A stretch of DNA of 64,000 nucleotides, from positions 773-64,772 of the forward strand of contig CAIMIV010000003.1 of NCBI GenBank assembly GCA_903841185.1, read 5' to 3'. The notes beneath the pieces were generated by a model. That model saw only the letters and a program-made list of their open reading frames with translations. It made no database searches and had not been told where the DNA came from. Both the position numbers and the translations under genes were made by a program. The DNA comes from an uncultured bacterium. Its GTDB lineage: Bacteria; Patescibacteriota; Minisyncoccia; Moranbacterales; UBA2206. This document shows, piece after piece, positions 1 through 64,000 of the stretch (the stretch's first letter is position 1; the number at the start of each line of letters is the position of its first letter).

Positions 1-308
1 ATTATTAGGCTACTACACCACAGCAACTTACTGTGTAATGGAAAACTACAAAATGCCATACATATACCAAATGTAAATATCATTGCTACAATAATATTCT
101 TTTTCATTACTTCTCTCCTTATTAGTTTTTTAACGAACTTAATTATTATTGTCTAAGATTTTGATTCCCCATTGGTTTCTCATCTTGACTATGTAGTATA
201 TCAGGTTTCGGCAGATTATGTGGAAGTAGGTGACAAAAAGATGGTTAAAATTGACAAATTATGGCTTATCTGATATACTAAAAGTGTTGAAATCTAATCC
301 ACAACAAT

Positions 309-1073
309 ATGATAAAAGACCTCTTAACGCAGCTCGATTTCTCTGAAAAGGAAACCCAAATCTATCTGGCGCTTTTAGAGATGGGTTCGACCAAGCCGAG
401 CGTGTTAGCCAAAAAAACCGGCCTTAATCGCACGACCGTCTATGATATCTGCGATCTTTTGATGCAAAAAGGACTAGTGAGTAAATATAAAAAAGGTGCT
501 GGTACGTTTTTCAATGCGCTGGACCCGAAGCAGTTGCTGAATTATTTGGATCGCGAGAAAGAAGAAAAAGCCAAGGCGATTGAAAAGCAAAAAGACAAAG
601 TGGCGGAACTTTTGCCCCAGCTTGTCTCGATGCAAGATATCTACGGTGCCAACAAGCCCAAGGTACAATTCTTTGAAGGGGAAAAGGGGATGCGCGAAGC
701 CTACGAAGACACGCTGACGAGCAAAGGTACTATTTTAGCCTACGCTAACGTGGAAACCGTGCACGAAGGTTTGCCCAACTTTTTCCCGGAATATTATAAA
801 CGCCGAGCAAAAAATAAGATTTTTATTCGGGCTATCTTTCCCGTAAATGCTCTTTCTATCGAGCGTTCCAAGCTCAATCAGGAAGAAATGCGGGACACGC
901 GCTTTTTGCCGGAAGGCAAGATGACTTTTTCTCCGGAAGTGAATATCTATAACAACAAAATGCTGGTTGCTTCCTGGAAAGAAAAAATCGCCATCATTAT
1001 CGAATCGAAAGAACTGGCGGATTTGCAAAAAATGACTTTCAACTTGTTATGGGACACCTTGCCGAAAAATTAA
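309..1073 (+). CDS. TrmB-family HTH transcriptional regulator, paralog P1
   Basis: N-terminal motif 'SEKETQIYLALLEMGSTKPSVLAKKTGLNRTTVYDICDLLMQKGLV' matches the TrmB winged-helix pattern. The C-terminal 'IAIIIESKELADLQKMTFNLLWDTL' box is shared with 4 other paralogs in this window. Confidence 0.7.
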   Translation: MIKDLLTQLDFSEKETQIYLALLEMGSTKPSVLAKKTGLNRTTVYDICDLLMQKGLVSKYKKGAGTFFNALDPKQLLNYLDREKEEKAKAIEKQKDKVAELLPQLVSMQDIYGANKPKVQFFEGEKGMREAYEDTLTSKGTILAYANVETVHEGLPNFFPEYYKRRAKNKIFIRAIFPVNALSIERSKLNQEEMRDTRFLPEGKMTFSPEVNIYNNKMLVASWKEKIAIIIESKELADLQKMTFNLLWDTLPKN

Positions 1074-1232
1074 TTTTTTTTATGCTAATTTCGGGAGAGG
1101 TCCTTACCGAAAGCGTTTATCTTCGCGTTGTTAGTTTTATGAAAAATGCTATAATATGATTGCACAGATAGCGATTGCTTTATTGAAAATTGCTAGAGTA
1201 TTAAGAGGCAATGACCGTGTAAGATAAAAATA

Positions 1233-2111
1233 ATGAGCATTTTTTTACAATTGTTGATCAACGGGGTAATCGCCGGAGCGATATATGCGTTGGTATCTTC
1301 CGGTTTTTCTTTAATTTATTCAACAAATAAGTTTGTTCATTTCGCCCACGGTGGTGTTATTGCGCTGTCGGCCTATTTCTTTTTTTGGACACTTTCCAAC
1401 TCAAGCTTAACTCCAGTCGTTGTCATCGCATTAACAATGTTGTTTTCAGCTCTCCTCGGTTATTTGTTGAATAAAGTTTTTTACAAACCCCTTCGTGCAA
1501 AAAAGTCCAGCTCTTTGATTTTGTTTGTTACCAGCATGGCCATTTTAATTTTATCAGAAGCGTTAGTATTACTTATTTTCGGAGCAAACGCAAAAACAAT
1601 CAATCTGATAAAAAATAATCATGGAATGGAAATAGCTGGTGCGATTATTACGCCTTTGCAGCTAGCTATAATAGGAACAGCTGTCTTGTTATTTTTAGGA
1701 TTGTATTTGTTTATGAAAAAAACCAAGATTGGAAAGGCGATGCGCGCGGTAGCTGATAACAAGGAGGTGGCGGAAATTGTTGGCATCTCCTCAGAAAAGA
1801 TTTATAGCTGGTCATTCGCTATCGGTTCGGCAATCGCAGGAATTGCTGCAATATTAATCTCCCTCGAGCAAAATATTGAACCGACGATGGGGACAAGTCT
1901 CATGGTCAAGGGATTTATCAGCGCGATAATCGGCGGAGTCGGCAGTGTGCCAGGCGCAATTTTGGGTTCTTTTTCTCTTGGTTTAACAGAAAATTTTGGC
2001 ACTTGGTTTTTACCCTCGGGCTACAAAGATGCCATCGCGTTCCTCCTGCTCTTCGTTTTTCTGCTTTTCAGACCCCAAGGAATTTTAGGAATTAAAAACA
2101 AACAAAGATGA
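1233..2111 (+). CDS. livH: Branched-chain amino acid ABC transporter permease (LivH-like)
   Basis: Polytopic membrane protein of LivH length and pattern. Overlaps the next permease gene by 4 nt; an ATPase gene follows. Confidence 0.75.
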   Translation: MSIFLQLLINGVIAGAIYALVSSGFSLIYSTNKFVHFAHGGVIALSAYFFFWTLSNSSLTPVVVIALTMLFSALLGYLLNKVFYKPLRAKKSSSLILFVTSMAILILSEALVLLIFGANAKTINLIKNNHGMEIAGAIITPLQLAIIGTAVLLFLGLYLFMKKTKIGKAMRAVADNKEVAEIVGISSEKIYSWSFAIGSAIAGIAAILISLEQNIEPTMGTSLMVKGFISAIIGGVGSVPGAILGSFSLGLTENFGTWFLPSGYKDAIAFLLLFVFLLFRPQGILGIKNKQR

Positions 2112-2980
2112 TAGATGCATATCTCACACACCTCGCAATTTTAATTGGAATTTATTCGATTCTGGCCATATCCCTCCAGCTTTCTTTGGGCTATGGTGGA
2201 TTATTGAATTTGGGGCACTTTTCCTTTTTTGGCATCGGGGCCTATGCTTCAGCTCTGCTTTCTGTGGAAGGCGTTCCCTTTGTAATTTGTCTGTTGTTTG
2301 CCGGAATGGTCGCTGCTTTTTTCGGATGGCTGTTGTCAATTGCGACAAATAAACTAAAGGGTGATTATTCCGCGTTGGTGACACTTGGTTTTTCATTTGT
2401 TGTCTATGCTGTTCTGCTAAACTGGGTTGCGTTGACCAATGGGTCATTGGGGATAGCGGGCATTCCTAGGCCAAATTTTTTAGGAATAGATTTTTCGAAT
2501 AATCTATATTTTTTGCTATTGGTAGTTTTTATCGCCCTCCTTTCCTATCTTTTTATACGGAAAATTTGTAGTTCATCATTCGGCAGGGCGCTAGAATCGA
2601 CAAGAGACGATGAGCTGGCGGCAAAATTGTTGGGGAAAAATACCACCAAGCTCAAGCGGGCGTCTCTTTTGATCGCCGCTTTTTTTGCCGGCATTTCCGG
2701 CAGTCTGTTCGCCGCATATATTACCTTCATTGATCCCTCATCTTTTACTTTTACGAATTTGATTCCTATCCTATCGATTGTAATAGTCGGGGGATTGGCG
2801 AGTTTACCGGGTACGATTGTAGCAACCGTCGTGGTAGTGCTGTTGCCGGAGCCCTTTCGTTTTATTGGCTTCCCGACATCCATTCTCGGTCCGATAAGAC
2901 AAATTATGTATGCAACGATTTTGCTTTTAATAATTTATCTTAAACCCCGGGGTTTTTATGGGAAAATTGATTTAGAATAA
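2108..2980 (+). CDS. livM: Branched-chain amino acid ABC transporter permease (LivM-like)
   Basis: Second permease of the operon. ATGA overlap with livH. Hydrophobic LivM-like profile. Confidence 0.75.
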   Translation: MIDAYLTHLAILIGIYSILAISLQLSLGYGGLLNLGHFSFFGIGAYASALLSVEGVPFVICLLFAGMVAAFFGWLLSIATNKLKGDYSALVTLGFSFVVYAVLLNWVALTNGSLGIAGIPRPNFLGIDFSNNLYFLLLVVFIALLSYLFIRKICSSSFGRALESTRDDELAAKLLGKNTTKLKRASLLIAAFFAGISGSLFAAYITFIDPSSFTFTNLIPILSIVIVGGLASLPGTIVATVVVVLLPEPFRFIGFPTSILGPIRQIMYATILLLIIYLKPRGFYGKIDLE

Positions 2981-2982
2981 CT

Positions 2983-3714
2983 ATGTTAAAAATACAGAAC
3001 TTATCGAAAAAATTTGGCGGAGTGATGGCGGTTGATAACTGCTCTTTTGAAATTGAAACGGGCAAGATCACAGCATTGATTGGCCCCAATGGCTCGGGCA
3101 AAACAACACTTTTCAATCTTATCTCTGGAATTGAAAAACCAGAAAAGGGAACCATCTTTTTCAATGGAGGTGATATAACAAGATGTTCAATCGAGCAAGT
3201 TTCAAATTTTGGAATTTCGCGAGTTTTTCAACAATCAAAATTATTTAAAAATCTTACCGTCAGGGAAAACCTGCTTTTAGCCATCGATAACGAGGACACA
3301 AAATTTTGGAAAAGCCTATTGGGGTCAAATAAGATCACTGAAGGAAAAGAGACAAAACTAAAAGAAGTATTGAATGAATTAGGAATTTCAAAAATTAAAG
3401 ACAAGCTGACGAGCGATTTGAGTTTTGGGCAAAAAAGATTAGTCGAATTGGCAAGGGCGCTGCTGAATTCGCATCATCTTTTGCTGCTTGATGAGCCAGT
3501 TGCCGGCGTGAATCCAAAAATCAAAAAAGATGTCGCTAAACTGCTGTTGGATTTAAAGAAGGGAGGACAAACCATATTGTTGATTGAGCATGACATGTCG
3601 TTTACAGCCAGTATCGCAGATCGCATAGTAGTTATGGATTCCGGCGGGGTAATCGCCCACGGTTCGCCTAGTGAGATAAAAAACAACAAGCAGGTCCTGG
3701 CGGCCTACTTGTGA
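2983..3714 (+). CDS. livG: Branched-chain amino acid ABC transporter ATP-binding protein (LivG-like)
   Basis: Walker A 'GPNGSGKTT', signature 'LSFGQKRLVELARAL', Walker B 'LLLLDEP'. Confidence 0.8.
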   Translation: MLKIQNLSKKFGGVMAVDNCSFEIETGKITALIGPNGSGKTTLFNLISGIEKPEKGTIFFNGGDITRCSIEQVSNFGISRVFQQSKLFKNLTVRENLLLAIDNEDTKFWKSLLGSNKITEGKETKLKEVLNELGISKIKDKLTSDLSFGQKRLVELARALLNSHHLLLLDEPVAGVNPKIKKDVAKLLLDLKKGGQTILLIEHDMSFTASIADRIVVMDSGGVIAHGSPSEIKNNKQVLAAYL

Positions 3715-3726
3715 TTGCAAAGACGG

Positions 3727-4440
3727 TTATACCGCAATATCTCCGCCGAAATAGATATCTTTAATTTTTGTATTTTCCAAAATTTCCTTGCCGCCCTCCA
3801 GGGCAACTTCTCCGCTTTCTAAAACATACGTCCTGTCCGCTATCTCGATAGCCTGTTTCGCATTTTGTTCGACCATAAGAATAGCGATGCCTTCATTTCT
3901 GATTTCTTCAATCTTTGCAAAGATCTCTTTCATGGTCTTCGGGTCTAATCCCAGAGAGGGTTCGTCCATGAGCAGCAGCTGTGGATTTTGAATCAAGGCT
4001 CTTGCGATAGCTAGTAACTGCTGTTGCCCCCCGGACAGATTTCCCGCGAGCTCCCCCTGTTTGCTCTTGAGTATGGGGAATTTTTTAAAAACGTCGTTTA
4101 TATTTATTTCCGCCACTTTTTGGTCTGTAATTACAAAAGTGCCCATCTGCAGATTTTCCAAAACGGTCATGCTCGCAAAAACTTGCCGTCCTTGCGGAAC
4201 AAAGCTGATTCCGAGCTCAATTAACTCATGCGTCTTCAATTTGGTTATATCCTTGTCTTTGAAAAATATCTTACCCTCAAAAATATCAGCCAAACTGAAA
4301 ATACTCTTAAGGACTGTCGACTTGCCAGCCCCATTGGGTCCGATCAAGGCGACTATCTCGCCAGCGCCAACATTCAAATTGAGCTTGTGCAAAACCTCAA
4401 TGCCATTATAGCCAGCTTTTAAATTTTGTATTCTAATCAT
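3727..4440 (-). CDS. livF: Branched-chain amino acid ABC transporter ATP-binding protein (LivF-like)
   Basis: Walker A 'GPNGAGKST', 'LSGGQQQLLAIARAL', 'LLLMDEP'. The track start at 4497 is a TTG; the ATG at 4440 ('MIRIQNLKAGY') is the more likely start. Confidence 0.8.
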   Translation of the reverse strand: MIRIQNLKAGYNGIEVLHKLNLNVGAGEIVALIGPNGAGKSTVLKSIFSLADIFEGKIFFKDKDITKLKTHELIELGISFVPQGRQVFASMTVLENLQMGTFVITDQKVAEININDVFKKFPILKSKQGELAGNLSGGQQQLLAIARALIQNPQLLLMDEPSLGLDPKTMKEIFAKIEEIRNEGIAILMVEQNAKQAIEIADRTYVLESGEVALEGGKEILENTKIKDIYFGGDIAV

Positions 4441-4543
4441 ATATGCATATTTTACCACTAAAAAATTGAAGCGCCCATAGTAATATGGACGCTTCAATAA
4501 CGGAAAGGCCTAGGTTTGCTGTAGGGCTAACGATTAGTTAACG

Positions 4544-5695
4544 CTATTTTCCAGCATAGACTGGTGCCATTTTTTCCAGTTTGAATAATCTAATCAATAT
4601 TCCGTCTATGTTTCCGTCCTCTTTCATAGAGAGGTTTCCGGTTACGCCCTTATAATCTTTAACTTTTTGCAATAGATCAATTTTTTGGGCAATCCGTTTT
4701 TCTTTGGTTGTTCCGTTGACTTCAGGCAAAACTTTATTGATCAGTATATTTGCTGAATCGTAGGCCTGATCGCTTGCAACAAAGACATAGGGAGTGCGAC
4801 CAAATTTAGTTTTGAAATCCTGATAAAATTTGGTTGCTACCGGGTTTGTTTCAAGTGGGGCATAGAAAGAGAAATGAATCCCATTAATTGCGCCCTTGGA
4901 TGCTTCCTGGATTGACGGAGTTGTCGCAACAGTAGGAATGGTCAAGTATGGCTGATTCATATTTAAATCTTTTGCCTGCTTGATAGCAACTCCAATCTCA
5001 TCATATCCCAGGAACACAATCGCATCCTTATCTTTGAGCTTTAGCAAGGTTGTCTTAAAGTCATTTGTTTGTGCCGGATAACTTTCAACTTGAACGCTTG
5101 CGTTATTTCCCATTCTGGCTACAAATTCATCTGAAACGCTTTGCATAAAATTATCAACGGTGGAATGTACGATTCCGATATTTTTGTATCCTTTTTCTGT
5201 GGCATAGTCAGCTATAACATCAGCCAAATCTTTTGTTTCTTTGGCTATACAAAAGATATTATTACCAGTGTCGGCAAGGTCCTTGTCGCAATCAAGAGGA
5301 TCGATGATTAAGACATTGTCTTTTTTCGCTTTCTCAGCTACCGCCATAACTCCGCCGTAGGTAGACATGATAATTGTCTCAACTCCATCTACGTTTACTA
5401 GTTTCTCGTATGCGGTGACTGCTTTCGCTGTATCGTATTGATCATCTTCGGTTATCAATTTAATTGTTCTTCCATTTACTCCTCCCTTGGCGTTTGCTTG
5501 TTCAATAGCAATTTCCATTGAGCTAACTGCTTCCGTTCCCAGCACTGCCACGCCACCAGAAAGGGGTCCGATATAGCCGATCTTGATGGGCTCACTGGCT
5601 ACGGACTGTTGTTTGTTTTCTTGCGAAAACCATGCGAGACTTGCGATTAGAAGTAGGACTACTATTCCAATACCAACTTTCGTTGTTTTGTTCAT
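4544..5695 (-). CDS. livK: Branched-chain amino acid ABC transporter substrate-binding protein (LivJ/LivK family, PBP type 1)
   Basis: Signal/TM N-terminus, then 'IKIGYIGPLSGGVAVLGTE...ANAKGGVNGRTIKLITEDDQYD', typical of Leu/Ile/Val-binding proteins. Convergent with livG/livF. Confidence 0.75.
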   Translation of the reverse strand: MNKTTKVGIGIVVLLLIASLAWFSQENKQQSVASEPIKIGYIGPLSGGVAVLGTEAVSSMEIAIEQANAKGGVNGRTIKLITEDDQYDTAKAVTAYEKLVNVDGVETIIMSTYGGVMAVAEKAKKDNVLIIDPLDCDKDLADTGNNIFCIAKETKDLADVIADYATEKGYKNIGIVHSTVDNFMQSVSDEFVARMGNNASVQVESYPAQTNDFKTTLLKLKDKDAIVFLGYDEIGVAIKQAKDLNMNQPYLTIPTVATTPSIQEASKGAINGIHFSFYAPLETNPVATKFYQDFKTKFGRTPYVFVASDQAYDSANILINKVLPEVNGTTKEKRIAQKIDLLQKVKDYKGVTGNLSMKEDGNIDGILIRLFKLEKMAPVYAGK

Positions 5696-6009
5696 ACGAT
5701 TATTGCTTAAAAATTATTAACTACCAACATTATGCCGCATTGATGTTGCGGCTATTAATCTCCCAAGAACGGCTAAATTTGTGAGATGTTTTTCAAAGAA
5801 CTGGTGTCAGATGTTTTATCTCCGCTCTCATCTAGACTACGAATTATAGCACTTTTTTGGCAACTAGTCCATAGTTGACGACTAGAGCGGAATTATCGGC
5901 CAGTGGGCTATGTGATGTTTTGGCTTGTTACTTGCAATATTTGCTATGATATGCTACAATTTAGTTGTTGTCATAATTGGTGACAGTAACTAATAATAAC
6001 CGTAATTTT

Positions 6010-6750
6010 ATGCATATAGAAGAATTGATCAATGCTGGACTCAGTGAACATGAGGCCAAAGTCTATTTGGCGGCGCTGGAGTTGGGCGAAACCAGTGTTT
6101 ATCGCTTGGCCAAGAAATCTGGTGTCAAAAGGACTACCACCTATTTGGCGGTGGAATCTTTGAAGGGGAAAGGCTTGATCAGCGCTTTTCAGCGCAACAA
6201 CGTCACGCTTTGCTATGCGGAAAGCCCAAAGAAGTTGGCGGTGGCGCTGGAGGAAAAGAAAAAATCCCTAGACCGGATTATGCCGGAACTGTTGGCGTTT
6301 AATAATCTGATGGATAAAAAGCCTAAGATCAAATATTTTGAAGGGCGAGAGTCCTATAAAGAGGTTTTCGACGATGTCTTGAAATATCCTGGCACGGAAA
6401 TGCTGGCAACTTTCAATGAAAAGTTTTGGAATCGAGACAATTATTTTGTCGGCTATTTTATGCCGAAACGCAAAGAAAAGAAGATTTGGGCACGAGAACT
6501 GTTTCAGGATAGTCCGGAATTGCGAAATCTGAAAAACGAGGAACGGCTGCATTTTTTCCAAAGCAAGCTGGTGCCGGGAGATAAATTCAAAATTGAGATT
6601 GAAATGGTCATCTACGGGAACAACAAGGTAGGATTTGTTTCCTATGATGAAGAGATTGCGATTATTATTGAAAGTCAAAAAATCCATGATACGCAAAAAA
6701 GTTTTTTTGAAACGATCTGGAGCTTGTTGCCAGAGCACAAGAGTAAATAA
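6010..6750 (+). CDS. TrmB-family HTH transcriptional regulator, paralog P2
   Basis: 'LSEHEAKVYLAALELGETSVYRLAKKSGVKRTTTYLAVESLKGKGLI' plus the C-terminal 'IAIIIESQKIHDTQKSFFETIWSLL' box. The track start 5977 is a TTG; the ATG at 6010 is preferred. Confidence 0.7.
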   Translation: MHIEELINAGLSEHEAKVYLAALELGETSVYRLAKKSGVKRTTTYLAVESLKGKGLISAFQRNNVTLCYAESPKKLAVALEEKKKSLDRIMPELLAFNNLMDKKPKIKYFEGRESYKEVFDDVLKYPGTEMLATFNEKFWNRDNYFVGYFMPKRKEKKIWARELFQDSPELRNLKNEERLHFFQSKLVPGDKFKIEIEMVIYGNNKVGFVSYDEEIAIIIESQKIHDTQKSFFETIWSLLPEHKSK

Positions 6751-6771
6751 TCAAGTAACTGTTACTTAGAA

Positions 6772-7116
6772 ATGGATTATTTAAAATGGTTAAAAGAATT
6801 AGACAAAGAATCCGAGGGTAAGTATGTGGAAGCAGCTTGCCCGTATTTTGCGAATGGCAAATGCACAATTTATGCAGAAAGATTTGCTTGTTGCCGGAAT
6901 GTTCCGCAAAAAGAAGGGTATTGCTCTAAAAATAAAACTTGTCAGCTTGTAAAAGATGCTATTGAAAATAACACGCCCGCATCCAGCGAGGCTTGCGGTC
7001 AGTGCCGGAAAACGTGTTGCGAAAAGATCCTCGTGCCAGCGCAAGTGGAAATCACAAAAGAATTCATAGAAAAGTGGATGGACATCTCATGTTCCGATTG
7101 TCGGAAGTTTTTCTAA
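6772..7116 (+). CDS. Cys-rich YkgJ/UPF0153-like putative Fe/Zn-binding protein
   Basis: 'CPYFANGKCTIYAERFACCRNVP' resembles the 'CP..x..C.IY..RP..CR.FP' box of the YkgJ family. A second 'CGQCRKTCCEKI' CxxCxxxCC cluster follows. 14 Cys in 114 aa. Confidence 0.45.
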   Translation: MDYLKWLKELDKESEGKYVEAACPYFANGKCTIYAERFACCRNVPQKEGYCSKNKTCQLVKDAIENNTPASSEACGQCRKTCCEKILVPAQVEITKEFIEKWMDISCSDCRKFF

Positions 7117-7141
7117 ATAAAGTTGGTGGAAAAATAAAAAA

Positions 7142-7173
7142 AGCCAGGAACCGCGAGGGGTTACTGGCTTTTT
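7142..7173 (+). terminator. Terminator after the P2/Cys-rich gene pair (duplicated sequence family)
   Basis: AAAAAGCCAGGAACCGCGAGGGGTTACTGGCTTTTT. About 90% identical to the terminator at 8942..8976. Confidence 0.6.
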
Positions 7174-7180
7174 GAACATA

Positions 7181-7555
7181 CTACTCACTATTCTTTCCCT
7201 CTACATGAAAATTCCATCTTCCATATTTGCCACTACACACAATGGAATCTCCGTGCCAATTTTCTGCTGCCCCCCTCTCTACAATAATTGTTTCTTCCTG
7301 CTTGAATCTATTGATGTAGGTTTTTGTTACAACACACACTCCGTCTTTTTTATCATCTCCCATGTAATAAACGATGAATGTGACTCCAGTGCATGGCAGC
7401 ATGTGGTTAAATTCGTTAAATCGTTGCTTGTGCCAGTATAACTCACTTGAGGCTGCAAACCCGATTTCTGACATCATACCCTCTAAATGCCGTGCCTCTA
7501 TAAAACCGTTTCCGTAATACGAAGCATTACTTAAAACATATTGTTTTGTTTCCAT
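7181..7555 (-). CDS. Hypothetical protein
   Basis: 124-aa ORF with no recognisable motif. Lies between two TrmB cassettes. Confidence 0.35.
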   Translation of the reverse strand: METKQYVLSNASYYGNGFIEARHLEGMMSEIGFAASSELYWHKQRFNEFNHMLPCTGVTFIVYYMGDDKKDGVCVVTKTYINRFKQEETIIVERGAAENWHGDSIVCSGKYGRWNFHVEGKNSE

Positions 7556-7614
7556 GGCACTTCTCCTATTTAGGGTTTACCCATTGGTGGGTGATTGGTT
7601 TTTTGAATTAATGA

Positions 7615-7947
7615 TTAGAACATTGCTGTTGCCGTACCGTTAAAAATCACACATGAGGTTGTTGCTGATTTTGGATCCATCATGGCAATCCCTGCTGAGA
7701 TCATTATGCCATCGACAGTCCAATAATCTCCATTCCAGATCATCTCACATTTTTCGAAAAATTTATGATGGACTCTTTTCAATGTGATACCTCTTCTCAA
7801 TTCATCCTCATCCATGAAAACGGGGCAATCGTCTTCCACCCTCATTCTTGTCAGGAGGAAGCCTGTGGAAGTGTATAAATCCATGGGCGAGTTACTATCA
7901 TCCCCAATAACCATTGGGTCTTTACAACATGAGCATGTTAATAACAT
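7615..7947 (-). CDS. Hypothetical Cys-containing protein
   Basis: 110-aa ORF with 'CSCC' near the N-terminus and no recognisable family. Confidence 0.35.
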   Translation of the reverse strand: MLLTCSCCKDPMVIGDDSNSPMDLYTSTGFLLTRMRVEDDCPVFMDEDELRRGITLKRVHHKFFEKCEMIWNGDYWTVDGIMISAGIAMMDPKSATTSCVIFNGTATAMF

Positions 7948-8175
7948 AGCAGGTCTCCTTGGTATAGTTTGATATTGAGTTTTTAAAGATCTGGTGTCAT
8001 GAATCTTCTACTGAACTTATCATGACTACGTAGTATACACCAAAAACAACAAAAAGTCAACGATTGTAGCAAAATAAACAAATAACTATGTTTTGTGCGA
8101 CCTAATATTGACTGATATAAGGGAAATATGCTATAATAAAAATGTTGTCAAGAAATATAACAAAATGTTAAATAT

Positions 8176-8919
8176 ATGTTAAAAAAGGACTTAGAAGTCA
8201 TCGGATTGGACGATAGCGAGGCTAGCGCCTATTTGGCTTTGCTGGAATTGGACGAAGCCTCCATCGCGCAAATTGCCGCCAAAGCCAAACTAAAGCGACC
8301 GACCACCTACCTGATTGTGGAATCTCTGAAAGAAAAAGGTTTAGTGGGTATGGTCAAAAGAAAGAAAAAGACTTTGTTTCTGGCGGAAGACCCCAGAAAA
8401 ATTCTGGATATGCTGGAAGAACGCAAACAAAAGATGAATCGCATCATGCCGGAGCTGCTGTCGTTTGCCAATGTGTTGGATAAAAAACCAGGTATTCGTT
8501 ATTTCGAAGGTTGGGAAGGCATCAAGGATGTCTATCGTGACACCTTGAATTATCCCGAGCAAGAATTTCAGGCTTTTTTCTCGGAAGTTTTTTTGACGCG
8601 CTTTGACGAGAAGTTTTTTACCGAATTTTATTATGATCAGCGTCTGCAAAAAAGAATTTTCGTGCGGGCGATTTTGCCCGACAATGCCGACACACGCGAA
8701 TTGGTTACGCATGACCAAGCGCAACTGCGCAAATCAAAATTGGCACCAGTCGGCATGTTTCATATGAATATTGAAATCAACACCTACGGCAAAGACAAGG
8801 TGGGGATTATTTCTTTCGAAGAAGATTTCGCCCTAATCATCGAAAGTAAAAAAATTCACGACAGCCTCAAAAGTCTGTTCGAACTAACTTGGAGCTTGTT
8901 GCCGGAGAATAAAGGATAG
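8176..8919 (+). CDS. TrmB-family HTH transcriptional regulator, paralog P3
   Basis: 'DSEASAYLALLELDEASIAQIAAKAKLKRPTTYLIVESLKEKGLV' plus C-terminal 'FALIIESKKIHDSLKSLFELTWSLL'. Confidence 0.7.
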   Translation: MLKKDLEVIGLDDSEASAYLALLELDEASIAQIAAKAKLKRPTTYLIVESLKEKGLVGMVKRKKKTLFLAEDPRKILDMLEERKQKMNRIMPELLSFANVLDKKPGIRYFEGWEGIKDVYRDTLNYPEQEFQAFFSEVFLTRFDEKFFTEFYYDQRLQKRIFVRAILPDNADTRELVTHDQAQLRKSKLAPVGMFHMNIEINTYGKDKVGIISFEEDFALIIESKKIHDSLKSLFELTWSLLPENKG

Positions 8920-8941
8920 TCATTAACAATTGGAAAAATAA

Positions 8942-8976
8942 AAAAGCCATGAACCGCGAAGGGTTGCTGGTTTTTT
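8942..8976. terminator. Terminator after P3 (also serves convergent rarA)
   Basis: AAAAAGCCATGAACCGCGAAGGGTTGCTGGTTTTTT. A paralog of 7142..7173. Confidence 0.6.
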
Positions 8977-8994
8977 ATTGAATAATAAATGGTT

Positions 8995-10173
8995 TTATAA
9001 GTATTTCTTATTATTGAGTTCGTCTGGCAGATAGGCTTGGTCTGCGCTATTTTCAATAGGCGTATATTTATAGCCCTTGCCATAGTCCAAAGCTTTCATC
9101 AGCTTGGTGGGGGCATTGCGCAAATGGAGAGGCACCGGCAAATTGCCGAATTTTTCCACATCTTGTTTAGCTTTGTTATAGACGCTGTAGGCCGTGATGT
9201 CCTTTTTGGATTTGGCCAGATAGATGACGCAGTGAGCCAGGTGGACATTGCATTCCGGGTAGCCGAGCTTGTGGCAGGCGTCAAAGGTGGCGTTGGCCAG
9301 GAGCAGGGCACTGTTATTGGCTAGACCGATGTCTTCGGAAGCGAAACGCACCAGGCGCCGCGCAATAAATAGCGGGTCCTCGCCGCCTTCCACCATCCGC
9401 GCCAGCCAATAGACAGCGGCATCCGGATTGCCGCCGCGCATGGACTTGTGGAGGGCGGAAATGATATTGTAATGTTCCTCACCGGACTTGTCATAGAGCA
9501 GATGCGATTTTTGCAACACCTCATGGATGAGTTCGGGCGTGATGGGGCGCGCTTGGTTGACGCAGGCTTCCAGGGTGTTGAGCGCCATACGCGCGTCACC
9601 ATTAGAGAGATTAGCCAGTAGCTTGATGGTGTCATCGGACAAAACTATTTTTTTGGAGGAGCTTATTTTGGAAACGGCGCGGCGGATAATTTTTTCCAAA
9701 TCAACGGCGGAAAGTTTTTGCAAAACAAAAACCCGGGTGCGGGAAACAAGCGCCGAATTGACTTCGAAACTGGGATTTTCCGTAGTGGCTCCGATGAGAA
9801 TAAGTGTCCCGTCTTCGACATAGGGCAGAAGGGCGTCTTGCTGGGCTTTGTTCCAGCGGTGGATTTCATCAATAAAAAGAATGGTTTTCAATTGCGTGAG
9901 TTGATTTTCTTTGGCTTGGGCAATAATTTCCAAAAGGATTTTTTTGCCGGAGGAGACGGCGCTGATTTTGAGGAAGGCCGAATGGGTGGTGCGAGCAATG
10001 ATATGAGCGAGAGTGGTTTTGCCGGAACCTGGCGGCCCCCACAAAATCATAGATGGCAACTGATCTTCTTGGATAGCGCGAAAAAGATAGGAATTTTTTC
10101 CAACTATTTTTTCTTGGCCAAAAAAATCGCTCAGATTTTCGGGGCGGATAAGTTCGGGGAGAGGTGTTGACAT
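8995..10173 (-). CDS. rarA: Replication-associated recombination protein A (AAA+ ATPase RarA/MgsA)
   Basis: 'ILWGPPGSGKTTLA' Walker A, 'ILFIDEIHRWNKAQQDALLPYVEDG', C-terminal MgsA helical domain. Confidence 0.85.
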   Translation of the reverse strand: MSTPLPELIRPENLSDFFGQEKIVGKNSYLFRAIQEDQLPSMILWGPPGSGKTTLAHIIARTTHSAFLKISAVSSGKKILLEIIAQAKENQLTQLKTILFIDEIHRWNKAQQDALLPYVEDGTLILIGATTENPSFEVNSALVSRTRVFVLQKLSAVDLEKIIRRAVSKISSSKKIVLSDDTIKLLANLSNGDARMALNTLEACVNQARPITPELIHEVLQKSHLLYDKSGEEHYNIISALHKSMRGGNPDAAVYWLARMVEGGEDPLFIARRLVRFASEDIGLANNSALLLANATFDACHKLGYPECNVHLAHCVIYLAKSKKDITAYSVYNKAKQDVEKFGNLPVPLHLRNAPTKLMKALDYGKGYKYTPIENSADQAYLPDELNNKKYL

Positions 10174-10288
10174 AAAGTTGGAAAATATTAGATATGCTGA
10201 TAGTATATCACTGAAATAAGATTTATGGCAAATGCCGATTTGTGTGATACAATAGGATTAAATAAATGCAAAAGTATAAGATACTAAA

Positions 10289-10951
10289 ATGGCTTCACAA
10301 ATTGCACATATTGTTTATGCCAAAAAATTTTTGGATAAGCTGGAAAAGGGCGAAATGCGAGAAGATTTTTTTGACAATGAAACAACTAAAAAAATTCTAA
10401 CTCATCGAGATGAGTTTCTATTAGGCTGTGTTTTTCCCGATGTGCGATTGGTGGCGGAGAATATAGCTAGAAAAGATACACATATGTTTTTCGCGCAAGT
10501 GGATTTGGATTTTCGAGACTTGACTGTCTTTCAGGCAGGTTGGAAATTTCATGTGTATTGCGATATGAAAAGAGAGGAAATCTTGAATCGCTATAATTTC
10601 TATGGAATAACGCAGGAGATTGAAAAATCCTGGACGGCCAACAAGCTGCTAGAAGACGAGCTAGTTTATGGAGTATATAACAATTGGGAAAAGCTGAAAC
10701 ATTATTTTAATAATATCCCCCAATTGGAATTGCCGGCCGGTCTTGCGCGAGAAACGGTAGAATTTTGGTATGCGATTGTGGCTAAATATATAGAAGGACA
10801 ACCAAATAACAGAACGATGCATATTTTTATTACTAAAAGCAAGCAACTGGATGTGCAAAAGACGGATCACATTATAGAAAAAGTGGATCGGTTGCGCAAA
10901 AATCCGGTGGTGCTAGAAATTTTGAAAAAAGTGTATTTGGAAATAGTTTAA
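10289..10951 (+). CDS. Hypothetical protein
   Basis: 220-aa ORF with no confident motif. Confidence 0.35.
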   Translation: MASQIAHIVYAKKFLDKLEKGEMREDFFDNETTKKILTHRDEFLLGCVFPDVRLVAENIARKDTHMFFAQVDLDFRDLTVFQAGWKFHVYCDMKREEILNRYNFYGITQEIEKSWTANKLLEDELVYGVYNNWEKLKHYFNNIPQLELPAGLARETVEFWYAIVAKYIEGQPNNRTMHIFITKSKQLDVQKTDHIIEKVDRLRKNPVVLEILKKVYLEIV

Positions 10952-10969
10952 TCTAAATAATTTAAATAT

Positions 10970-11272
10970 ATGAAAATAGTCATAAAAAATATCACCAGCA
11001 GCCCGGTGGTCATCTTGCGTAGAGCCGGCTATACTTTCCAGCGGAATGAAGGCGGGGAAATGAGCTTTGTGCGTCCTTTGGCCCGGGCGGGCTACCCGCG
11101 CTTTCATATGTATGTATTAGCGACGGGAACGGATATGGAGATTAATTTCCATTTGGATCAAAAAAAAGAAACCTATGGGACGGGGACGCGGCATCACGGG
11201 GAATATGAAAACGATGGGGCGTTGCGAGTTGAGGCGAAGCGCATCATGGAGATCTTGGCAAAAATGGGGTGA
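10970..11272 (+). CDS. Hypothetical small protein
   Basis: 100-aa ORF 19 nt downstream of the previous gene, probably co-transcribed. Confidence 0.35.
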   Translation: MKIVIKNITSSPVVILRRAGYTFQRNEGGEMSFVRPLARAGYPRFHMYVLATGTDMEINFHLDQKKETYGTGTRHHGEYENDGALRVEAKRIMEILAKMG

Positions 11273-11343
11273 TTTTCAGGGGCGCTGGCGAACCCTTGCC
11301 AAAAGAGGGAAATAGTACTACACTAGATTATGTATTTTAGAAT

Positions 11344-11389
11344 GCCGCGGTGGTCCTCCTTCGCTAAAGCTACGGATGGACAACGGGTG
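11344..11389 (+). ncRNA. Conserved tRNA-Leu-upstream element, copy 1 (unknown function)
   Basis: GCCGCGGTGGTCCTCCTTCGCTAAAGCTACGGATGGACAACGGGTG. The first 10 nt are identical to the 5' end of the tRNA-Leu 57 nt downstream. Homologous to copies at 21286 and 13175. Confidence 0.4.
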
Positions 11390-11446
11390 TTTTTGAAAAC
11401 TAATATTGTACAATAGAAAGGGCATTACGAAATTTTAATGCAGTAT

Positions 11447-11530
11447 GCCGCGGTGGTGAAATTGGTATACACGCCAGTCTTAGGAACTGGTAGGCTTACC
11501 CCTGTGGGAGTTCGAGTCTCCCCCGCGGCA
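11447..11530 (+). tRNA. tRNA-Leu (anticodon TAG)
   Basis: Cloverleaf with acceptor GCCGCGG/CCGCGGC, anticodon loop CTTAGGA, long variable arm, T-loop TTCGAGT. Confidence 0.85.
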
Positions 11531-11608
11531 CTTCGATTCATTCGCTGAAAGCGAATTCACTCAGTGTAAACACATTTAATGTTCAATGCTGAGGTATAGT
11601 ATAATAAT

Positions 11609-12556
11609 ATGCAAAAAATAGTAATCGATGAAGACGGCGCTGGTGAGCGTATTGATAAATTCCTGAAAGAGGGATTTTTTTTAAGTGAGGAGATCACCCG
11701 CGGGGATATCATCCGCAGTATTCGGGAAGGGGCGATTATGGTGAATGAAAAAGCTATTAAACCTAGCTATATCTTAAAAGAAGGAGATGTGGTTGTGATT
11801 GACATCATCAAAGAAAAAGAAGAATTGATTCCCAACACCAAAATCCAACTAACGCTTGTGTATCAAAATGAAGATTTTCTGATTATCAATAAGCAGGCTG
11901 GCTTGCAAGTGCATCCCAGTGACAGTGAAAAAGAGGCGACATTGGTAAATGCATTGATTGTGGCCTTCCCGGAGATCAAGAATATTAATGATGGCTCGCA
12001 AGACAGCTGGATGCGTCCTGGGATTGTGCATCGCTTGGACAAAGACACGAGTGGGATTATGGTAGTGGCTAGAAATAAAAAAACCTTCGATGAATTGAAG
12101 CGCCAATTTGCGGACAGGGAAATTACTAAAAATTATGTGGCTTTAGTATATGGTAATTTAGAAAACAAGACGGGGATAGTGGATCTGCCGATTGCCAGAG
12201 CGGCTAGTTTTAAGAAACAAAAAATTGCCCGCGGAAAAACCAAAGGCATCGCCAGGCAGGCCATCACGGAATATAGCGTATTGAAACGCTACGCGGAGTT
12301 TGATTTTGTGGAGGCGATCCCGAAAACTGGCCGGATGCATCAAATCCGAGTGCATTTGGCGTCGCTGGAGCATCCTATTGTGGGAGACTGGAAATATCGG
12401 CGGAAGAACATTGTTCAAGTTGACGCGGTGCGAAGGCACCTGTTGCACGCCCAAAAATTGAGTTTTACGTTGGCAGGGCAGCAATTTGATTTCATCGCCG
12501 AATTACCGGAGGATTTTAGAGGATTCCTGCAGGGGCTTGACGAAAAGCAGATATAA
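11609..12556 (+). CDS. rluD: RluA-family 23S rRNA pseudouridine synthase (RluD-like, with S4 domain)
   Basis: Catalytic 'HRLDKDTSGIMVVARN' motif; N-terminal S4-like region. Confidence 0.8.
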   Translation: MQKIVIDEDGAGERIDKFLKEGFFLSEEITRGDIIRSIREGAIMVNEKAIKPSYILKEGDVVVIDIIKEKEELIPNTKIQLTLVYQNEDFLIINKQAGLQVHPSDSEKEATLVNALIVAFPEIKNINDGSQDSWMRPGIVHRLDKDTSGIMVVARNKKTFDELKRQFADREITKNYVALVYGNLENKTGIVDLPIARAASFKKQKIARGKTKGIARQAITEYSVLKRYAEFDFVEAIPKTGRMHQIRVHLASLEHPIVGDWKYRRKNIVQVDAVRRHLLHAQKLSFTLAGQQFDFIAELPEDFRGFLQGLDEKQI

Positions 12557-12655
12557 CGGTAAGATAGAAAGGCTAAAAATCTAACCATAATTCCGTAATA
12601 TTACTCAGCGAGTGAGTATGTTTTATTTTAATAAAACTTCGGGTATAATAACTAT

Positions 12656-13165
12656 ATGCAAAAGAAAGTAATCGAATTCAACAATGCACTACGAGCGAAG
12701 GAAATGCCCGAATTTAACGCTGGGGATGTGGTGAAAGTTCACAGAAAAATCAAGGAAGGTGACAAAGAAAGAGTCCAGATTTTCGAGGGCTTGATTATCG
12801 CTGTCAAAGGCGGACAAAGTTCTTCTCCAACCATTACCGTGCGAAAAGTTTCCAGCGGGGTGGGTGTGGAGTTGATTGTACCTATCTTTTCTCCAAACAT
12901 CGAAAAGATTGAAATGGTGAAGAAAGCTAAGGTCAGAAGAGCTAAACTATATTATCTACGTGGACTGACAGCGAAGAAGAGTCGTATGAAGTATAAGAAT
13001 GTTCCTGTGATCGTGCCGGGAGAAAAAACAGTCGTGGAGGAAGCAGTAGTAGAAGAAGCTGTGGTGGTAGAAGAGAAAACAGCCAAAGTAGTGGAGAAAG
13101 CTGTGATTGAAAAAAAGGCAGTCGTAAAAAAAGTGACTGAGAAAAAAGTAGCGGAGAAAAAATAA
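12656..13165 (+). CDS. rplS: 50S ribosomal protein L19 with Lys/Glu/Val-rich C-terminal extension
   Basis: 'FNAGDVVKVHRKIKEGDKERVQIFEGLIIAVKG...TVRKVSSGVGVE...RRAKLYYLR' is a classic L19 core. A ~60-aa KE-rich tail follows. Confidence 0.85.
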   Translation: MQKKVIEFNNALRAKEMPEFNAGDVVKVHRKIKEGDKERVQIFEGLIIAVKGGQSSSPTITVRKVSSGVGVELIVPIFSPNIEKIEMVKKAKVRRAKLYYLRGLTAKKSRMKYKNVPVIVPGEKTVVEEAVVEEAVVVEEKTAKVVEKAVIEKKAVVKKVTEKKVAEKK

Positions 13166-13174
13166 TCCAACGAC

Positions 13175-13224
13175 GCCTTCGTGGCCCGTCTCGCCCGAGG
13201 CGTGCTCGCCGAGGCGGATGGAAT
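13175..13224 (+). ncRNA. Conserved tRNA-Leu-upstream element, copy 3 (diverged, with internal 14-nt tandem duplication)
   Basis: GCCTTCGTGGCCCGTCTCGCCCGAGGCGTGCTCGCCGAGGCGGATGGAATGG shares TGGCCC...CGCC..GAGGC..GGATGG with copies 1 and 2. Its first 7 nt complement the 3' acceptor CGAAGGC at 13442. Confidence 0.35.
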
Positions 13225-13285
13225 GGTATATTCACCCCGCACCATTTCACATTTCGCAGTAAACTGGTATGATATGTTTAGTTGG

Positions 13286-13367
13286 GGGAGTATGGTGGAA
13301 TGGTATACACACATGCTTGAGGTGCATGGGTCGTAAGACCGTGAGAGTTCGAGTCTCTCTATTCCCA
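13286..13367 (+). tRNA. tRNA-Leu (anticodon GAG)
   Basis: Acceptor GGGAGTA/TATTCCC (one G-U), anticodon loop TTGAGGT, long variable arm, T-loop TTCGAGT. Confidence 0.8.
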
Positions 13368-13384
13368 CGAGTGGAAAATGGTGC

Positions 13385-13449
13385 TGGGGCAAGCATGCAA
13401 GAGGCACATGGATTGTAAGGTCGTGCGAGTTCGAGTCTCGCCGAAGGCA
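13385..13449 (+). pseudogene. 5'-truncated/degenerate tRNA-Leu(GAG)-like copy
   Basis: Intact T-arm GCGAG-TTCGAGT-CTCGC and 3' acceptor CGAAGGC-A. The anticodon region 'CATGC AAGAGGC ACATG' is degenerate (no U33) and no 5' acceptor strand is present locally. Confidence 0.5.
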
Positions 13450-13536
13450 CCCAAAGCCTGCCCGATTTTCTTGCTTTGTTATTTATTTAAAGATAGTTAT
13501 CGGCATACTAGATAATAAAGGCAGAAGATGGGGCAG

Positions 13537-13608
13537 GCCAGACTAGCTCATCGGTAGAGCGAAGGACTGAAAATCCTTGCGTACCCAGTTCAACTCTGGG
13601 GTCTGGCA
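13537..13608 (+). tRNA. tRNA-Phe (anticodon GAA)
   Basis: Acceptor GCCAGAC/GTCTGGC, anticodon loop CTGAAAA, T-loop TTCAACT. Confidence 0.85.
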
Positions 13609-13659
13609 CAAAGTTGTGATAGAATAGAAACAGTAGAAATAGCCAATGGCATAGATTAT

Positions 13660-13732
13660 GGGCGATTAGCTCAATGGCTAGAGCACCTCGTTTACACCGA
13701 GGGGGTTATAGGTTCGAGTCCTATATCGCCCA
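13660..13732 (+). tRNA. tRNA-Val (anticodon TAC)
   Basis: Acceptor GGGCGAT/ATCGCCC, anticodon stem CCTCG/CGAGG with loop TTTACAC, T-loop TTCGAGT. Confidence 0.85.
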
Positions 13733-13744
13733 CACAATACATAA

Positions 13745-13770
13745 AAGCTAGTGGATAAAACTAGCTTTTA
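13745..13770 (+). terminator. Hairpin after the tRNA-Phe/Val pair
   Basis: AAGCTAGT-ggataaa-ACTAGCTT followed by TTTA. Confidence 0.5.
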
Positions 13771-13840
13771 TAATATTGAAGTTATCCACAAGATAATTAC
13801 GAACCAGTGTGCTATGATAAAAATGTAGTAACGCAGGTTT

Positions 13841-14503
13841 ATGAAAATAAAAGAGGAAAAAAATAAAGCATTTGATCTCCGGAGGGAGGGCAAGAGCTAC
13901 AGGCAAATAGCAGAGCTTTTGGATATAAGTAAAAGTACGTTATCTGGTTGGTTTAGGGATGTTGATTGGTCTCAAGATATCAAAAAACAGTTAATTGAAA
14001 AGTCAAAAGGGGCTAGTCGAAAAAGATTGCTTCAGCTAAATGATCTGAAAAAGAAAAGATGGAGCGAATGTTATGTAAGAGCAGAAAAAGAGGCAATTAC
14101 TGAATTTGAAAATTTAAAAAAAGACAAATTGTTTATAGCGGGCATGGCATTATATTGGGGAGAGGGAGATAAAATATGGAAGAATGGCATTATTAGAATA
14201 TCCAATACAGATGAAAAGATGTTGCGAGTGTTTAATGAATTTTTACAAAAAATTTGCAAGGTGGAGAGAGAAAAAATTAGAGCGGGAATTTTACTGTATC
14301 CAGACTTGGATTCGGAGGAGCGCTTGAAATTTTGGAGTGAAAGTATTAGAATATCTAAGGAGAGGTTTTTTAAATCGACTGTGATACAGGGAAGGCATAA
14401 AACTAAAAAAACAGGCAGCGGAGTGTGTATTGTTTCAGTAGGTGATAAATATTTGAAAAAGAAGTTATTGACTTGGCTAGATTTGTTCATTGGAGAATTT
14501 TAA
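13841..14503 (+). CDS. HTH-domain protein with LAGLIDADG-like core (possible free-standing homing-endonuclease-like gene)
   Basis: N-terminal 'GKSYRQIAELLDISKSTLSGW' HTH; central 'LFIAGMALYWGEGDK' resembles a LAGLIDADG motif. Sits between the tRNA-Phe/Val and tRNA-Gly genes. Confidence 0.4.
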   Translation: MKIKEEKNKAFDLRREGKSYRQIAELLDISKSTLSGWFRDVDWSQDIKKQLIEKSKGASRKRLLQLNDLKKKRWSECYVRAEKEAITEFENLKKDKLFIAGMALYWGEGDKIWKNGIIRISNTDEKMLRVFNEFLQKICKVEREKIRAGILLYPDLDSEERLKFWSESIRISKERFFKSTVIQGRHKTKKTGSGVCIVSVGDKYLKKKLLTWLDLFIGEF

Positions 14504-14506
14504 CAA

Positions 14507-14578
14507 GCGGGTATAGTATAATGGTTATTACATCAGGTTGCCAATCTGGATACGGGGGTTCGATTCCCCCTACCCGCT
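14507..14578 (+). tRNA. tRNA-Gly (anticodon GCC)
   Basis: Acceptor GCGGGTA/TACCCGC, anticodon loop TTGCCAA, T-arm GGGGG-TTCGATT-CCCCC. Confidence 0.85.
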
Positions 14579-14585
14579 CAAAGTT

Positions 14586-14616
14586 AAAAAGTTCTAGGTT
14601 TAGCCTAGAACTTTTT
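14586..14616 (+). terminator. Rho-independent terminator after tRNA-Gly(GCC)
   Basis: AAAAAGTTCTAGG-tttag-CCTAGAACTTTTT. Confidence 0.7.
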
Positions 14617-14625
14617 GATTTGCTA

Positions 14626-14667
14626 GCGGGATGGGGAATCGAACGGGTAGGAATGAGACAATCCCGC
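14626..14667 (-). pseudogene. Decayed antisense tRNA-like remnant
   Basis: Minus strand reads GCGGGAT...CCCG-TTCGATT-CCCC-ATCCCGC: paired 7-nt ends and a T-loop but a non-pairing T-stem. The same 20-nt core GGGATGGGGAATCGAACGGG recurs at 46641. Confidence 0.4.
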
Positions 14668-14750
14668 CCAAACGGGATTAGTCGAATGTCGATGAATGTG
14701 AATGAATGAATATTCAGCGCTACCCAGGGCAAGGATCCTCAGCGACGACG

Positions 14751-14770
14751 GAATTCCCCCTACCCGCTCA
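14751..14770 (+). repeat. Direct repeat of the tRNA-Gly 3' end (partial copy R2)
   Basis: GAATTCCCCCTACCCGCTCA equals the last 19 nt of tRNA-Gly(GCC) plus CA. Confidence 0.6.
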
Positions 14771-14876
14771 GAATCTAAAAAGCTCTCCCTCGTGGAAAGT
14801 TTTTTGTATGCTTAGAAGGCATGTTTGAGCTGGATGTGATATAATAAGACTATAAAAATAATAATAGACCCTTCTA

Positions 14877-15476
14877 TTGTTTATGAATATAATAAAAGAA
14901 GATTTTCTACGAAAAATTGGCGTCATACCAAGATATACTGAGATTAGATTATTTTTGATGTCGTTAACTTTTTTGCTGGTTTTCGCAACAAACTCAACAA
15001 TTCGAAATAAATATTTGACTGATATTGTTAATGAAGATGCGGGGCTTGTTCTCTTGGTTATTTTTCTTGGTATATGGTTATCGATTTATAACGCTTTCTC
15101 ACCTAAGAAGATTACAGAATTTTCAAAGATATTTTTATTGATTTATGCGATTGTTATTAATGTAATTATTAGTGCGGAGGCTTATAATTATATTTCAAAG
15201 AATGAGCACGGATTATATATCATTTTTCCAATTCTAAATGTTGTGAATGCCTTTGTATTATGTATGCTTTTTAAAAGGAATATAATGACTACTAATTCAA
15301 TTATTGAAAAACAAACAAAATATTCAGAGATAATAGTCGGTTCTATATTAGTTTCTGCGATTTTTTTTGTAAGTCAATATATTTTAGGTAATTATTGGGC
15401 GGTCACTTTTTCAATCTGCTTAGCCTACGCCTCTAATTTAAATGAGTTGATTAGTGATATTTTTAGCAAAAAATAA
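14877..15476 (+). CDS. Hypothetical polytopic membrane protein
   Basis: About 5 hydrophobic helices and no motif. Lies inside the segment bracketed by tRNA-Gly 3'-end repeats. Confidence 0.4.
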   Translation: MFMNIIKEDFLRKIGVIPRYTEIRLFLMSLTFLLVFATNSTIRNKYLTDIVNEDAGLVLLVIFLGIWLSIYNAFSPKKITEFSKIFLLIYAIVINVIISAEAYNYISKNEHGLYIIFPILNVVNAFVLCMLFKRNIMTTNSIIEKQTKYSEIIVGSILVSAIFFVSQYILGNYWAVTFSICLAYASNLNELISDIFSKK

Positions 15477-15544
15477 TTGGTCATGATAATGATTCAATAA
15501 AAAGTATGTTATAGTAAGTGTGTAAATAAATTAAAAATATATAA

Positions 15545-16162
15545 ATGGAAAATCAAATACAATTTACATCTCCGCAGCAAAGTGAGTCTAAATCAAATAA
15601 GAAATTATGGATTATTTTATTGATTTTAATTCCATTGATTTTTTTCATGGCTATCGGCACTAAGGTTTTTCTTGATTTGCGAGCCTCAAGAGAAAAAGCA
15701 AATCTTATTATGAATAAGCAAAAAAATATAACGCCCGAGAGTTTGCAAAGAGATCAGCAAGAATATATGAAGAATTATAACTCAACTGGTAAATCAGAGT
15801 TTTTTGATAAGTGTATAAAGGGATGTCAGTCGCCGGGAAGCAGTGGCTGTAATAATAATTGTCTCACAAGAGAGGCTGTAGAAAACAAGGATATGTCCGC
15901 ATGTTTTTTGATTGATAATTCTGGGGATGTTGATGGAAAAGATAGTGGTAAGGCGGGGTGTCAATCCAGCGTTGCCGCAGCTACGCTCGAATTAAATAAT
16001 TGTGAAAAAATAACCTATGGAAGCGACTCTATAAAAGAATATAATCGGTATGATTGCTATGAGAAAATTGCTAGGGCGAAAAAGGATGTATCAATTTGTG
16101 AAAAAATCTCGAAGAGCTATTTATTAGGAAATATGTACAAGAATTGCATAGCAATTAAATAG
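15545..16162 (+). CDS. Hypothetical secreted Cys-rich repeat protein
   Basis: N-terminal TM/signal, then recurring 'C(x)3-4I' units (SACFLI, NNCEKI, YDCYEKI, SICEKIS, KNCIAIK). 14 Cys. Confidence 0.4.
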   Translation: MENQIQFTSPQQSESKSNKKLWIILLILIPLIFFMAIGTKVFLDLRASREKANLIMNKQKNITPESLQRDQQEYMKNYNSTGKSEFFDKCIKGCQSPGSSGCNNNCLTREAVENKDMSACFLIDNSGDVDGKDSGKAGCQSSVAAATLELNNCEKITYGSDSIKEYNRYDCYEKIARAKKDVSICEKISKSYLLGNMYKNCIAIK

Positions 16163-16209
16163 GTTGAATTAACTACATTTTTCTTTAAGTCAAGCTTAAG
16201 CTACGGTTT

Positions 16210-16227
16210 CCCGCTCAAAGTTAAAAA
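16210..16227 (+). repeat. Direct repeat of tRNA-Gly 3' end plus downstream (copy R3)
   Basis: CCCGCTCAAAGTTAAAAA is identical to 14573..14590. A terminator hairpin follows. Confidence 0.6.
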
Positions 16228-16256
16228 AACAAAGCTCTTCCGAGCTTTGTTTTTTT
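16222..16256 (+). terminator. Rho-independent terminator
   Basis: ACAAAGCTC-ttcc-GAGCTTTGT followed by TTTTTTT. Confidence 0.7.
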
Positions 16257-16460
16257 GTTGTGTCTAAGTGTGCCTGTGGATAAGTTGATAATGGGCTTTA
16301 GATAAAGCATGTTGATAAGGCGGGGAAAATGAGGTATGATGGAGAAACCCTCAATTGGAGTAAAATACAAAAAATGAGGATTAATTAAAATAAATAATCT
16401 CAAAAATGCGCCTTAGTTAGGGATAAAATGACTATTGGCATTGGCGAATAAATAAAAAAT

Positions 16461-19076
16461 ATGCCCCTAAAAAAAATAAAATTGAGAAATGGCGACATCG
16501 TGGAATTTGAGCGAACTAAGATTGAAAAAGCGATTGAGGCGGCCTGCGACGCTGTGGGAGAGAACAATAAATCTTTCATAGGTAAGATGACGGATAATGT
16601 CCTGGTGGACCTGACGGTGCGTTGCAATGATAGATCGGGGGAATATATTTTGACCGTGGAGGATGTGCAAGACTGTGTGGAAAAGCAGTTGATGCGGGAG
16701 GAGCGCTATGAAATGGCCAAGGCCTTTATCCTCTATCGCAATAAACAAAGTGAGAAGAGAGAGGAGAAAAAAGAGCAGCTATTGGAACAATTTGAAAAAC
16801 ATTCCTTGCAGGTGATCAAATCTAGCGGGAAGAAAGAATTGTTTGATTTGAAAAAAATAAAAAAAGTTTTTGACATGGCGGTGGCTGGCTATGAACAATA
16901 TTGCACCTTCGAAGATTTGCTGAAAGCTTTTAAAAAAAATATTGTCGATGAAATCAAAACCTCGGATATCAATAAGTTACTGGTGAAAACTTGTATTGAT
17001 CTGGTGACGGTGGAAAATATCCATTGGCAGGAGGTAGCCGGTCGAGTGGCGCTTTTCAATATCTACAAAGAAGCACGGCGCAACCGAGAAATTCGGCATA
17101 CGGAGATTTATTCTCCCAAAGCCGTGTTGGCATTGTTTCACGAATATATCAAAAGTGGTTTATATGCTAAGGAGTTGCGCGAGACGTATAGCGATGCGGA
17201 GATTTTGCTGGCGGCCGAAAGCATTAACAAAGAGCTGGACCTGACCTATGGCTACACGACGGTATTGTCCTTACAAAAGCGGTATCTCCTGAATCCTAAT
17301 AAAATTATCAAGGAATTACCGCAGGAGATGTATTTTTTTGTCGGATTATTTATGGCTATCCCGGAGCCCCCAGAAACGCGGGTGGCTATGGCCATTGAAA
17401 TGTATTTAGCTTGTGCGGAACAGAAAATTTCCTTGGCTACGCCATCTCTCATGAATGCGCGCACCACCTTTCATCAGCTCTCTAGTTGTTTCAAGTTGAA
17501 CGTAGATGATGATTTGCGAGCCATCTATCATTCCATTGAAAACATCGCTCAAATTTCCAAATTCGGGGGCGGCGTGGGAGTGTATTTGGGGAATATTCGG
17601 GCGCGTGGGAGTGCCATTCGCGGCGTGATGGGGATGTCCGGCGGAGTGAATCCGTGGATCAAAGTCATTAATGACACCGCCATTGCAGTCAATCAACTAG
17701 GCTCGCGTCTAGGAGCCATTTCCGTGACATTGGATATTTGGCACCATGATATTTATGACTTTTTAGATTTGCAAACGGAAACCGGAGATATTCGTTCGAA
17801 AGCCTTTGATGTTTTTCCAGCCATTTCCATTCCGGATCTTTTTATGCGAAGATTGCAAAATAATGAAGAAATCACTCTGTTTGACCCGCACGAGATTCAG
17901 ACCTTCTATGGAAAATGCTTGCAAGATAGTTTCGGAGCAGATTTTGATGCATTCTATCAACTGGCGGAGCAAGACGAGCGCCTCACTATGAAGAAAAAAG
18001 TTTTCGCCAAGGAGTTATTTAAAAAATTTCTCAAGGTGGTGGTAGAGACCGGCATGCCCTATGTTTTTTTCCGCGATACCGTCAATCGCTTGAATCCCAA
18101 TCAACACGCGGGGAACATCTATTCCTCTCAGTTATGCACGGAAATTTGCCAAAACACCTCCGCTTCCAAGTTTGCGGAAGAGACGCTGGAAGATGGCAAA
18201 ATATTGATTAAGTATGAACCAGGCGACACCGTGGTATGCAACTTGGCTTCGATTAATGTGGCTAAGGTAAACGATGTGGAGACCATTGGAAAAATTATTC
18301 CCATCGCGATGCGCATCTTGGATAATGTCATTACGCTCAATTATTATCCGATTCAAGAAGCCAAACGGACAGCATTGCGTTATCGCAGCGTGGGCTTGGG
18401 CTATCTCGGCTTGGCGGAATATTTGGCGACGAAAAAAATTGCCTATGACAGTCCTGAAGCGAGGTTGGCAGCGGATGCGTTATTCTCTCGCTATGCCTAT
18501 GCGACTTATCGTGCCTCGGTAGATTTGGCTCGTGAGCGGGGAGCGTATCCACTCTATCCCGGCAGTGAATATTCCAAAGGGAAAATTTTAGGGAAAAACG
18601 CCGAGTGGTTTGCGGAAAACACCCCAGACGGCGACCTGTGGAAAAAGCTTTTTGCCGATATGAAAATTTCCGGCGTACGTTTTGGCTATACCACCGCTCC
18701 GGCACCCAATACTTCCACCGCGGGAGTAGTCGGCACCACTGCTGCATTGTTGCCGATTTATAAAAAATTCTTCGTGGAAACCAATCTTTCCGCGCCGACG
18801 GTGCGGGTAGCGCCGAAATTGAATAAGGAAAACTTCTGGTATTACAAGGAATATATCAATATGGATATGAACGAAGTGATTGATATGATGGCGGTGCTCT
18901 ATAAATGGATCGATCAATCGATTTCTTTCGAATGGATGATTGATCCGGCCAAGGTCAGTCCGGCTCAATTATATGAGTATTATATAAAGACCTGGGCGCA
19001 AGGCATCAAAACCGTCTATTATGTGCGCAGTCTTTCCGGAGAAGTGAAAGATGATTGCGTCAGCTGTAGTGGCTAA
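16461..19076 (+). CDS. nrdA: Ribonucleoside-diphosphate reductase alpha subunit (class I) with N-terminal ATP-cone
   Basis: ATP-cone 'KIKLRNGDIVEFERTKIEKAI'; RNR core 'SSCFKLN', 'NLCTEI'; C-terminal 'CVSCSG'. An R2 gene follows immediately. Confidence 0.85.
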   Translation: MPLKKIKLRNGDIVEFERTKIEKAIEAACDAVGENNKSFIGKMTDNVLVDLTVRCNDRSGEYILTVEDVQDCVEKQLMREERYEMAKAFILYRNKQSEKREEKKEQLLEQFEKHSLQVIKSSGKKELFDLKKIKKVFDMAVAGYEQYCTFEDLLKAFKKNIVDEIKTSDINKLLVKTCIDLVTVENIHWQEVAGRVALFNIYKEARRNREIRHTEIYSPKAVLALFHEYIKSGLYAKELRETYSDAEILLAAESINKELDLTYGYTTVLSLQKRYLLNPNKIIKELPQEMYFFVGLFMAIPEPPETRVAMAIEMYLACAEQKISLATPSLMNARTTFHQLSSCFKLNVDDDLRAIYHSIENIAQISKFGGGVGVYLGNIRARGSAIRGVMGMSGGVNPWIKVINDTAIAVNQLGSRLGAISVTLDIWHHDIYDFLDLQTETGDIRSKAFDVFPAISIPDLFMRRLQNNEEITLFDPHEIQTFYGKCLQDSFGADFDAFYQLAEQDERLTMKKKVFAKELFKKFLKVVVETGMPYVFFRDTVNRLNPNQHAGNIYSSQLCTEICQNTSASKFAEETLEDGKILIKYEPGDTVVCNLASINVAKVNDVETIGKIIPIAMRILDNVITLNYYPIQEAKRTALRYRSVGLGYLGLAEYLATKKIAYDSPEARLAADALFSRYAYATYRASVDLARERGAYPLYPGSEYSKGKILGKNAEWFAENTPDGDLWKKLFADMKISGVRFGYTTAPAPNTSTAGVVGTTAALLPIYKKFFVETNLSAPTVRVAPKLNKENFWYYKEYINMDMNEVIDMMAVLYKWIDQSISFEWMIDPAKVSPAQLYEYYIKTWAQGIKTVYYVRSLSGEVKDDCVSCSG

Positions 19077-19140
19077 TTCTAATTTACCAAGTAATAGACC
19101 TGTTGCGCAACTTATTACGCGACAGGTCTAATAAAAATAT

Positions 19141-20184
19141 ATGAGTGAAAAAATGAACATGAGTCCCATCTTCAATCCGGAGGGGGATGATAGCGTGGCA
19201 GCGCGACGTATCATCAAGGGCCATACTACCGGGTTATTTAATCTAAATATCACCAAATATTCTTGGGCCAAATCCCTCTATCAAGTGATGATTGGCAATT
19301 TTTGGGTGCCGGAAAAAGTTTCCGGCCTGAAGGATGACGCCCGGATGTTCCAGATGGAACTTTCGCCGGAGGAGCAACGAGCCTATAAAGGTATCTTGTC
19401 CTTTTTGATTTTTCTGGATTCCATTCAGACCGTTAATCTGCCGCATCTTTCGGATTACATCACTTCGCCGGAGGTGAATTTGATTTTGGCTATCCAAGCC
19501 TATCAAGAAGCTATTCACTCCCAGTCTTATGCCACGGTGTTGGAATCGGTGGTGGAAAGCAAGGAACGTGACGAAATTTATTATTTCTGGCGCACGGACA
19601 GCGTGCTTTTGGAACGCAATAAATATATCGGTCAAATCTATGAAAATTTTATCCAGGACAAGACGGATGAGAATTTTTTTCGCGCGATTGTAGCCAACTT
19701 TCTACTAGAGTCCATCTATTTTTATAATGGCTTCGCTTTTTTTGATACCCTGGTCGACAAAATGAAGATGTTGGCGACTGGTCGTGTGATTGCTTATATT
19801 CGGCGTGATGAGCTGACGCATGTCACCATTTTCGCCAACATTATCCGAGAGATTCATCTGGAATTCCCAGAGATTTATAACGAAGAAATTATCAAGGAGA
19901 TGATGGGCAAGGCTGTTGAACAGGAGATAGAATGGAGCACACACATTCTGGGAGAACGAATCCCGGGTATGAATGGCCAGACAACTCAGGACTATACGCA
20001 GTGGCTAGCTAATAATCGCTTAGCGATGCTGGGCATTAGTCCACTTTATCCAAGTGCTGTGACGAGTCCCTATAAACATTTAGAGCGATTACAAGATACC
20101 AATGGCGACAAGAGTAATTTTTTTGAGAGTACAGTGGTGAATTATACCCAGTCTAGTAGTATGAATGGCAGTTGGGATTTCTAA
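19141..20184 (+). CDS. nrdB: Ribonucleoside-diphosphate reductase beta subunit (class I R2)
   Basis: Di-iron ligand pattern 'FLDSIQ...EAIHSQSY...ESIYFYNGFAFF...RDELTHV'. Confidence 0.85.
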   Translation: MSEKMNMSPIFNPEGDDSVAARRIIKGHTTGLFNLNITKYSWAKSLYQVMIGNFWVPEKVSGLKDDARMFQMELSPEEQRAYKGILSFLIFLDSIQTVNLPHLSDYITSPEVNLILAIQAYQEAIHSQSYATVLESVVESKERDEIYYFWRTDSVLLERNKYIGQIYENFIQDKTDENFFRAIVANFLLESIYFYNGFAFFDTLVDKMKMLATGRVIAYIRRDELTHVTIFANIIREIHLEFPEIYNEEIIKEMMGKAVEQEIEWSTHILGERIPGMNGQTTQDYTQWLANNRLAMLGISPLYPSAVTSPYKHLERLQDTNGDKSNFFESTVVNYTQSSSMNGSWDF

Positions 20185-20223
20185 CGGCTTTCTATGACCA
20201 GAATAATAGCTGCTTTAGTAAGA

Positions 20224-20247
20224 ATAGCCCGAAAGGGCTATTTTTTA
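20224..20247 (+). terminator. Rho-independent terminator after nrdB
   Basis: ATAGCCC-gaaa-GGGCTAT followed by TTTTTT. Confidence 0.75.
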
Positions 20248-20291
20248 TTGGGGCAGATTGGCTTATTTGAGCCAATTTAGTGTATTTACGT

Positions 20292-20320
20292 TTGACAAGA
20301 TTGGCGTTTCTTGCTATACT
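20292..20320 (+). promoter_or_regulatory. Sigma70-like promoter of the 3D-domain gene
   Basis: TTGACA - 17 nt - TATACT. Confidence 0.5.
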
Positions 20321-20408
20321 CTTTGGTCATGCTGAAAACTTGTTTAGAACCAGTTTCGGCAGGGCTAACTAAGAATTAACAACCCCAGCACCATGGGCGA
20401 CTGCGCCC

Positions 20409-21044
20409 ATGACTACCAATTATCAAGAATTTGCGCCGTTGGCTCGATTCATGATGCGGGGTGAACAATTAATGCGTATCATTAGTCTATTTGTGGCCCT
20501 ACCGATACTGTGGGCAACCTTTATGCCTCAATATAAGGCATTGGCGTCAGAAGTAACAATTGCTGATGAAACAAAAATAAATTTTGAAATACAAGAGCAT
20601 ATGAGTATAGCTGATGGGATTATCCATCTAGCGCAACTCGACATCCCAATGATGGTTCCTGTTGATGAGCCAGTGAAAAGTGAAGAGGAGTTGAAAAGAG
20701 AAAAGGTGTTGGCTGTTTGGAAGACGAAGCAGTTGTCTAAATGGGAAAATCTTCCGAAAGGACAATTCACTATCAATGCCTCTGCCTATACGGCTGCTGC
20801 TGATGAATGCGGTTGGAATACCGGAATCACGGCTAGCGGTTTGCAGGTAAAAGAAAACAGAACCATCGCTTGTCCTCCCGAATATCCTTTTGGGGCCAAG
20901 ATAAAAATTGAGGGTTATGGATTGTTCGTTTGTGAAGATCGTGGAGGTGCTATCAAAAAAAATCATGTGGACATTTATATGAAAACCAAGCAAGAAGCCT
21001 TTGCTTTCGGTCGCAGAAATTTGTTGGCAGAAATTACTATCTAA
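20409..21044 (+). CDS. 3D-domain (MltA-like/RlpA-like) cell-wall-associated protein
   Basis: 'NASAYTAAADECGWNTGITASG...GGAIKKNHVDIY' matches the three-Asp 3D/DPBB domain. N-terminal TM. Confidence 0.65.
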   Translation: MTTNYQEFAPLARFMMRGEQLMRIISLFVALPILWATFMPQYKALASEVTIADETKINFEIQEHMSIADGIIHLAQLDIPMMVPVDEPVKSEEELKREKVLAVWKTKQLSKWENLPKGQFTINASAYTAAADECGWNTGITASGLQVKENRTIACPPEYPFGAKIKIEGYGLFVCEDRGGAIKKNHVDIYMKTKQEAFAFGRRNLLAEITI

Positions 21045-21051
21045 AGTTATA

Positions 21052-21093
21052 AAAAACGTCCCGTCCCGCTAAGTGGGAGTGGGACGTTTTTTT
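21052..21093 (+). terminator. Rho-independent terminator
   Basis: ACGTCCCGTCCCGC-taa-GTGGGAGTGGGACGT followed by TTTTTTT. Confidence 0.65.
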
Positions 21094-21186
21094 ATTGACC
21101 ACAGGGGATATTTTTGGTAAGCTGAAAGAGCTAGAATTTTAGTGAAAATCACAGTTTTTTGATTAAGTCCGTTAAGACGGACGAGA

Positions 21187-21257
21187 AAGTATGAATGGTC
21201 CGATGGCCGAGCGGTTAGGCAAGGGTCTGCAAAACCCTGTACAGCAGTTCAAATCTG
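21187..21257 (+). tRNA. tRNA-Cys (anticodon GCA)
   Basis: Acceptor GGTCCGA/TCGGACC, anticodon stem AGGGT/ACCCT with loop CTGCAAA, T-loop TTCAAAT. Confidence 0.85.
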
Positions 21258-21285
21258 CTTCGGACCTCATAGATGCATAAAATAG

Positions 21286-21330
21286 ACATAATCCTGCCCG
21301 GGTGGCCCTCCTGCGCCAAGGCTACGGATG
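21286..21330 (+). ncRNA. Conserved tRNA-Leu-upstream element, copy 2
   Basis: GCCCGGGTGGCCCTCCTGCGCCAAGGCTACGGATGGGCGAGGTTG. The first 10 nt are identical to the 5' end of tRNA-Leu(TAA) 58 nt downstream. Confidence 0.4.
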
Positions 21331-21387
21331 GGCGAGGTTGTAAATGCATTTCGAGCTAAATAGATATTAGGAGTAGTACGAAGTTTT

Positions 21388-21470
21388 AACGAAATATGCC
21401 CGGGTGGTGAAATGGTAGACACAAGGGACTTAAAATCCCTCGATCGAAAGGTCATGCGAGTTCGAGTCTC
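21388..21470 (+). tRNA. tRNA-Leu (anticodon TAA)
   Basis: Acceptor GCCCGGG/CCCGGGC, anticodon stem AGGGA/TCCCT with loop CTTAAAA, long variable arm, T-loop TTCGAGT. Confidence 0.85.
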
Positions 21471-21533
21471 GCCCCGGGCACCCCCGTAAAGTCGCTTTGC
21501 TCCCACGGGGCAAGCCGCATAAAGTAAATAAAA

Positions 21534-21560
21534 AAAGAATCATTATGATTCTTTTTTTAT
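21534..21560. terminator. Bidirectional hairpin plus A/T runs at the udg 3' end
   Basis: AAAAAAAGAATCA-tta-TGATTCTTTTTTT overlaps the stop codon of the minus-strand UDG gene. Confidence 0.55.
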
Positions 21561-22148
21561 TTTTTCTAAAAGTTGGGGAATTTTTTGGAAATCTGCTTCG
21601 AATAAGGCGCGTGTTTTCCTGTTTATGCGTGCGGCTGCCGGATGATGAAGCGGAAATAGATTTATTTTCCCGATTTTTTTAATATCTATGTTGATAAGCT
21701 GGCCGTGCACCTGCGAAATTTTTGCATCAGGTAAAAAAGAGTTAAGGGCATATTTTCCAAGCGTAACAATTATTTTTGGATCAATAATTTTAATTTGTTT
21801 TTCTAGCCATGGCCAGCACTGCGCAATTTCTTCCGGAAGAGGATCACGGTTTTCCGGTGGGCGACATTTGCAAACATTAGTAAGATAGACATCTTCGCGC
21901 GGGACGTTGATGCTGGCAAGCATTGCGTCTAATATTCTTCCACTACTGCCGACAAAGGGGATACCCAACTCATCTTCTTTTTTTCCGGGCGCTTCACCAA
22001 TAAACATAATCTTCGCTGTGGGATTGCCGGAACCAAAAACCACCCGCGAACAGCCGGAGCGCAGGGTGCACGCGGCGCAGGAAGACATTAACCTATTCAA
22101 AGCATTTAATTGTTGTAATTTACTTTTCATATAATTTCCAAGATACAA
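21543..22148 (-). CDS. Uracil-DNA glycosylase, family 4 (4Fe-4S type)
   Basis: 'GEAPGKKEDELGIPFVGSSG' motif A, Cys ligands (CAACT..C, CKCRPP), C-terminal 'HPAA' box. Confidence 0.8.
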   Translation of the reverse strand: MYLGNYMKSKLQQLNALNRLMSSCAACTLRSGCSRVVFGSGNPTAKIMFIGEAPGKKEDELGIPFVGSSGRILDAMLASINVPREDVYLTNVCKCRPPENRDPLPEEIAQCWPWLEKQIKIIDPKIIVTLGKYALNSFLPDAKISQVHGQLINIDIKKIGKINLFPLHHPAAARINRKTRALFEADFQKIPQLLEKIKKES

Positions 22149-22154
22149 GATACA

Positions 22155-22256
22155 ATAACCAAATAAATTTCAAATTCCAATCACTAAAAGTTTGAATATT
22201 GTAATTTGATAATTGGGCATTGTTTGATGTTTGTTTCTTGGTGATTGGTTATTTCA
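22155..22256 (+). repeat. Approximately 100-nt intergenic repeat, copy 1
   Basis: Starts ATAACCAAATAA and contains TTGAATATTGTAATTTG and TTGTTTGATGTTTGTTTCTTGGTGATTGGTTATTT. Near-identical to 41665..41775. Confidence 0.6.
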
Positions 22257-22794
22257 GACTGTGTATTCGAACTAGTTCAAATTTATCGCTCTCCGTGTGC
22301 CAGATGGCAAAGGTCGGGGGATAGAAATCCCCGGTGACGTTGCCCGGGTTAAGGAGCGTGCACTGGCCGACAACTTCGGTCCAAGGTTTGTGGGTATGGC
22401 CATAGAAAACAAAGTCATATTTCTCGGATTCGGCTAGTTGTTTCGCTTCTTGGGGAAAATGCACAAAAGCGACTTCCTTCTTGTCGATATTCGCTTCGCC
22501 ATGATTTTTGAAAAGGTGGGCATTTTTATACGTGGGCACAAACTCAAAATCTCTTAAGTGGTCGTTATCCATATTGCCAAAAGTATAGAAAATCTCTCCG
22601 GCAAAATGGTCGCACATAAAATCAAGCGTTTCAGCATCCGCCAAGTCACCGCAACAAATCAATGCCGCAATTTTTTCTCGCGCGCAAAAATCCAAAACTT
22701 TTTTCAAGTTCACTTCGTTATTGTGCACGTCGGAGATAATTGCTACTTTTCCGCCAGGGGCGGATACGCCTATGGCGGACATATTTTTTTTCAT
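22249..22794 (-). CDS. YfcE/MJ0936-family metallophosphoesterase
   Basis: 'IISDVHNN', 'CCGDL', 'GNMD', 'YGHTH' calcineurin-like phosphoesterase motifs. Confidence 0.75.
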   Translation of the reverse strand: MKKNMSAIGVSAPGGKVAIISDVHNNEVNLKKVLDFCAREKIAALICCGDLADAETLDFMCDHFAGEIFYTFGNMDNDHLRDFEFVPTYKNAHLFKNHGEANIDKKEVAFVHFPQEAKQLAESEKYDFVFYGHTHKPWTEVVGQCTLLNPGNVTGDFYPPTFAIWHTESDKFELVRIHSLK

Positions 22795-22895
22795 GATCTA
22801 ATTATAGCATGGAATGTTTTTGTCGTGCTATGCATAAAAAATGGCAACCATCGAGGGATGATTGCCAATAAAGGATAAGTTGAATGGGGTTATTT

Positions 22896-23228
22896 TTAAT
22901 TTAGGGAATGTAGGTATCCGGTGCTCACTTCGCCAGTGAGATTGTTGGTCTCGACATACATAATCAGTGGAACGTTTTCCCGGGTAACATTTCCTCCCTC
23001 TTGCTTGGATCTGGATTCAATAATGAAAATTTTGTAAAAACAAGTGGTTCTGTTGATTTCCGGATGAGCCCCCTTGAATTCCGGAATCCGGAAGTTCTGG
23101 CAGTCAATTGATTTTTCGACACGCTGAAAGTTTTCGCCTTCCACCTTGGGTGGCAGTTCAGCTTGAGCAAAATTGCTCAATGAGACCAGGGAAAAACAAA
23201 CTGACAATAGGGAAATAATTTTTTTCAT
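22896..23228 (-). CDS. Hypothetical secreted protein
   Basis: Signal peptide 'MKKIISLLSVCFSLVSLSNFAQA'. No motif. Confidence 0.4.
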   Translation of the reverse strand: MKKIISLLSVCFSLVSLSNFAQAELPPKVEGENFQRVEKSIDCQNFRIPEFKGAHPEINRTTCFYKIFIIESRSKQEGGNVTRENVPLIMYVETNNLTGEVSTGYLHSLN

Positions 23229-23476
23229 GATGCGCTCCTTGGAGTGATGGGTTAGTAGTTATTATTTTGCTAAAATAGGTGTAATTATCCAGCAATGATT
23301 AAAAGTACAATTCAAGAAACATTAACACCCAATTATCTAAAAGTCAAATCGTAAGCAGATCATAGTTGGCTCGGAATGGGTTGTTAAGCAAGTCAGGATA
23401 TTCAACGGCCATTTGGGGGAAGTTGTTTATTCGGTCACCTTTTTTGATTTGAGAGGTCTGTATTATATTTTGAAAT

Positions 23477-24223
23477 TTATTCCTTTGATTCGGACAAATT
23501 TTTCCAAAGAAGTTCAAAAATCATTTTCATTGTATTGTGAACTTCAGAACTTTCAATGATAGTTCCCATGATTTCCTTGCCGGATATCAGGGATACTTTA
23601 GAGCCGCCATAAATATCAATCCCGATTGAAAAAGGATACTCTTCTTGATTAATGAATTTCATTGATCGGAGTTCGGATGTATTTTTTTGGAAAAGTATTT
23701 TTTCGAAATATTGGGTGGTTGGTGTGATAGCACGAACATGAATATTTTTTTTAACCCTGCTTTGTATAAACTGTTCCATCCATTCGTAACCTAATGCACT
23801 AACAGTGTCCTCTGAGGCAAAAGTCGTATATTCTTCTCCTTCGTAGTTCAATTTATCGTTGTAGATCTCTTGTATCCCGGTAAGACCTTCATAGTAGGAA
23901 ACGCTAACTTTTCCGATATCTTTTTTTTGAATAGCCATCAATTCCGGGAGCATTTCCTTAGCTTCATTTAGTTTTTCTTGGAAAAGTTTGAGGCATTCGG
24001 TCGGTGATTTCGCAACATAGAGAGTTTTCTTGTTTTGAGGAATCTTCAAAACAAAACCTTTTTGTACAAGGTTTTCAAGAATCACATAGGCTGTGGCTTT
24101 TTTGAGGCCACTTTTTTGATGTATTAAATAGGCAGTAGCTTTTTTGAAAGAAAGAAGGCTGATGTAGACCGTGGCCTCTTTTTCAGTAAAACCAATGCCA
24201 ATAAGAGTGCTAATCATTTCCAT
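23477..24223 (-). CDS. TrmB-family HTH transcriptional regulator, paralog P4
   Basis: 'FTEKEATVYISLLSFKKATAYLIHQKSGLKKATAYVILENLVQKGFV' plus C-terminal 'GTIIESSEVHNTMKMIFELLW'. Start moved to the 'MEMISTLIG' ATG at 24223, which has a TTGACC-17-TATAAT promoter in front. Confidence 0.65.
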   Translation of the reverse strand: MEMISTLIGIGFTEKEATVYISLLSFKKATAYLIHQKSGLKKATAYVILENLVQKGFVLKIPQNKKTLYVAKSPTECLKLFQEKLNEAKEMLPELMAIQKKDIGKVSVSYYEGLTGIQEIYNDKLNYEGEEYTTFASEDTVSALGYEWMEQFIQSRVKKNIHVRAITPTTQYFEKILFQKNTSELRSMKFINQEEYPFSIGIDIYGGSKVSLISGKEIMGTIIESSEVHNTMKMIFELLWKNLSESKE

Positions 24224-24229
24224 GAACAC

Positions 24230-24258
24230 ATTATAGCACTGTATTGGTGTATGGTCAA
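24230..24258 (-). promoter_or_regulatory. Promoter of TrmB paralog P4
   Basis: Minus strand reads TTGACC - 17 nt - TATAAT - 6 nt - ATG. The -35 lies within TTGTTCGTCAtaaatatTGACCA, a degenerate version of the TTGTCA-N7-TGACAA inverted repeat seen at the other paralogs. Confidence 0.5.
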
Positions 24259-24428
24259 TATTTATGACGAACAATAGTTATTTTATATAAAAGACTTATA
24301 ATTAGCCAAGATATTGATATCACGGGGTATATTATAATTGACCTTTTTGCTAATTTGTGATAGGATTGTATGTTCAGATAGAAATAGGTCTATTTGAAAA
24401 GTACTTTAACAAAACAAGAGGTGAGATT

Positions 24429-25547
24429 ATGACGCAAGTCCCTTATCAACATGGTTTGCAGAGAATAAATACCGGTGGATTACAATCTCTTTGGATGGAG
24501 ACGCCAGGCTATTGCAATTTAGCTTGTCCTTATTGCTTCGCATGTGGCGGGGAGCCACTTCGGACGGAAGAGCTGCTTACTTTCGAGGACATTGAAAAAA
24601 TTCTGGTTGAGGCCAAAAAAATGGGAATGGACGTTTTCGGTATTCCCGGGGCTGGCGAGCCATTGCTTCCAATTAATAGAGAACTCACGATGCGAATTAT
24701 TCGTAAGTGCGCAGAGTTGCAAGTCTTTGTGGCATTGTTCACCACCGGAGAATTTATCACCCCTGATTTGGCGGCGGAGCTGTATGCACTGCCGGTAGAA
24801 ATTTTACTTAAATGCAATTCCTTTAATCCTGAGCTGCAAGATGCGTTTGTTTCTGATGCAAGTCGGGGGCGGATTATTCATGGTTTTGGAGATAAAAGGA
24901 ACAGAACATTGGAGCTACTTATGCAAGTCGGCTTTAATGATGAGACCGCTTGCATGAAAGATTTCGGGCGTAAATCTCGGCTGGCGCTTGTTACATCAAT
25001 AATGACCGATGAAAAGTGTTTATCTAACTTGGATGAGATCGTGAGTATTTTTCGTTTTTGTCGAGAGCATAATATTATTTTTGATTGTGACAGTGTCTTA
25101 AAAAGAGGTCGGGGAGCTTCTTGTAATCTGCACACACAAGATGAGCTTTACCGAGATAAGTTGCTTGAGCTACAAAAGATAGACCGGGAGGAATATGGCA
25201 ATGACTGGAATATAACGCAGTCATATGCGGGTGGCCCAGCTTGTGATCGATACGCGCATCATTTGTACGTTACGCAATATGGGGAAATTTTTCCTTGCAT
25301 TGGCGCGACAGGGGTAAAATTGGGGAATATTTGTGACGTTTCTTTGCAACAGGCCTGGGAAAGTAGGGAGATGCAGATTATACACGCTCGTCAATATGGC
25401 GGGAAATGTGGCAAAGAATGTGCCAATTTCGCTGAAGGCAAATGTAATCCATGTCTTGGGCGACGGACGGTGAATCTCACCAATGAGTTTTTACTTACTA
25501 ATGGTTATGTGGAAACGATTGGTTGTTGGAATTTTCGAAAAAAATAA
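24429..25547 (+). CDS. Radical SAM enzyme with C-terminal SPASM/twitch Cys-rich domain
   Basis: 'CNLACPYC' CxxxCxxC with a following GGE, a C-terminal cluster 'CIGATG...C...C..C..C..C', and RBS GAGGTGA 7 nt upstream of the ATG at 24429. Confidence 0.7.
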   Translation: MTQVPYQHGLQRINTGGLQSLWMETPGYCNLACPYCFACGGEPLRTEELLTFEDIEKILVEAKKMGMDVFGIPGAGEPLLPINRELTMRIIRKCAELQVFVALFTTGEFITPDLAAELYALPVEILLKCNSFNPELQDAFVSDASRGRIIHGFGDKRNRTLELLMQVGFNDETACMKDFGRKSRLALVTSIMTDEKCLSNLDEIVSIFRFCREHNIIFDCDSVLKRGRGASCNLHTQDELYRDKLLELQKIDREEYGNDWNITQSYAGGPACDRYAHHLYVTQYGEIFPCIGATGVKLGNICDVSLQQAWESREMQIIHARQYGGKCGKECANFAEGKCNPCLGRRTVNLTNEFLLTNGYVETIGCWNFRKK

Positions 25548-25601
25548 AAGAGAACCTAATGATGTAGATAAGAAGTAGCTAGGAACATTTAGCTGCTTTT
25601 T

Positions 25602-26426
25602 TTATTTCCCGCGAAAAGATCTGAGCAGTTCGATATCATCCATAACTTTTTCGTGTTCAGTTTCCAAAATCATATCGATATTATTTTTTTCTGCGAAAGC
25701 GACAATTTTTTGGAAAGCTTCGGCGCCGATGAGGCCTTCGCCGATGTGGGCATGACGGTCTTTTTTGGAACCACATTCAGTGAGAGAGTCGTTGGCGTGG
25801 ATGAGTTTGATTTTTTCCAAGCCAATTTCTTGGTCAATGCGTTTGAGCGTTTTGGCAAAATCCCGCCAATCATAACCGGAAGCAAAGGAATGCTGGGTAT
25901 CTAGGCAGATGCCGGCAATGTTTTCGTTGGCCACGCCTTTTAGAATATGCGCTAGCTCAGTCAGGTCGTCGCCGATGATGGCTCCCGCTCCGGCGCTGTT
26001 TTCCAGCAGCAGGCGGGCGGAGCCGGTATAGCCCTCCAGCATTTTCTTGAGCATCTCGATGGTTTTTTCCTGCCCTGCCTGTTCTCCCAGGTCTTTGGCA
26101 GAGCCCAGGTGGGTCATGACATACTTGGCGCCCAAGAGACTGGCGCGTTCTAGTTCATCACGCACCACGGAAACGGAGCCGTAGCGGATACGGTTATCGG
26201 CGGAGGCGAAATTGATATAATAGGGCGTATGAACATATACTGCAGAAATTTTGAATTTTGAATTTTGAATTTTGAAAGATTGTAAAATTTCTTTTGTGAG
26301 AGTGGGAGCCTTGCCGCCTTGCGGAGAACGGGTGAAGATTTGAAAACATTCCGCTCCCAAGTCGGCCGCTCTTTGTGGGGCATTAAAAACTCCTTGGGCA
26401 ATTGAGACATGGCAGCCGATGTTCAT
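25602..26426 (-). CDS. nfo: Endonuclease IV (AP endonuclease family 2)
   Basis: 'IGCHVS', 'YVMTHLGS', 'LENSAG', 'ICLDTQH', 'IHANDS...HAHIGEG' metal-ligand boxes. Carries an insert 'FKIQNSKFKIS' encoded by an (AATTTTG)4 repeat. Confidence 0.85.
   Translation of the reverse strand: MNIGCHVSIAQGVFNAPQRAADLGAECFQIFTRSPQGGKAPTLTKEILQSFKIQNSKFKISAVYVHTPYYINFASADNRIRYGSVSVVRDELERASLLGAKYVMTHLGSAKDLGEQAGQEKTIEMLKKMLEGYTGSARLLLENSAGAGAIIGDDLTELAHILKGVANENIAGICLDTQHSFASGYDWRDFAKTLKRIDQEIGLEKIKLIHANDSLTECGSKKDRHAHIGEGLIGAEAFQKIVAFAEKNNIDMILETEHEKVMDDIELLRSFRGK
26247..26274. repeat. Heptanucleotide microsatellite (AATTTTG)x4 inside the nfo ORF
   Basis: Four perfect tandem AATTTTG units on the plus strand. 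On the coding (minus) strand they encode KIQNSKFKIS. Confidence 0.9.
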
Positions 26427-26781
26427 AGTATTGTTATTATGTATGTAATACTATTATTCTAGCACAAAATTACAGCGCTAGTTTTTCTTTCTAGAAAAAC
26501 TCATTGTGCCATTTTCTTTGACAGCAAAGAAAGTGGCAAAAAGAAACTGCCGGCGCCGGCTTGTGCTGTCTAAATTCTCAGAGTATTTGCTAAAATTCCC
26601 GAAAGACGCTAAAAGGGATTGTTAGTAGGTAATTTCTTAACGCTCATAATCTGGAATTTAGAAACGCACTAACGCCAAGGCGCGGATTTTTTTAAAAACT
26701 TTAATTTTGCAGAATGGGAGCGTTTGAAAATTTATACATTGGGAATTCAATGGAAATTGGAAATTGTGAATTGAAAATTGC

Positions 26782-27762
26782 CTAGACTATTTCCCATCCA
26801 TCTTTAGTTTCAACTATTTTGCCTTTGATTTCAAAACCAGAAGCGAGTTTGTGGCCGCCTCCGCCGAACTGCGCGGCAATCTTAGAAACATCCACGCCCT
26901 TGTATTCTTCGCTCCGCAGACTACCTTTGATGATGCCGCCGTCTCTTTCGGACAGCACGAGGGCAAATTTGGTGCCAGGGACGGTGTTGAGGATGCCGGA
27001 GACCTGAGCAATGTCATCTGTGCCGGCTTGGCACTCGGCTAGGTCTTTTTGGGTCAAGACAGAGGTGATCATGCCATTGGCGGGATTGATTTTAGCTTTT
27101 TCGAAAGCCTTGCCCCAGAGTTTGAGAGTGGAGATGCTTTTGTTGGAAAAAGAGTGTTGCACAATCTTGGCTAGGGGGGCGCCTTTTTTCAAGAGTTGAG
27201 AAGCGATTTCCATCACTTTAGGAGTGGTGTTGGAATGTTGAAAAGAACCGGTATCAGACAAGATGCCCATGAGAATCGCAGTAGCGATGGTGCGGTTAAT
27301 AGGAATTTTATGGAAAAGAAAAAAGTCATACACGATTTCACAAACTGAAGAATAAGTGGCATCAATAATATTGATATCTCCTTGGAGCGTGATATCGGGG
27401 TGATGATCTAATAGGGCAATAACTTGATTTTCTTGAAAAGTGGAATGTATTTTATCAAAACCGCGCTCTACGCTGTCGGTGGCAATAACCAAATCATAGC
27501 TAGTCAATTGTAGGTCATCTGGATGGGTAAAATTGTCCTGAGTAAAAGATTCTAAATACGACGGGATGGGATCAAAACAAGCAATATCGACTGTTTTGCC
27601 TAAAGAACGAACATGTTCTTTGAGTGCCAGGACGGAGCCGGTCGTATCACCGTCTGGGCGGGAGTGGGCAAAAAGCAAAATCTTTTTGGATTCCTTGATG
27701 ACAAAATTGAGTGTATTAAATTCTTGCTTGAAGTTTTTCACTAGCGTAGGTGGTAGTAGCAT
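26782..27762 (-). CDS. nrnA: DHH/DHHA1 phosphoesterase (NrnA-like nanoRNase/pAp phosphatase)
   Basis: 'LLFAHSRPDGDTTGS', 'LLDHHPD', C-terminal 'GGGGHKLASG' DHHA1 box. Confidence 0.75.
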   Translation of the reverse strand: MLLPPTLVKNFKQEFNTLNFVIKESKKILLFAHSRPDGDTTGSVLALKEHVRSLGKTVDIACFDPIPSYLESFTQDNFTHPDDLQLTSYDLVIATDSVERGFDKIHSTFQENQVIALLDHHPDITLQGDINIIDATYSSVCEIVYDFFLFHKIPINRTIATAILMGILSDTGSFQHSNTTPKVMEIASQLLKKGAPLAKIVQHSFSNKSISTLKLWGKAFEKAKINPANGMITSVLTQKDLAECQAGTDDIAQVSGILNTVPGTKFALVLSERDGGIIKGSLRSEEYKGVDVSKIAAQFGGGGHKLASGFEIKGKIVETKDGWEIV

Positions 27763-27796
27763 TCAGTAAGAAAAAATCATGAGCTACTAAGCGTAG

Positions 27797-28135
27797 CTAC
27801 TGAGTGCTAATATCTTTAAGAAGTTTTTCAATAACATCTGCTTTGGACTCTGTCATATCTGTAATAAATTGCACTTTAGGCAAAGGGCGCATTTGTAGTT
27901 TTTTGTTCAAGGCGCCTTGGATGCGGTAGAGTTCTTTCGTAAGAGTTTTTTCAGCGTAGTTAATTTCCTTTTCAGGAAAAATACTTACGAATATACGAGT
28001 ATAGCGAAGATCGCGGGTGGTGTCAACCTTGGAGACGGTGACAAAGACACCATTCTTAAGCGAGAGTTCTTTGACAATAATCTCGTTGATGTGACTCTTG
28101 ATGAGTTCGTTTATTTTGGAAATTCGTAGGCTCAT
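27797..28135 (-). CDS. rbfA: Ribosome-binding factor A
   Basis: 112 aa, 'RISKINELIKSHINEII', KH-like RbfA pattern. Immediately downstream of infB. Confidence 0.8.
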   Translation of the reverse strand: MSLRISKINELIKSHINEIIVKELSLKNGVFVTVSKVDTTRDLRYTRIFVSIFPEKEINYAEKTLTKELYRIQGALNKKLQMRPLPKVQFITDMTESKADVIEKLLKDISTQ

Positions 28136-28254
28136 AGGAGTTTGAATAATAAGAGTTAATGTATGGAGGAAAAAGTGGATTTAAACAAAATAGTTTCTAG
28201 TTAGCGTATAAACAAGAAACCATTCCATTGGAGTAATAGTGATGAGAGAGAAGA

Positions 28255-30036
28255 TTAGAGAGTTTTCTTTTTGATTTCTTCATAAAAACCAATTAAGCGA
28301 TCACCTTCTTTTATTTTAGTTTCTCCGTCAAAGGTGACGCCGCATTCATGATTCTTGACCACCTCATCCACATCCACTTTGTTTTGTTGCAGATTTTGCA
28401 ACTTCCCTTTGCCGATAACGGTATCATTACGCATTACTTCGATAAGACAATTCTTGGCTATTTTTCCGGAGATAACTTTTCCTCCCACAATCATATCTTT
28501 CTTACCGGTCTTGAAGATAGCCAGCACCTCCATTTTTCCCAGATCAGTTCTTTCAATCGAGGGTGGCAGCATTTCCACGAGCCTGTTCTTGATATCATCA
28601 ATCAGTTCATAAATAATTTTGTAGCTTTTTATTTCCACTTGATTGGCTTCGGCCATTCTTTTGGCTACCGGGGTAGCATCAATATTAAAGCCAAAAATAA
28701 CGGAACTGGAATTTTTAGCCATGCGCACATCCGATTCGGTGATGTTTCCCACGCCAATAGAGATGTAGTTAACGGCGACTTCAGTGGACTTTATGTCAGA
28801 TAGAATCTGTTGAATAGCTTCTAGTGACCCTTGGACATCGGATTTTATAATGACATTGAGTTTTTGTATTTTTTCATCGGCAATCGTTTTATAAATTTTT
28901 TGTGCGGTGATTTCTCCGAATTTGGCACTCTGATTTTTTTCTCCAAAGCGAAGTGATTCCATTTTGGCCAGAGATTTGCCATCTACTACTTGCAAAATGT
29001 CATTAGTATTGGATGTGGTGTTGAGTCCGATAAGACTGATAGGGGTGGATGGTCCGGCTTCCAAGAGTCTTTTGCCGGAGAAATCTTCCATGCGGCGCAC
29101 TCGGCCATAGGCGGATCCGGCGATGATATCTTGACCTTCTTTGAGTGTTCCCGTTTTGATTAAGATGGTAGCGACTGGCCCTTTTTGCGGATCAAGATGG
29201 GATTCCAACACAACTCCCAATGCGTCTCGCTTGAATTCCGCCTTGAAATCTTCTACTTCAGAAAGAAGAATGATATTTTCTAATAATCCATCCACACCAA
29301 TATTTTGTTTGGCACTCACTTCCGAACAGAGAATTTGACCGCCCCAGTCTTCGACGAGGATGCCATTTTCCGCCAGCTCTTGCTTAACTCTTTGAATATT
29401 AGCTTCCGGCTTATCGACTTTATTAATGGCGACAATGGTGGGAATTTTTTTAGTGAGCAGATAGGTAATAACTTCTTTGGTTTGCGGTCGCACGCCATCG
29501 TCAGCGGCAACTACTAGAATTGCGATATCAGCAATAGAAACGCCGCGTTCTCGCATAGCACTAAAAGCGGCATGTCCTGGGGTGTCCACGAAAGTGATGA
29601 GTTGGCCTTTCTTTTTGGCTTGGTAGGCGCTGATGTGTTGCGTGATGCCGCCGGATTCTTTGGCAGCGACGCCGGATTTGCGGATAGTATCCAAAAGAGT
29701 GGTTTTTCCATGATCAACATGACCCAAAATAGTGACAATCGGCGGTCTTTTTTGCAGTTTTTCCCCAGTTTCAGCGTCTTTTTTGATTTGGTCAAGCATT
29801 TTTTCCAGTGTCATCGTCTCGCCGGATTCCACCACTTCTTCTTGGGATTCGAATCCCAAATCTTGAGCAATGATAGAAGCGGTTTCGAAATCAATTTTTT
29901 CGTTGATGGTGGCCAGAATGCCATTTTTCATCAGTTCGGTAATAACAGTTCCCAATGGGAGCTTGAGAATTTCACTGAATTTTCTTACGGTAATGGTGGC
30001 GGGAATAATAAGTGTCTTGTTTTTACTATCTATCAT
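28255..30036 (-). CDS. infB: Translation initiation factor IF-2
   Basis: G-domain 'GHVDHGKTTLLD', 'DTPGH', 'NKVDK', followed by the IF-2 beta-barrel domains. Confidence 0.9.
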   Translation of the reverse strand: MIDSKNKTLIIPATITVRKFSEILKLPLGTVITELMKNGILATINEKIDFETASIIAQDLGFESQEEVVESGETMTLEKMLDQIKKDAETGEKLQKRPPIVTILGHVDHGKTTLLDTIRKSGVAAKESGGITQHISAYQAKKKGQLITFVDTPGHAAFSAMRERGVSIADIAILVVAADDGVRPQTKEVITYLLTKKIPTIVAINKVDKPEANIQRVKQELAENGILVEDWGGQILCSEVSAKQNIGVDGLLENIILLSEVEDFKAEFKRDALGVVLESHLDPQKGPVATILIKTGTLKEGQDIIAGSAYGRVRRMEDFSGKRLLEAGPSTPISLIGLNTTSNTNDILQVVDGKSLAKMESLRFGEKNQSAKFGEITAQKIYKTIADEKIQKLNVIIKSDVQGSLEAIQQILSDIKSTEVAVNYISIGVGNITESDVRMAKNSSSVIFGFNIDATPVAKRMAEANQVEIKSYKIIYELIDDIKNRLVEMLPPSIERTDLGKMEVLAIFKTGKKDMIVGGKVISGKIAKNCLIEVMRNDTVIGKGKLQNLQQNKVDVDEVVKNHECGVTFDGETKIKEGDRLIGFYEEIKKKTL

Positions 30037-30588
30037 TTAGTTTATTTTTTTAGAGTCATTTAAATTAGCTAGTCGGATAACCTCTTTTTCCTCCTCGGTT
30101 AAGGGATATTTTTCCGATAGGCCGTTGATAAGGGTCTTGGCATAGATTCTGGTTCCTTCTCGCGTATACAAAGAAGAGAGAATTAAACCGGTATTTTTGC
30201 TGTTGAGTAAGGCTAGGGCAAAGCTTTGATCACCGCCCACCTCCTTAAAAGGATTGAATCGCAGCATAGCAAATTTATGTAGACCTTTATGAGAAAGGAT
30301 GTTTATTTGATTGGAGATATTATACAACTCCTGGATGTCTTTGTCTAGGGTTTTGAGCAATTTAGAATGATTAATAATGACATCCTCAATATTTTTTACT
30401 TCATTGCCACTGAAAAAATCAAGACTCCTTTGCTTCAGTTTACCCAGTTCTCTATGGAGAAAAATGGTCCAAATAAAAAGCAGCAAAATAAATACCAGTA
30501 GGATGGTATTAATTAAAACCAAGGATTGGGTAGTTAAGGTTGATATTATGGACATAAAAAAATAGTTAACTTTATTTAAGGCTAGCAT
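30037..30588 (-). CDS. Hypothetical membrane-anchored protein (possibly DUF4446-like)
   Basis: N-terminal TM followed by a soluble domain. Translationally coupled upstream of infB. Confidence 0.35.
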   Translation of the reverse strand: MLALNKVNYFFMSIISTLTTQSLVLINTILLVFILLLFIWTIFLHRELGKLKQRSLDFFSGNEVKNIEDVIINHSKLLKTLDKDIQELYNISNQINILSHKGLHKFAMLRFNPFKEVGGDQSFALALLNSKNTGLILSSLYTREGTRIYAKTLINGLSEKYPLTEEEKEVIRLANLNDSKKIN

Positions 30589-30617
30589 TAATAGGCTTTA
30601 GTGTAAAGAAGAATGGG

Positions 30618-30704
30618 CGGAGGGTACAGGATTTGAACTTGTGAGGGAATTTCTTCCCAACCGCATTTCGAGTGCGGCGCATTAGACCACTCTGCCAACC
30701 CTCC
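30618..30704 (-). tRNA. tRNA-Ser (anticodon CGA)
   Basis: Minus strand: acceptor GGAGGGT/ACCCTCC, anticodon stem CCGCA/TGCGG with loop CTCGAAA, long variable arm, T-loop TTCAAAT. Confidence 0.8.
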
Positions 30705-30842
30705 TAAAATATTAATACAAGAAACCTATTACGCGATAGGCCTCATATATAATTTACACTAGTGGGAAGATAATATCAACCAATTCAATTTGTGGAAAAG
30801 AAAAATTTGTTGTAAAATAAAGTTATAAAAAATAACCCCACT

Positions 30843-31433
30843 TTGGATATGTTAAAAATGGAAGATAATAGTGAAAAAGAGTTTCAAAAAAATCAAGCGT
30901 ACGCGGTTAAATTTATCAAACCGGAGATTATTATTGGAGAGATTGGAATAGCGGAAGGATCGGTGGTGGCGGACTTTGGTTGCGGGGGAGGATATTTTTC
31001 TTTGCCGGTTGCAAAAAAAATCGGAGAAAACGGATTGGTGCATGCGTTGGATATTTTGCCACAAAGCTTGGAGATGATTGCCGGCTATGCTAAAACAATG
31101 GGATTGACTAATATTGTTACCAAAAGAGTGAACTTGGAAAAAGAAGGCGGATCAACCTTGAAAGAGGGGAGTTGTGATTGGGTGATTATGAAAGGCATGC
31201 TTTTTCAAAACAAGGACAAGGGAATGATAGTCAGAGAGGCTCAGCGAGTGCTTAGAGTGGGAGGAAAGATTCTTGTTATCGAATGGGATAATAAGGACTT
31301 TTCCATTGGTCCGGATAGAAGTTTGCGCATACCCAAGGAAGCTTTGTTGGAGATAATTCAGGAAGCAGGCATGAGTGTTTTGAAAGAAATTGCCGTGAGC
31401 GATTTTCATTACGGCCTAGTACTGGTTAAATAG
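30843..31433 (+). CDS. Class I SAM-dependent methyltransferase
   Basis: 'VADFGCGGGYFS' motif I and 'ILVIEWD' motif-IV-like box. Confidence 0.65.
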   Translation: MDMLKMEDNSEKEFQKNQAYAVKFIKPEIIIGEIGIAEGSVVADFGCGGGYFSLPVAKKIGENGLVHALDILPQSLEMIAGYAKTMGLTNIVTKRVNLEKEGGSTLKEGSCDWVIMKGMLFQNKDKGMIVREAQRVLRVGGKILVIEWDNKDFSIGPDRSLRIPKEALLEIIQEAGMSVLKEIAVSDFHYGLVLVK

Positions 31434-31460
31434 AAAAAATTTATAAATGTATATCGAATT

Positions 31461-32873
31461 ATGAAAAATATAAAAAAAATATCAGTGTTGTTTTTTTTAG
31501 CAATGGCAGCAGTAAGCTTGTCTGGTTGCGGCTGCAAGCAAACAAACCCGAATCCTTATGCGATTAATCTAGAAATATGGGGTCTTTTTGAAAACGATGA
31601 TCCTTATGGAGCAATGTTTGAGGCGTATAAGAAAAAAAATCCGAATGTGCGCAATATCACCTACAAGAAAATGACCACGGATTCCTATCAGAAGGAATTG
31701 ATAGACGCGCTGGCTTCCGGGCAGGGTCCAGATATTTTTTTAGTGCATAATAATTGGATTCCGAGTTTCAAGGATAAGATTTATCCTGCCCCAGCGGACG
31801 TGGTAACGGAGCAAAAAGTGCGTAATGAATTTGTGGATGTGGTAGCAGATGATTTTGTTCTCGACGGAAATATTTATGCTCTGCCTTTGAGTGTGGATTC
31901 GTTAGGGTTGTATTATAATAAAGATCTTTTTAATGAAATTGGTATTACCACTCCGCCTAAGGATTGGGATGAGTTTGTTGCGGATGCCGGGAAATTGACG
32001 AAGTTGGATGTCCAAAGCCAAATCATTCAATCGGGGGCAGCCATGGGAACGTTTACTAATATAAACAGACCTACGGATGTGCTAAACCTGTTGATGCTAC
32101 AGCGTGGCACGGAGATGGTAGATGTGAAAAATCATAAAGCGACTTTTGCTGAATATGCGGGCAGTGGCGGAAAAAGCTCTTCTCCCGGGGAAAACGCTTT
32201 GACTTTCTATACGCAATTTGCGAATCGAAGTGCACAAACCGTGCCCTATACTTGGAACCCAAGATTGCATTATTCCATTGATGCTTTCAGTGAAGGAACA
32301 CTTGGGATGATGTTCAACTATTCTTGGCAAATTGATGTTTTGAACGGAAAAGCGCCGAAGTTGAATTATGCTGTAGCGCCCGTGCCTCAATTTCCTAACA
32401 CTAAACAAGTGAATTTTGCTAATTATTGGGGCTTTGCAGTGGCGAAAACCAGAACACCGGATACGGGAAACATGGATCCGGCTAAGCTGGTCACCAATGA
32501 TATCCGGGCGAAAGAGGCTTGGAAATTGCTGACTTATATGACTACTAAGCAGGACCCGGCACTGGATGCAGCCAATGCTGCCATAAGCAAGATGACAGCC
32601 GAACAGGCTAAATTGGATCCAGCGAAGGATTATATGGAAAAAACCAAGAAGCCGGCGGCCAGAAGAGATTTGTTGGAAACGCAGAAGACGGACGCCGTGT
32701 ATGGAGTTTTTGCATCCGGAAATTTGATCGCCAAAAATTGGTACCAGATTGCACCAGATGCTATTGAGGCTTTGTTTGCCCAGCTGATTACGCAAATAAA
32801 TAATGGCGAGGTGAGTGTGGCGGATGGTCTGCGTTCGGCAGCGGCGGCGGTGACGCAGATGATGGGCAGATAA
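31461..32873 (+). CDS. ABC transporter extracellular solute-binding lipoprotein (SBP family 1-like)
   Basis: Lipobox 'LSGCGC'. 470-aa periplasmic-binding-protein-like sequence. Confidence 0.6.
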   Translation: MKNIKKISVLFFLAMAAVSLSGCGCKQTNPNPYAINLEIWGLFENDDPYGAMFEAYKKKNPNVRNITYKKMTTDSYQKELIDALASGQGPDIFLVHNNWIPSFKDKIYPAPADVVTEQKVRNEFVDVVADDFVLDGNIYALPLSVDSLGLYYNKDLFNEIGITTPPKDWDEFVADAGKLTKLDVQSQIIQSGAAMGTFTNINRPTDVLNLLMLQRGTEMVDVKNHKATFAEYAGSGGKSSSPGENALTFYTQFANRSAQTVPYTWNPRLHYSIDAFSEGTLGMMFNYSWQIDVLNGKAPKLNYAVAPVPQFPNTKQVNFANYWGFAVAKTRTPDTGNMDPAKLVTNDIRAKEAWKLLTYMTTKQDPALDAANAAISKMTAEQAKLDPAKDYMEKTKKPAARRDLLETQKTDAVYGVFASGNLIAKNWYQIAPDAIEALFAQLITQINNGEVSVADGLRSAAAAVTQMMGR

Positions 32874-32877
32874 TTTT

Positions 32878-33462
32878 TTGAAAAATCAAAAGAATAATAT
32901 GAAAAAATGGATGGCAAAAGGATTATTATTAGTGGGGCTGGCTGTTATGGCCGTAGGAATGTTTCATTTCGCATCCAACAGCGCACTAGCTGCGGCAGGT
33001 GAGGCATGTACTATGCCTGATGGGAGCGCTGGCATGCGAAAGGCGGATGGAACGTGTATGGTTGGTGATGGAACAATAACTGGTCCCGTAACAATTGCAT
33101 CTGATTATTCAGGTGGTTTGGTGAAATGTGGAAAGAGCGGAGGTAGTGCCTGCACACTGTGTGATTTAGTGGTGGGCTTTCAGACATTAACCGGCTATCT
33201 GACATCGATTCTAATCGTCATCACTTTAGCAGGCTTGTTTCTCTCCGGGGTGATGTATATTATTTCGGCGGGAGATGAAAGCATGATGACATCGGCGAAG
33301 AACTTTGCCAAAGCCAGTGTGATTGGTTTTACAGTGGTGTTGGGAGCCTGGCTGATTGTGAATGTGACGATGATGTGGGTGATGTCAGCCAAGACTGATT
33401 TAGGGTTAGGATCAGATAAAAATGCGGGCTGGAGCGTGTTTAAATTCAAGTGCACCAAATAA
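32878..33462 (+). CDS. Pilin-like two-TM protein 1 (TrbC/VirB2-like, T4SS-pilin-like) with Cys-rich N-domain
   Basis: Module 'LTGYLTSILIVITLAGLFLSGVMYIISAGDESMMTSAKNFAKASVIGFTVVLGAWLIV': TM - GDE/KAK loop - TM. N-terminal CTMPDG...CMVGDG...CGKSGGSACTLC. Confidence 0.5.
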   Translation: MKNQKNNMKKWMAKGLLLVGLAVMAVGMFHFASNSALAAAGEACTMPDGSAGMRKADGTCMVGDGTITGPVTIASDYSGGLVKCGKSGGSACTLCDLVVGFQTLTGYLTSILIVITLAGLFLSGVMYIISAGDESMMTSAKNFAKASVIGFTVVLGAWLIVNVTMMWVMSAKTDLGLGSDKNAGWSVFKFKCTK

Positions 33463-33522
33463 CTAACATCTTAGACAATTTTTGATTAGGCGAGTAATAA
33501 TTTTTTTAAAAAATAAATTAAA

Positions 33523-34278
33523 ATGAAAAAGTATTTTATCAGTGCGAGTGTGGTATTTTTGGTATTAACTTTCAATCTTGTGATTAGTCAGCCGGCGCAG
33601 GCAACCATATGCTGTCAAAGTAGTGCTGGATGCGGCTCTGTTGAGGGCACAACGTGTTCCCCTGGATTTACAAAAGTGGACTGTGCGAGTGCAGGTTGCC
33701 CAGGAACAACTAGTGGTAGTGGCACTTCTGGAGAAGGAACAACTACTAGTAGTGGAGCTACCTTCGTCAACCCAATCAAATTCACCACTGTTTCTGCGGT
33801 AGTGAATGCTCTTATGACAAACTTGCGTGGAATTTTGGTGAGCGTGGCAGTGTTGTTTATTGTCATTGGAGCAATAATGTATATTTTGTCTGCCGGAGAC
33901 GAAAAGAAAATGACCACTGCCAAAGGGACGATTACCGCCGCCATGATTGGCTTGGCGATTGCTTTGGCAGCGCCGTCATTTTTGAGCGAAATTATCACCA
34001 TTCTGGGTGGGAAGAAGGATGGCTTGGATACGACTACTATTTCTGGTGCGATCACATTGAGAGCTATTATTTTGAATACTTTGAATTTTTTGTTGAGCGT
34101 GGTGGGAATATTAAGTCTGATTGGAATGGTTGTGGGCGGTTCGTTCTATCTTACGGCCTATGGAGATGATAAAAAAGCAGAGAATGGTAAGAAGATAATC
34201 ACTGCTTCGGTGATTGGCATTGTGGTGGCTCTAGGAGCCTTGACGATTGTTACTCAAATCGCCAAATTTTTTAAGTAG
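33523..34278 (+). CDS. Pilin-like protein 2 (two tandem TM-GDE/GDD-TM modules, Cys/Gly/Thr-rich N-domain)
   Basis: 'ILSAGDEKKMTTAKGTITAAMIGLAIALAA' and 'YGDDKKAENGKKIITASVIGIVVALGA' modules, each flanked by hydrophobic helices. Confidence 0.5.
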   Translation: MKKYFISASVVFLVLTFNLVISQPAQATICCQSSAGCGSVEGTTCSPGFTKVDCASAGCPGTTSGSGTSGEGTTTSSGATFVNPIKFTTVSAVVNALMTNLRGILVSVAVLFIVIGAIMYILSAGDEKKMTTAKGTITAAMIGLAIALAAPSFLSEIITILGGKKDGLDTTTISGAITLRAIILNTLNFLLSVVGILSLIGMVVGGSFYLTAYGDDKKAENGKKIITASVIGIVVALGALTIVTQIAKFFK

Positions 34279-34425
34279 AACTCTTGCGTAATAAGTTGCG
34301 TAACCAAAATATGGAAATTGCAGTAGGGAATTATTATGCAAGAGATCTAATAGTGCCAAAAAGAGAAAAGTAGTATATACTGTAAATAGAAGAAAATAAA
34401 AATAAATCTAGATGGGAGGTGCAAT

Positions 34426-34788
34426 ATGAAAAATAAAATTAAAGCTTCTCTGTCTGTAGCGATAGCTGCCTTGATGGCCATTCCAGCGACGGTTTCTTTG
34501 GCTGCCGGTTTTACGCCGCCTACCGGCACGTTGTTACCGGAAGGAACTATTACACAGATTGTTACCGGCATCATGAATTGGCTATTAGTGTTGGTGGGAA
34601 TTTTTGGCGTAATTGGTTTTGCGATTGCTGGTATCCTGTATTTGATTTCCGCCGGTGACGAAACCAAGGCGGAAAAGGCGAAAAATGCTATGCTCTATTC
34701 TATTATTGGTGTGATTGTGGCTATTCTGGGTATGGTAGTGATCAAGGCGGCTCAAACAATGTTGGGCGGACAAGTCACAACCTACTAG
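34426..34788 (+). CDS. Pilin-like protein 3
   Basis: Signal peptide, then 'IMNWLLVLVGIFGVIGFAIAGILYLISAGDETKAEKAKNAMLYSIIGVIVAILG'. RBS GGGAGGTG upstream. Confidence 0.5.
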   Translation: MKNKIKASLSVAIAALMAIPATVSLAAGFTPPTGTLLPEGTITQIVTGIMNWLLVLVGIFGVIGFAIAGILYLISAGDETKAEKAKNAMLYSIIGVIVAILGMVVIKAAQTMLGGQVTTY

Positions 34789-34851
34789 TTTTAGATACAA
34801 AAAAAGAAACAGTCAGTTATCCACAGGCTGTTTTTTTTTGCTTAAAAAAAT

Positions 34852-34865
34852 AATTGTGGTATAAT
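34852..34865 (+). promoter_or_regulatory. Extended -10 promoter (TGTGGTATAAT) upstream of pilin-like gene 4
   Basis: TGnTATAAT extended -10. A hairpin plus T-run at 34806..34845 terminates the previous gene. Confidence 0.45.
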
Positions 34866-34896
34866 AAAAACAAGTTTAAATAAATATAAAAAAAAT

Positions 34897-35256
34897 ATGC
34901 AAAGAAAAACCCTGCAGAAAAATATACTAATTTTCCTTACCATTATGGCTATAGGTTATCCCGTGACTTCTTTTGGCGCATGGGCGCTTCCGGGTAATTA
35001 TGGTCTTCCTGTAGGGCATATCACAGATATTATTGAAGGTATATTAAATTGGCTTTTAGTTATCATTGGCCTAGTTTCTATTATTGGATTCGTGATTGCC
35101 GGCGCTAAATATATTTTGGCCATGGGCGATGACAAGGCCGTGGAGTCTGCCAAGAATGCTATGAAAAATTCTATCATCGGAGTAGTAGTAGCTTTATCTG
35201 GCTATGTAATTATTCAAGCAGTGGTATATATGTTAAATGGTTACTCCACGTTCTAA
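34897..35256 (+). CDS. Pilin-like protein 4
   Basis: 'ILNWLLVIIGLVSIIGFVIAGAKYILAMGDDKAVESAKNAMKNSIIGVVVAL'. Confidence 0.5.
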   Translation: MQRKTLQKNILIFLTIMAIGYPVTSFGAWALPGNYGLPVGHITDIIEGILNWLLVIIGLVSIIGFVIAGAKYILAMGDDKAVESAKNAMKNSIIGVVVALSGYVIIQAVVYMLNGYSTF

Positions 35257-35272
35257 TTTTTTAATAAAAGTA

Positions 35273-35632
35273 ATGTTACAGAAAAATAAATTTTGGCTAG
35301 CTTCTTTTGCTATCTTCATAATGACTCTTCCTGTGATGGTGTGGGGAGCTGACGCAGTCACTGGTATTGATATTCCTACTACAGCTGAAACTGGCTTAAC
35401 TAGTCAATTGATCTACCCTATTGTAGATAAATTCTTTAGCTGGTTATTGAGTGTGATTGGGATTGTGGCATTGATTAGTTTTGTGATTTCCGGAGCCATC
35501 TATATTATGTCTTCAGGTGATGATAAAACTGTGGAAAAAGCTAAGAATGCTATGAAAAATTCCATCATTGGTATAATAATAGTGTTAGGATCGTTCGTAA
35601 TTCTCCAATTCATCGACACGATGTTGCGGTAG
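35273..35632 (+). CDS. Pilin-like protein 5
   Basis: 'FFSWLLSVIGIVALISFVISGAIYIMSSGDDKTVEKAKNAMKNSIIGIIIVL'. Start set at the ATG after the gene-4 stop. Confidence 0.5.
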   Translation: MLQKNKFWLASFAIFIMTLPVMVWGADAVTGIDIPTTAETGLTSQLIYPIVDKFFSWLLSVIGIVALISFVISGAIYIMSSGDDKTVEKAKNAMKNSIIGIIIVLGSFVILQFIDTMLR

Positions 35633-35661
35633 TTGGTTATTCTGATATTTTTGGAAAAATA

Positions 35662-35703
35662 TAAAAGGCGTTTCTCGAGAATCTCGAGGAACGCCTTTTT
35701 TTT
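35662..35703. terminator. Bidirectional terminator between the pilin array and the convergent membrane-protein gene
   Basis: GGCGTT-tctcgagaatctcgagg-AACGCC followed by TTTTTTTTT. Contains a nested CTCGAG-aat-CTCGAG. Confidence 0.65.
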
Positions 35704-35708
35704 TGCGG

Positions 35709-36761
35709 CTATAGCGGGTATAACTCCAGGAGATTGTCTCCCTCTTTTTGGCCAATGGTGCCTCCTGGCGCACTATTGGCATCAATGAACTTCAGGGTAA
35801 AGTGGCCAGAGTTATTATTGCCCTGAGTCCACCTGCCTGCATATTGCTGGTCTCCGAATCCTGTGCCAGTCAATTGGAGACCATCCTCGCATTCAATAGA
35901 GAGTGTCTCTTTAGTTCTGTGAATGCTTTTCACCAGGAAATAAACATTCTCTCCAGATCTTCTGGTTTGTTTGAACTGAAGTCTGGCGGTTGGAACAAAC
36001 ACAGTTTCGGCTGGAGACGGGTCGAGTTTTTTCGGCTCAACCTTTTTCGCAGCCTCTTTCTTATTGGGCTCCCACTTAATCTTGCGAATGGGCACCAGGG
36101 CCGACCGACTTTTCACGAAATCGCCGTGTTCATTGGCGATGAGGACGTAGGCCATTCCTTCGGTTCCGCTCCCAGCTGGGTCTTCCGACTGAGCTTTGCT
36201 CTGAAGACCAAGAGACATAATGCATTGTCCCTTGAGGAGCTGGAGATTGTCGATGGTGGTACCGGTCTCGTCGTAAGCGAGAGAGGATTCGGTTAATGTT
36301 CCGAACGTTCCCTTGCTTACTTCTGAGCTGAGCAACTCCTTTTTGATAGAGATACTCCTTTCCTCCAACTTATTGTTGACGAGCTTCTTCTCATTATTCC
36401 GCCACTCTGTGTAGGCGGGGAAGTTTGTTGTGATGTAATTTTCCATAGGGGGGAAAACTTTTCCGCCTAGGTAGATAACCACACCAAGAATTAATATTGT
36501 ACTGAAGACCCATCTCAATGGTGTGATCCAGATGGAGAGTGTCCCAATAACAAACAGGGTAGAAATCATCCCACCGTAGACTGTCCAAAATGGAATTCCC
36601 AATAGGAATAGCGTAAGCGCTAGAATTCCTACAAGGGCGATTACAACTCCCACGCCAGGAGCATGATCCAGAAAAAAAATGTACACCTCGCCGATCAAAT
36701 TTTGAACGGGGCGCAGACACAGGAGTACGATTATCCCGATTACAATAGCTGCTATTTGCAT
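35709..36761 (-). CDS. Hypothetical membrane protein (4 N-terminal TM helices plus soluble C-domain)
   Basis: Hydrophobic N-terminal ~130 aa. No motif. Confidence 0.4.
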   Translation of the reverse strand: MQIAAIVIGIIVLLCLRPVQNLIGEVYIFFLDHAPGVGVVIALVGILALTLFLLGIPFWTVYGGMISTLFVIGTLSIWITPLRWVFSTILILGVVIYLGGKVFPPMENYITTNFPAYTEWRNNEKKLVNNKLEERSISIKKELLSSEVSKGTFGTLTESSLAYDETGTTIDNLQLLKGQCIMSLGLQSKAQSEDPAGSGTEGMAYVLIANEHGDFVKSRSALVPIRKIKWEPNKKEAAKKVEPKKLDPSPAETVFVPTARLQFKQTRRSGENVYFLVKSIHRTKETLSIECEDGLQLTGTGFGDQQYAGRWTQGNNNSGHFTLKFIDANSAPGGTIGQKEGDNLLELYPL

Positions 36762-36764
36762 AAC

Positions 36765-37478
36765 TTATCTCCTTGCTTTTCTTCGTAGTTTGGCTTCTCG
36801 GATTCGACGAGCGACATCATTAGACGTCTCTTCGCTGAATAAATTTTTCACAAAACCAACAACTGGCTTTGCAGCTTCCCCAAGAGTGATGTTTTCTTGG
36901 TTGTTTTTTCCGAAATGGATAATTCTTTCTTCGAGCAAGTCCATTTTGGAATTTTCATCAGGGCACTTTGTTATTCCAAGGAAGATTCCATACCAGAGTT
37001 GGTTAGCGAAAATAAAACGTTCATTTGGGTTTTTTTCATTCGCAGTTTTATCTTCCGCCATGAGAAATACGAGACCTTTGGCTCTATCATAGAGTAGCTT
37101 TAGTCTTTGCGTTTCCTCAGGGCTTTTTCCTGCAAAATCTGGATTGTTCATTTCATAGTGCTTTTTAAGAAAAAGTAATTTATCATCAAGGGATATGCCC
37201 GTTAGGCTAACCAGAGAAGTAAAAAAAACTGATTCATCACCTCTTCCTCTCCCGCCTTTAAGGATCTCAACCAGCTTTTCCTTGACAGCTTCGTGAATAT
37301 CCGGATGGGACATAAGGTTTTTAATAAGACTCATAACTCCCCCTGCGAACACGCCTGTTGCGGCAGCTTCTGCCACCTCTCCTATGATTTTCTTCACAAC
37401 ACCGCTTTTCTTGTCAGTTGCAGGGTTAGCACTCTTATCCTCGTTTTTTCCCGTGGCATTATTCCTTGTATCAGCCAT
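36765..37478 (-). CDS. Hypothetical protein
   Basis: 237 aa, Lys/Arg-rich C-terminus. Its stop lies 4 nt before the next gene's start, so the two are probably co-transcribed. Confidence 0.4.
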   Translation of the reverse strand: MADTRNNATGKNEDKSANPATDKKSGVVKKIIGEVAEAAATGVFAGGVMSLIKNLMSHPDIHEAVKEKLVEILKGGRGRGDESVFFTSLVSLTGISLDDKLLFLKKHYEMNNPDFAGKSPEETQRLKLLYDRAKGLVFLMAEDKTANEKNPNERFIFANQLWYGIFLGITKCPDENSKMDLLEERIIHFGKNNQENITLGEAAKPVVGFVKNLFSEETSNDVARRIREAKLRRKARR

Positions 37479-37759
37479 AATTTTCTCCTTGTGGGTATTT
37501 AATTTTTAAGGTACGAGTCGGTTATCGGCTCGGTACCGGTAGATTCCTGATAACTTATAATACTAGCACATTTTTGGAAGAAAGTCAATGGCAGTGCAGT
37601 TTTTGGCTAATTTGAGGGATGAAATGGGAGTGGGATTTTTGGAATCTTCAAAACAACCAATGGTCAGTGCTGGAGTGGTTATTAAAGCTCGGCTTTTCGA
37701 GTGTGAAAAAAAGTGTTCCTAAAGCCAAGCTTTTTGAGGCCTGGCAAATTGTGCGATTG

Positions 37760-37790
37760 ACAAAAACCGAGATTCTGCTATACTGAAGAT
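37760..37790 (+). promoter_or_regulatory. Sigma70-like promoter upstream of the nusA leader
   Basis: TTGACA - 17 nt - TATACT. A GC hairpin plus T-run (CCGC-gcga-GCGG GCTTTATTTTTT, ~37810..37838) follows within 30 nt. Confidence 0.45.
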
Positions 37791-37844
37791 ACAGTTTTGA
37801 TGAGGTGATGGTCCGCGCGAGCGGGCTTTATTTTTTGAAAACTC

Positions 37845-38027
37845 AGAGCTTGTTCATAATCTCAACGCTAAATTAAAACTAAAAAAAGCTTGCCTGCTAA
37901 AATATCCTAATTTAGGCTGCAAACCGCTTAAAGCTCGTCGGGTTATCTCGATAGCCCTTCTCACTTTTCACGGTTTTCGCTCTAAATTAGAATATTTTAT
38001 CAAGGCATGAGATTACGAGCAAGCTCT
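37845..38027. mobile_element. MITE-like element copy A (19-bp terminal inverted repeats)
   Basis: Left end AGAGCTTGTTCATAATCTC, right end GAGATTACGAGCAAGCTCT. The interior is homologous to copy B (GGCTGCAAA..CTCGTCG..TTTTCACRRTTTTCGCTC.AAATT). Confidence 0.65.
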
Positions 38028-38058
38028 AAATAAGAAATTAAATAAATAACACAACAGT

Positions 38059-39396
38059 ATGGTAAGAAAAAAAACAACCGTTGCCGAAGATACTCAAGCC
38101 AATCGCATGGGGGATTTTGGCAGTGCAATCGCAGCTTTGTGTGAGGAAAAAGGTATCTCTCAAGAGAAAGTCATTGAAACCATCGAAGCGGCTTTAGCGG
38201 CTGCTTATAAAAAAGATTATGGGAAAAAAGGCCAAAACATCAAGGCAGTGTTTGATGAAAAAACCGGTAACAGTAAATTTTTCTTAGTAAAGGAAGTGGT
38301 GGATGAAACCATGCGCGAATTTGTGGAAGAAAAGGAAGAAGGAGAGGAGAATGAAAAAGAAATCAATAAGTCAAAAAAAGTGGAAGAAGTTGTTGTTGTC
38401 TCTGATGAAGAGAAGCTACCCCGCTATAATTTCGAACGAGATTTACTGCTCGCTGAAGCGAAAGCCATCAAGAAAGATGCGCAGTTGGGCGAAATCATTG
38501 AAATTGAATTGGAGCAGCACCAAGACTACGGTCGCGTGGCGGCGCAAACGGCCAAGCAAGTAATCATTCAAAGAATTCGAGAAGCGGAAAGAGATTCGAT
38601 GTTTGAGGAGTATAAAAACAGAGAAGGCGAAATCATTGCCGGCATCGTGCAACGCATTGAGGGTCGCAATGTCTTCATTGACTTGGGAAAATCAGTAGGC
38701 ATTCTTTTTCCCTCTGAACAAGTGCAACGAGAAAATTATCGCATCGGACAACGCTTGAAAGTCTATTTAGCCAAAGTGGAAGAGGGTTCCAAAGGCCCAG
38801 GCATCACCTTGAGTCGCATTCACGCTGAGATGGTGCGCAAGCTGTTTGAATTGGAAGTGCCAGAGATTTTTGCCGGCACGGTGGAAATCAAATCGATTGC
38901 TCGAGAAGCGGGGGACCGCACCAAGATGGCGGTATTTTCAGCGGAGCCCGGTATTGATCCAATCGGTTCTTGCGTCGGACAAAAAGGCACCCGCGTGCAA
39001 GCTATTATTGATGAATTGGGAGGGGAAAAAATTGATATTATTTTATGGAATGAAGATGTGGCAAAATTCATCGGTGCAGCGCTGGCTCCGGCCAAAGTGC
39101 TGAAAGTGGAGATTCGCGAAGAGAGCAAGGAGGCTACTGTTTCCGTGCCGGAAGACCAGTTGTCTTTGGCGATTGGCAAGAGAGGGCAGAATGTGCGCTT
39201 GGCAGCCAAGCTAACCGGTTGGAAGATTGATATTGTGGGAGTCAAACCTGTTGCAGAAGCTCCGCTTGAAAATGAAAAAGAAAATGAGAAAGAAGAATTG
39301 GTAATTGTGGAGGTGGAAACGGAAGTTAAAAAGAAAAAAGCCGCTCCTGTTAAGAAAACAAAAAAGGTTGCCGAAGAAGTTCCGAGTGAAGAATAG
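38059..39396 (+). CDS. nusA: Transcription termination/antitermination factor NusA
   Basis: S1 domain 'GEIIAGIVQRIEGRNVFIDLG', two KH domains '...GIDPIGSCVGQKGTRVQAI...', 'LAIGKRGQNVRLAAKLTGWKIDI'. KE-rich C-terminal tail. Confidence 0.85.
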   Translation: MVRKKTTVAEDTQANRMGDFGSAIAALCEEKGISQEKVIETIEAALAAAYKKDYGKKGQNIKAVFDEKTGNSKFFLVKEVVDETMREFVEEKEEGEENEKEINKSKKVEEVVVVSDEEKLPRYNFERDLLLAEAKAIKKDAQLGEIIEIELEQHQDYGRVAAQTAKQVIIQRIREAERDSMFEEYKNREGEIIAGIVQRIEGRNVFIDLGKSVGILFPSEQVQRENYRIGQRLKVYLAKVEEGSKGPGITLSRIHAEMVRKLFELEVPEIFAGTVEIKSIAREAGDRTKMAVFSAEPGIDPIGSCVGQKGTRVQAIIDELGGEKIDIILWNEDVAKFIGAALAPAKVLKVEIREESKEATVSVPEDQLSLAIGKRGQNVRLAAKLTGWKIDIVGVKPVAEAPLENEKENEKEELVIVEVETEVKKKKAAPVKKTKKVAEEVPSEE

Positions 39397-39431
39397 GTCT
39401 AATAAATAATTATTAACAGCATTATCAAAAA

Positions 39432-40358
39432 ATGAAAAAAGTAATTATTGTAGGGCACAAAAATCCAGATACAGACTCTGTTATTTCCGCTATCGCAGCG
39501 CAAGAATTGTTCTCGAAGCTTGGTTTTGAAACAGTGGCCAAGCGAGCCGGCGAAGCGAATAATGAGACAAAATTTATTCTCAAAAAACTGGGCATTGCCA
39601 TGCCAGAATTGGTGACGGCACTTCAGGAGGATGAAACAGTTATGTTGGTGGATCATAATGAAGAATCACAGAGCTTTGATCAATTGGATTATGCTAAGGT
39701 GAGTCACATCATCGATCATCACAAGCTGTCTCTCAAGACGGAAGCCCCAATTTTTTGTCGAGTAGAACCGGTTGGGAGCACCGCTTCTTTGCTGGCCAAG
39801 ATGTTTTTTGAGAACGGGGTAGTGCTTTCACAGAAAATAGCTCAGCTGTTGATGGCGGGTATCTTATCAGATACATTGAATCTGACTTCACCGACAACGA
39901 CCATTGAAGACAAAGATTTATTGGAAAAACTCAACGGAATAGCCAAGATGGATGTGAATGGTTTTGTGGTAGAAATGTTTGCGGCAAAATCAAGTTTGGA
40001 TGGAATTTCCGTGGAGGATATTATTCGCATTGATTATAAGACCTTTGAAATGGGGAAATATAATGTTGGCGTCGGGACATGGGAGACGACATTACCAGAA
40101 AGTGTTTCTGCAAAGAAAACTGAAATTATGCAAGCGCTCCGTCATGAGAAGGAGGCAGTCAAGCTAGATTACATTTTCTTTATGGTTGTGGATATTCTCA
40201 AGCAGAATTGCCAGTTATATTTGGTGGGAGAAAAAGAGCAGACATTGGCAGTGAAAATTTTCGCTGGGAAAATAACGAATAATGAAATGTTTTTGCCTGG
40301 CGTGGTTTCTCGAAAAAAACAAATCGTGCCGCAACTGACGGAAGCATTGAATAATTAA
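39432..40358 (+). CDS. ppaC: Manganese-dependent inorganic pyrophosphatase (family II, DHH/DHHA2)
   Basis: 'IVGHKNPDTDSVISAIA', 'VDHNE', 'IIDHHK', DHHA2 'LGVGTWET'. About 308 aa, typical family II PPase length. Confidence 0.7.
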   Translation: MKKVIIVGHKNPDTDSVISAIAAQELFSKLGFETVAKRAGEANNETKFILKKLGIAMPELVTALQEDETVMLVDHNEESQSFDQLDYAKVSHIIDHHKLSLKTEAPIFCRVEPVGSTASLLAKMFFENGVVLSQKIAQLLMAGILSDTLNLTSPTTTIEDKDLLEKLNGIAKMDVNGFVVEMFAAKSSLDGISVEDIIRIDYKTFEMGKYNVGVGTWETTLPESVSAKKTEIMQALRHEKEAVKLDYIFFMVVDILKQNCQLYLVGEKEQTLAVKIFAGKITNNEMFLPGVVSRKKQIVPQLTEALNN

Positions 40359-40379
40359 TTTAAATTTCTAGATAAAATA

Positions 40380-41663
40380 ATGATAAAGAAATTACCAAAA
40401 TCAACAGTGGAATTTGAGGTGATCATCGAATGGAAGGAATGGGAAAAATATTTGGATTTGGCGGCTAGCGAAATTTCGCAAGAAATCAAGATTCCGGGTT
40501 TTCGTCCCGGAAAAGCTCCTCGCCATATGGTGGCGCAAAAAGTGGGAGAAGAGATGATTTTGAGCAACGCAGCGGAAAAAGCCGTGCAAAAAAGTTATGT
40601 GAACTTCATTGTTAAGGAAAAAATCGATGTGATTGGTAGTCCTAAAGTGGAAATTGAAAAAATAGAAACCGGAAAAGACTTGGTTTATAAAGTGGTGGTA
40701 GCGGTGATGCCGAGCGCCACAGTGAAAGATGCCTATAAGAAGGCGGTCAAGAAAGTGAATGAGGAAATGGCTGCCAAATCACTAGAAGTGACAGAGGAAG
40801 AAATTACTCAGGAGTTACAAAATTTGGCCAATGGCCGAGTGAAGTTGGTCACCGTTAGTCGGGCTATCGGCAAGGATGATAGCGTGGAAATTGATTTTGT
40901 CGTGCTGGTGGATAATGTGCCGATTGAAAATGGCACCAGTAAAAATCATCCCTTGGTGATTGGCAAGGGAGTTTTCATTCCGGGCTTTGAAGAAAATCTT
41001 ATCGGCATGCGAGAAGGAGAAGAGAAAGAATTTGAATTGACCTTTCCGGAAAAATATCACAAAAAAGATTTAGCCGGCAAATTAGCCAAGTTCAGAGTGA
41101 CAGTAAAATTGGTGCAAGAAAGACAGACGCCAGAAATCGGAGATGACTTTGCTAAATCACTGGGAGACTTCGCGGACTTGGCAGCGCTCAAGACAAATAT
41201 TGAAAAAGGGATTAAGGAAGAAAAAGAAGAAAAGCATAAGGAAGAAAGAAGAACTAAAATATTGGATAAAATTGTTGAGTATGTGGAGGTGGATTTACCG
41301 GAGGTGATAGTTAAGGAAGAAGTGAATAAAATGATGCTCGAGTTTGAACAGCAAATTCAATCCATGGGTATGAACCTGGAACAATATTTAGGCCAACTGA
41401 AAAAAGAGAAAAAGGATCTGGAAAAAGATTGGGAACCGCAAGCGGAAAAAAGAGTACAATCCGCCCTAGCTTTGCGCGAGATTGTGAAGATGGAAGAAAT
41501 TTCCATTGACGCGGCCGAAGTGGAAGTGGAGATGAATAAAACTTTGCAATATTATAAAAATGTGAAGGATTTCGAAAAGAATGTTGATATGGAAAGGCTA
41601 TACGCGCATACCAAAAGCATTTTGGAAAATGAGGAAGTATTCCAAATGCTCGAAAAGATTTAA
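40380..41663 (+). CDS. tig: Trigger factor
   Basis: N-terminal ribosome-binding 'GFRPGKAPRHMV'; central FKBP-like 'GDSVEIDFVVLVD...ENLIGMREGEEKEF'; C-terminal arm domain. Confidence 0.85.
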   Translation: MIKKLPKSTVEFEVIIEWKEWEKYLDLAASEISQEIKIPGFRPGKAPRHMVAQKVGEEMILSNAAEKAVQKSYVNFIVKEKIDVIGSPKVEIEKIETGKDLVYKVVVAVMPSATVKDAYKKAVKKVNEEMAAKSLEVTEEEITQELQNLANGRVKLVTVSRAIGKDDSVEIDFVVLVDNVPIENGTSKNHPLVIGKGVFIPGFEENLIGMREGEEKEFELTFPEKYHKKDLAGKLAKFRVTVKLVQERQTPEIGDDFAKSLGDFADLAALKTNIEKGIKEEKEEKHKEERRTKILDKIVEYVEVDLPEVIVKEEVNKMMLEFEQQIQSMGMNLEQYLGQLKKEKKDLEKDWEPQAEKRVQSALALREIVKMEEISIDAAEVEVEMNKTLQYYKNVKDFEKNVDMERLYAHTKSILENEEVFQMLEKI

Positions 41664-41664
41664 A

Positions 41665-41775
41665 ATAACCAAATAATATACAATGACTAAAATTCAAATT
41701 ACAAACAATTGATTATTGAAAGATTGAATATTGGAATTTGTTTGATGTTTGTTTCTTGGTTATTGGTGATTTAAT
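41665..41775 (+). repeat. Approximately 100-nt intergenic repeat, copy 2 (directly upstream of clpP)
   Basis: ATAACCAAATAA...TTGAATATTGGAATTTGTTTGATGTTTGTTTCTTGGTTATTGGTGATTT. Matches 22155..22256 over ~90 nt. Confidence 0.6.
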
Positions 41776-41779
41776 TATT

Positions 41780-42376
41780 ATGGAAAATACAACTAACAAT
41801 CAGTACTTAATTCCGACAGTAATTGAGAAAACCAGCTATGGTGAACGAGCGTATGATATCTACTCCCGACTACTCAAAGACAGGATTATCTTTTTGAGCG
41901 GTCCGATTGATGACGGAGTGGCTAATAGCATTATTGCGCAACTGCTTTTTCTGGATTCACAATCGAATAAAGAAGATATCAAAATCTATATTAATTCACC
42001 AGGTGGTCAGGTGACGGCTGCTTTGGCCATTTACGATACGATGCAATATGTGAAAGCTGATGTTTCCACAATTTGCATCGGGCTAGCGGCTTCTGCAGCT
42101 GCCTTGCTGCTAACTGGCGGAGTCAATGGCAAACGGATGATTTTGCCTAATGGGGAAGTGTTGATTCATCAAGTTATGGGCGGTGCTCAGGGCCAGGCTA
42201 CTGACATGATGATTCATACGGAACATATTCTGCGCACGAAAAAAAGACTGAATGAGATTATGGCCAAGCACACCGGGCAACTCGTAACCAAAATTGCTCA
42301 AGACACCGACCGGGATTATTTTATGACAGGGGAGGAAGCGAAAAAGTATGGCATTGTGGATAAAATTATCAAATAG
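41780..42376 (+). CDS. clpP: ATP-dependent Clp protease proteolytic subunit
   Basis: '[11 protein letters not shown]', catalytic '[11 protein letters not shown]' Ser box, 'HQVMGG' His box. Start set at MENTTNN (in frame with the 41738 track ORF). Confidence 0.9.
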
Positions 42377-42432
42377 TGTAGAAAACATAATAAAAAAACC
42401 TATCTGCTCAAAAGATAGGTTTTTTTGTGGTT

Positions 42433-43989
42433 TTATTGCAGTAAGGGAAGGAGACTTTCTCCGGTCATATCTTCTGGTTGAGGAAGGCCCATTAGCTCCA
42501 AAATAGTGGGGGCGATGTCTCCCAATAATCCTTGCGGAGCCATATCGGCGATGTCCTTTTCCGGATGATGATTTTCTCCCGTAACCAACCACACCGGCAC
42601 CGGATTAACGGAGTGCTCCGTATTGATTTCACCAGTCAGGCTGTTGGAAATTTCTTCCGCATTACCATGGTCGGCGGTAATTAGCAGGCAACCATTTTTG
42701 ACCAGCACAGCGGGAATGAGTCTTTCCAAGCATCGATCAATAGCTTCCACGGCTTTGATAGTAGCTTCCATTTTTCCGGTGTGGCCGACGATATCCGCAT
42801 TGGCGTAATTGATTAGAATAAAATCATACTTTTCTTTTTCTACATTCTCAATAACAGTATCTGTTACCTCCAGGGCGCTCATCTCCGGAGCGAGATCAAA
42901 GCTCACCACATTTTTAGAGGGAATAATAACACGATCTTCTTTGGGAAAAGCTTCTTCTTGTCCACCATTGAAAAAGTAGGTCACATGGGCAAATTTTTCA
43001 GTCTCGGCAATGCGTAGCTGAGTTTTTTTGTTGCGGCTAATGATATTTCCCAGGCAATCAGTGAGTTTTAGGGGAGGGAAGGCCACGTTAACCGGGAGAC
43101 CTTCTTCGTATTGGGTCATGGTTACAAAATTGATGTTTTTGAGTTCAGTTCTTTTAAATTTCATGAAGCCGGGCAGGGTAAAGGCTTTGGTGATTTCGCG
43201 CGCGCGATCCTCCCGGAAATTAAAAAAGATCACGGAATCCCCGTCTTGAATGGTGGCGACCGGGTGACCTTCCTGCATCACTACTGCCGGTTCGATGTAT
43301 TCATCATAGACGCCTTTGGTGTAAGAATCTTCCAGGTAAGCGACGACGTCGGTAATGGCCACATCCTCTCCTTGTGTCATGGTGCGGTAAGCCTTTTCAA
43401 CTTTATCCCAACTGTTATTTCTATCCATGCCAAAATAGCGGCCTCCAATGGTAGCGATTTTTCCGATGCCGATAGCCGCCATTCTCTTTTGTAGATCACG
43501 AATAGCTTGAGCGCCGGAGTCTTGAGCGCAATCCCGTCCGTCAGAGAAAATATGTAGAAAAACATTGGCTACTCCCTGGCTCTTGGCCATTTCCAGCAGG
43601 GCATGGAGGTGATCAGTGTGCGAATGCACTGCTCCTGTGCCCACTAGCCCCATCAAATGCAAGGAAGTTTTATGTTTATTGGCATCCGCCATGGCCTGGA
43701 GAAAGGCCGGGTTTTTATAAAAAGTACCATTTTGAATGCTCATCGATATTCGGGGCAGACTTTGATAGATTATTTTCCCTGTGCCAATTGTGATGTGTCC
43801 TACCTCGGAATTGCCGCATTCTCCCCAGGGCAATCCAACCGAAATGCCTGAAGCTTGAATGCTTATATTGGGGTAGCGATGATTAAGTTTATCGATGGTA
43901 GGAAGATTAGCTTCAGCGATGGCATTGCCTCGGGGACTAGTTCCGATTCCCCAGCCATCCAAAATGATTAAAACGACGGGCTTAAACAT
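42433..43989 (-). CDS. gpmI: 2,3-bisphosphoglycerate-independent phosphoglycerate mutase
   Basis: 'VLIILDGWG', 'GNSEVGH', 'HLMGLVGTGAVHSH', 'ITADHGNAE' are iPGM signature boxes. Confidence 0.9.
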   Translation of the reverse strand: MFKPVVLIILDGWGIGTSPRGNAIAEANLPTIDKLNHRYPNISIQASGISVGLPWGECGNSEVGHITIGTGKIIYQSLPRISMSIQNGTFYKNPAFLQAMADANKHKTSLHLMGLVGTGAVHSHTDHLHALLEMAKSQGVANVFLHIFSDGRDCAQDSGAQAIRDLQKRMAAIGIGKIATIGGRYFGMDRNNSWDKVEKAYRTMTQGEDVAITDVVAYLEDSYTKGVYDEYIEPAVVMQEGHPVATIQDGDSVIFFNFREDRAREITKAFTLPGFMKFKRTELKNINFVTMTQYEEGLPVNVAFPPLKLTDCLGNIISRNKKTQLRIAETEKFAHVTYFFNGGQEEAFPKEDRVIIPSKNVVSFDLAPEMSALEVTDTVIENVEKEKYDFILINYANADIVGHTGKMEATIKAVEAIDRCLERLIPAVLVKNGCLLITADHGNAEEISNSLTGEINTEHSVNPVPVWLVTGENHHPEKDIADMAPQGLLGDIAPTILELMGLPQPEDMTGESLLPLLQ

Positions 43990-44293
43990 AAAATAATTTT
44001 TTAGAGGATTTATGTATGAATAATACCATTTTACGTTATCTTTGACAAAAAGCCTTCTATGTAATAAGATTTCAATAGGCTATTATATTTATTTATGAAA
44101 GGCACGAGCCTTCTAATGGAAGGAAAATACGTGTTTTGAATGATATAAAGCACAGAACATAATAATTTGTTTAAACTGATTTATTTATTGATAAATTTTT
44201 GGTGCAGTAACTATGGTAAAATTATTGCAAATTAGTAAAAAAGAAGCATGAGCATAGCTAATATTATTTATCAACTGAATAGAAGAAATCACC

Positions 44294-45811
44294 ATGGAAA
44301 TCATAATTGGCGCTTTAAGCTTGCTTTTAGGCGCATCTTTTGGCTATTATGCCAGACAATCAATTGCCAAAAAGCAGTTGAATACAGCAGAAAGTAACGC
44401 GGCAAAAGCTTTAGAAGAGGCAGAAAAAAAGGTCAAAGAAATCGTTATTGAGGCTAAGGGCAAGGCTGTGGATATCTTGGAAGAAGCCAAGAAGAAGGAG
44501 CAAGAGCGAGAACAAAAAATAGCCCGTTCCGAGGAACGGCTGGAAAAAAGAGAAGTGACCTTAGAAGGAAAAATAGAGGAAATTGAGCGGGGGCGGGAGC
44601 TGCTGGAAAAAAAGGCTGGGGAAATCCGTCAAATTAGAAAAGAAGTGGATGAAACGAGAGCACAAGAACTGAAAAGATTGGAGAAGATAGCCGGACTGTC
44701 CAAGGAAGATGCCAAGAACGTTTTATTGCAACTAACAGAGGAGGAAAATCGTGATCTTATTGCGAAAAGAATCAAGAGTCTGGAAGCTACCGGGCAAGAG
44801 GAATTGAATAAAAAAGCGAAAGACATCATGACTTCCGCTATTCAAAAATATGCCGGTTCCCATTCGGCTGATGTGACCACAAGTACTGTTAATATTCCTT
44901 CGGATGAAGTGAAAGGTAGAATTATTGGGAGAGAGGGAAGGAACATCAAAACGTTAGAGCGATTAACCGGGATTGAAATTATCGTAGATGACACGCCGGA
45001 GGCGATTGTGATTTCCGGTTTTGATCCTATTCGAAGAGAAATCGCCAAAATTGCTATTGAAAAATTATTGGGAGACGGCAGAATTCATCCGACAAAAATT
45101 GAGGAAGCAGTGGAATTTGCCAAGCAAGAAATTAATAACAAAATTCGGGAGGCAGGAGAGGCGGCGGTGTATGATGTGGGCGTGGCCGGACTGGATCCCA
45201 AACTGGTGCAGATCATTGGCAGACTGCGTTATCGCACCAGTTATGGACAAAACGCGTTGTTACACTCACTAGAAGTAGCGCATCTTTCAGGCGCGCTGGC
45301 TTCGGAGTTGGGAGCGGATGTGGCGATTGCAAAAAAAGCGGGATTGCTGCATGACATCGGAAAAGCAATCGATCATGAAGTGGAAGGAACGCACGTGGAG
45401 ATTGGCATCAAGATTTTACAAAAGTTCAATATTGGAAAAGAAATTATTGATGCGATGAAATCACATCATGAGGATTATCCATTTGATAGTCCGGAATCGA
45501 TGATTATTGCGGCTGCTGATGCCATTTCGGCCAGTCGTCCAGGAGCTAGAAAAGATACCTTGGAAAATTATTTAAAGCGCTTAGGAGAATTGGAAGACGT
45601 TGTGAATTCTTTTGAAGAAGTGGAGAAGAGTTATGCCATCCAAGCCGGAAGAGAAATTCGGGTATTTGTGAAGCCGGATAAAACCGATGATTTAGGCGCC
45701 ATCAAGCTAGCGCGTTCCATCGCGGATAAGATCGAGGCGGAACTGAAATATCCGGGAGAGATCAAGGTGAATGTTATTCGGGAGACCAGAGCGACAGAAG
45801 TGGCTCGATAA
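44294..45811 (+). CDS. rny: Ribonuclease Y
   Basis: N-terminal TM, long coiled coil, KH 'GRIIGREGRNIKTLE', HD domain 'LLHDIGKAIDHE'. Confidence 0.85.
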   Translation: MEIIIGALSLLLGASFGYYARQSIAKKQLNTAESNAAKALEEAEKKVKEIVIEAKGKAVDILEEAKKKEQEREQKIARSEERLEKREVTLEGKIEEIERGRELLEKKAGEIRQIRKEVDETRAQELKRLEKIAGLSKEDAKNVLLQLTEEENRDLIAKRIKSLEATGQEELNKKAKDIMTSAIQKYAGSHSADVTTSTVNIPSDEVKGRIIGREGRNIKTLERLTGIEIIVDDTPEAIVISGFDPIRREIAKIAIEKLLGDGRIHPTKIEEAVEFAKQEINNKIREAGEAAVYDVGVAGLDPKLVQIIGRLRYRTSYGQNALLHSLEVAHLSGALASELGADVAIAKKAGLLHDIGKAIDHEVEGTHVEIGIKILQKFNIGKEIIDAMKSHHEDYPFDSPESMIIAAADAISASRPGARKDTLENYLKRLGELEDVVNSFEEVEKSYAIQAGREIRVFVKPDKTDDLGAIKLARSIADKIEAELKYPGEIKVNVIRETRATEVAR

Positions 45812-45923
45812 GCGTGGTGGGCTGTGGATAACTAATTTGACTTATTTCAGGCAAAAGAAGCATAATAGAGGAGCAGTAATAATTCTGTGGATTTAAAATA
45901 AAACTAGAAAGGCGGGTGAAATT

Positions 45924-46205
45924 ATGATAAATGTAAATAAAGATGCTTTGGTTAGCGCCATCGCCACAAAAACTGAACAATCAAAGAAAGACGTGGAATT
46001 AGTGATTGATACTTTGATTGAAGAAATTACCAAGGGTATGCAAGCTGGTAATAAAGTAGCTTTAACCGGTTTCGGAACATTTAAGGTTTCTGCAAGAGCA
46101 GCTCGAATGGGGATCAATCCTCAGACCAAGGCCAAGATAGAAATTCCCGCTATGCGAGTGCCCAAGTTTACCGCTGGAAAAACATTAAAAGAAGCTGTTA
46201 AATAG
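45924..46205 (+). CDS. hup: HU-family DNA-binding protein
   Basis: 'GFGTFKVSARAARMGINPQTKAKIEIPA' arm region. 93 aa. Confidence 0.85.
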   Translation: MINVNKDALVSAIATKTEQSKKDVELVIDTLIEEITKGMQAGNKVALTGFGTFKVSARAARMGINPQTKAKIEIPAMRVPKFTAGKTLKEAVK

Positions 46206-46341
46206 ACAGAATCTTTTTAGCAAGAATCCTCTCGCGCATTGAGAGGATTTTTGCTTCCAGACTTGGGTTGCCAATAGGAAGTTACTTGTTGACGAAAGCG
46301 GGAAATGAATGTAATATCTATAAGTAGCTAATATAGAAAGA

Positions 46342-46412
46342 CGGGGCGTTGTGTAATGGTAGCGCGCTTGGTTTGGGACCAAGTAGTCCGAGTTCGAGTC
46401 TCGGCGCCCCGA
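46342..46412 (+). tRNA. tRNA-Pro (anticodon TGG)
   Basis: Acceptor CGGGGCG/CGCCCCG, anticodon stem CTTGG/CCAAG with loop TTTGGGA, T-arm CCGAG-TTCGAGT-CTCGG. Confidence 0.8.
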
Positions 46413-46518
46413 CAAATGGACAATTTTGAATTTATAATTTTGAAGGAATTTCGAAATTAAAAATTATAGCATTAGGATTTGATTTAAAATTCGAAATTGG
46501 AAATTTAAAATTGAAACA

Positions 46519-46590
46519 AGCGGGTGTCGTATAGTGGCTATTATATCAGCCTTCCAAGCTGAGGAGGGGGGTTCGATTCCCCCTACCCGC
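46519..46590 (+). tRNA. tRNA-Gly (anticodon TCC)
   Basis: Acceptor GCGGGTG/TACCCGC (G-U), anticodon loop CTTCCAA, T-arm GGGGG-TTCGATT-CCCCC. Confidence 0.85.
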
Positions 46591-46596
46591 TCAAAA

Positions 46597-46628
46597 TTTA
46601 AAAATCCCTAGGTTTATCCTAGGGATTT
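46597..46628 (+). terminator. Rho-independent terminator after tRNA-Gly(TCC)
   Basis: AAAAATCCCTAGG-tttat-CCTAGGGATTTTT. Same architecture as the terminator at 14586. Confidence 0.7.
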
Positions 46629-46640
46629 TTATTTTATTAG

Positions 46641-46660
46641 AGGGATGGGGAATCGAACGG
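46641..46660 (-). pseudogene. Decayed antisense tRNA-like remnant (paralog of 14626..14667)
   Basis: GGGATGGGGAATCGAACGGG is identical to the core at 14631. No intact acceptor partner. Confidence 0.35.
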
Positions 46661-46751
46661 GCCACGTCGCTCGCGAGTAATGCCAAGTCCTCGCTTGAGT
46701 TTATGGATAAATTACGTTAGAATAGTAAAATAAATAAGGAATATTTTTCAC

Positions 46752-47096
46752 ATGACATACCTACTTAGACTTGCGTTAATAATTATTTCAGCAACAACTA
46801 TCATTATTGCTGATTCATTGATAAAAAAAATTAGCGCGGGTCAATCTTTTTTCAATATTATCAAGGACCCATGGATGATCTTGGTCTACGGCCTGTATTT
46901 AATCGGAATATTCATTGCGATATTTATTTTCATATCCAAAGGCGAATTGGCTATCTATGCCAATCTATTTATTATTTTCTACGGAATATTTGGCGCGATC
47001 ATCGGGATGATATTTTTCAAAGAAACTATCTCTACGATACAAATGGCGGGAATCGGTTTTGGCCTGCTTGGCGCAATTCTAATGAATTTAAAATAA
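46752..47096 (+). CDS. Small 4-TM membrane protein (SMR/EamA-like)
   Basis: 114 aa, four hydrophobic segments. Confidence 0.4.
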   Translation: MTYLLRLALIIISATTIIIADSLIKKISAGQSFFNIIKDPWMILVYGLYLIGIFIAIFIFISKGELAIYANLFIIFYGIFGAIIGMIFFKETISTIQMAGIGFGLLGAILMNLK

Positions 47097-47262
47097 AAAA
47101 CTTCTTATTCGGGCTCATTTTGTATTGGAATGGGTATCCCGTTCAGGCTTATCTTGTATTGGACTAGACTCGCACTAGCTATTAAAACAGAATAGGTGTA
47201 TAATTTAAATAGAGTTCAAAGAGCAATTTTTTTTTGAATTATAATTTATAAAAAATAAATAT

Positions 47263-48417
47263 ATGCAAAAGCTCAATCGGTTTTTAATAGTCACCGTAGC
47301 TATGGTACTTATGTTTGGCTTAACTGAATCAGTTAAGGCTGCAACTCAGGTACCTCTTTTGACTGCAGGTAACTTTGCTGTTCTGGGTGGTTCCACAGTT
47401 ACCAACACTGGCTCGAGTGTGTTAACCGGCGATTTGGGTGTATCAGCCGGCTCTGCAATTACGGGTTTTCCACCAGGCACAACTAGTGGGACAACACATT
47501 CAAATGACGCAGTAGCAATTCAGGCTCAAGTTGATTTAACAGCGGCTTATATCAATGCTAGTGGCCAAGCATGTGATCACAATTTGACTGGACAAGATTT
47601 GGGAGGAAAAATTCTTACGCCGGGTGTCTATTGTTTTGATTCTTCCGCACAATTAACCGGAACATTAACACTTGATGGCGGGGGAGATCTTAATGCTGTT
47701 TTTATTTTTAAAATGGGCTCTACTCTCACCACAGCTTCGGGCAGTAAAGTTAGTTTGATTAATAGCGCTCAGTCTTGTCATGTCTTTTGGCAAGTTGGCA
47801 GCTCAGCAACACTGGGAACGACTACAAAATTCAAGGGAAATATTCTAGCTTTGACATCTATTACATTGAATACAGGTGCAACTATAAATAACGGTAGAGC
47901 GTTAGCGCGAAACGGTGCTGTTACATTGGATTCAAATACAATTACCAAGTCAACCTGTGCAACCTCTTCAGACGAGTTGACGAATGGATCTGTGAACGAA
48001 ACTGAAGTTACGAGCTCTGATATTAAAGTTAAAAAAACAGCCAGTGATTATAAATTAAATTCTGGGCCAAAGAAAGTCACTTTCACCTATAAGGTTACTA
48101 ATGAAGGGGATGTTGCGTTGAGTGACATCTCAGTCAAAGACGATAAATGTGATGACGTAAAATATGATTCTGGTGATAGTAATAATGATAATCTTCTAGA
48201 TGTAACTGAAGAATGGAAATATGAGTGTACTAAAAAAGTTAAGAAAACTGAGACTAATACTGTCACTGCCAAAGGAACGGCTAATGGAGAGAGAATAAAA
48301 GATACTGATACAGCTAAGGTTACCGTTTCAACTCCTGGTCTCCCTAACGCGGGATCTAATCCTGATGAAGCGGATAGCAGCTTGTGGATGCAGATAATGA
48401 GCTGGTTCTCATTCTAA
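47263..48417 (+). CDS. DUF3494 (ice-binding-like) family secreted protein with LPNAG sorting-like motif
   Basis: 'LTAGNFAVLGGSTVTNTGSSVLTGDLGVSAGSAITGFPPGTT' is the characteristic DUF3494 N-terminal box. C-terminal 'LPNAGSNPDEADSSLWMQIMSWFSF'. Confidence 0.55.
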   Translation: MQKLNRFLIVTVAMVLMFGLTESVKAATQVPLLTAGNFAVLGGSTVTNTGSSVLTGDLGVSAGSAITGFPPGTTSGTTHSNDAVAIQAQVDLTAAYINASGQACDHNLTGQDLGGKILTPGVYCFDSSAQLTGTLTLDGGGDLNAVFIFKMGSTLTTASGSKVSLINSAQSCHVFWQVGSSATLGTTTKFKGNILALTSITLNTGATINNGRALARNGAVTLDSNTITKSTCATSSDELTNGSVNETEVTSSDIKVKKTASDYKLNSGPKKVTFTYKVTNEGDVALSDISVKDDKCDDVKYDSGDSNNDNLLDVTEEWKYECTKKVKKTETNTVTAKGTANGERIKDTDTAKVTVSTPGLPNAGSNPDEADSSLWMQIMSWFSF

Positions 48418-48423
48418 AGGGTT

Positions 48424-48583
48424 AGAGCCTGTTCATAATCTCCGTATTCTGCTGCGAAATTGAAATTCCGGCTGCAAATTGTTCAAAACTCGTCGAAATA
48501 TCCAGATATTCCTCCTCATTTTTCACAATTTTCGCTCGAAATTACAATCTCTCGCGACGAAAGAGAGATTATGAACAGGCTCT
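48424..48583. mobile_element. MITE-like element copy B
   Basis: Left end AGAGCCTGTTCATAATCTC, right end GAGATTATGAACAGGCTCT. Internal hairpin ATCTCTC-gcgacgaa-GAGAGAT. Confidence 0.65.
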
Positions 48584-48656
48584 TAGTGAAAATATCCCCT
48601 GTCGATTAAAAGTCAGGAAAGTCAAACCAGCATTGGTTTGACTTTTCCATTTATAT

Positions 48657-49271
48657 ATGAAGATTTTAAAAAGAATATCGCTCCGAATACTACTAATAGC
48701 CATCCTTGGTGGAGCAATATTTGTGCTGGCACTGATGGTTTATTTTAATTTTAAACAGCCAGTGCAAAATATTGCGGAGCCGCCGGCAGATACCGCTAGT
48801 TTGGTTGATAAGGAAGTGGAAAATATCAATTTGCCGGTGCGGCTCAAGATTCCCGGGATTGGGGTGGATGCTGCCATTGAGTCGCTAGGACTTACGGCTG
48901 CCGGATCGATGGACACGCCGAAAGGCCCGGACAATGTGGCTTGGTATGCGCTCGGAACTCGCCCTGGAGAGCAAGGTAGTGCGGTTATCGCAGGGCATTA
49001 TGGAAAATGGAAAAACGGGCAGGGGTCAGTATTTGATGACCTGCATAAATTAAATAAAGGCGATAAATTGTATATTGAGGATGATAAAGGAATGATAATT
49101 ACCTTTGTGGTGCGCGAAAGCCGCAATTATGACCCAAACGCGGACGCCATAGAGGTATTTAGCTCAGACGACGAGCGGGCTCATCTCAATTTGATTACCT
49201 GTGAAGGAATTTGGAATAAAGCCGAAAAGAGTTTTTCTCAGCGGTTAGTGATATTTGCGGATAAAGAATGA
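48657..49271 (+). CDS. Sortase-family transpeptidase
   Basis: N-terminal TM, catalytic 'VIAGHYG' His and 'LNLITCEG' TLxTC Cys box, Arg downstream. Confidence 0.65.
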   Translation: MKILKRISLRILLIAILGGAIFVLALMVYFNFKQPVQNIAEPPADTASLVDKEVENINLPVRLKIPGIGVDAAIESLGLTAAGSMDTPKGPDNVAWYALGTRPGEQGSAVIAGHYGKWKNGQGSVFDDLHKLNKGDKLYIEDDKGMIITFVVRESRNYDPNADAIEVFSSDDERAHLNLITCEGIWNKAEKSFSQRLVIFADKE

Positions 49272-49382
49272 TTTTTGCCCGGATAGTTCCTTGCTGCGAG
49301 GAAATAGGAAAAAATAAATTGCTTAGTTGGTATTTAGAAATTTCCCTGACAAGGGATTTTTTTATGGGGACAAGAATAAAGC

Positions 49383-50645
49383 GTGTCAAAAGTTGTATTT
49401 ACCTGTATACTAGATACGCTTATGTATATATTTAGAAATAATCAAAAAGAAATTTCCATTTGGAAAAAGCCAGTGCCTTTTGCGGGAGTAGTTTTGTTGT
49501 TGCTTGTTTTGAGTGGTGGCTTTGCTTGGTATGCTCTCAGTTTTTCGAGCAAAATTGTTTTTGATAGTGTCCAACCGAAATTAATTTCTCCAAAAAGGAA
49601 TCTTCCGGAAGCAACCGATTTTTTTCCGGGAGAAAAGGATGGCCAAGTGTGGCATTTTGCTCCCGGGCCAATTTCCATGCGAAAAATCCGAAGTAATGGT
49701 TGTGTGGCGGATGGCTTGTTATCGGGTTATGGAGAAAAAACTAAAGAAATAACCGCTATGTTTAATCGTTCAAATTGCATTTATCTGCATCGTGCTTTGG
49801 AAACGTGGTTGCGCGTGCCTGACTTCAAGGAAGCAGAAAGTATTATGGAAAATGTTAAATTGCAACCGGTAGTGTATGGGATGTTTATTGCGGAAGCAAT
49901 TTCCACGCGAAAAAAATATGAGGATGCAGTAGATGGAAAAAAATATCATTATGAAAAAATGTGTCGGGAAGGAACGGAAGGCCGATGGGGAGCGGACACC
50001 TGCATTCCGAGTGTAGGGAATGTAGAGTATCGGCGCTATCTCAAAGTGATTACTCAGCGAGCGATGGATATTGGGATCCAAAGTTTTCTGTTCGGCCAGA
50101 TCCAACTGCAAGATGAAAAGCATAACTTCCAAGAAACGGAGATGAAAAATATCCTGGCGGATATGCGGCAATATGCCCAGGAGAAAAACATGCAAATTAT
50201 CGTGGGGGCACAGACAGATGATATTGTGGATGAGCCCTATCTGCGGATGTTTGATTATATCGAGGGAGGGGTGGGCATAGATGTGGCCGGTCAGGTGGAG
50301 GATCAGCCCTGCTCCAGTAATTTTGCCAGTTGTTGGGCTTTGCTGTGGGACAAGCGCTATAGCGCCAAGGCGAATAATGTTTTCCTGCATCTGGATTGGA
50401 GCGGTCTGGTCTGGGATGATATGGGAAAATTTGCCAGAATGACTCAAGAAATACGAATGCAGACTCTGCAAAATTTATATGCTAAATTTAATACGGGCAA
50501 TACCGGGTTCATGCTGCCCTATTTAGCTGTGCTTAATCATCAAAATGAGGGTTGTTACGGTCCTAATAAAGATTTTTATACCCCGAGTAATAAGTATAAA
50601 TGCAAGGATGAGGACGCCATGAATCAAATATTGCCTAAATTATAA
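49383..50645 (+). CDS. Hypothetical membrane-anchored protein
   Basis: 420 aa, one N-terminal TM, no motif. Confidence 0.35.
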   Translation: MSKVVFTCILDTLMYIFRNNQKEISIWKKPVPFAGVVLLLLVLSGGFAWYALSFSSKIVFDSVQPKLISPKRNLPEATDFFPGEKDGQVWHFAPGPISMRKIRSNGCVADGLLSGYGEKTKEITAMFNRSNCIYLHRALETWLRVPDFKEAESIMENVKLQPVVYGMFIAEAISTRKKYEDAVDGKKYHYEKMCREGTEGRWGADTCIPSVGNVEYRRYLKVITQRAMDIGIQSFLFGQIQLQDEKHNFQETEMKNILADMRQYAQEKNMQIIVGAQTDDIVDEPYLRMFDYIEGGVGIDVAGQVEDQPCSSNFASCWALLWDKRYSAKANNVFLHLDWSGLVWDDMGKFARMTQEIRMQTLQNLYAKFNTGNTGFMLPYLAVLNHQNEGCYGPNKDFYTPSNKYKCKDEDAMNQILPKL

Positions 50646-50699
50646 AAAGATAGGCGGATTGGAAAGGTGTGGTATAATAGGAAGATAAAAAAATAAGCT

Positions 50700-51155
50700 A
50701 TGCGCATGAATAAAAAAATAGTGGGACTGCTGGTGGCAATTATTCTTTTGGGAGGAATAATATTCTTTTTCAATCATCCGATAGATAAAGTTAATCAAGA
50801 TAAGCAATTAATTAAAAATAATAAACCTATGGAATTGGAAATTAAAACTACCGCTGCCGGGTCCGGGGAGCGGAAGACTAAAAATGGCGACAAGATTGCA
50901 GTGCATTACACTGGGAAATTGACTGACGGGACAAAATTTGACTCTAGTCTTGACCGCGGAACGCCGTTTGAATTTCAAATTGGCCAAGGGATGGTGATTG
51001 CCGGTTGGGATAAGGGATTATTGGATATGCAGGTGGGAGAAAAAAGAACTCTGACGATTCCGGCCGATATGGGCTATGGTGCGCAAGGAGCCGGGGGTAT
51101 TATCCCGCCGAACGCGACTTTGATTTTTGACGTAGAACTGATGGCCATAAAATAA
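50700..51155 (+). CDS. FKBP-type peptidyl-prolyl cis-trans isomerase
   Basis: '[65 protein letters not shown]...ATLIFDVEL'. Confidence 0.8.
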
Positions 51156-51172
51156 GCGAGAAACTGAAGTGA

Positions 51173-51214
51173 AAAAACATCCCGTCCCGCTAAGCGGAAT
51201 AGGATGTTTTTTTG
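51173..51214 (+). terminator. Rho-independent terminator
   Basis: ACATCCCGTCCCGC-taag-CGG..GGATGT followed by TTTTTTT. Shares the 14-nt CCCGTCCCGCTAAG with the terminator at 21052. Confidence 0.6.
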
Positions 51215-51241
51215 TTGCGGGAAATATGCTAGAATGTCTGT

Positions 51242-52012
51242 ATGCAGAAAATAAAGGTCAGCAGCAAAATAGTGATAATAGGCGGTCTTGTTATTGGCGG
51301 GTGCATTTTATTGGCAGTCTTTTTTCACGGAACATTTTTCAAGGAGAGTCGGGTGGTGATTGAAAATAAGGAGATAGAGGAAGGAAAAGAAAGTGCGCCA
51401 TTGTCGCAAGAGGGTAATAGCATGCACGAACAGGCGGACTCGGCAGAGAATGGCCAGCTGGAAATGGTTCCAAATACGCCGAAAGAAACTAAGGTAGTCG
51501 ATAAGAGTCAAAGTGCTTCTATCGCGCAGGATAAAAATAAAAAAGAAGGAGATTTGATAATCGTGAATAGGCTAGTCAATTTTGGGCAAGAAAAAAGAAA
51601 CTCCCGGTTGATTGACACAATTGTGATTCATTCTTCCTATAACGCTCTAGGCGCTGATCCTTTTAGTGTGAGTGGCATCATCAAGGAATATCAGGAATAT
51701 GGCGTGGCAGCGCATTATTTGATTGACAGGGAGGGTATGATATATCAATTAGTGGAAGACAAAAACGTCGCTTATCATGCGGGACTGAGCAGCGTGCCGG
51801 ATGGTCGGAAGGGAGTGAATGAATTTTCCTTAGGCATTGAATTGGTGAATACTAAAACAGAGCAATTCACTGACAAACAATATAGCGCCTTGAATAGCTT
51901 GTTGCAGTCGCTGAAAAGCAAATATCCGATAAAGTATGTTCTGGGGCACAACCAAATCGCTCCAGGAAGAAAGGATGATCCTTGGAATTTTCAATGGGAT
52001 AGATTAAAATAG
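51242..52012 (+). CDS. N-acetylmuramoyl-L-alanine amidase (Amidase_2/PGRP domain)
   Basis: N-terminal TM; 'IVIHSS', 'AAHYLIDREG', 'VAYHAG', 'NEFSLGIEL', 'GHNQIAPGRKDDP' boxes. Confidence 0.7.
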   Translation: MQKIKVSSKIVIIGGLVIGGCILLAVFFHGTFFKESRVVIENKEIEEGKESAPLSQEGNSMHEQADSAENGQLEMVPNTPKETKVVDKSQSASIAQDKNKKEGDLIIVNRLVNFGQEKRNSRLIDTIVIHSSYNALGADPFSVSGIIKEYQEYGVAAHYLIDREGMIYQLVEDKNVAYHAGLSSVPDGRKGVNEFSLGIELVNTKTEQFTDKQYSALNSLLQSLKSKYPIKYVLGHNQIAPGRKDDPWNFQWDRLK

Positions 52013-52036
52013 CTAAGAGGAATAAGATGCAAAAGT

Positions 52037-52309
52037 ATGCAAATTGAAATTAGCATTAAAAATAAGGTAGTAGAAATTTTTCTCCTGAATAAAGGAGCTG
52101 TTTTAACTAAGACTGCGATAACAGAGGAGTATCAGTTGTCAGAAAAATTATTACCAGCGATTGATGCATTGCTTGCAGAAAAGGGGTTGTCCTCTAAAGA
52201 TATTGCGAAAATGACGTTGCAATCGGATATGGGTGACAACTTTACTACGCACCGCATCGCCTTGACAGTAGTGAACGCCTTTAACTGGAGTAAGGCTGTG
52301 GATAACTAG
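52037..52309 (+). CDS. TsaB/YeaZ-like N-terminal domain fragment
   Basis: 90 aa. 'SSKDIAKMTLQSDMGDNFTTHRIALTVVNAFNW' resembles the TsaB 'D.IAV..GPGSFTG.RIG..A..LA' region, but the protein is less than half the normal length. Confidence 0.35.
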   Translation: MQIEISIKNKVVEIFLLNKGAVLTKTAITEEYQLSEKLLPAIDALLAEKGLSSKDIAKMTLQSDMGDNFTTHRIALTVVNAFNWSKAVDN

Positions 52310-52403
52310 TGGAGGGTAATATAGGATAAGAAAAGATAACAACCTATAATAGCTAGAATAAGCCATTATATCCTTGGATAGATTATTAATAAGAGGAAAA
52401 GAG

Positions 52404-52440
52404 TTTTTCTTCTTGACAAGATTAAAAAAACGTTTATAAT
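52404..52440 (+). promoter_or_regulatory. Candidate rpoB promoter followed by a ~200-nt leader
   Basis: TTGACA-agattaaaaaaacgtt-TATAAT. The leader contains the hairpin GGCTCGC-attaa-GCGAGC. Confidence 0.4.
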
Positions 52441-52651
52441 TAGTATTATATTTGTCAAGTTCTGCTAAGTCTTGACTGGCTCGCATTAAGCGAGCAAACC
52501 TTCTTCACGAAATAGGTCCGGGGGTGATGTTTTCTCAAATAGTAGGGAAAATAAACTAAGAAAAAAGCTTGCAAAAAAACAACCAAATAATTTAATATTT
52601 AACTGTAAGATCTCATTCATTTTACTCGCTTTTAGAAAATAAAAGGGAGTA

Positions 52652-55600
52652 ATGGATAATGAGAGTATTTTTATGCTTAAAGTCGAAAAAACATTGCAGG
52701 TAAAAAAGACCTTCGGTTCCGGATCTTCCTTATCGAAGAGAAAGTTTTTTAAACAAATGTCGGTTGTGTCATTGCCCAACTTGATTGAAGCGCAATTAAA
52801 CTCCTATGATTGGCTGTTGGAAAAGGGACTGAAGGAGCTGTTATTGGAAATTAATCCGATTACTGATTTTACCAGCAAGGATCTGGAACTATCTTTCGAG
52901 GATTATTATTTGGACGAACCAAAATATGACGAAGTGACTGCCAAGAATAAGAATATTTCTTATGAAGCGCCTTTGCGTTGCAAAGTCCGCTTGATTATCA
53001 AAAGCACGGGAGAAATCAAGGAGCAAGAAATCTATTTGGGAGATTTTCCGATCATGACGGAGCGAGGAACGTTCATTATCAATGGTGTGGAAAGAGTGGT
53101 AGTGAGTCAGTTGATTCGCAGCCCGGGCGTTTTCTTTACCATGGATTACCAAAAGGGCAGACGACTTTTTGGCGCTAAAATTATTCCTAATCGAGGAGCG
53201 TGGCTGGAAATCGAAACTGATTACGCCGGCGTGTTGTATGTAAAAATTGACAGAAAAAGAAAAGTTTCCCTAACTTCATTGTTGAGGGCTTTTGGCTATG
53301 CTACGGAAAAAGAATTACTCGGTCTGTTTTCGGATATTGATAAGGGTGAAATCAGCTATATTGCAGAGTCTATTCGAAAGGATGCTGCCAAAGATCAGGC
53401 GGAGGGTTATAAAGAAGTGTATAAAAGAATCAGACCAGGTGATTTAGCGACAGCGGAAAACGCTAAGCAAATGATTGACTCGATGTTTTTTGATTTTGAA
53501 AAATATGACTTCGGCAGCGTGGGAAGATATCGATTGAATCAAAGATTGGAAACGGAATTGGCTAACACTGAAGAAAATAGAGTGCTGTTGCGGGACGATT
53601 TTATTGCCATTGTAAAAGAAATTATTCGCTTAAATAATGATCCGACTGCACAAGCTGATGATATTGATCATCTTGGAAACCGACGCGTGCGAGCCGTGGG
53701 TGAATTGGTGCAAAACAAATTGCGAGTCGGTTTTGCCAGAATGAGCAGAAACATCAAGGACCGAATGAGTACTTGTGATATTGAAACAGTGGTTCCCGGA
53801 CAATTGATCAATTCCCGACCGATTGCGGCTGCCATTAAGGAATTTTTTGCTAGTTCGCAATTGTCTCAATTTATGGACCAGGTGAATCCTTTGGCTGAGT
53901 TGGAACACAAGCGCAGACTTTCTGCGATGGGACCAGGAGGCCTCACTCGGGAACGCGCTGGATTTGAAGTGCGAGATGTGCATCATTCTCATTATGGCAG
54001 AATTTGCCCGGTAGAAACTCCGGAAGGTCCGAATATTGGACTAGTGGGTCATTTGGCGACTTATGCCAAGATTAATGAATATGGTTTTCTTGAAACACCT
54101 TATTTGAAAATTTATACCGAAATTGAAAATAACAGCGAAAAAACCGTAGGAAGAATTTTACGGGAAGATGTGACTGGTTTTAAAGCGGGGACTTTGGTGG
54201 ATGAAAAAATGGCTAAGGAGATAGAAAAGGATAAAAAGCATGCGGTTATTCAAATTCTACCTTGGATCAGTAAAGAGATTGAATATCTCAATGCTACTAA
54301 GGAAGATCGCAAGACGATTGCGCATGCCAATATTGGTGCTGATGAGTATGGCAATATCACTGATGAGATTGTTGGGGCTCGAGTGAAAGGACACGCCACG
54401 GAAATTGAGGCGATGAAAATTGATTTTATTGATGTCTCCGCCAAGCAGATGATCTCCGTAGCGACATCTCTCATTCCTTTCTTGGAACATGATGATGCCA
54501 ACCGAGCTTTGATGGGTTCCAATATGCAACGACAAGCGGTGTCTTGCGTGAAACCGCAGGCTCCATTAGTAGGAACCGGCATCGAGGACAAGGCGGCGGC
54601 TGATTCTGGACAAGTAGTGATTGCCAAACAACCAGGAGAGGTGATTGAAGTGGATGCGGATCACGTGATTGTGAAAGAAGAAGCTCCGGCTGCTTCTAAA
54701 AAACCGTTTATTAAAAGAGAATATAAATTGCAGAGCTTTGTAAAATCCAATGCTTTTACTTCGATGAATCAGGTGCCTCGCGTAGAGAAAGGGCAGATGG
54801 TGCGAAAGGGAGAAATGTTGGCGGATGGTGCTTCCACTGATCATGGTGAATTGGCATTGGGACAAAATATCGTCGTAGCTTTCATCCCATGGGAAGGATC
54901 CAATTATGAAGATGCGATTATTATTTCCCAGAAACTAGTGGAAGATGATCGGTATAGTTCGATTCATATTGAGGATTTCTCCATTGATGTGCGAGATACA
55001 AAGCTGGGACCCGAAGTGATTACCCGAGACATCCCTAATATTGGAGAGGAAAGATTGAAGAATTTGGATGAAACCGGTATCATCAGAATCGGGGCGGAAG
55101 TTTCTTCCGGGGATATTCTGATTGGAAAAATTTCTCCTAAGGGAGAAGGAGATTTGACCTCAGAAGAACGTTTGTTGCGAGCTATTTTTGGAGAGAAATC
55201 TCGAGACGTCAAGGACAGCTCCTTATATTTGCCTCATGGAGAATATGGCAAGGTAGTGGACATTAAAATCTTTTCTAGAGAACAAGGCGATAAATTGCCA
55301 ACCGGCGTGATTCAGCAAATTCAAGTTTCTGTCGCACAACTGAAAAAGATTTCCGTAGGAGATAAATTAGCGGGGCGCCATGGTAACAAGGGTGTTATTT
55401 CTCGAGTGGCTCCAGTAGAAGATATGCCTTATTTGCCGGATGGAACTCCGGTAGATATGATTTTGAATCCACTGGGTGTAGCCAGTCGTATGAATATCGG
55501 TCAGATTTTGGAAACTCATCTTGGTTGGGCTGCTCTAAAACTTGGTTATAAAGTAGCTACCCCAGCACTGGAGGGAGTGACGGAAGTGCAAATCAAGGGT

Positions 55601-56092
55601 GAACTAGAAAAAGCTGGATTACCGGTAACGGGGAAAATCAAATTAGTAAATGGTAGAACCGGTGAGAAATTTGATAATGAATCTACGGTAGGAGTGATGT
55701 ATGTGATGAAGCTGCATCATTTAGTGGATGATAAAATCCATATGCGTTCTATCGGACCATACTCCTTGATTACGCAGCAACCTTTGGGTGGAAAGGCGCA
55801 ATTTGGAGGACAGAGATTTGGAGAAATGGAAGTGTGGGCTTTGGAAGGATATGGTGCTGCTTATACTTTGCAAGAAATGCTTACGATTAAATCAGACGAT
55901 GTAATGGGAAGAAGCAAGGCTTACGAATCAATTATTAAAGGTGAAATGATAAAGAGTCCCAATCTGCCGACTTCTTTCAATGTCTTGATAAATGAGTTGA
56001 AGGGATTAGCGTTAAATGTGGAGCTGATCGGAGTGAAGAAAGAAGCGGATGATGAAGATGACGCTCGCGATTATGGCTCATCACAAAATTAA
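52652..56092 (+). CDS. rpoB: DNA-directed RNA polymerase subunit beta
   Basis: 1146 aa with canonical RpoB blocks ('GVERVVVSQLIRSPGVFF', 'NRRVRAVGEL', 'MGSNMQRQAV', 'GRHGNKGVIS'). Confidence 0.95.
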   Translation: MDNESIFMLKVEKTLQVKKTFGSGSSLSKRKFFKQMSVVSLPNLIEAQLNSYDWLLEKGLKELLLEINPITDFTSKDLELSFEDYYLDEPKYDEVTAKNKNISYEAPLRCKVRLIIKSTGEIKEQEIYLGDFPIMTERGTFIINGVERVVVSQLIRSPGVFFTMDYQKGRRLFGAKIIPNRGAWLEIETDYAGVLYVKIDRKRKVSLTSLLRAFGYATEKELLGLFSDIDKGEISYIAESIRKDAAKDQAEGYKEVYKRIRPGDLATAENAKQMIDSMFFDFEKYDFGSVGRYRLNQRLETELANTEENRVLLRDDFIAIVKEIIRLNNDPTAQADDIDHLGNRRVRAVGELVQNKLRVGFARMSRNIKDRMSTCDIETVVPGQLINSRPIAAAIKEFFASSQLSQFMDQVNPLAELEHKRRLSAMGPGGLTRERAGFEVRDVHHSHYGRICPVETPEGPNIGLVGHLATYAKINEYGFLETPYLKIYTEIENNSEKTVGRILREDVTGFKAGTLVDEKMAKEIEKDKKHAVIQILPWISKEIEYLNATKEDRKTIAHANIGADEYGNITDEIVGARVKGHATEIEAMKIDFIDVSAKQMISVATSLIPFLEHDDANRALMGSNMQRQAVSCVKPQAPLVGTGIEDKAAADSGQVVIAKQPGEVIEVDADHVIVKEEAPAASKKPFIKREYKLQSFVKSNAFTSMNQVPRVEKGQMVRKGEMLADGASTDHGELALGQNIVVAFIPWEGSNYEDAIIISQKLVEDDRYSSIHIEDFSIDVRDTKLGPEVITRDIPNIGEERLKNLDETGIIRIGAEVSSGDILIGKISPKGEGDLTSEERLLRAIFGEKSRDVKDSSLYLPHGEYGKVVDIKIFSREQGDKLPTGVIQQIQVSVAQLKKISVGDKLAGRHGNKGVISRVAPVEDMPYLPDGTPVDMILNPLGVASRMNIGQILETHLGWAALKLGYKVATPALEGVTEVQIKGELEKAGLPVTGKIKLVNGRTGEKFDNESTVGVMYVMKLHHLVDDKIHMRSIGPYSLITQQPLGGKAQFGGQRFGEMEVWALEGYGAAYTLQEMLTIKSDDVMGRSKAYESIIKGEMIKSPNLPTSFNVLINELKGLALNVELIGVKKEADDEDDARDYGSSQN

Positions 56093-56189
56093 ACTTTTGG
56101 TTTAAAAATTAATTTCTAATTTCTAATTTCAAATCTCTAAATAATTTATTATTGAAAAATTTTAAATTTAGACTTGAAAATTCACATTT

Positions 56190-59100
56190 ATGGATTCCAT
56201 TACAAAAGTAAGTGATTTCAATAGCGTACGACTAAAGCTCGCCGGTCCAGCTCAAATATTGGAGTGGTCAAACGGTGAAATTACCAAACCAGAAACAATT
56301 AATTATCGTACCCAACGTTATGAGAAGGATGGTCTTTTCTGTGAAAAGATTTTCGGACCATCGCGTGACTGGGAGTGTTATTGCGGAAAGTATAAAAGAA
56401 TCAGGTATAAAGGGATTGTTTGCGATAAGTGTGGAGTGGAAGTCACTCGTTCCAGTGTGCGAAGAGAACGCATGGGACACATCCAGTTAGCAGTGCCAGT
56501 TTCTCATATTTGGTTTTTGCGAGGGGTGCCTAGTAAGATCGGTCTAGCTTTAGGGATGAGTCCTCAAGAATTGGAAAAAGTTATTTATTTCTCCAATTAT
56601 ATTATATTAGAAGTTAATAATGAGGCGCGCGATAAGTCATTGGCGCAATTAGAGCAGGAATTCAAATCCAAGCAAAAGGAGATTGCCAAGCTAGATGCGG
56701 ATGCTAAGGAGGCTAAGACGGATGAGTTAAAAGGCATTTACCGGACATCCAAGGAGGAATTGAAGGGCTTACAAAGATTTCAAATCATTACTGAAGTGGA
56801 ATATTTCAACCTGTCCACCAAATATGGGCAAGTCTTTTCCGCGGGTATTGGCGCTGAAGCTATCCGGACCATTTTAGAGAATTTGGATATGAAAGCGGAG
56901 ATTGAACTGCTGAAAAAAGATTTAGTAAAAGATGATACAATTGATACTAAAAAAATTCTCAAGAGAATCAAGCTCTTTCAAGGGTTGATCAACGCAGAGT
57001 TGCAACCGGAATGGATGTTGCCGACAGTGATCCCGGTAATCCCGCCAGATTTGCGCCCGATGGTAGCCTTGGATGGTGGTCGGTTTGCCACCTCTGACTT
57101 GAATGATCTATACCGCCGAATTATCAACAGAAATAATCGCTTGAAGAAACTGATTGAAATTGGCGCTCCGGAAGTGATTACCCGCAATGAAAAGAGAATG
57201 CTGCAAGAAGCAGTGGATGCTTTATTTGACAACAGCGCTAGACGGGGTCAGGTGAGTGTGACGGCTTCGACTGGACAAAGAAGAGCTTTGCGATCGTTAG
57301 CAGACACCCTTAAGGGAAAACAAGGTCGTTTCAGACAAAATTTGTTAGGAAAGCGCGTGGATTATTCTGGACGTTCGGTTATTGTGGTCGGACCAAAATT
57401 GAAGCTACATCAGTGTGGATTGCCTAAGAAAATGGCTTTGGAATTGTTTAAGCCTTTTATTATCAACAAGCTTATCGAAAGAGAGTTAGCGTATAACGTG
57501 CGAAGTGCCGGTAAGATGGTGGAGGGTGAAAGTGAGGAAGCATATGAAATTTTGGACGAGATTATTTCTCACCACTATGTAATGCTTAATCGTGCTCCAA
57601 CCTTGCATAGACTTTCCATTCAATCTTTTCAACCCGTGCTGATTGAAGGCAAGGCGATTCAATTGCATCCGATGGTGTGTTCCGCTTTCAATGCTGATTT
57701 CGATGGAGACCAGATGGCGGTGCATGTTCCGCTAACAGACAAAGCTCGCTGGGAAAGTGAGAACTTGATGTTGTCTAAACGCAATTTGCTAAAGCCAGCT
57801 AGTGGAGAGCCGATTATCAGTCCAACTTTGGATATGGTATTGGGATGTTATTATCTCACCCACATTTTGAAAGGCGCTAAAGGCGAGGGAAGGATTTTCT
57901 CCTCCTTTGATGAGGTGATTATGGCCTATGAATTGCGTCAGATTGATGTCCGCGCCGAAATAAAAGTTTTATTTGAGGGGAAAATTCTAGAAACTTCTGC
58001 CGGTAGAATCAAATTGAATGAAATTATTCCGGAGGGAGTCGAATATCTGAACTACGAGATGACCAAAAAGGAATTGAAATTGTTAGTGGCCAAGGTGTTG
58101 GAGACTTGCGGACCGGAAGAAACTGCGATATTTGCCGATAAGATTAAGGATTTAGGGTTTAACTCAGTAACTAAATCGGGAATTTCTTGGGGCATGGCGG
58201 ATTTAACTGTCCCCTTGGTGAAAAAAGAAATCATTAACAATGCCGAAGAGAAAGTAGAAGTGATTAAGCAGCAGTTTAATATGGGTCTTTTGACAGAAGG
58301 TGAGCGAAAAAGCCAGGTAATTGAGATTTGGAACAGCGCTAAAAATAAAATTACCGATGCAGTGCGAGAAGGCATTGATAAAGAAGGGCCAGTCTATTCC
58401 ATGGTCTATTCTAAAGCTCGAGGTTCGGAATCGGTTGTAGTACAGATGGCGGGAATGAAAGGTTTGATGGCTGGTCCAACCGGAGAGACTATCGAACTGC
58501 CGATTAAGAGTTGTTTCAAAGAAGGTTTGAATGTATTGGAATATTTCATTTCTACTCATGGAGCTAGAAAAGGTATGGCCGACACCGCCCTGCGAACCGC
58601 GACCGCTGGTTACCTGACTAGAAGATTAGTAGATGTTTCCCAAGATATCATTATTCGGGAAGAAGATTGCAAAGACCAAGAAGGTGCTTATTTATACAAA
58701 GAAGATTCTGATAGAATTGGTCAAAGCTTCGCTAGTCGCATCATTGGGCGCGTGACTCTGGAGGATATTGTTCATCCGAAGACCGGCGAGGTTATTGTGG
58801 AAGAGGGTATTCTGATTAGCAAGGAGCAAGGAGAAGCGATAGAAACTGCTAATGTTGTCAAGATTAAAATCCGTTCACTCGTTACCTGTAAAACTCCTCG
58901 AGGAGTGTGTCAGAAATGCTATGGCTTGGATCTCGGTAGAGGACATTTGGTGCAACTAGGTCAAGCGGTTGGAGTAGTGGCGGCGCAAGCTATTGGCGAG
59001 CCAGGAACCCAGCTAACCATGCGTACCTTCCATATCGGAGGTGTGGCGGGAACTGACATTACCCAAGGTTTGCCTCGAGTAGAAGAAATTTTTGAAGCTC

Positions 59101-59765
59101 GTCCTCCGAAGGGAGAGGCGGTAATTTCAGAAGTGGACGGTAAGGTAGTGGAAATTTCCACCGGAGACAAAACCACGGATATTAAAGTGGAGATCGCTGG
59201 CAAAACTAAGGTGGTGAAGGAATATCAAGTCTTGATGGGCAGTACAGTGTGTGTGGCCGAGGGTGATTTGGTTGGCAAAGGTTCGAAACTATCTGAAGGA
59301 AATGTGGATTTGAAGAAACTATATAAAGTCATGGGCTCAGAAGCCGTGCATAGATACATTGTGAAAGAAATTCAAGAAATCTACGCTTCGCAAGGTGAAG
59401 GAATCAACGACAAGCATATTGAAGTGATCATCAAGCAGATGTTTGGTCGGGTGCAGATTATCGACTCTGGCACTACCAGTTTGATGGGCGGAGATATTGT
59501 GGAAAAAGAACAGTTCAAGGAAATGAATAGACGAGTGGATGAAAACGGCGGTGAGAAAGCCACAGCAGAAGAACTGCTGATGGGTATCACCAAAGTAGCA
59601 CTTTCCACGGAAAGTTTCTTGTCTGCTGCTTCTTTCCAGGAAACAGCCAAGGTCCTGATCAACGCCGCTGTAGAAGGCAAAGAAGATCAGTTGCGTGGAC
59701 TGAAAGAAAACGTGATTATCGGAAAATTGATTCCAGCCGGAACTGGCTACCGAGAGGGTAAGTAA
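56190..59765 (+). CDS. rpoC: DNA-directed RNA polymerase subunit beta'
   Basis: 1191 aa with a Zn-finger '[23 protein letters not shown]', '[12 protein letters not shown]' catalytic Mg box, and the trigger-loop region. Confidence 0.95.
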
Positions 59766-59780
59766 AGACTACCCAAGAAA

Positions 59781-59808
59781 AAAACCGCTCCGAAAAGGGC
59801 GGTTTTTT
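59781..59808 (+). terminator. Rho-independent terminator after rpoC
   Basis: AACCGCTC-cgaaaag-GGCGGTT followed by TTTTTT. Confidence 0.7.
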
Positions 59809-59910
59809 GGTGGTTGAAAAAATAAAAAAGATGCAATTGGTATTTTGGGATAAAAAAAGAGGCAAGAGAAATAGGATTATTTCTCTTGCCTCAATATGTA
59901 TCTACAACCT

Positions 59911-60258
59911 TTATTTACAGGGATTAGATAGCTTTCTTCTAATTATCCCATGTGATTTTTCAGTACTTGTCTCAAAATTCCTTTTGCTTATATAGCAAGC
60001 TGGATTCGAGATGGTTTTATTAGAAATTTCAGTAGTAAATCCGACTACGTTCGAATAATTGCACCACCCCTCATCCCATTCACGCATACCTACGTCATCT
60101 ATATCGATAATAAGCATATGTGGATTAAAGGATTCTAAGTGTATCTGTAATGGAGCTTGGCAAGAATAATTTTTAATTATTCTGATTTCATCATGCGTTG
60201 GATTAAAGACGCTTGATATATAAGCGGAGCGGGGGCTTTTTAAGATTGAAATTCTCAT
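59911..60258 (-). CDS. Hypothetical protein
   Basis: 115-aa ORF divergent from TrmB paralog P5. No motif. Confidence 0.3.
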   Translation of the reverse strand: MRISILKSPRSAYISSVFNPTHDEIRIIKNYSCQAPLQIHLESFNPHMLIIDIDDVGMREWDEGWCNYSNVVGFTTEISNKTISNPACYISKRNFETSTEKSHGIIRRKLSNPCK

Positions 60259-60423
60259 GACAATTCTCCTTGAATAGTGTTTTTTAAAGGACTGTTGTTA
60301 AGTGAATAAATCAGCTTAACAACGTAGTATATCAGAAAATAGAGGTCTTGTCACGCTAGGACAACTAATATGTTGGGATGCGCGTAAAGTTGCTAAATAT
60401 TTGCTTTATCCTAGCCACCGTGC

Positions 60424-60455
60424 TATAATAAAAGTGTTGTCATTTACAATGACAA
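60424..60455 (+). promoter_or_regulatory. -10 box plus operator-like inverted repeat upstream of TrmB paralog P5
   Basis: TATAAT (60424) followed by AAAAGTGTTGTCA-tttacaa-TGACAA (inverted repeat 60437..60455). Near-identical GCTATAATAAAARTGTTGTCA occurs at 8130..8150 (P3). GTTGTCA-taattgg-TGACAG at 5967..5986 (P2). Confidence 0.5.
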
Positions 60456-60467
60456 GAATGAAAGTGT

Positions 60468-61199
60468 ATGTTACATAGGCAATTACAAGACGCTGGATTG
60501 AACGAAACTGAGGCGAAAATCTATCTCGCTTCTTTGGAGTTGGGGCAGACTTCCGTCAGTCGCATTGCCAAAAAAGCTGGCATTAAGCGCACAACGGTTT
60601 ATTTGTCACTGGAAAACTTAATGCAAAAAGGTTTGGTGAGTGCTATTAAAAAAGAGGGCAAAAGTCACTATTATGCTGAAGATCCACGGAATTTGGAGCG
60701 AATAATGGTGGAAAAGAAAGAACGAATTAGTAAAGTGATTCCGGAATTGTTGGCCTTTACTAATTTAATTGATAGAAAGCCTGAAATTCGTTATTTTGAA
60801 GGTGACGAAGGCATTAAGGAAGTTTTAATGAATGCGCTGATTAATGCTGATGGGGAAATTTTGACAATGTATTCTGAATCTTATATAAATGATTTTGATG
60901 AGAAATTTTTTTCTGAATATTATGTTCCTGAGAGAATCAGGCGAAGAATCTCTGCTCGAGCACTTCTACCAGACAATAATCAGATGAGAGAACTCGCAAT
61001 GACTAATGAGATATCTTTGCGTAAAACACGATTTGTATTCGCAGACTTGTTCAAAATCAAGATCGAAGTAATGATATACGATAGAGACAAACTGAGCATT
61101 ATTTCATATAAGGAAAAATTCGCCCTAATTATAGAAAGCCCGGCCATTCATGACAGTTTCAAGAGTATTTTTGAAACGATGTGGGCTGGGGCGAAGTAA
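60468..61199 (+). CDS. TrmB-family HTH transcriptional regulator, paralog P5
   Basis: 'LNETEAKIYLASLELGQTSVSRIAKKAGIKRTTVYLSLENLMQKGLV' plus C-terminal 'FALIIESPAIHDSFKSIFETMWAGA'. Confidence 0.7.
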   Translation: MLHRQLQDAGLNETEAKIYLASLELGQTSVSRIAKKAGIKRTTVYLSLENLMQKGLVSAIKKEGKSHYYAEDPRNLERIMVEKKERISKVIPELLAFTNLIDRKPEIRYFEGDEGIKEVLMNALINADGEILTMYSESYINDFDEKFFSEYYVPERIRRRISARALLPDNNQMRELAMTNEISLRKTRFVFADLFKIKIEVMIYDRDKLSIISYKEKFALIIESPAIHDSFKSIFETMWAGAK

Positions 61200-61237
61200 T
61201 GTTTTTTTTTGGAAAAAGGAGGCGGACAAGTCGGGGC

Positions 61238-61804
61238 TTATTTTTGGCATGTGCATTCCCAAGCGGTTTCAAATAAAATTTTTAGAAAGTTGGCAAAGCT
61301 TTCGGATTTTATTTCAAAAGAAATATTGTCACTGGTTTTAGATAAGATGCCTATTACCTTATCATCAAAGATTATAATTTCACCAGTAGTAAAATATTTG
61401 TCATCGGCCTTAAGCCAGCGATACTCAGTATTTTTCTGTCGTTTTTTATTGTTACCATAAACCTTGTCATACCATGCACGAGCATAGTTACTATCTATGG
61501 ATAGACATTTTTCTTGCACGCCGTTCCTATACCGAGCTAATGATCTTTGTTCGCCCATTTCATCAAACACCTCGGCGTAATTTTTCAAATTTGCAAATGA
61601 ATATACCGTGCTCTTAGAATCAAGCTCTTGATGAGCCATTTGTTTCATCGCTTCCACTCCTTCCACAATTTTTATAACTGGCTTTAGTTTGGTATCTTTA
61701 TAAAGTAGTTGTAATTTTGGAATAGTTTTTTCCAATTTTTGCAATCTTTTTTCATATAAGTTTTTTTTACCTTCAAGATATTGCTTTAGTCTGCTGGGAG
61801 GCAT
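61238..61804 (-). CDS. HTH-less paralog of the TrmB-family C-terminal domain
   Basis: Contains the coiled-coil linker and the conserved C-terminal box ('GEIIIFDDKVIGILS...ISFEIKSESFANFLKILFETAWEC') but no N-terminal winged helix. Starts MPPSRLKQ directly. Confidence 0.5.
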   Translation of the reverse strand: MPPSRLKQYLEGKKNLYEKRLQKLEKTIPKLQLLYKDTKLKPVIKIVEGVEAMKQMAHQELDSKSTVYSFANLKNYAEVFDEMGEQRSLARYRNGVQEKCLSIDSNYARAWYDKVYGNNKKRQKNTEYRWLKADDKYFTTGEIIIFDDKVIGILSKTSDNISFEIKSESFANFLKILFETAWECTCQK

Positions 61805-61862
61805 GGCTGAAAAAAATTTCTTATTGCCTTTTTTATGTCTAAGTTGACAGTATAATTTTATA

Positions 61863-62426
61863 GTGTCATTATATCATCATGAAATGATAATAAAATTATT
61901 GATATACAAAATGAAACAAAAAGAGAAAAATTATGCATTCATAGATGGGCAAAATCTACATATGGGCACAACAAATATTGAAAACACATGGAAGATTGAC
62001 TTTAGAAAGTTTAGAATTTTTTTAAAAGATAAATATCGTGTTGAAATAGCTTACTATTTTCTGGGTTATGTTATTGAAGAGAAAAGAGATTTGTACACAA
62101 AAATTCAAGAATCTGGGTTTGTTCTTGTTTTTAGAGAGCATAACGCTGCGATGGTTGGTAAGAAAAAAGGAAATGTGGATGCAGACATAGTTTTCTCAGT
62201 TATGAAAAAGTTATACAACGAGGAAGAGTTTGATAGGATTGTATTAGTTTCTGGGGATGGAGATTATAAGAGAATGGTTGATTTTTTAATTGAAGAAAAG
62301 AGATTTAAAAAAGTATTATTTCCAAATAAGAAGTTCGCATCTTCATTGTATAAAAAGCTAGGATCAGAATATTTTGATTATTTAGACAGTAAGCATATTA
62401 AAACGAAAATTATCAAAAATGAGTAA
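61863..62426 (+). CDS. NYN-domain (LabA-like) predicted ribonuclease
   Basis: 'YAFIDGQNLH', 'DADIVFSVM', 'IVLVSGDGDY' are the NYN/PIN-like acidic boxes. Likely true start at MKQKEKNYAF (61911). Confidence 0.55.
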   Translation: MSLYHHEMIIKLLIYKMKQKEKNYAFIDGQNLHMGTTNIENTWKIDFRKFRIFLKDKYRVEIAYYFLGYVIEEKRDLYTKIQESGFVLVFREHNAAMVGKKKGNVDADIVFSVMKKLYNEEEFDRIVLVSGDGDYKRMVDFLIEEKRFKKVLFPNKKFASSLYKKLGSEYFDYLDSKHIKTKIIKNE

Positions 62427-62653
62427 TAAAAAAGGCTCCTTAGGCACTAACACCGCTCGGATCCTTTTTCGTCTTGATACAATTATATTAGCATATGATT
62501 TGTATGAAGTCAAGGGGTGATTAGGTTGGTGTGATTAGATTAGGTATTTATGTTGCGTAAGTTCCATATAATAGGCTTTTTCAGCTTATTGGAGGATCAT
62601 TTTTCGTTTATTGGGATTTGTGCTAAAATAAAAGAGTTAATGAAGTTTTAACT

Positions 62654-64000
62654 ATGGGCAGAAAAAAGAAAATAGATAAAGAGAAAGAAGAGGCGGAACT
62701 AGAAGAGAATAATAGGTTCGAGTTTGATATCGCCGGGGATGCCAAGCGCAGTATTGTAGCGGTTTTTTTGTTTGCCTTGGCGCTGGTGATTTTTCTGGGA
62801 TTTTTAGGTAAATCCGGACCAGCCGGGGTGTATTTGGGAAGCTTGGTGGGGATGGCTATCGGGTGGGCAAAATGGGTCTTTCCTATCTTTTTGATTATCG
62901 GGGGAATAATTTTATTGTTGCGCAAAGAAACGTCTTTTTATATTGCAAAACTCACCGGTCTCAGTGTGACGTTTATCAGTCTAACCGGTATTTTTCATTG
63001 GATAATTTATTTATCTGTAGGTCTGGAAAAAATGAGCTCAGTAGCAGATGAAGGTTCGGGCGGCGGATATTTGGGTTATGCCGTAGCGTATTTGGCTATC
63101 AAATTTCTGGGGTCAGCGGGTGGAATAGTGGTGATTAGTACTTTGTTTTTGATAGGGATTATTGTGGCCTTTAATTTTTCCATTGTGCATTTTCTCGAAA
63201 AAATATTAAAAAGAAAAGAAGCGGGGGGTGAAATTGCGCAAGATGAAGCGGAAGTAGAAATAGAAGAGAATATAGTTGTGGAAGAGGAACAACCGGAAAT
63301 GGATGACGAGATGCTTGAGGAAAGACAATCGGAGACGAAAAATAAGAAGGCTGCTAAAATTAATAAAGAGGATAGCAATATCGGCAAAATAGAATTTGTA
63401 GAAGGACCGGATCAATACGTGGATGAAGATTTTTTTACTAAAATTGCTAAGGATGATTCAAAAGCGAAAAAAGTTTCAGCACGCGATAAACAAGTGCAAG
63501 ATAGTTGGAAACTGCCTCCGCTGGATTTGTTAGAAAAAAATTCCAGCGTAGCCAAGGGCGGAGATGTAGAAAAAAACGCTGAAATTATTGAAAGGACTTT
63601 GCGTCAGTTCGGTATCGAGGTAGAGCTGGGCGGTATTCAAACTGGTCCGGCAGTTACGCAATACAGTTTCCGTCCAGCAGTGGGAGTGAAGATTTCCAAA
63701 ATCATGGCTCTGCAGGATGACTTAGCTTTAGCTTTGGCTAAACACCCGATCAGAATTGAAGCGCCGATTCCCGGTCAATCCTTGATTGGTATTGAGGTGC
63801 CGAATAAGGATGCTGCTATTGTGCGAATGCGTAGTGTGCTGGAGAGTGATAAATTTAAGCATAGAAAATCTAATCTTACCCTAGCCTTAGGTGAGGATGT
63901 GCGAGGGGAGTATATCTTCGGTGATTTAGATAAGATGCCTCACTTGATGGTAGCAGGCGCCACTGGTACTGGAAAATCAGTCGGCATCAATGCTATTATT
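62654..64000 (+). CDS. ftsK: DNA translocase FtsK/SpoIIIE (5' partial, runs off the window end)
   Basis: N-terminal 4-TM region, acidic linker, then 'LMVAGATGTGKSVGINAII' Walker A at the window edge. Open frame from the ATG at 62654 to position 64000. It overlaps the track's spurious minus-strand ORFs at 62623-62925 and 63076-63387. Confidence 0.8.
   Translation, partial: MGRKKKIDKEKEEAELEENNRFEFDIAGDAKRSIVAVFLFALALVIFLGFLGKSGPAGVYLGSLVGMAIGWAKWVFPIFLIIGGIILLLRKETSFYIAKLTGLSVTFISLTGIFHWIIYLSVGLEKMSSVADEGSGGGYLGYAVAYLAIKFLGSAGGIVVISTLFLIGIIVAFNFSIVHFLEKILKRKEAGGEIAQDEAEVEIEENIVVEEEQPEMDDEMLEERQSETKNKKAAKINKEDSNIGKIEFVEGPDQYVDEDFFTKIAKDDSKAKKVSARDKQVQDSWKLPPLDLLEKNSSVAKGGDVEKNAEIIERTLRQFGIEVELGGIQTGPAVTQYSFRPAVGVKISKIMALQDDLALALAKHPIRIEAPIPGQSLIGIEVPNKDAAIVRMRSVLESDKFKHRKSNLTLALGEDVRGEYIFGDLDKMPHLMVAGATGTGKSVGINAII

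Follow-up and report, generated by a model that had tools for sequence, protein, structure and literature searches.

A repeat in the nusA leader and a related copy further downstream

The window, by which we mean the whole stretch of DNA that was analysed (64,000 nucleotides, 64 kb), lies on the 80-kb scaffold BUCK21-1_SAMEA6872943_METAG-scaffold_114 in ENA, 72 kb of which was covered. Homologues of the NusA protein encoded in the window are labelled Candidatus Moranbacteria or Parcubacteria, which places the genome in the CPR/Patescibacteria. Two related repeats, copy A and copy B, were found: A in the leader of nusA, and B flanked by genes for a surface protein and a sortase. The features of the two loci are as follows.

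36765-37478, minus strand: divergently oriented gene on the other side of copy A
37757..37784, plus strand: sigma-70-like promoter, TTGACA-16-(TG)-TATACT (11/12 matches), outside the repeat and conserved in four relatives (L126, L127, L128, L133)
37810..37837, plus strand: leader hairpin GGTCCGC-GCGA-GCGGGC followed by a T-run, terminator- or attenuator-like, directly upstream of A and present in the same four relatives
37843..37845: putative left target-site duplication of A, TCA (from the sequence and the TNA rule of 68 family members)
37846..38026, plus strand: copy A, 181 bp, A-type subfamily, very probably a non-autonomous IS5-type MITE (from TIR matches, profile, fold and empty sites)
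37846..37863, plus strand: left terminal inverted repeat (TIR) of A, GAGCTTGTTCATAATCTC (from the sequence)
37915..37980, plus strand: hairpin core of A, GGCTGCAAA ... CTCGTC / apical stem / CTTCTC ... TTTTCGC (from recurrence and covariation)
38009..38026, minus strand: right TIR of A, reading GAGCTTGCTCGTAATCTC on the minus strand, with two changes relative to the left arm
38027..38029: putative right target-site duplication of A, TAA, differing from the left one in its middle base
38059..39396, plus strand: nusA, 445 aa, starting 32 nt downstream of A (NusA_N, S1 and KH domains; homologues named NusA)
47263-48417: surface-protein gene, 384 aa (Ice_binding/CLIPPER), with its stop codon 7 nt before B
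48422..48424: left target-site duplication of B, TTA, where relatives have a single TCA
48425..48582, plus strand: copy B, 158 bp, B-type subfamily, very probably a MITE, with perfect 18-bp TIRs
48583..48585: right target-site duplication of B, TTA
48616-48647: bidirectional terminator-like hairpin with a 14-bp stem, conserved in relatives whose site is empty (L257, L258)
48657-49271: sortase gene, downstream of B and the hairpin

The promoter hexamers are TTGACA (37757-62) and TATACT (37779-84), the latter with an extended TG (TG-n-TATACT). The original prediction, of a MITE-like element in the nusA leader, was right about the placement of A, which has the conserved promoter and hairpin upstream and the ATG downstream. 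It had given a promoter spacing of 17, which measures 16, and had put promoter, GC hairpin and T-run at 37760..37838; both features are present, but the promoter starts at 37757 and the hairpin spans 37810-37837.

Arms, boundaries and folding of the two copies

The 19-mer AGAGCTTGTTCATAATCTC occurs at 37845-37863 and, as an imperfect reverse complement with two mismatches, at 38009-38027. A second pair, with perfect arms, occupies 48424-48442 and 48565-48583. At three or fewer mismatches, the 64 kb contain no match to the arms beyond these four, where 0.03 would be expected. The arms thus lie where they had been predicted, but their outermost A and T are part of a 3-bp target duplication, so that the TIR is 18 bp rather than 19 bp long and the true elements extend over 37846-38026 and 48425-48582. 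The 18-bp TIRs of both copies match GAGCCTGTTCATAATCTC and are complementary at 16/18 positions in A and 18/18 in B.

The claim that the two arms flank an AT-rich interior homologous to a copy at 48424 was confirmed, as the interiors of A and B share 79% column identity with a single 24-nt indel. One internal block of 25 nt is found in the window in A and B only (0 expected), and an nhmmer profile made from related copies detects A with an E value of 1.6e-42. With this profile, neither the window nor another 8.6 kb of the scaffold yields a third copy; a total of two copies in this genome, for the 72 kb of scaffold covered, counts against reading them as MITEs. A contains no ORF that reaches 40 aa. 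A small reverse-strand ORF in the core was considered, because A and B share by eye the frame xRRxIxIxRRxL..LQP, and was rejected since the frame differs in the Saccharibacteria copies and a ribosome-binding site is absent. An integron attC site was rejected as well: by eye the ends do not resemble core sites of the form RYYYAAC / GTTRRRY, and housekeeping genes make up the context.

When folded whole, A is predicted to form one long imperfect hairpin (-66.5 kcal/mol, z -8.5), as is B (-49.4 kcal/mol, z -5.9). The inverted repeats had been expected to form a long stem; the arms do pair in the prediction, but pairing spans the entire element and not the arms alone. At the gathering score, Rfam 15 contains no family for the elements, and extending the search to E values of 10 gave chance matches to miRNA models only.

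Target-site duplications and distribution of the ends

Scanning one genome per species with the 19-mer returned at least 116 stretches, where about 9 are expected by chance. Hosts among the matches listed include Pseudomonas oryzihabitans and relatives, Mycoavidus, Rickettsiales, Lampropedia, Ruminococcus, Saccharibacteria, Moraniibacteriota and other Patescibacteria. Pairing of the arms yielded, among these matches, about 70 short hairpin elements of 47-308 bp in many phyla; one 18-bp end sequence is therefore common to elements from Pseudomonas to Saccharibacteria. Together with at least 120 metagenome stretches that carry the core (see below), these matches show that copies abound elsewhere, the opposite of one outcome that had been said to weaken a mobile-element reading.

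With GAG taken as the first bases of the element, direct repeats of 3 bp flank it. Among the matches listed, the 3-bp flanks are identical in 40 of 68 distinct elements (TAA in 20, TTA in 17 and TCA in 3), and TNA is present on both sides in 53 of the 68; with the right flank shifted by 1 or 2 nt as a control, identical flanks fell to 0/68. The base before the duplication is C in 46/68 and the base after it is G in 50/68, which points to C-TNA-G as the target. The duplicated unit is thus 3 bp with a variable middle base (TAA, TTA, TCA) and not TA as in elements of the Correia or RUP type. Target-site duplications, which the original prediction had proposed to look for, are accordingly present in the family and at B (TTA/TTA). 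At A the duplication is imperfect (TCA/TAA, one mismatch), and this counts against a MITE.

Two further groups of 19-mer matches were set aside. Four matches in viral contigs are single arms within coding sequence and were attributed to chance, and the ORFs beside single-arm matches in genome contigs are all housekeeping genes (Der, S1, HemB, SOD, ClpX), with no transposase among them. Many of the apparent single arms are elements divided by 8-kb locus blocks or by contig ends.

Orthologous sites that lack the elements

The site of A is empty in the four relatives that conserve the promoter, whose NusA proteins are 93% (L126), 87% (L127), 82% (L128) and 79% (L133) identical to that of the window. 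They retain the TTGACA...TATACT promoter, the stretch from CAGTTTGATGA to TGGTCCGCGAGAGCGGGC and the T-run, and have neither the element nor any TIR-like sequence; the distance from the promoter/hairpin module to the nusA ATG is merely 45-70 nt. Four other samples yielded contigs of this species in which A is present with an identical sequence. In two other assemblies of this species, short-read contigs end inside A (L002 1-75 and L005 1-110).

The site of B is likewise empty in two relatives (L257 and L258) that have the same gene pair, with sortases 83-86% identical to that of the window. Their spacer of 78 nt equals the window's 239 nt minus (158 + 3), and it reads GGGG-TCA-GTGAA where the window reads AGGG-TTA-[B]-TTA-GTGAA. 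Since the hairpin at 48616-48647 is 3' of B, B sits between the stop codon of the surface-protein gene and that gene's own terminator. Because the orthologous sites of relatives are empty, A and B are insertions, and the idea that the flanking TNA was a feature of the site before insertion rather than a duplication is disfavoured. The insertion of A before nusA is recent and an event of an ordinary kind.

Both types of copy also occur at unrelated loci in other CPR genomes: near-identical B-type copies in L033, L107/L135 and L218, and A-type copies in L044, L184 and L138. The copy in L044, a Moraniibacteriota MAG, is about 88% identical to A. B-type sequence almost identical to the CPR copies was also seen at L050 2380-2426 and L107 24-181, in a MAG labelled Bdellovibrionales (CAZMNQ01). 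L107 is the same locus as the JGI contig L135, so that either a mis-binned CPR contig or a recent transfer is indicated.

These comparisons bear on whether A could be not mobile at all but a native cis-regulatory part of this leader, serving for instance NusA autoregulation. Its position between the promoter/terminator module and nusA and its very stable predicted structure would suit such a role. The element is missing, however, from the orthologous leaders of relatives that keep both promoter and hairpin; the same element lies between surface-protein and sortase genes and in many unrelated contexts, in both orientations; and its borders are transposon ends with target duplications. We regard a native regulator as extremely improbable. 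For annotation, this means that the big hairpin before nusA is very probably a transposon scar rather than a conserved regulator; what is conserved in the leader is the promoter/terminator module upstream.

Transposase genes with matching ends

A plasmid search with the duplication plus TIR as the query led to Xanthomonas hortorum pICMP7383.2, at a gene annotated as an IS5-family transposase, and a complete IS was delimited there:

L129 2006-2851 (NZ_CP018733.1 58154-58999): complete IS, 846 bp, with a TTA/TTA duplication

Its ends are GAGCCTGTTCAAAGTCT / AGACTTTGAACAGGTTC, and the pattern that they share with the ends of A and B is GAGCCTGTTCA.A.TCT, a match of 15/17. The IS codes for ORFA and ORFB, joined by a frameshift at an A7 slippery run, and the fused protein scores 252 bits on the NCBIfam model NF033580 'transpos_IS5_3' (cutoff 110), with matches to DUF4096 and DDE_Tnp_1. 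Short, frameshifted, TNA-duplicating IS5 elements of this kind would probably belong to the IS427, IS1031 and ISL2-like subgroups of ISfinder.

A tblastn search of all collected loci with the Xanthomonas transposase uncovered a second case in the Patescibacteria MAG LacPavin_0920_SED1_MAG_39_9. Five of its contigs (L026, L037, L072, L111, L125) end 25-140 bp inside an element, and these ends begin with the exact 18-mer after TNA. Three of them reach about 137-140 bp inside: two code for a transposase C-terminus (78% identity over 42 aa), and the third has, after about 95 nt, the N-terminus MSTKKRYPCDISREQF, the Xanthomonas counterpart of which is MRARYPSDISREQFEQI. The remaining two, of 25 and 40 bp, each match one of these two ends. 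The exact TIR together with the transposase termini indicates that an autonomous IS5-family element with ends identical to those of A and B exists in CPR. The transposase-bearing parent called for by the original prediction has thus been found as a type, in the form of the Xanthomonas IS and the Patescibacteria IS ends. Assembly breakpoints in CPR MAGs were seen both at MITE A and at full-length IS copies.

Several observations weigh on the other side. There is no transposase gene in the 64-kb window (tblastn) or in the 72 kb of scaffold, so that an IS5 partner within this genome, which is incomplete, is putative; nor is there one in the core-carrying metagenome loci among the matches listed. 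The MITE interior and the Patescibacteria IS ends have only the TIR plus 1 nt in common, which likewise speaks against a MITE; as the interior is unrelated to the IS ends, the element is no simple deletion derivative.

Taken with the ends, the duplications, the small size, the lack of coding capacity and the empty sites, which bear out the proposal of a MITE-like element, the sequence evidence makes it highly probable that A and B are MITE copies mobilised in trans by an IS5-family DDE transposase, with A inserted in the nusA leader. In the mechanism we propose, the transposase would recognise the 18-bp ends GAGCCTGTTCATAATCTC of the elements, which themselves have no coding capacity, and would insert them at C-TNA-G, duplicating TNA. 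A would have inserted only in the lineage of this Candidatus Moranbacteria species, into the spacer between the promoter/terminator module and nusA, and B 7 nt past the surface-protein stop codon, ahead of both the terminator-like hairpin of that gene and the gene for the sortase. The two TIR mismatches and the mismatched TCA/TAA of A suggest that A is older than B and probably immobile, while B looks intact. On this evidence, the tiny CPR/Patescibacteria genomes would contain IS5-type MITEs that have been active recently.

Comparison with known elements

The short frameshifted IS5-family IS (NF033580) resemble A and B in their TNA duplication and in their matching ends, which are exact in the Patescibacteria case. 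They differ in that A and B are 158-181 bp long and non-coding, with an interior that is unrelated beyond the TIR. Tourist MITEs of PIF-Harbinger elements are, like A and B, small, rich in AT and able to fold back; they too have short TIRs, and they duplicate 3 bp, T(A/T)A. PIF-Harbinger transposases are related to those of IS5, and elements of both kinds make 3-bp duplications (PMC4122938, PMC2213677). Tourist MITEs differ from A and B in being eukaryotic and PIF/Harbinger-mobilised, and have no sequence relation to the interior of A and B.

Among bacteria, the Correia elements of Neisseria, RUP of Streptococcus pneumoniae and ERIC/IRU of enterobacteria are intergenic repeats of 100-190 bp that form long imperfect hairpins. 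They are often located within transcription units next to genes, where they can change how the mRNA is processed or contribute promoters; in the case of Correia and RUP, TA is duplicated and the associated transposases are of other families. A and B resemble these repeats as intergenic hairpins inside transcription units, but there is no evident sequence similarity, the duplication and transposase family differ, and regulatory effects are documented for Correia, RUP and ERIC only. In the searchable literature we found no description of this TIR or of MITEs in CPR, which does not prove that there is none.

A hairpin core shared by elements with different ends

A common interior is found in 16 canonical-TIR copies, which come from Moranbacteria, Parcubacteria, Saccharibacteria and an unclassified CPR MAG; compensatory changes occur at 14 of its 43 consensus pairs. 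A metagenome scan with the interior pattern alone, GGCTGCAAA-N6-AAA-N28-40-TTT-N6-TTTTCGC, gave at least 120 stretches, a few of which are unrelated chance matches. Among the matches listed, the canonical TIR flanks 21 of 121 cores. Most of the other cores have long inverted ends of a different sequence, for example GAGCTCATCTCAAAAATAAT, GAGCCTATCTCAAAAATAA, AGACCTGTTGCTTAATAAG, GAGACCTCTGCGAAAGTC, AGTATCTATCTCAAATCTCA, GAGCCTGCTGCAAATCTC, GAGCCTGTCTAAAAAGTCC and GGGACTATCGCCGAATACC, and at least eight TIR classes occur in CPR metagenomes. CPR genomes thus hold a large family of hairpin repeats, at the sites of which short-read assemblies break.

There are at least two ways to view this core: as filler between mobile ends, or as functional in itself. 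In the latter case efficient mobilisation might depend on it as a structure in DNA or RNA, or it could be a structured RNA captured by different transposon ends; it might bring the two ends together, or bind a host or transposase factor via its CTGCAAA / TTTTCGC motifs. The association of one core with so many TIR classes favours a function, as do the compensatory changes, which rise to 32 of the 43 consensus pairs in an alignment of 81 elements among the matches listed. In the same alignment the internal loop CTCGTC opposite CCTCCTC and the asymmetric, mismatched blocks GGCTGCAAA / TTTTCGC are constant. Such covariation and loop conservation exceed what would be expected of purely neutral filler and count against a plain MITE. 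Also in favour is L138 9133-9314 (= L146), an element with an interior 90% identical to that of A and with GAGCCTGCTGCAAATCTC as both TIR arms, so that its arms carry the same 4-5 substitutions in concert relative to A. Finally, the canonical TIR also encloses unrelated interiors in other phyla (Pseudomonas, Mycoavidus, Rickettsiales and others), most of which still fold as hairpins far better than shuffled sequence (z -1 to -11 with the TIRs fixed).

Several of these points are weaker than they appear. The set was gathered with the core pattern, so that the conservation of the core is partly circular, and in a foldback element covariation between the arms could arise by arm-to-arm copying, without selection. 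With its TIRs fixed, the interior of B adds almost no folding energy (z -0.1), and the lack of an Rfam family also argues against a functional core. As to orientation, cores between tandem genes are co-directional in 18 cases and antisense in 15 among the matches listed (n=33, p = 0.73). A strand-specific RNA function, for which an early count of 5/6 co-directional cores had been a hint, was therefore rejected. Random orientation with respect to genes argues against a sense-RNA function for the host, and it fits a role at the level of DNA or transposition, arm-to-arm copying, or common descent with turnover of the TIRs.

On balance we think it rather unlikely that the core is functional. Its most specific form, a chassis exploited by several IS5-like transposase lineages in CPR, would make the core and not the TIR the heritable unit of the superfamily, with a role of its own, and we consider that form equally doubtful. 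The chassis would consist of two CTGCAAA motifs in one arm, two TTTTCGC motifs in the other, the unpaired CTCGTC / CCTCCTC loop and the covarying apical stem; the core would persist while the TIRs are exchanged or change jointly on the two arms. If functional, the core could be used to study how MITEs are recognised and kept, and the CPR-wide core family is the sole part of this analysis that might repay further work.

Predicted consequences for nusA

The MITE reading of A leaves the question of what the insertion does to nusA. By eye, no second promoter is seen before the nusA ATG in the 45-70 nt of the relatives; with a terminator-like hairpin in the leader, expression of nusA would then need read-through of that hairpin. 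Because the conserved promoter and hairpin are upstream of A, read-through transcripts must in this genome cross A, which is thus probably part of the transcribed nusA 5' UTR and would form there a hairpin of about -66 kcal/mol. The original prediction had proposed a fold of the nusA leader as a check. For 37792-38075 the leader hairpin and the MITE hairpin are predicted as separate domains (-88.3 kcal/mol, z -7.7), that of the MITE being independent, and the final 48 nt, AUG included, are unpaired. Since the start-codon region is unpaired in the predicted fold, the effect of A on nusA would be mostly neutral or mild, and the most likely consequence is either none or a mild shift in leader stability or processing.

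A stronger effect would follow if the host had taken over A, either as an outward promoter for nusA or as an RNase III or stability element that alters nusA expression, as for Correia and ERIC. Promoter-like hexamers do occur in A (TTTTCA-17-TAGAAT, 37965-37993) and at the equivalent position in B (48520-48548), in both cases facing the downstream gene, and as A follows the terminator-like hairpin, a new promoter there would bypass the attenuator. Long perfect stems are the kind of substrate that RNase III cuts, and there is one at the base of the element. The hexamers, however, match at 9/12 positions only and lie in AT-rich sequence; the scan of the region gave 4 sites, where chance alone would give 1.3. 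The -10-like hexamer varies across the family (e.g. TTCAAT, TAGAAA, TATACG), and for this lack of conservation we rejected a promoter borne by the MITE. Insertions show no orientation preference, and all relatives do without the element. Use of A by the host is, in our judgement, very unlikely.

The promoter/hairpin module upstream of A was also seen in the relatives, at L126 385-465, L127 70-150, L128 2855-2935 and L133 about 9865-9940. It consists of a promoter TTGACA-16/17-TATACT/TATAAT and, within about 25 nt, the hairpin GGTCCGC-GNGA-GCGGGC with a T-run. It precedes nusA in five Moranbacteria genomes and has no match in Rfam. The conserved module resembles an attenuator and is a candidate site for NusA autoregulation.

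Repeats next to tRNA-Gly genes

A separate small repeat was noticed elsewhere in the window, at 14580-14790 and 46593-46665. At each place a tRNA-Gly gene is followed by a hairpin terminator and then by a shared 20-nt sequence, GGGATGGGGAATCGAACGGG, which is the reverse complement of the 3' half of the tRNA T-arm/acceptor. A third copy of the tRNA-Gly 3' end is present at 14753-14786, where neither ARAGORN nor Rfam identifies a gene. These repeats associated with tRNA-Gly may be tRNA fragments or att-like scars.
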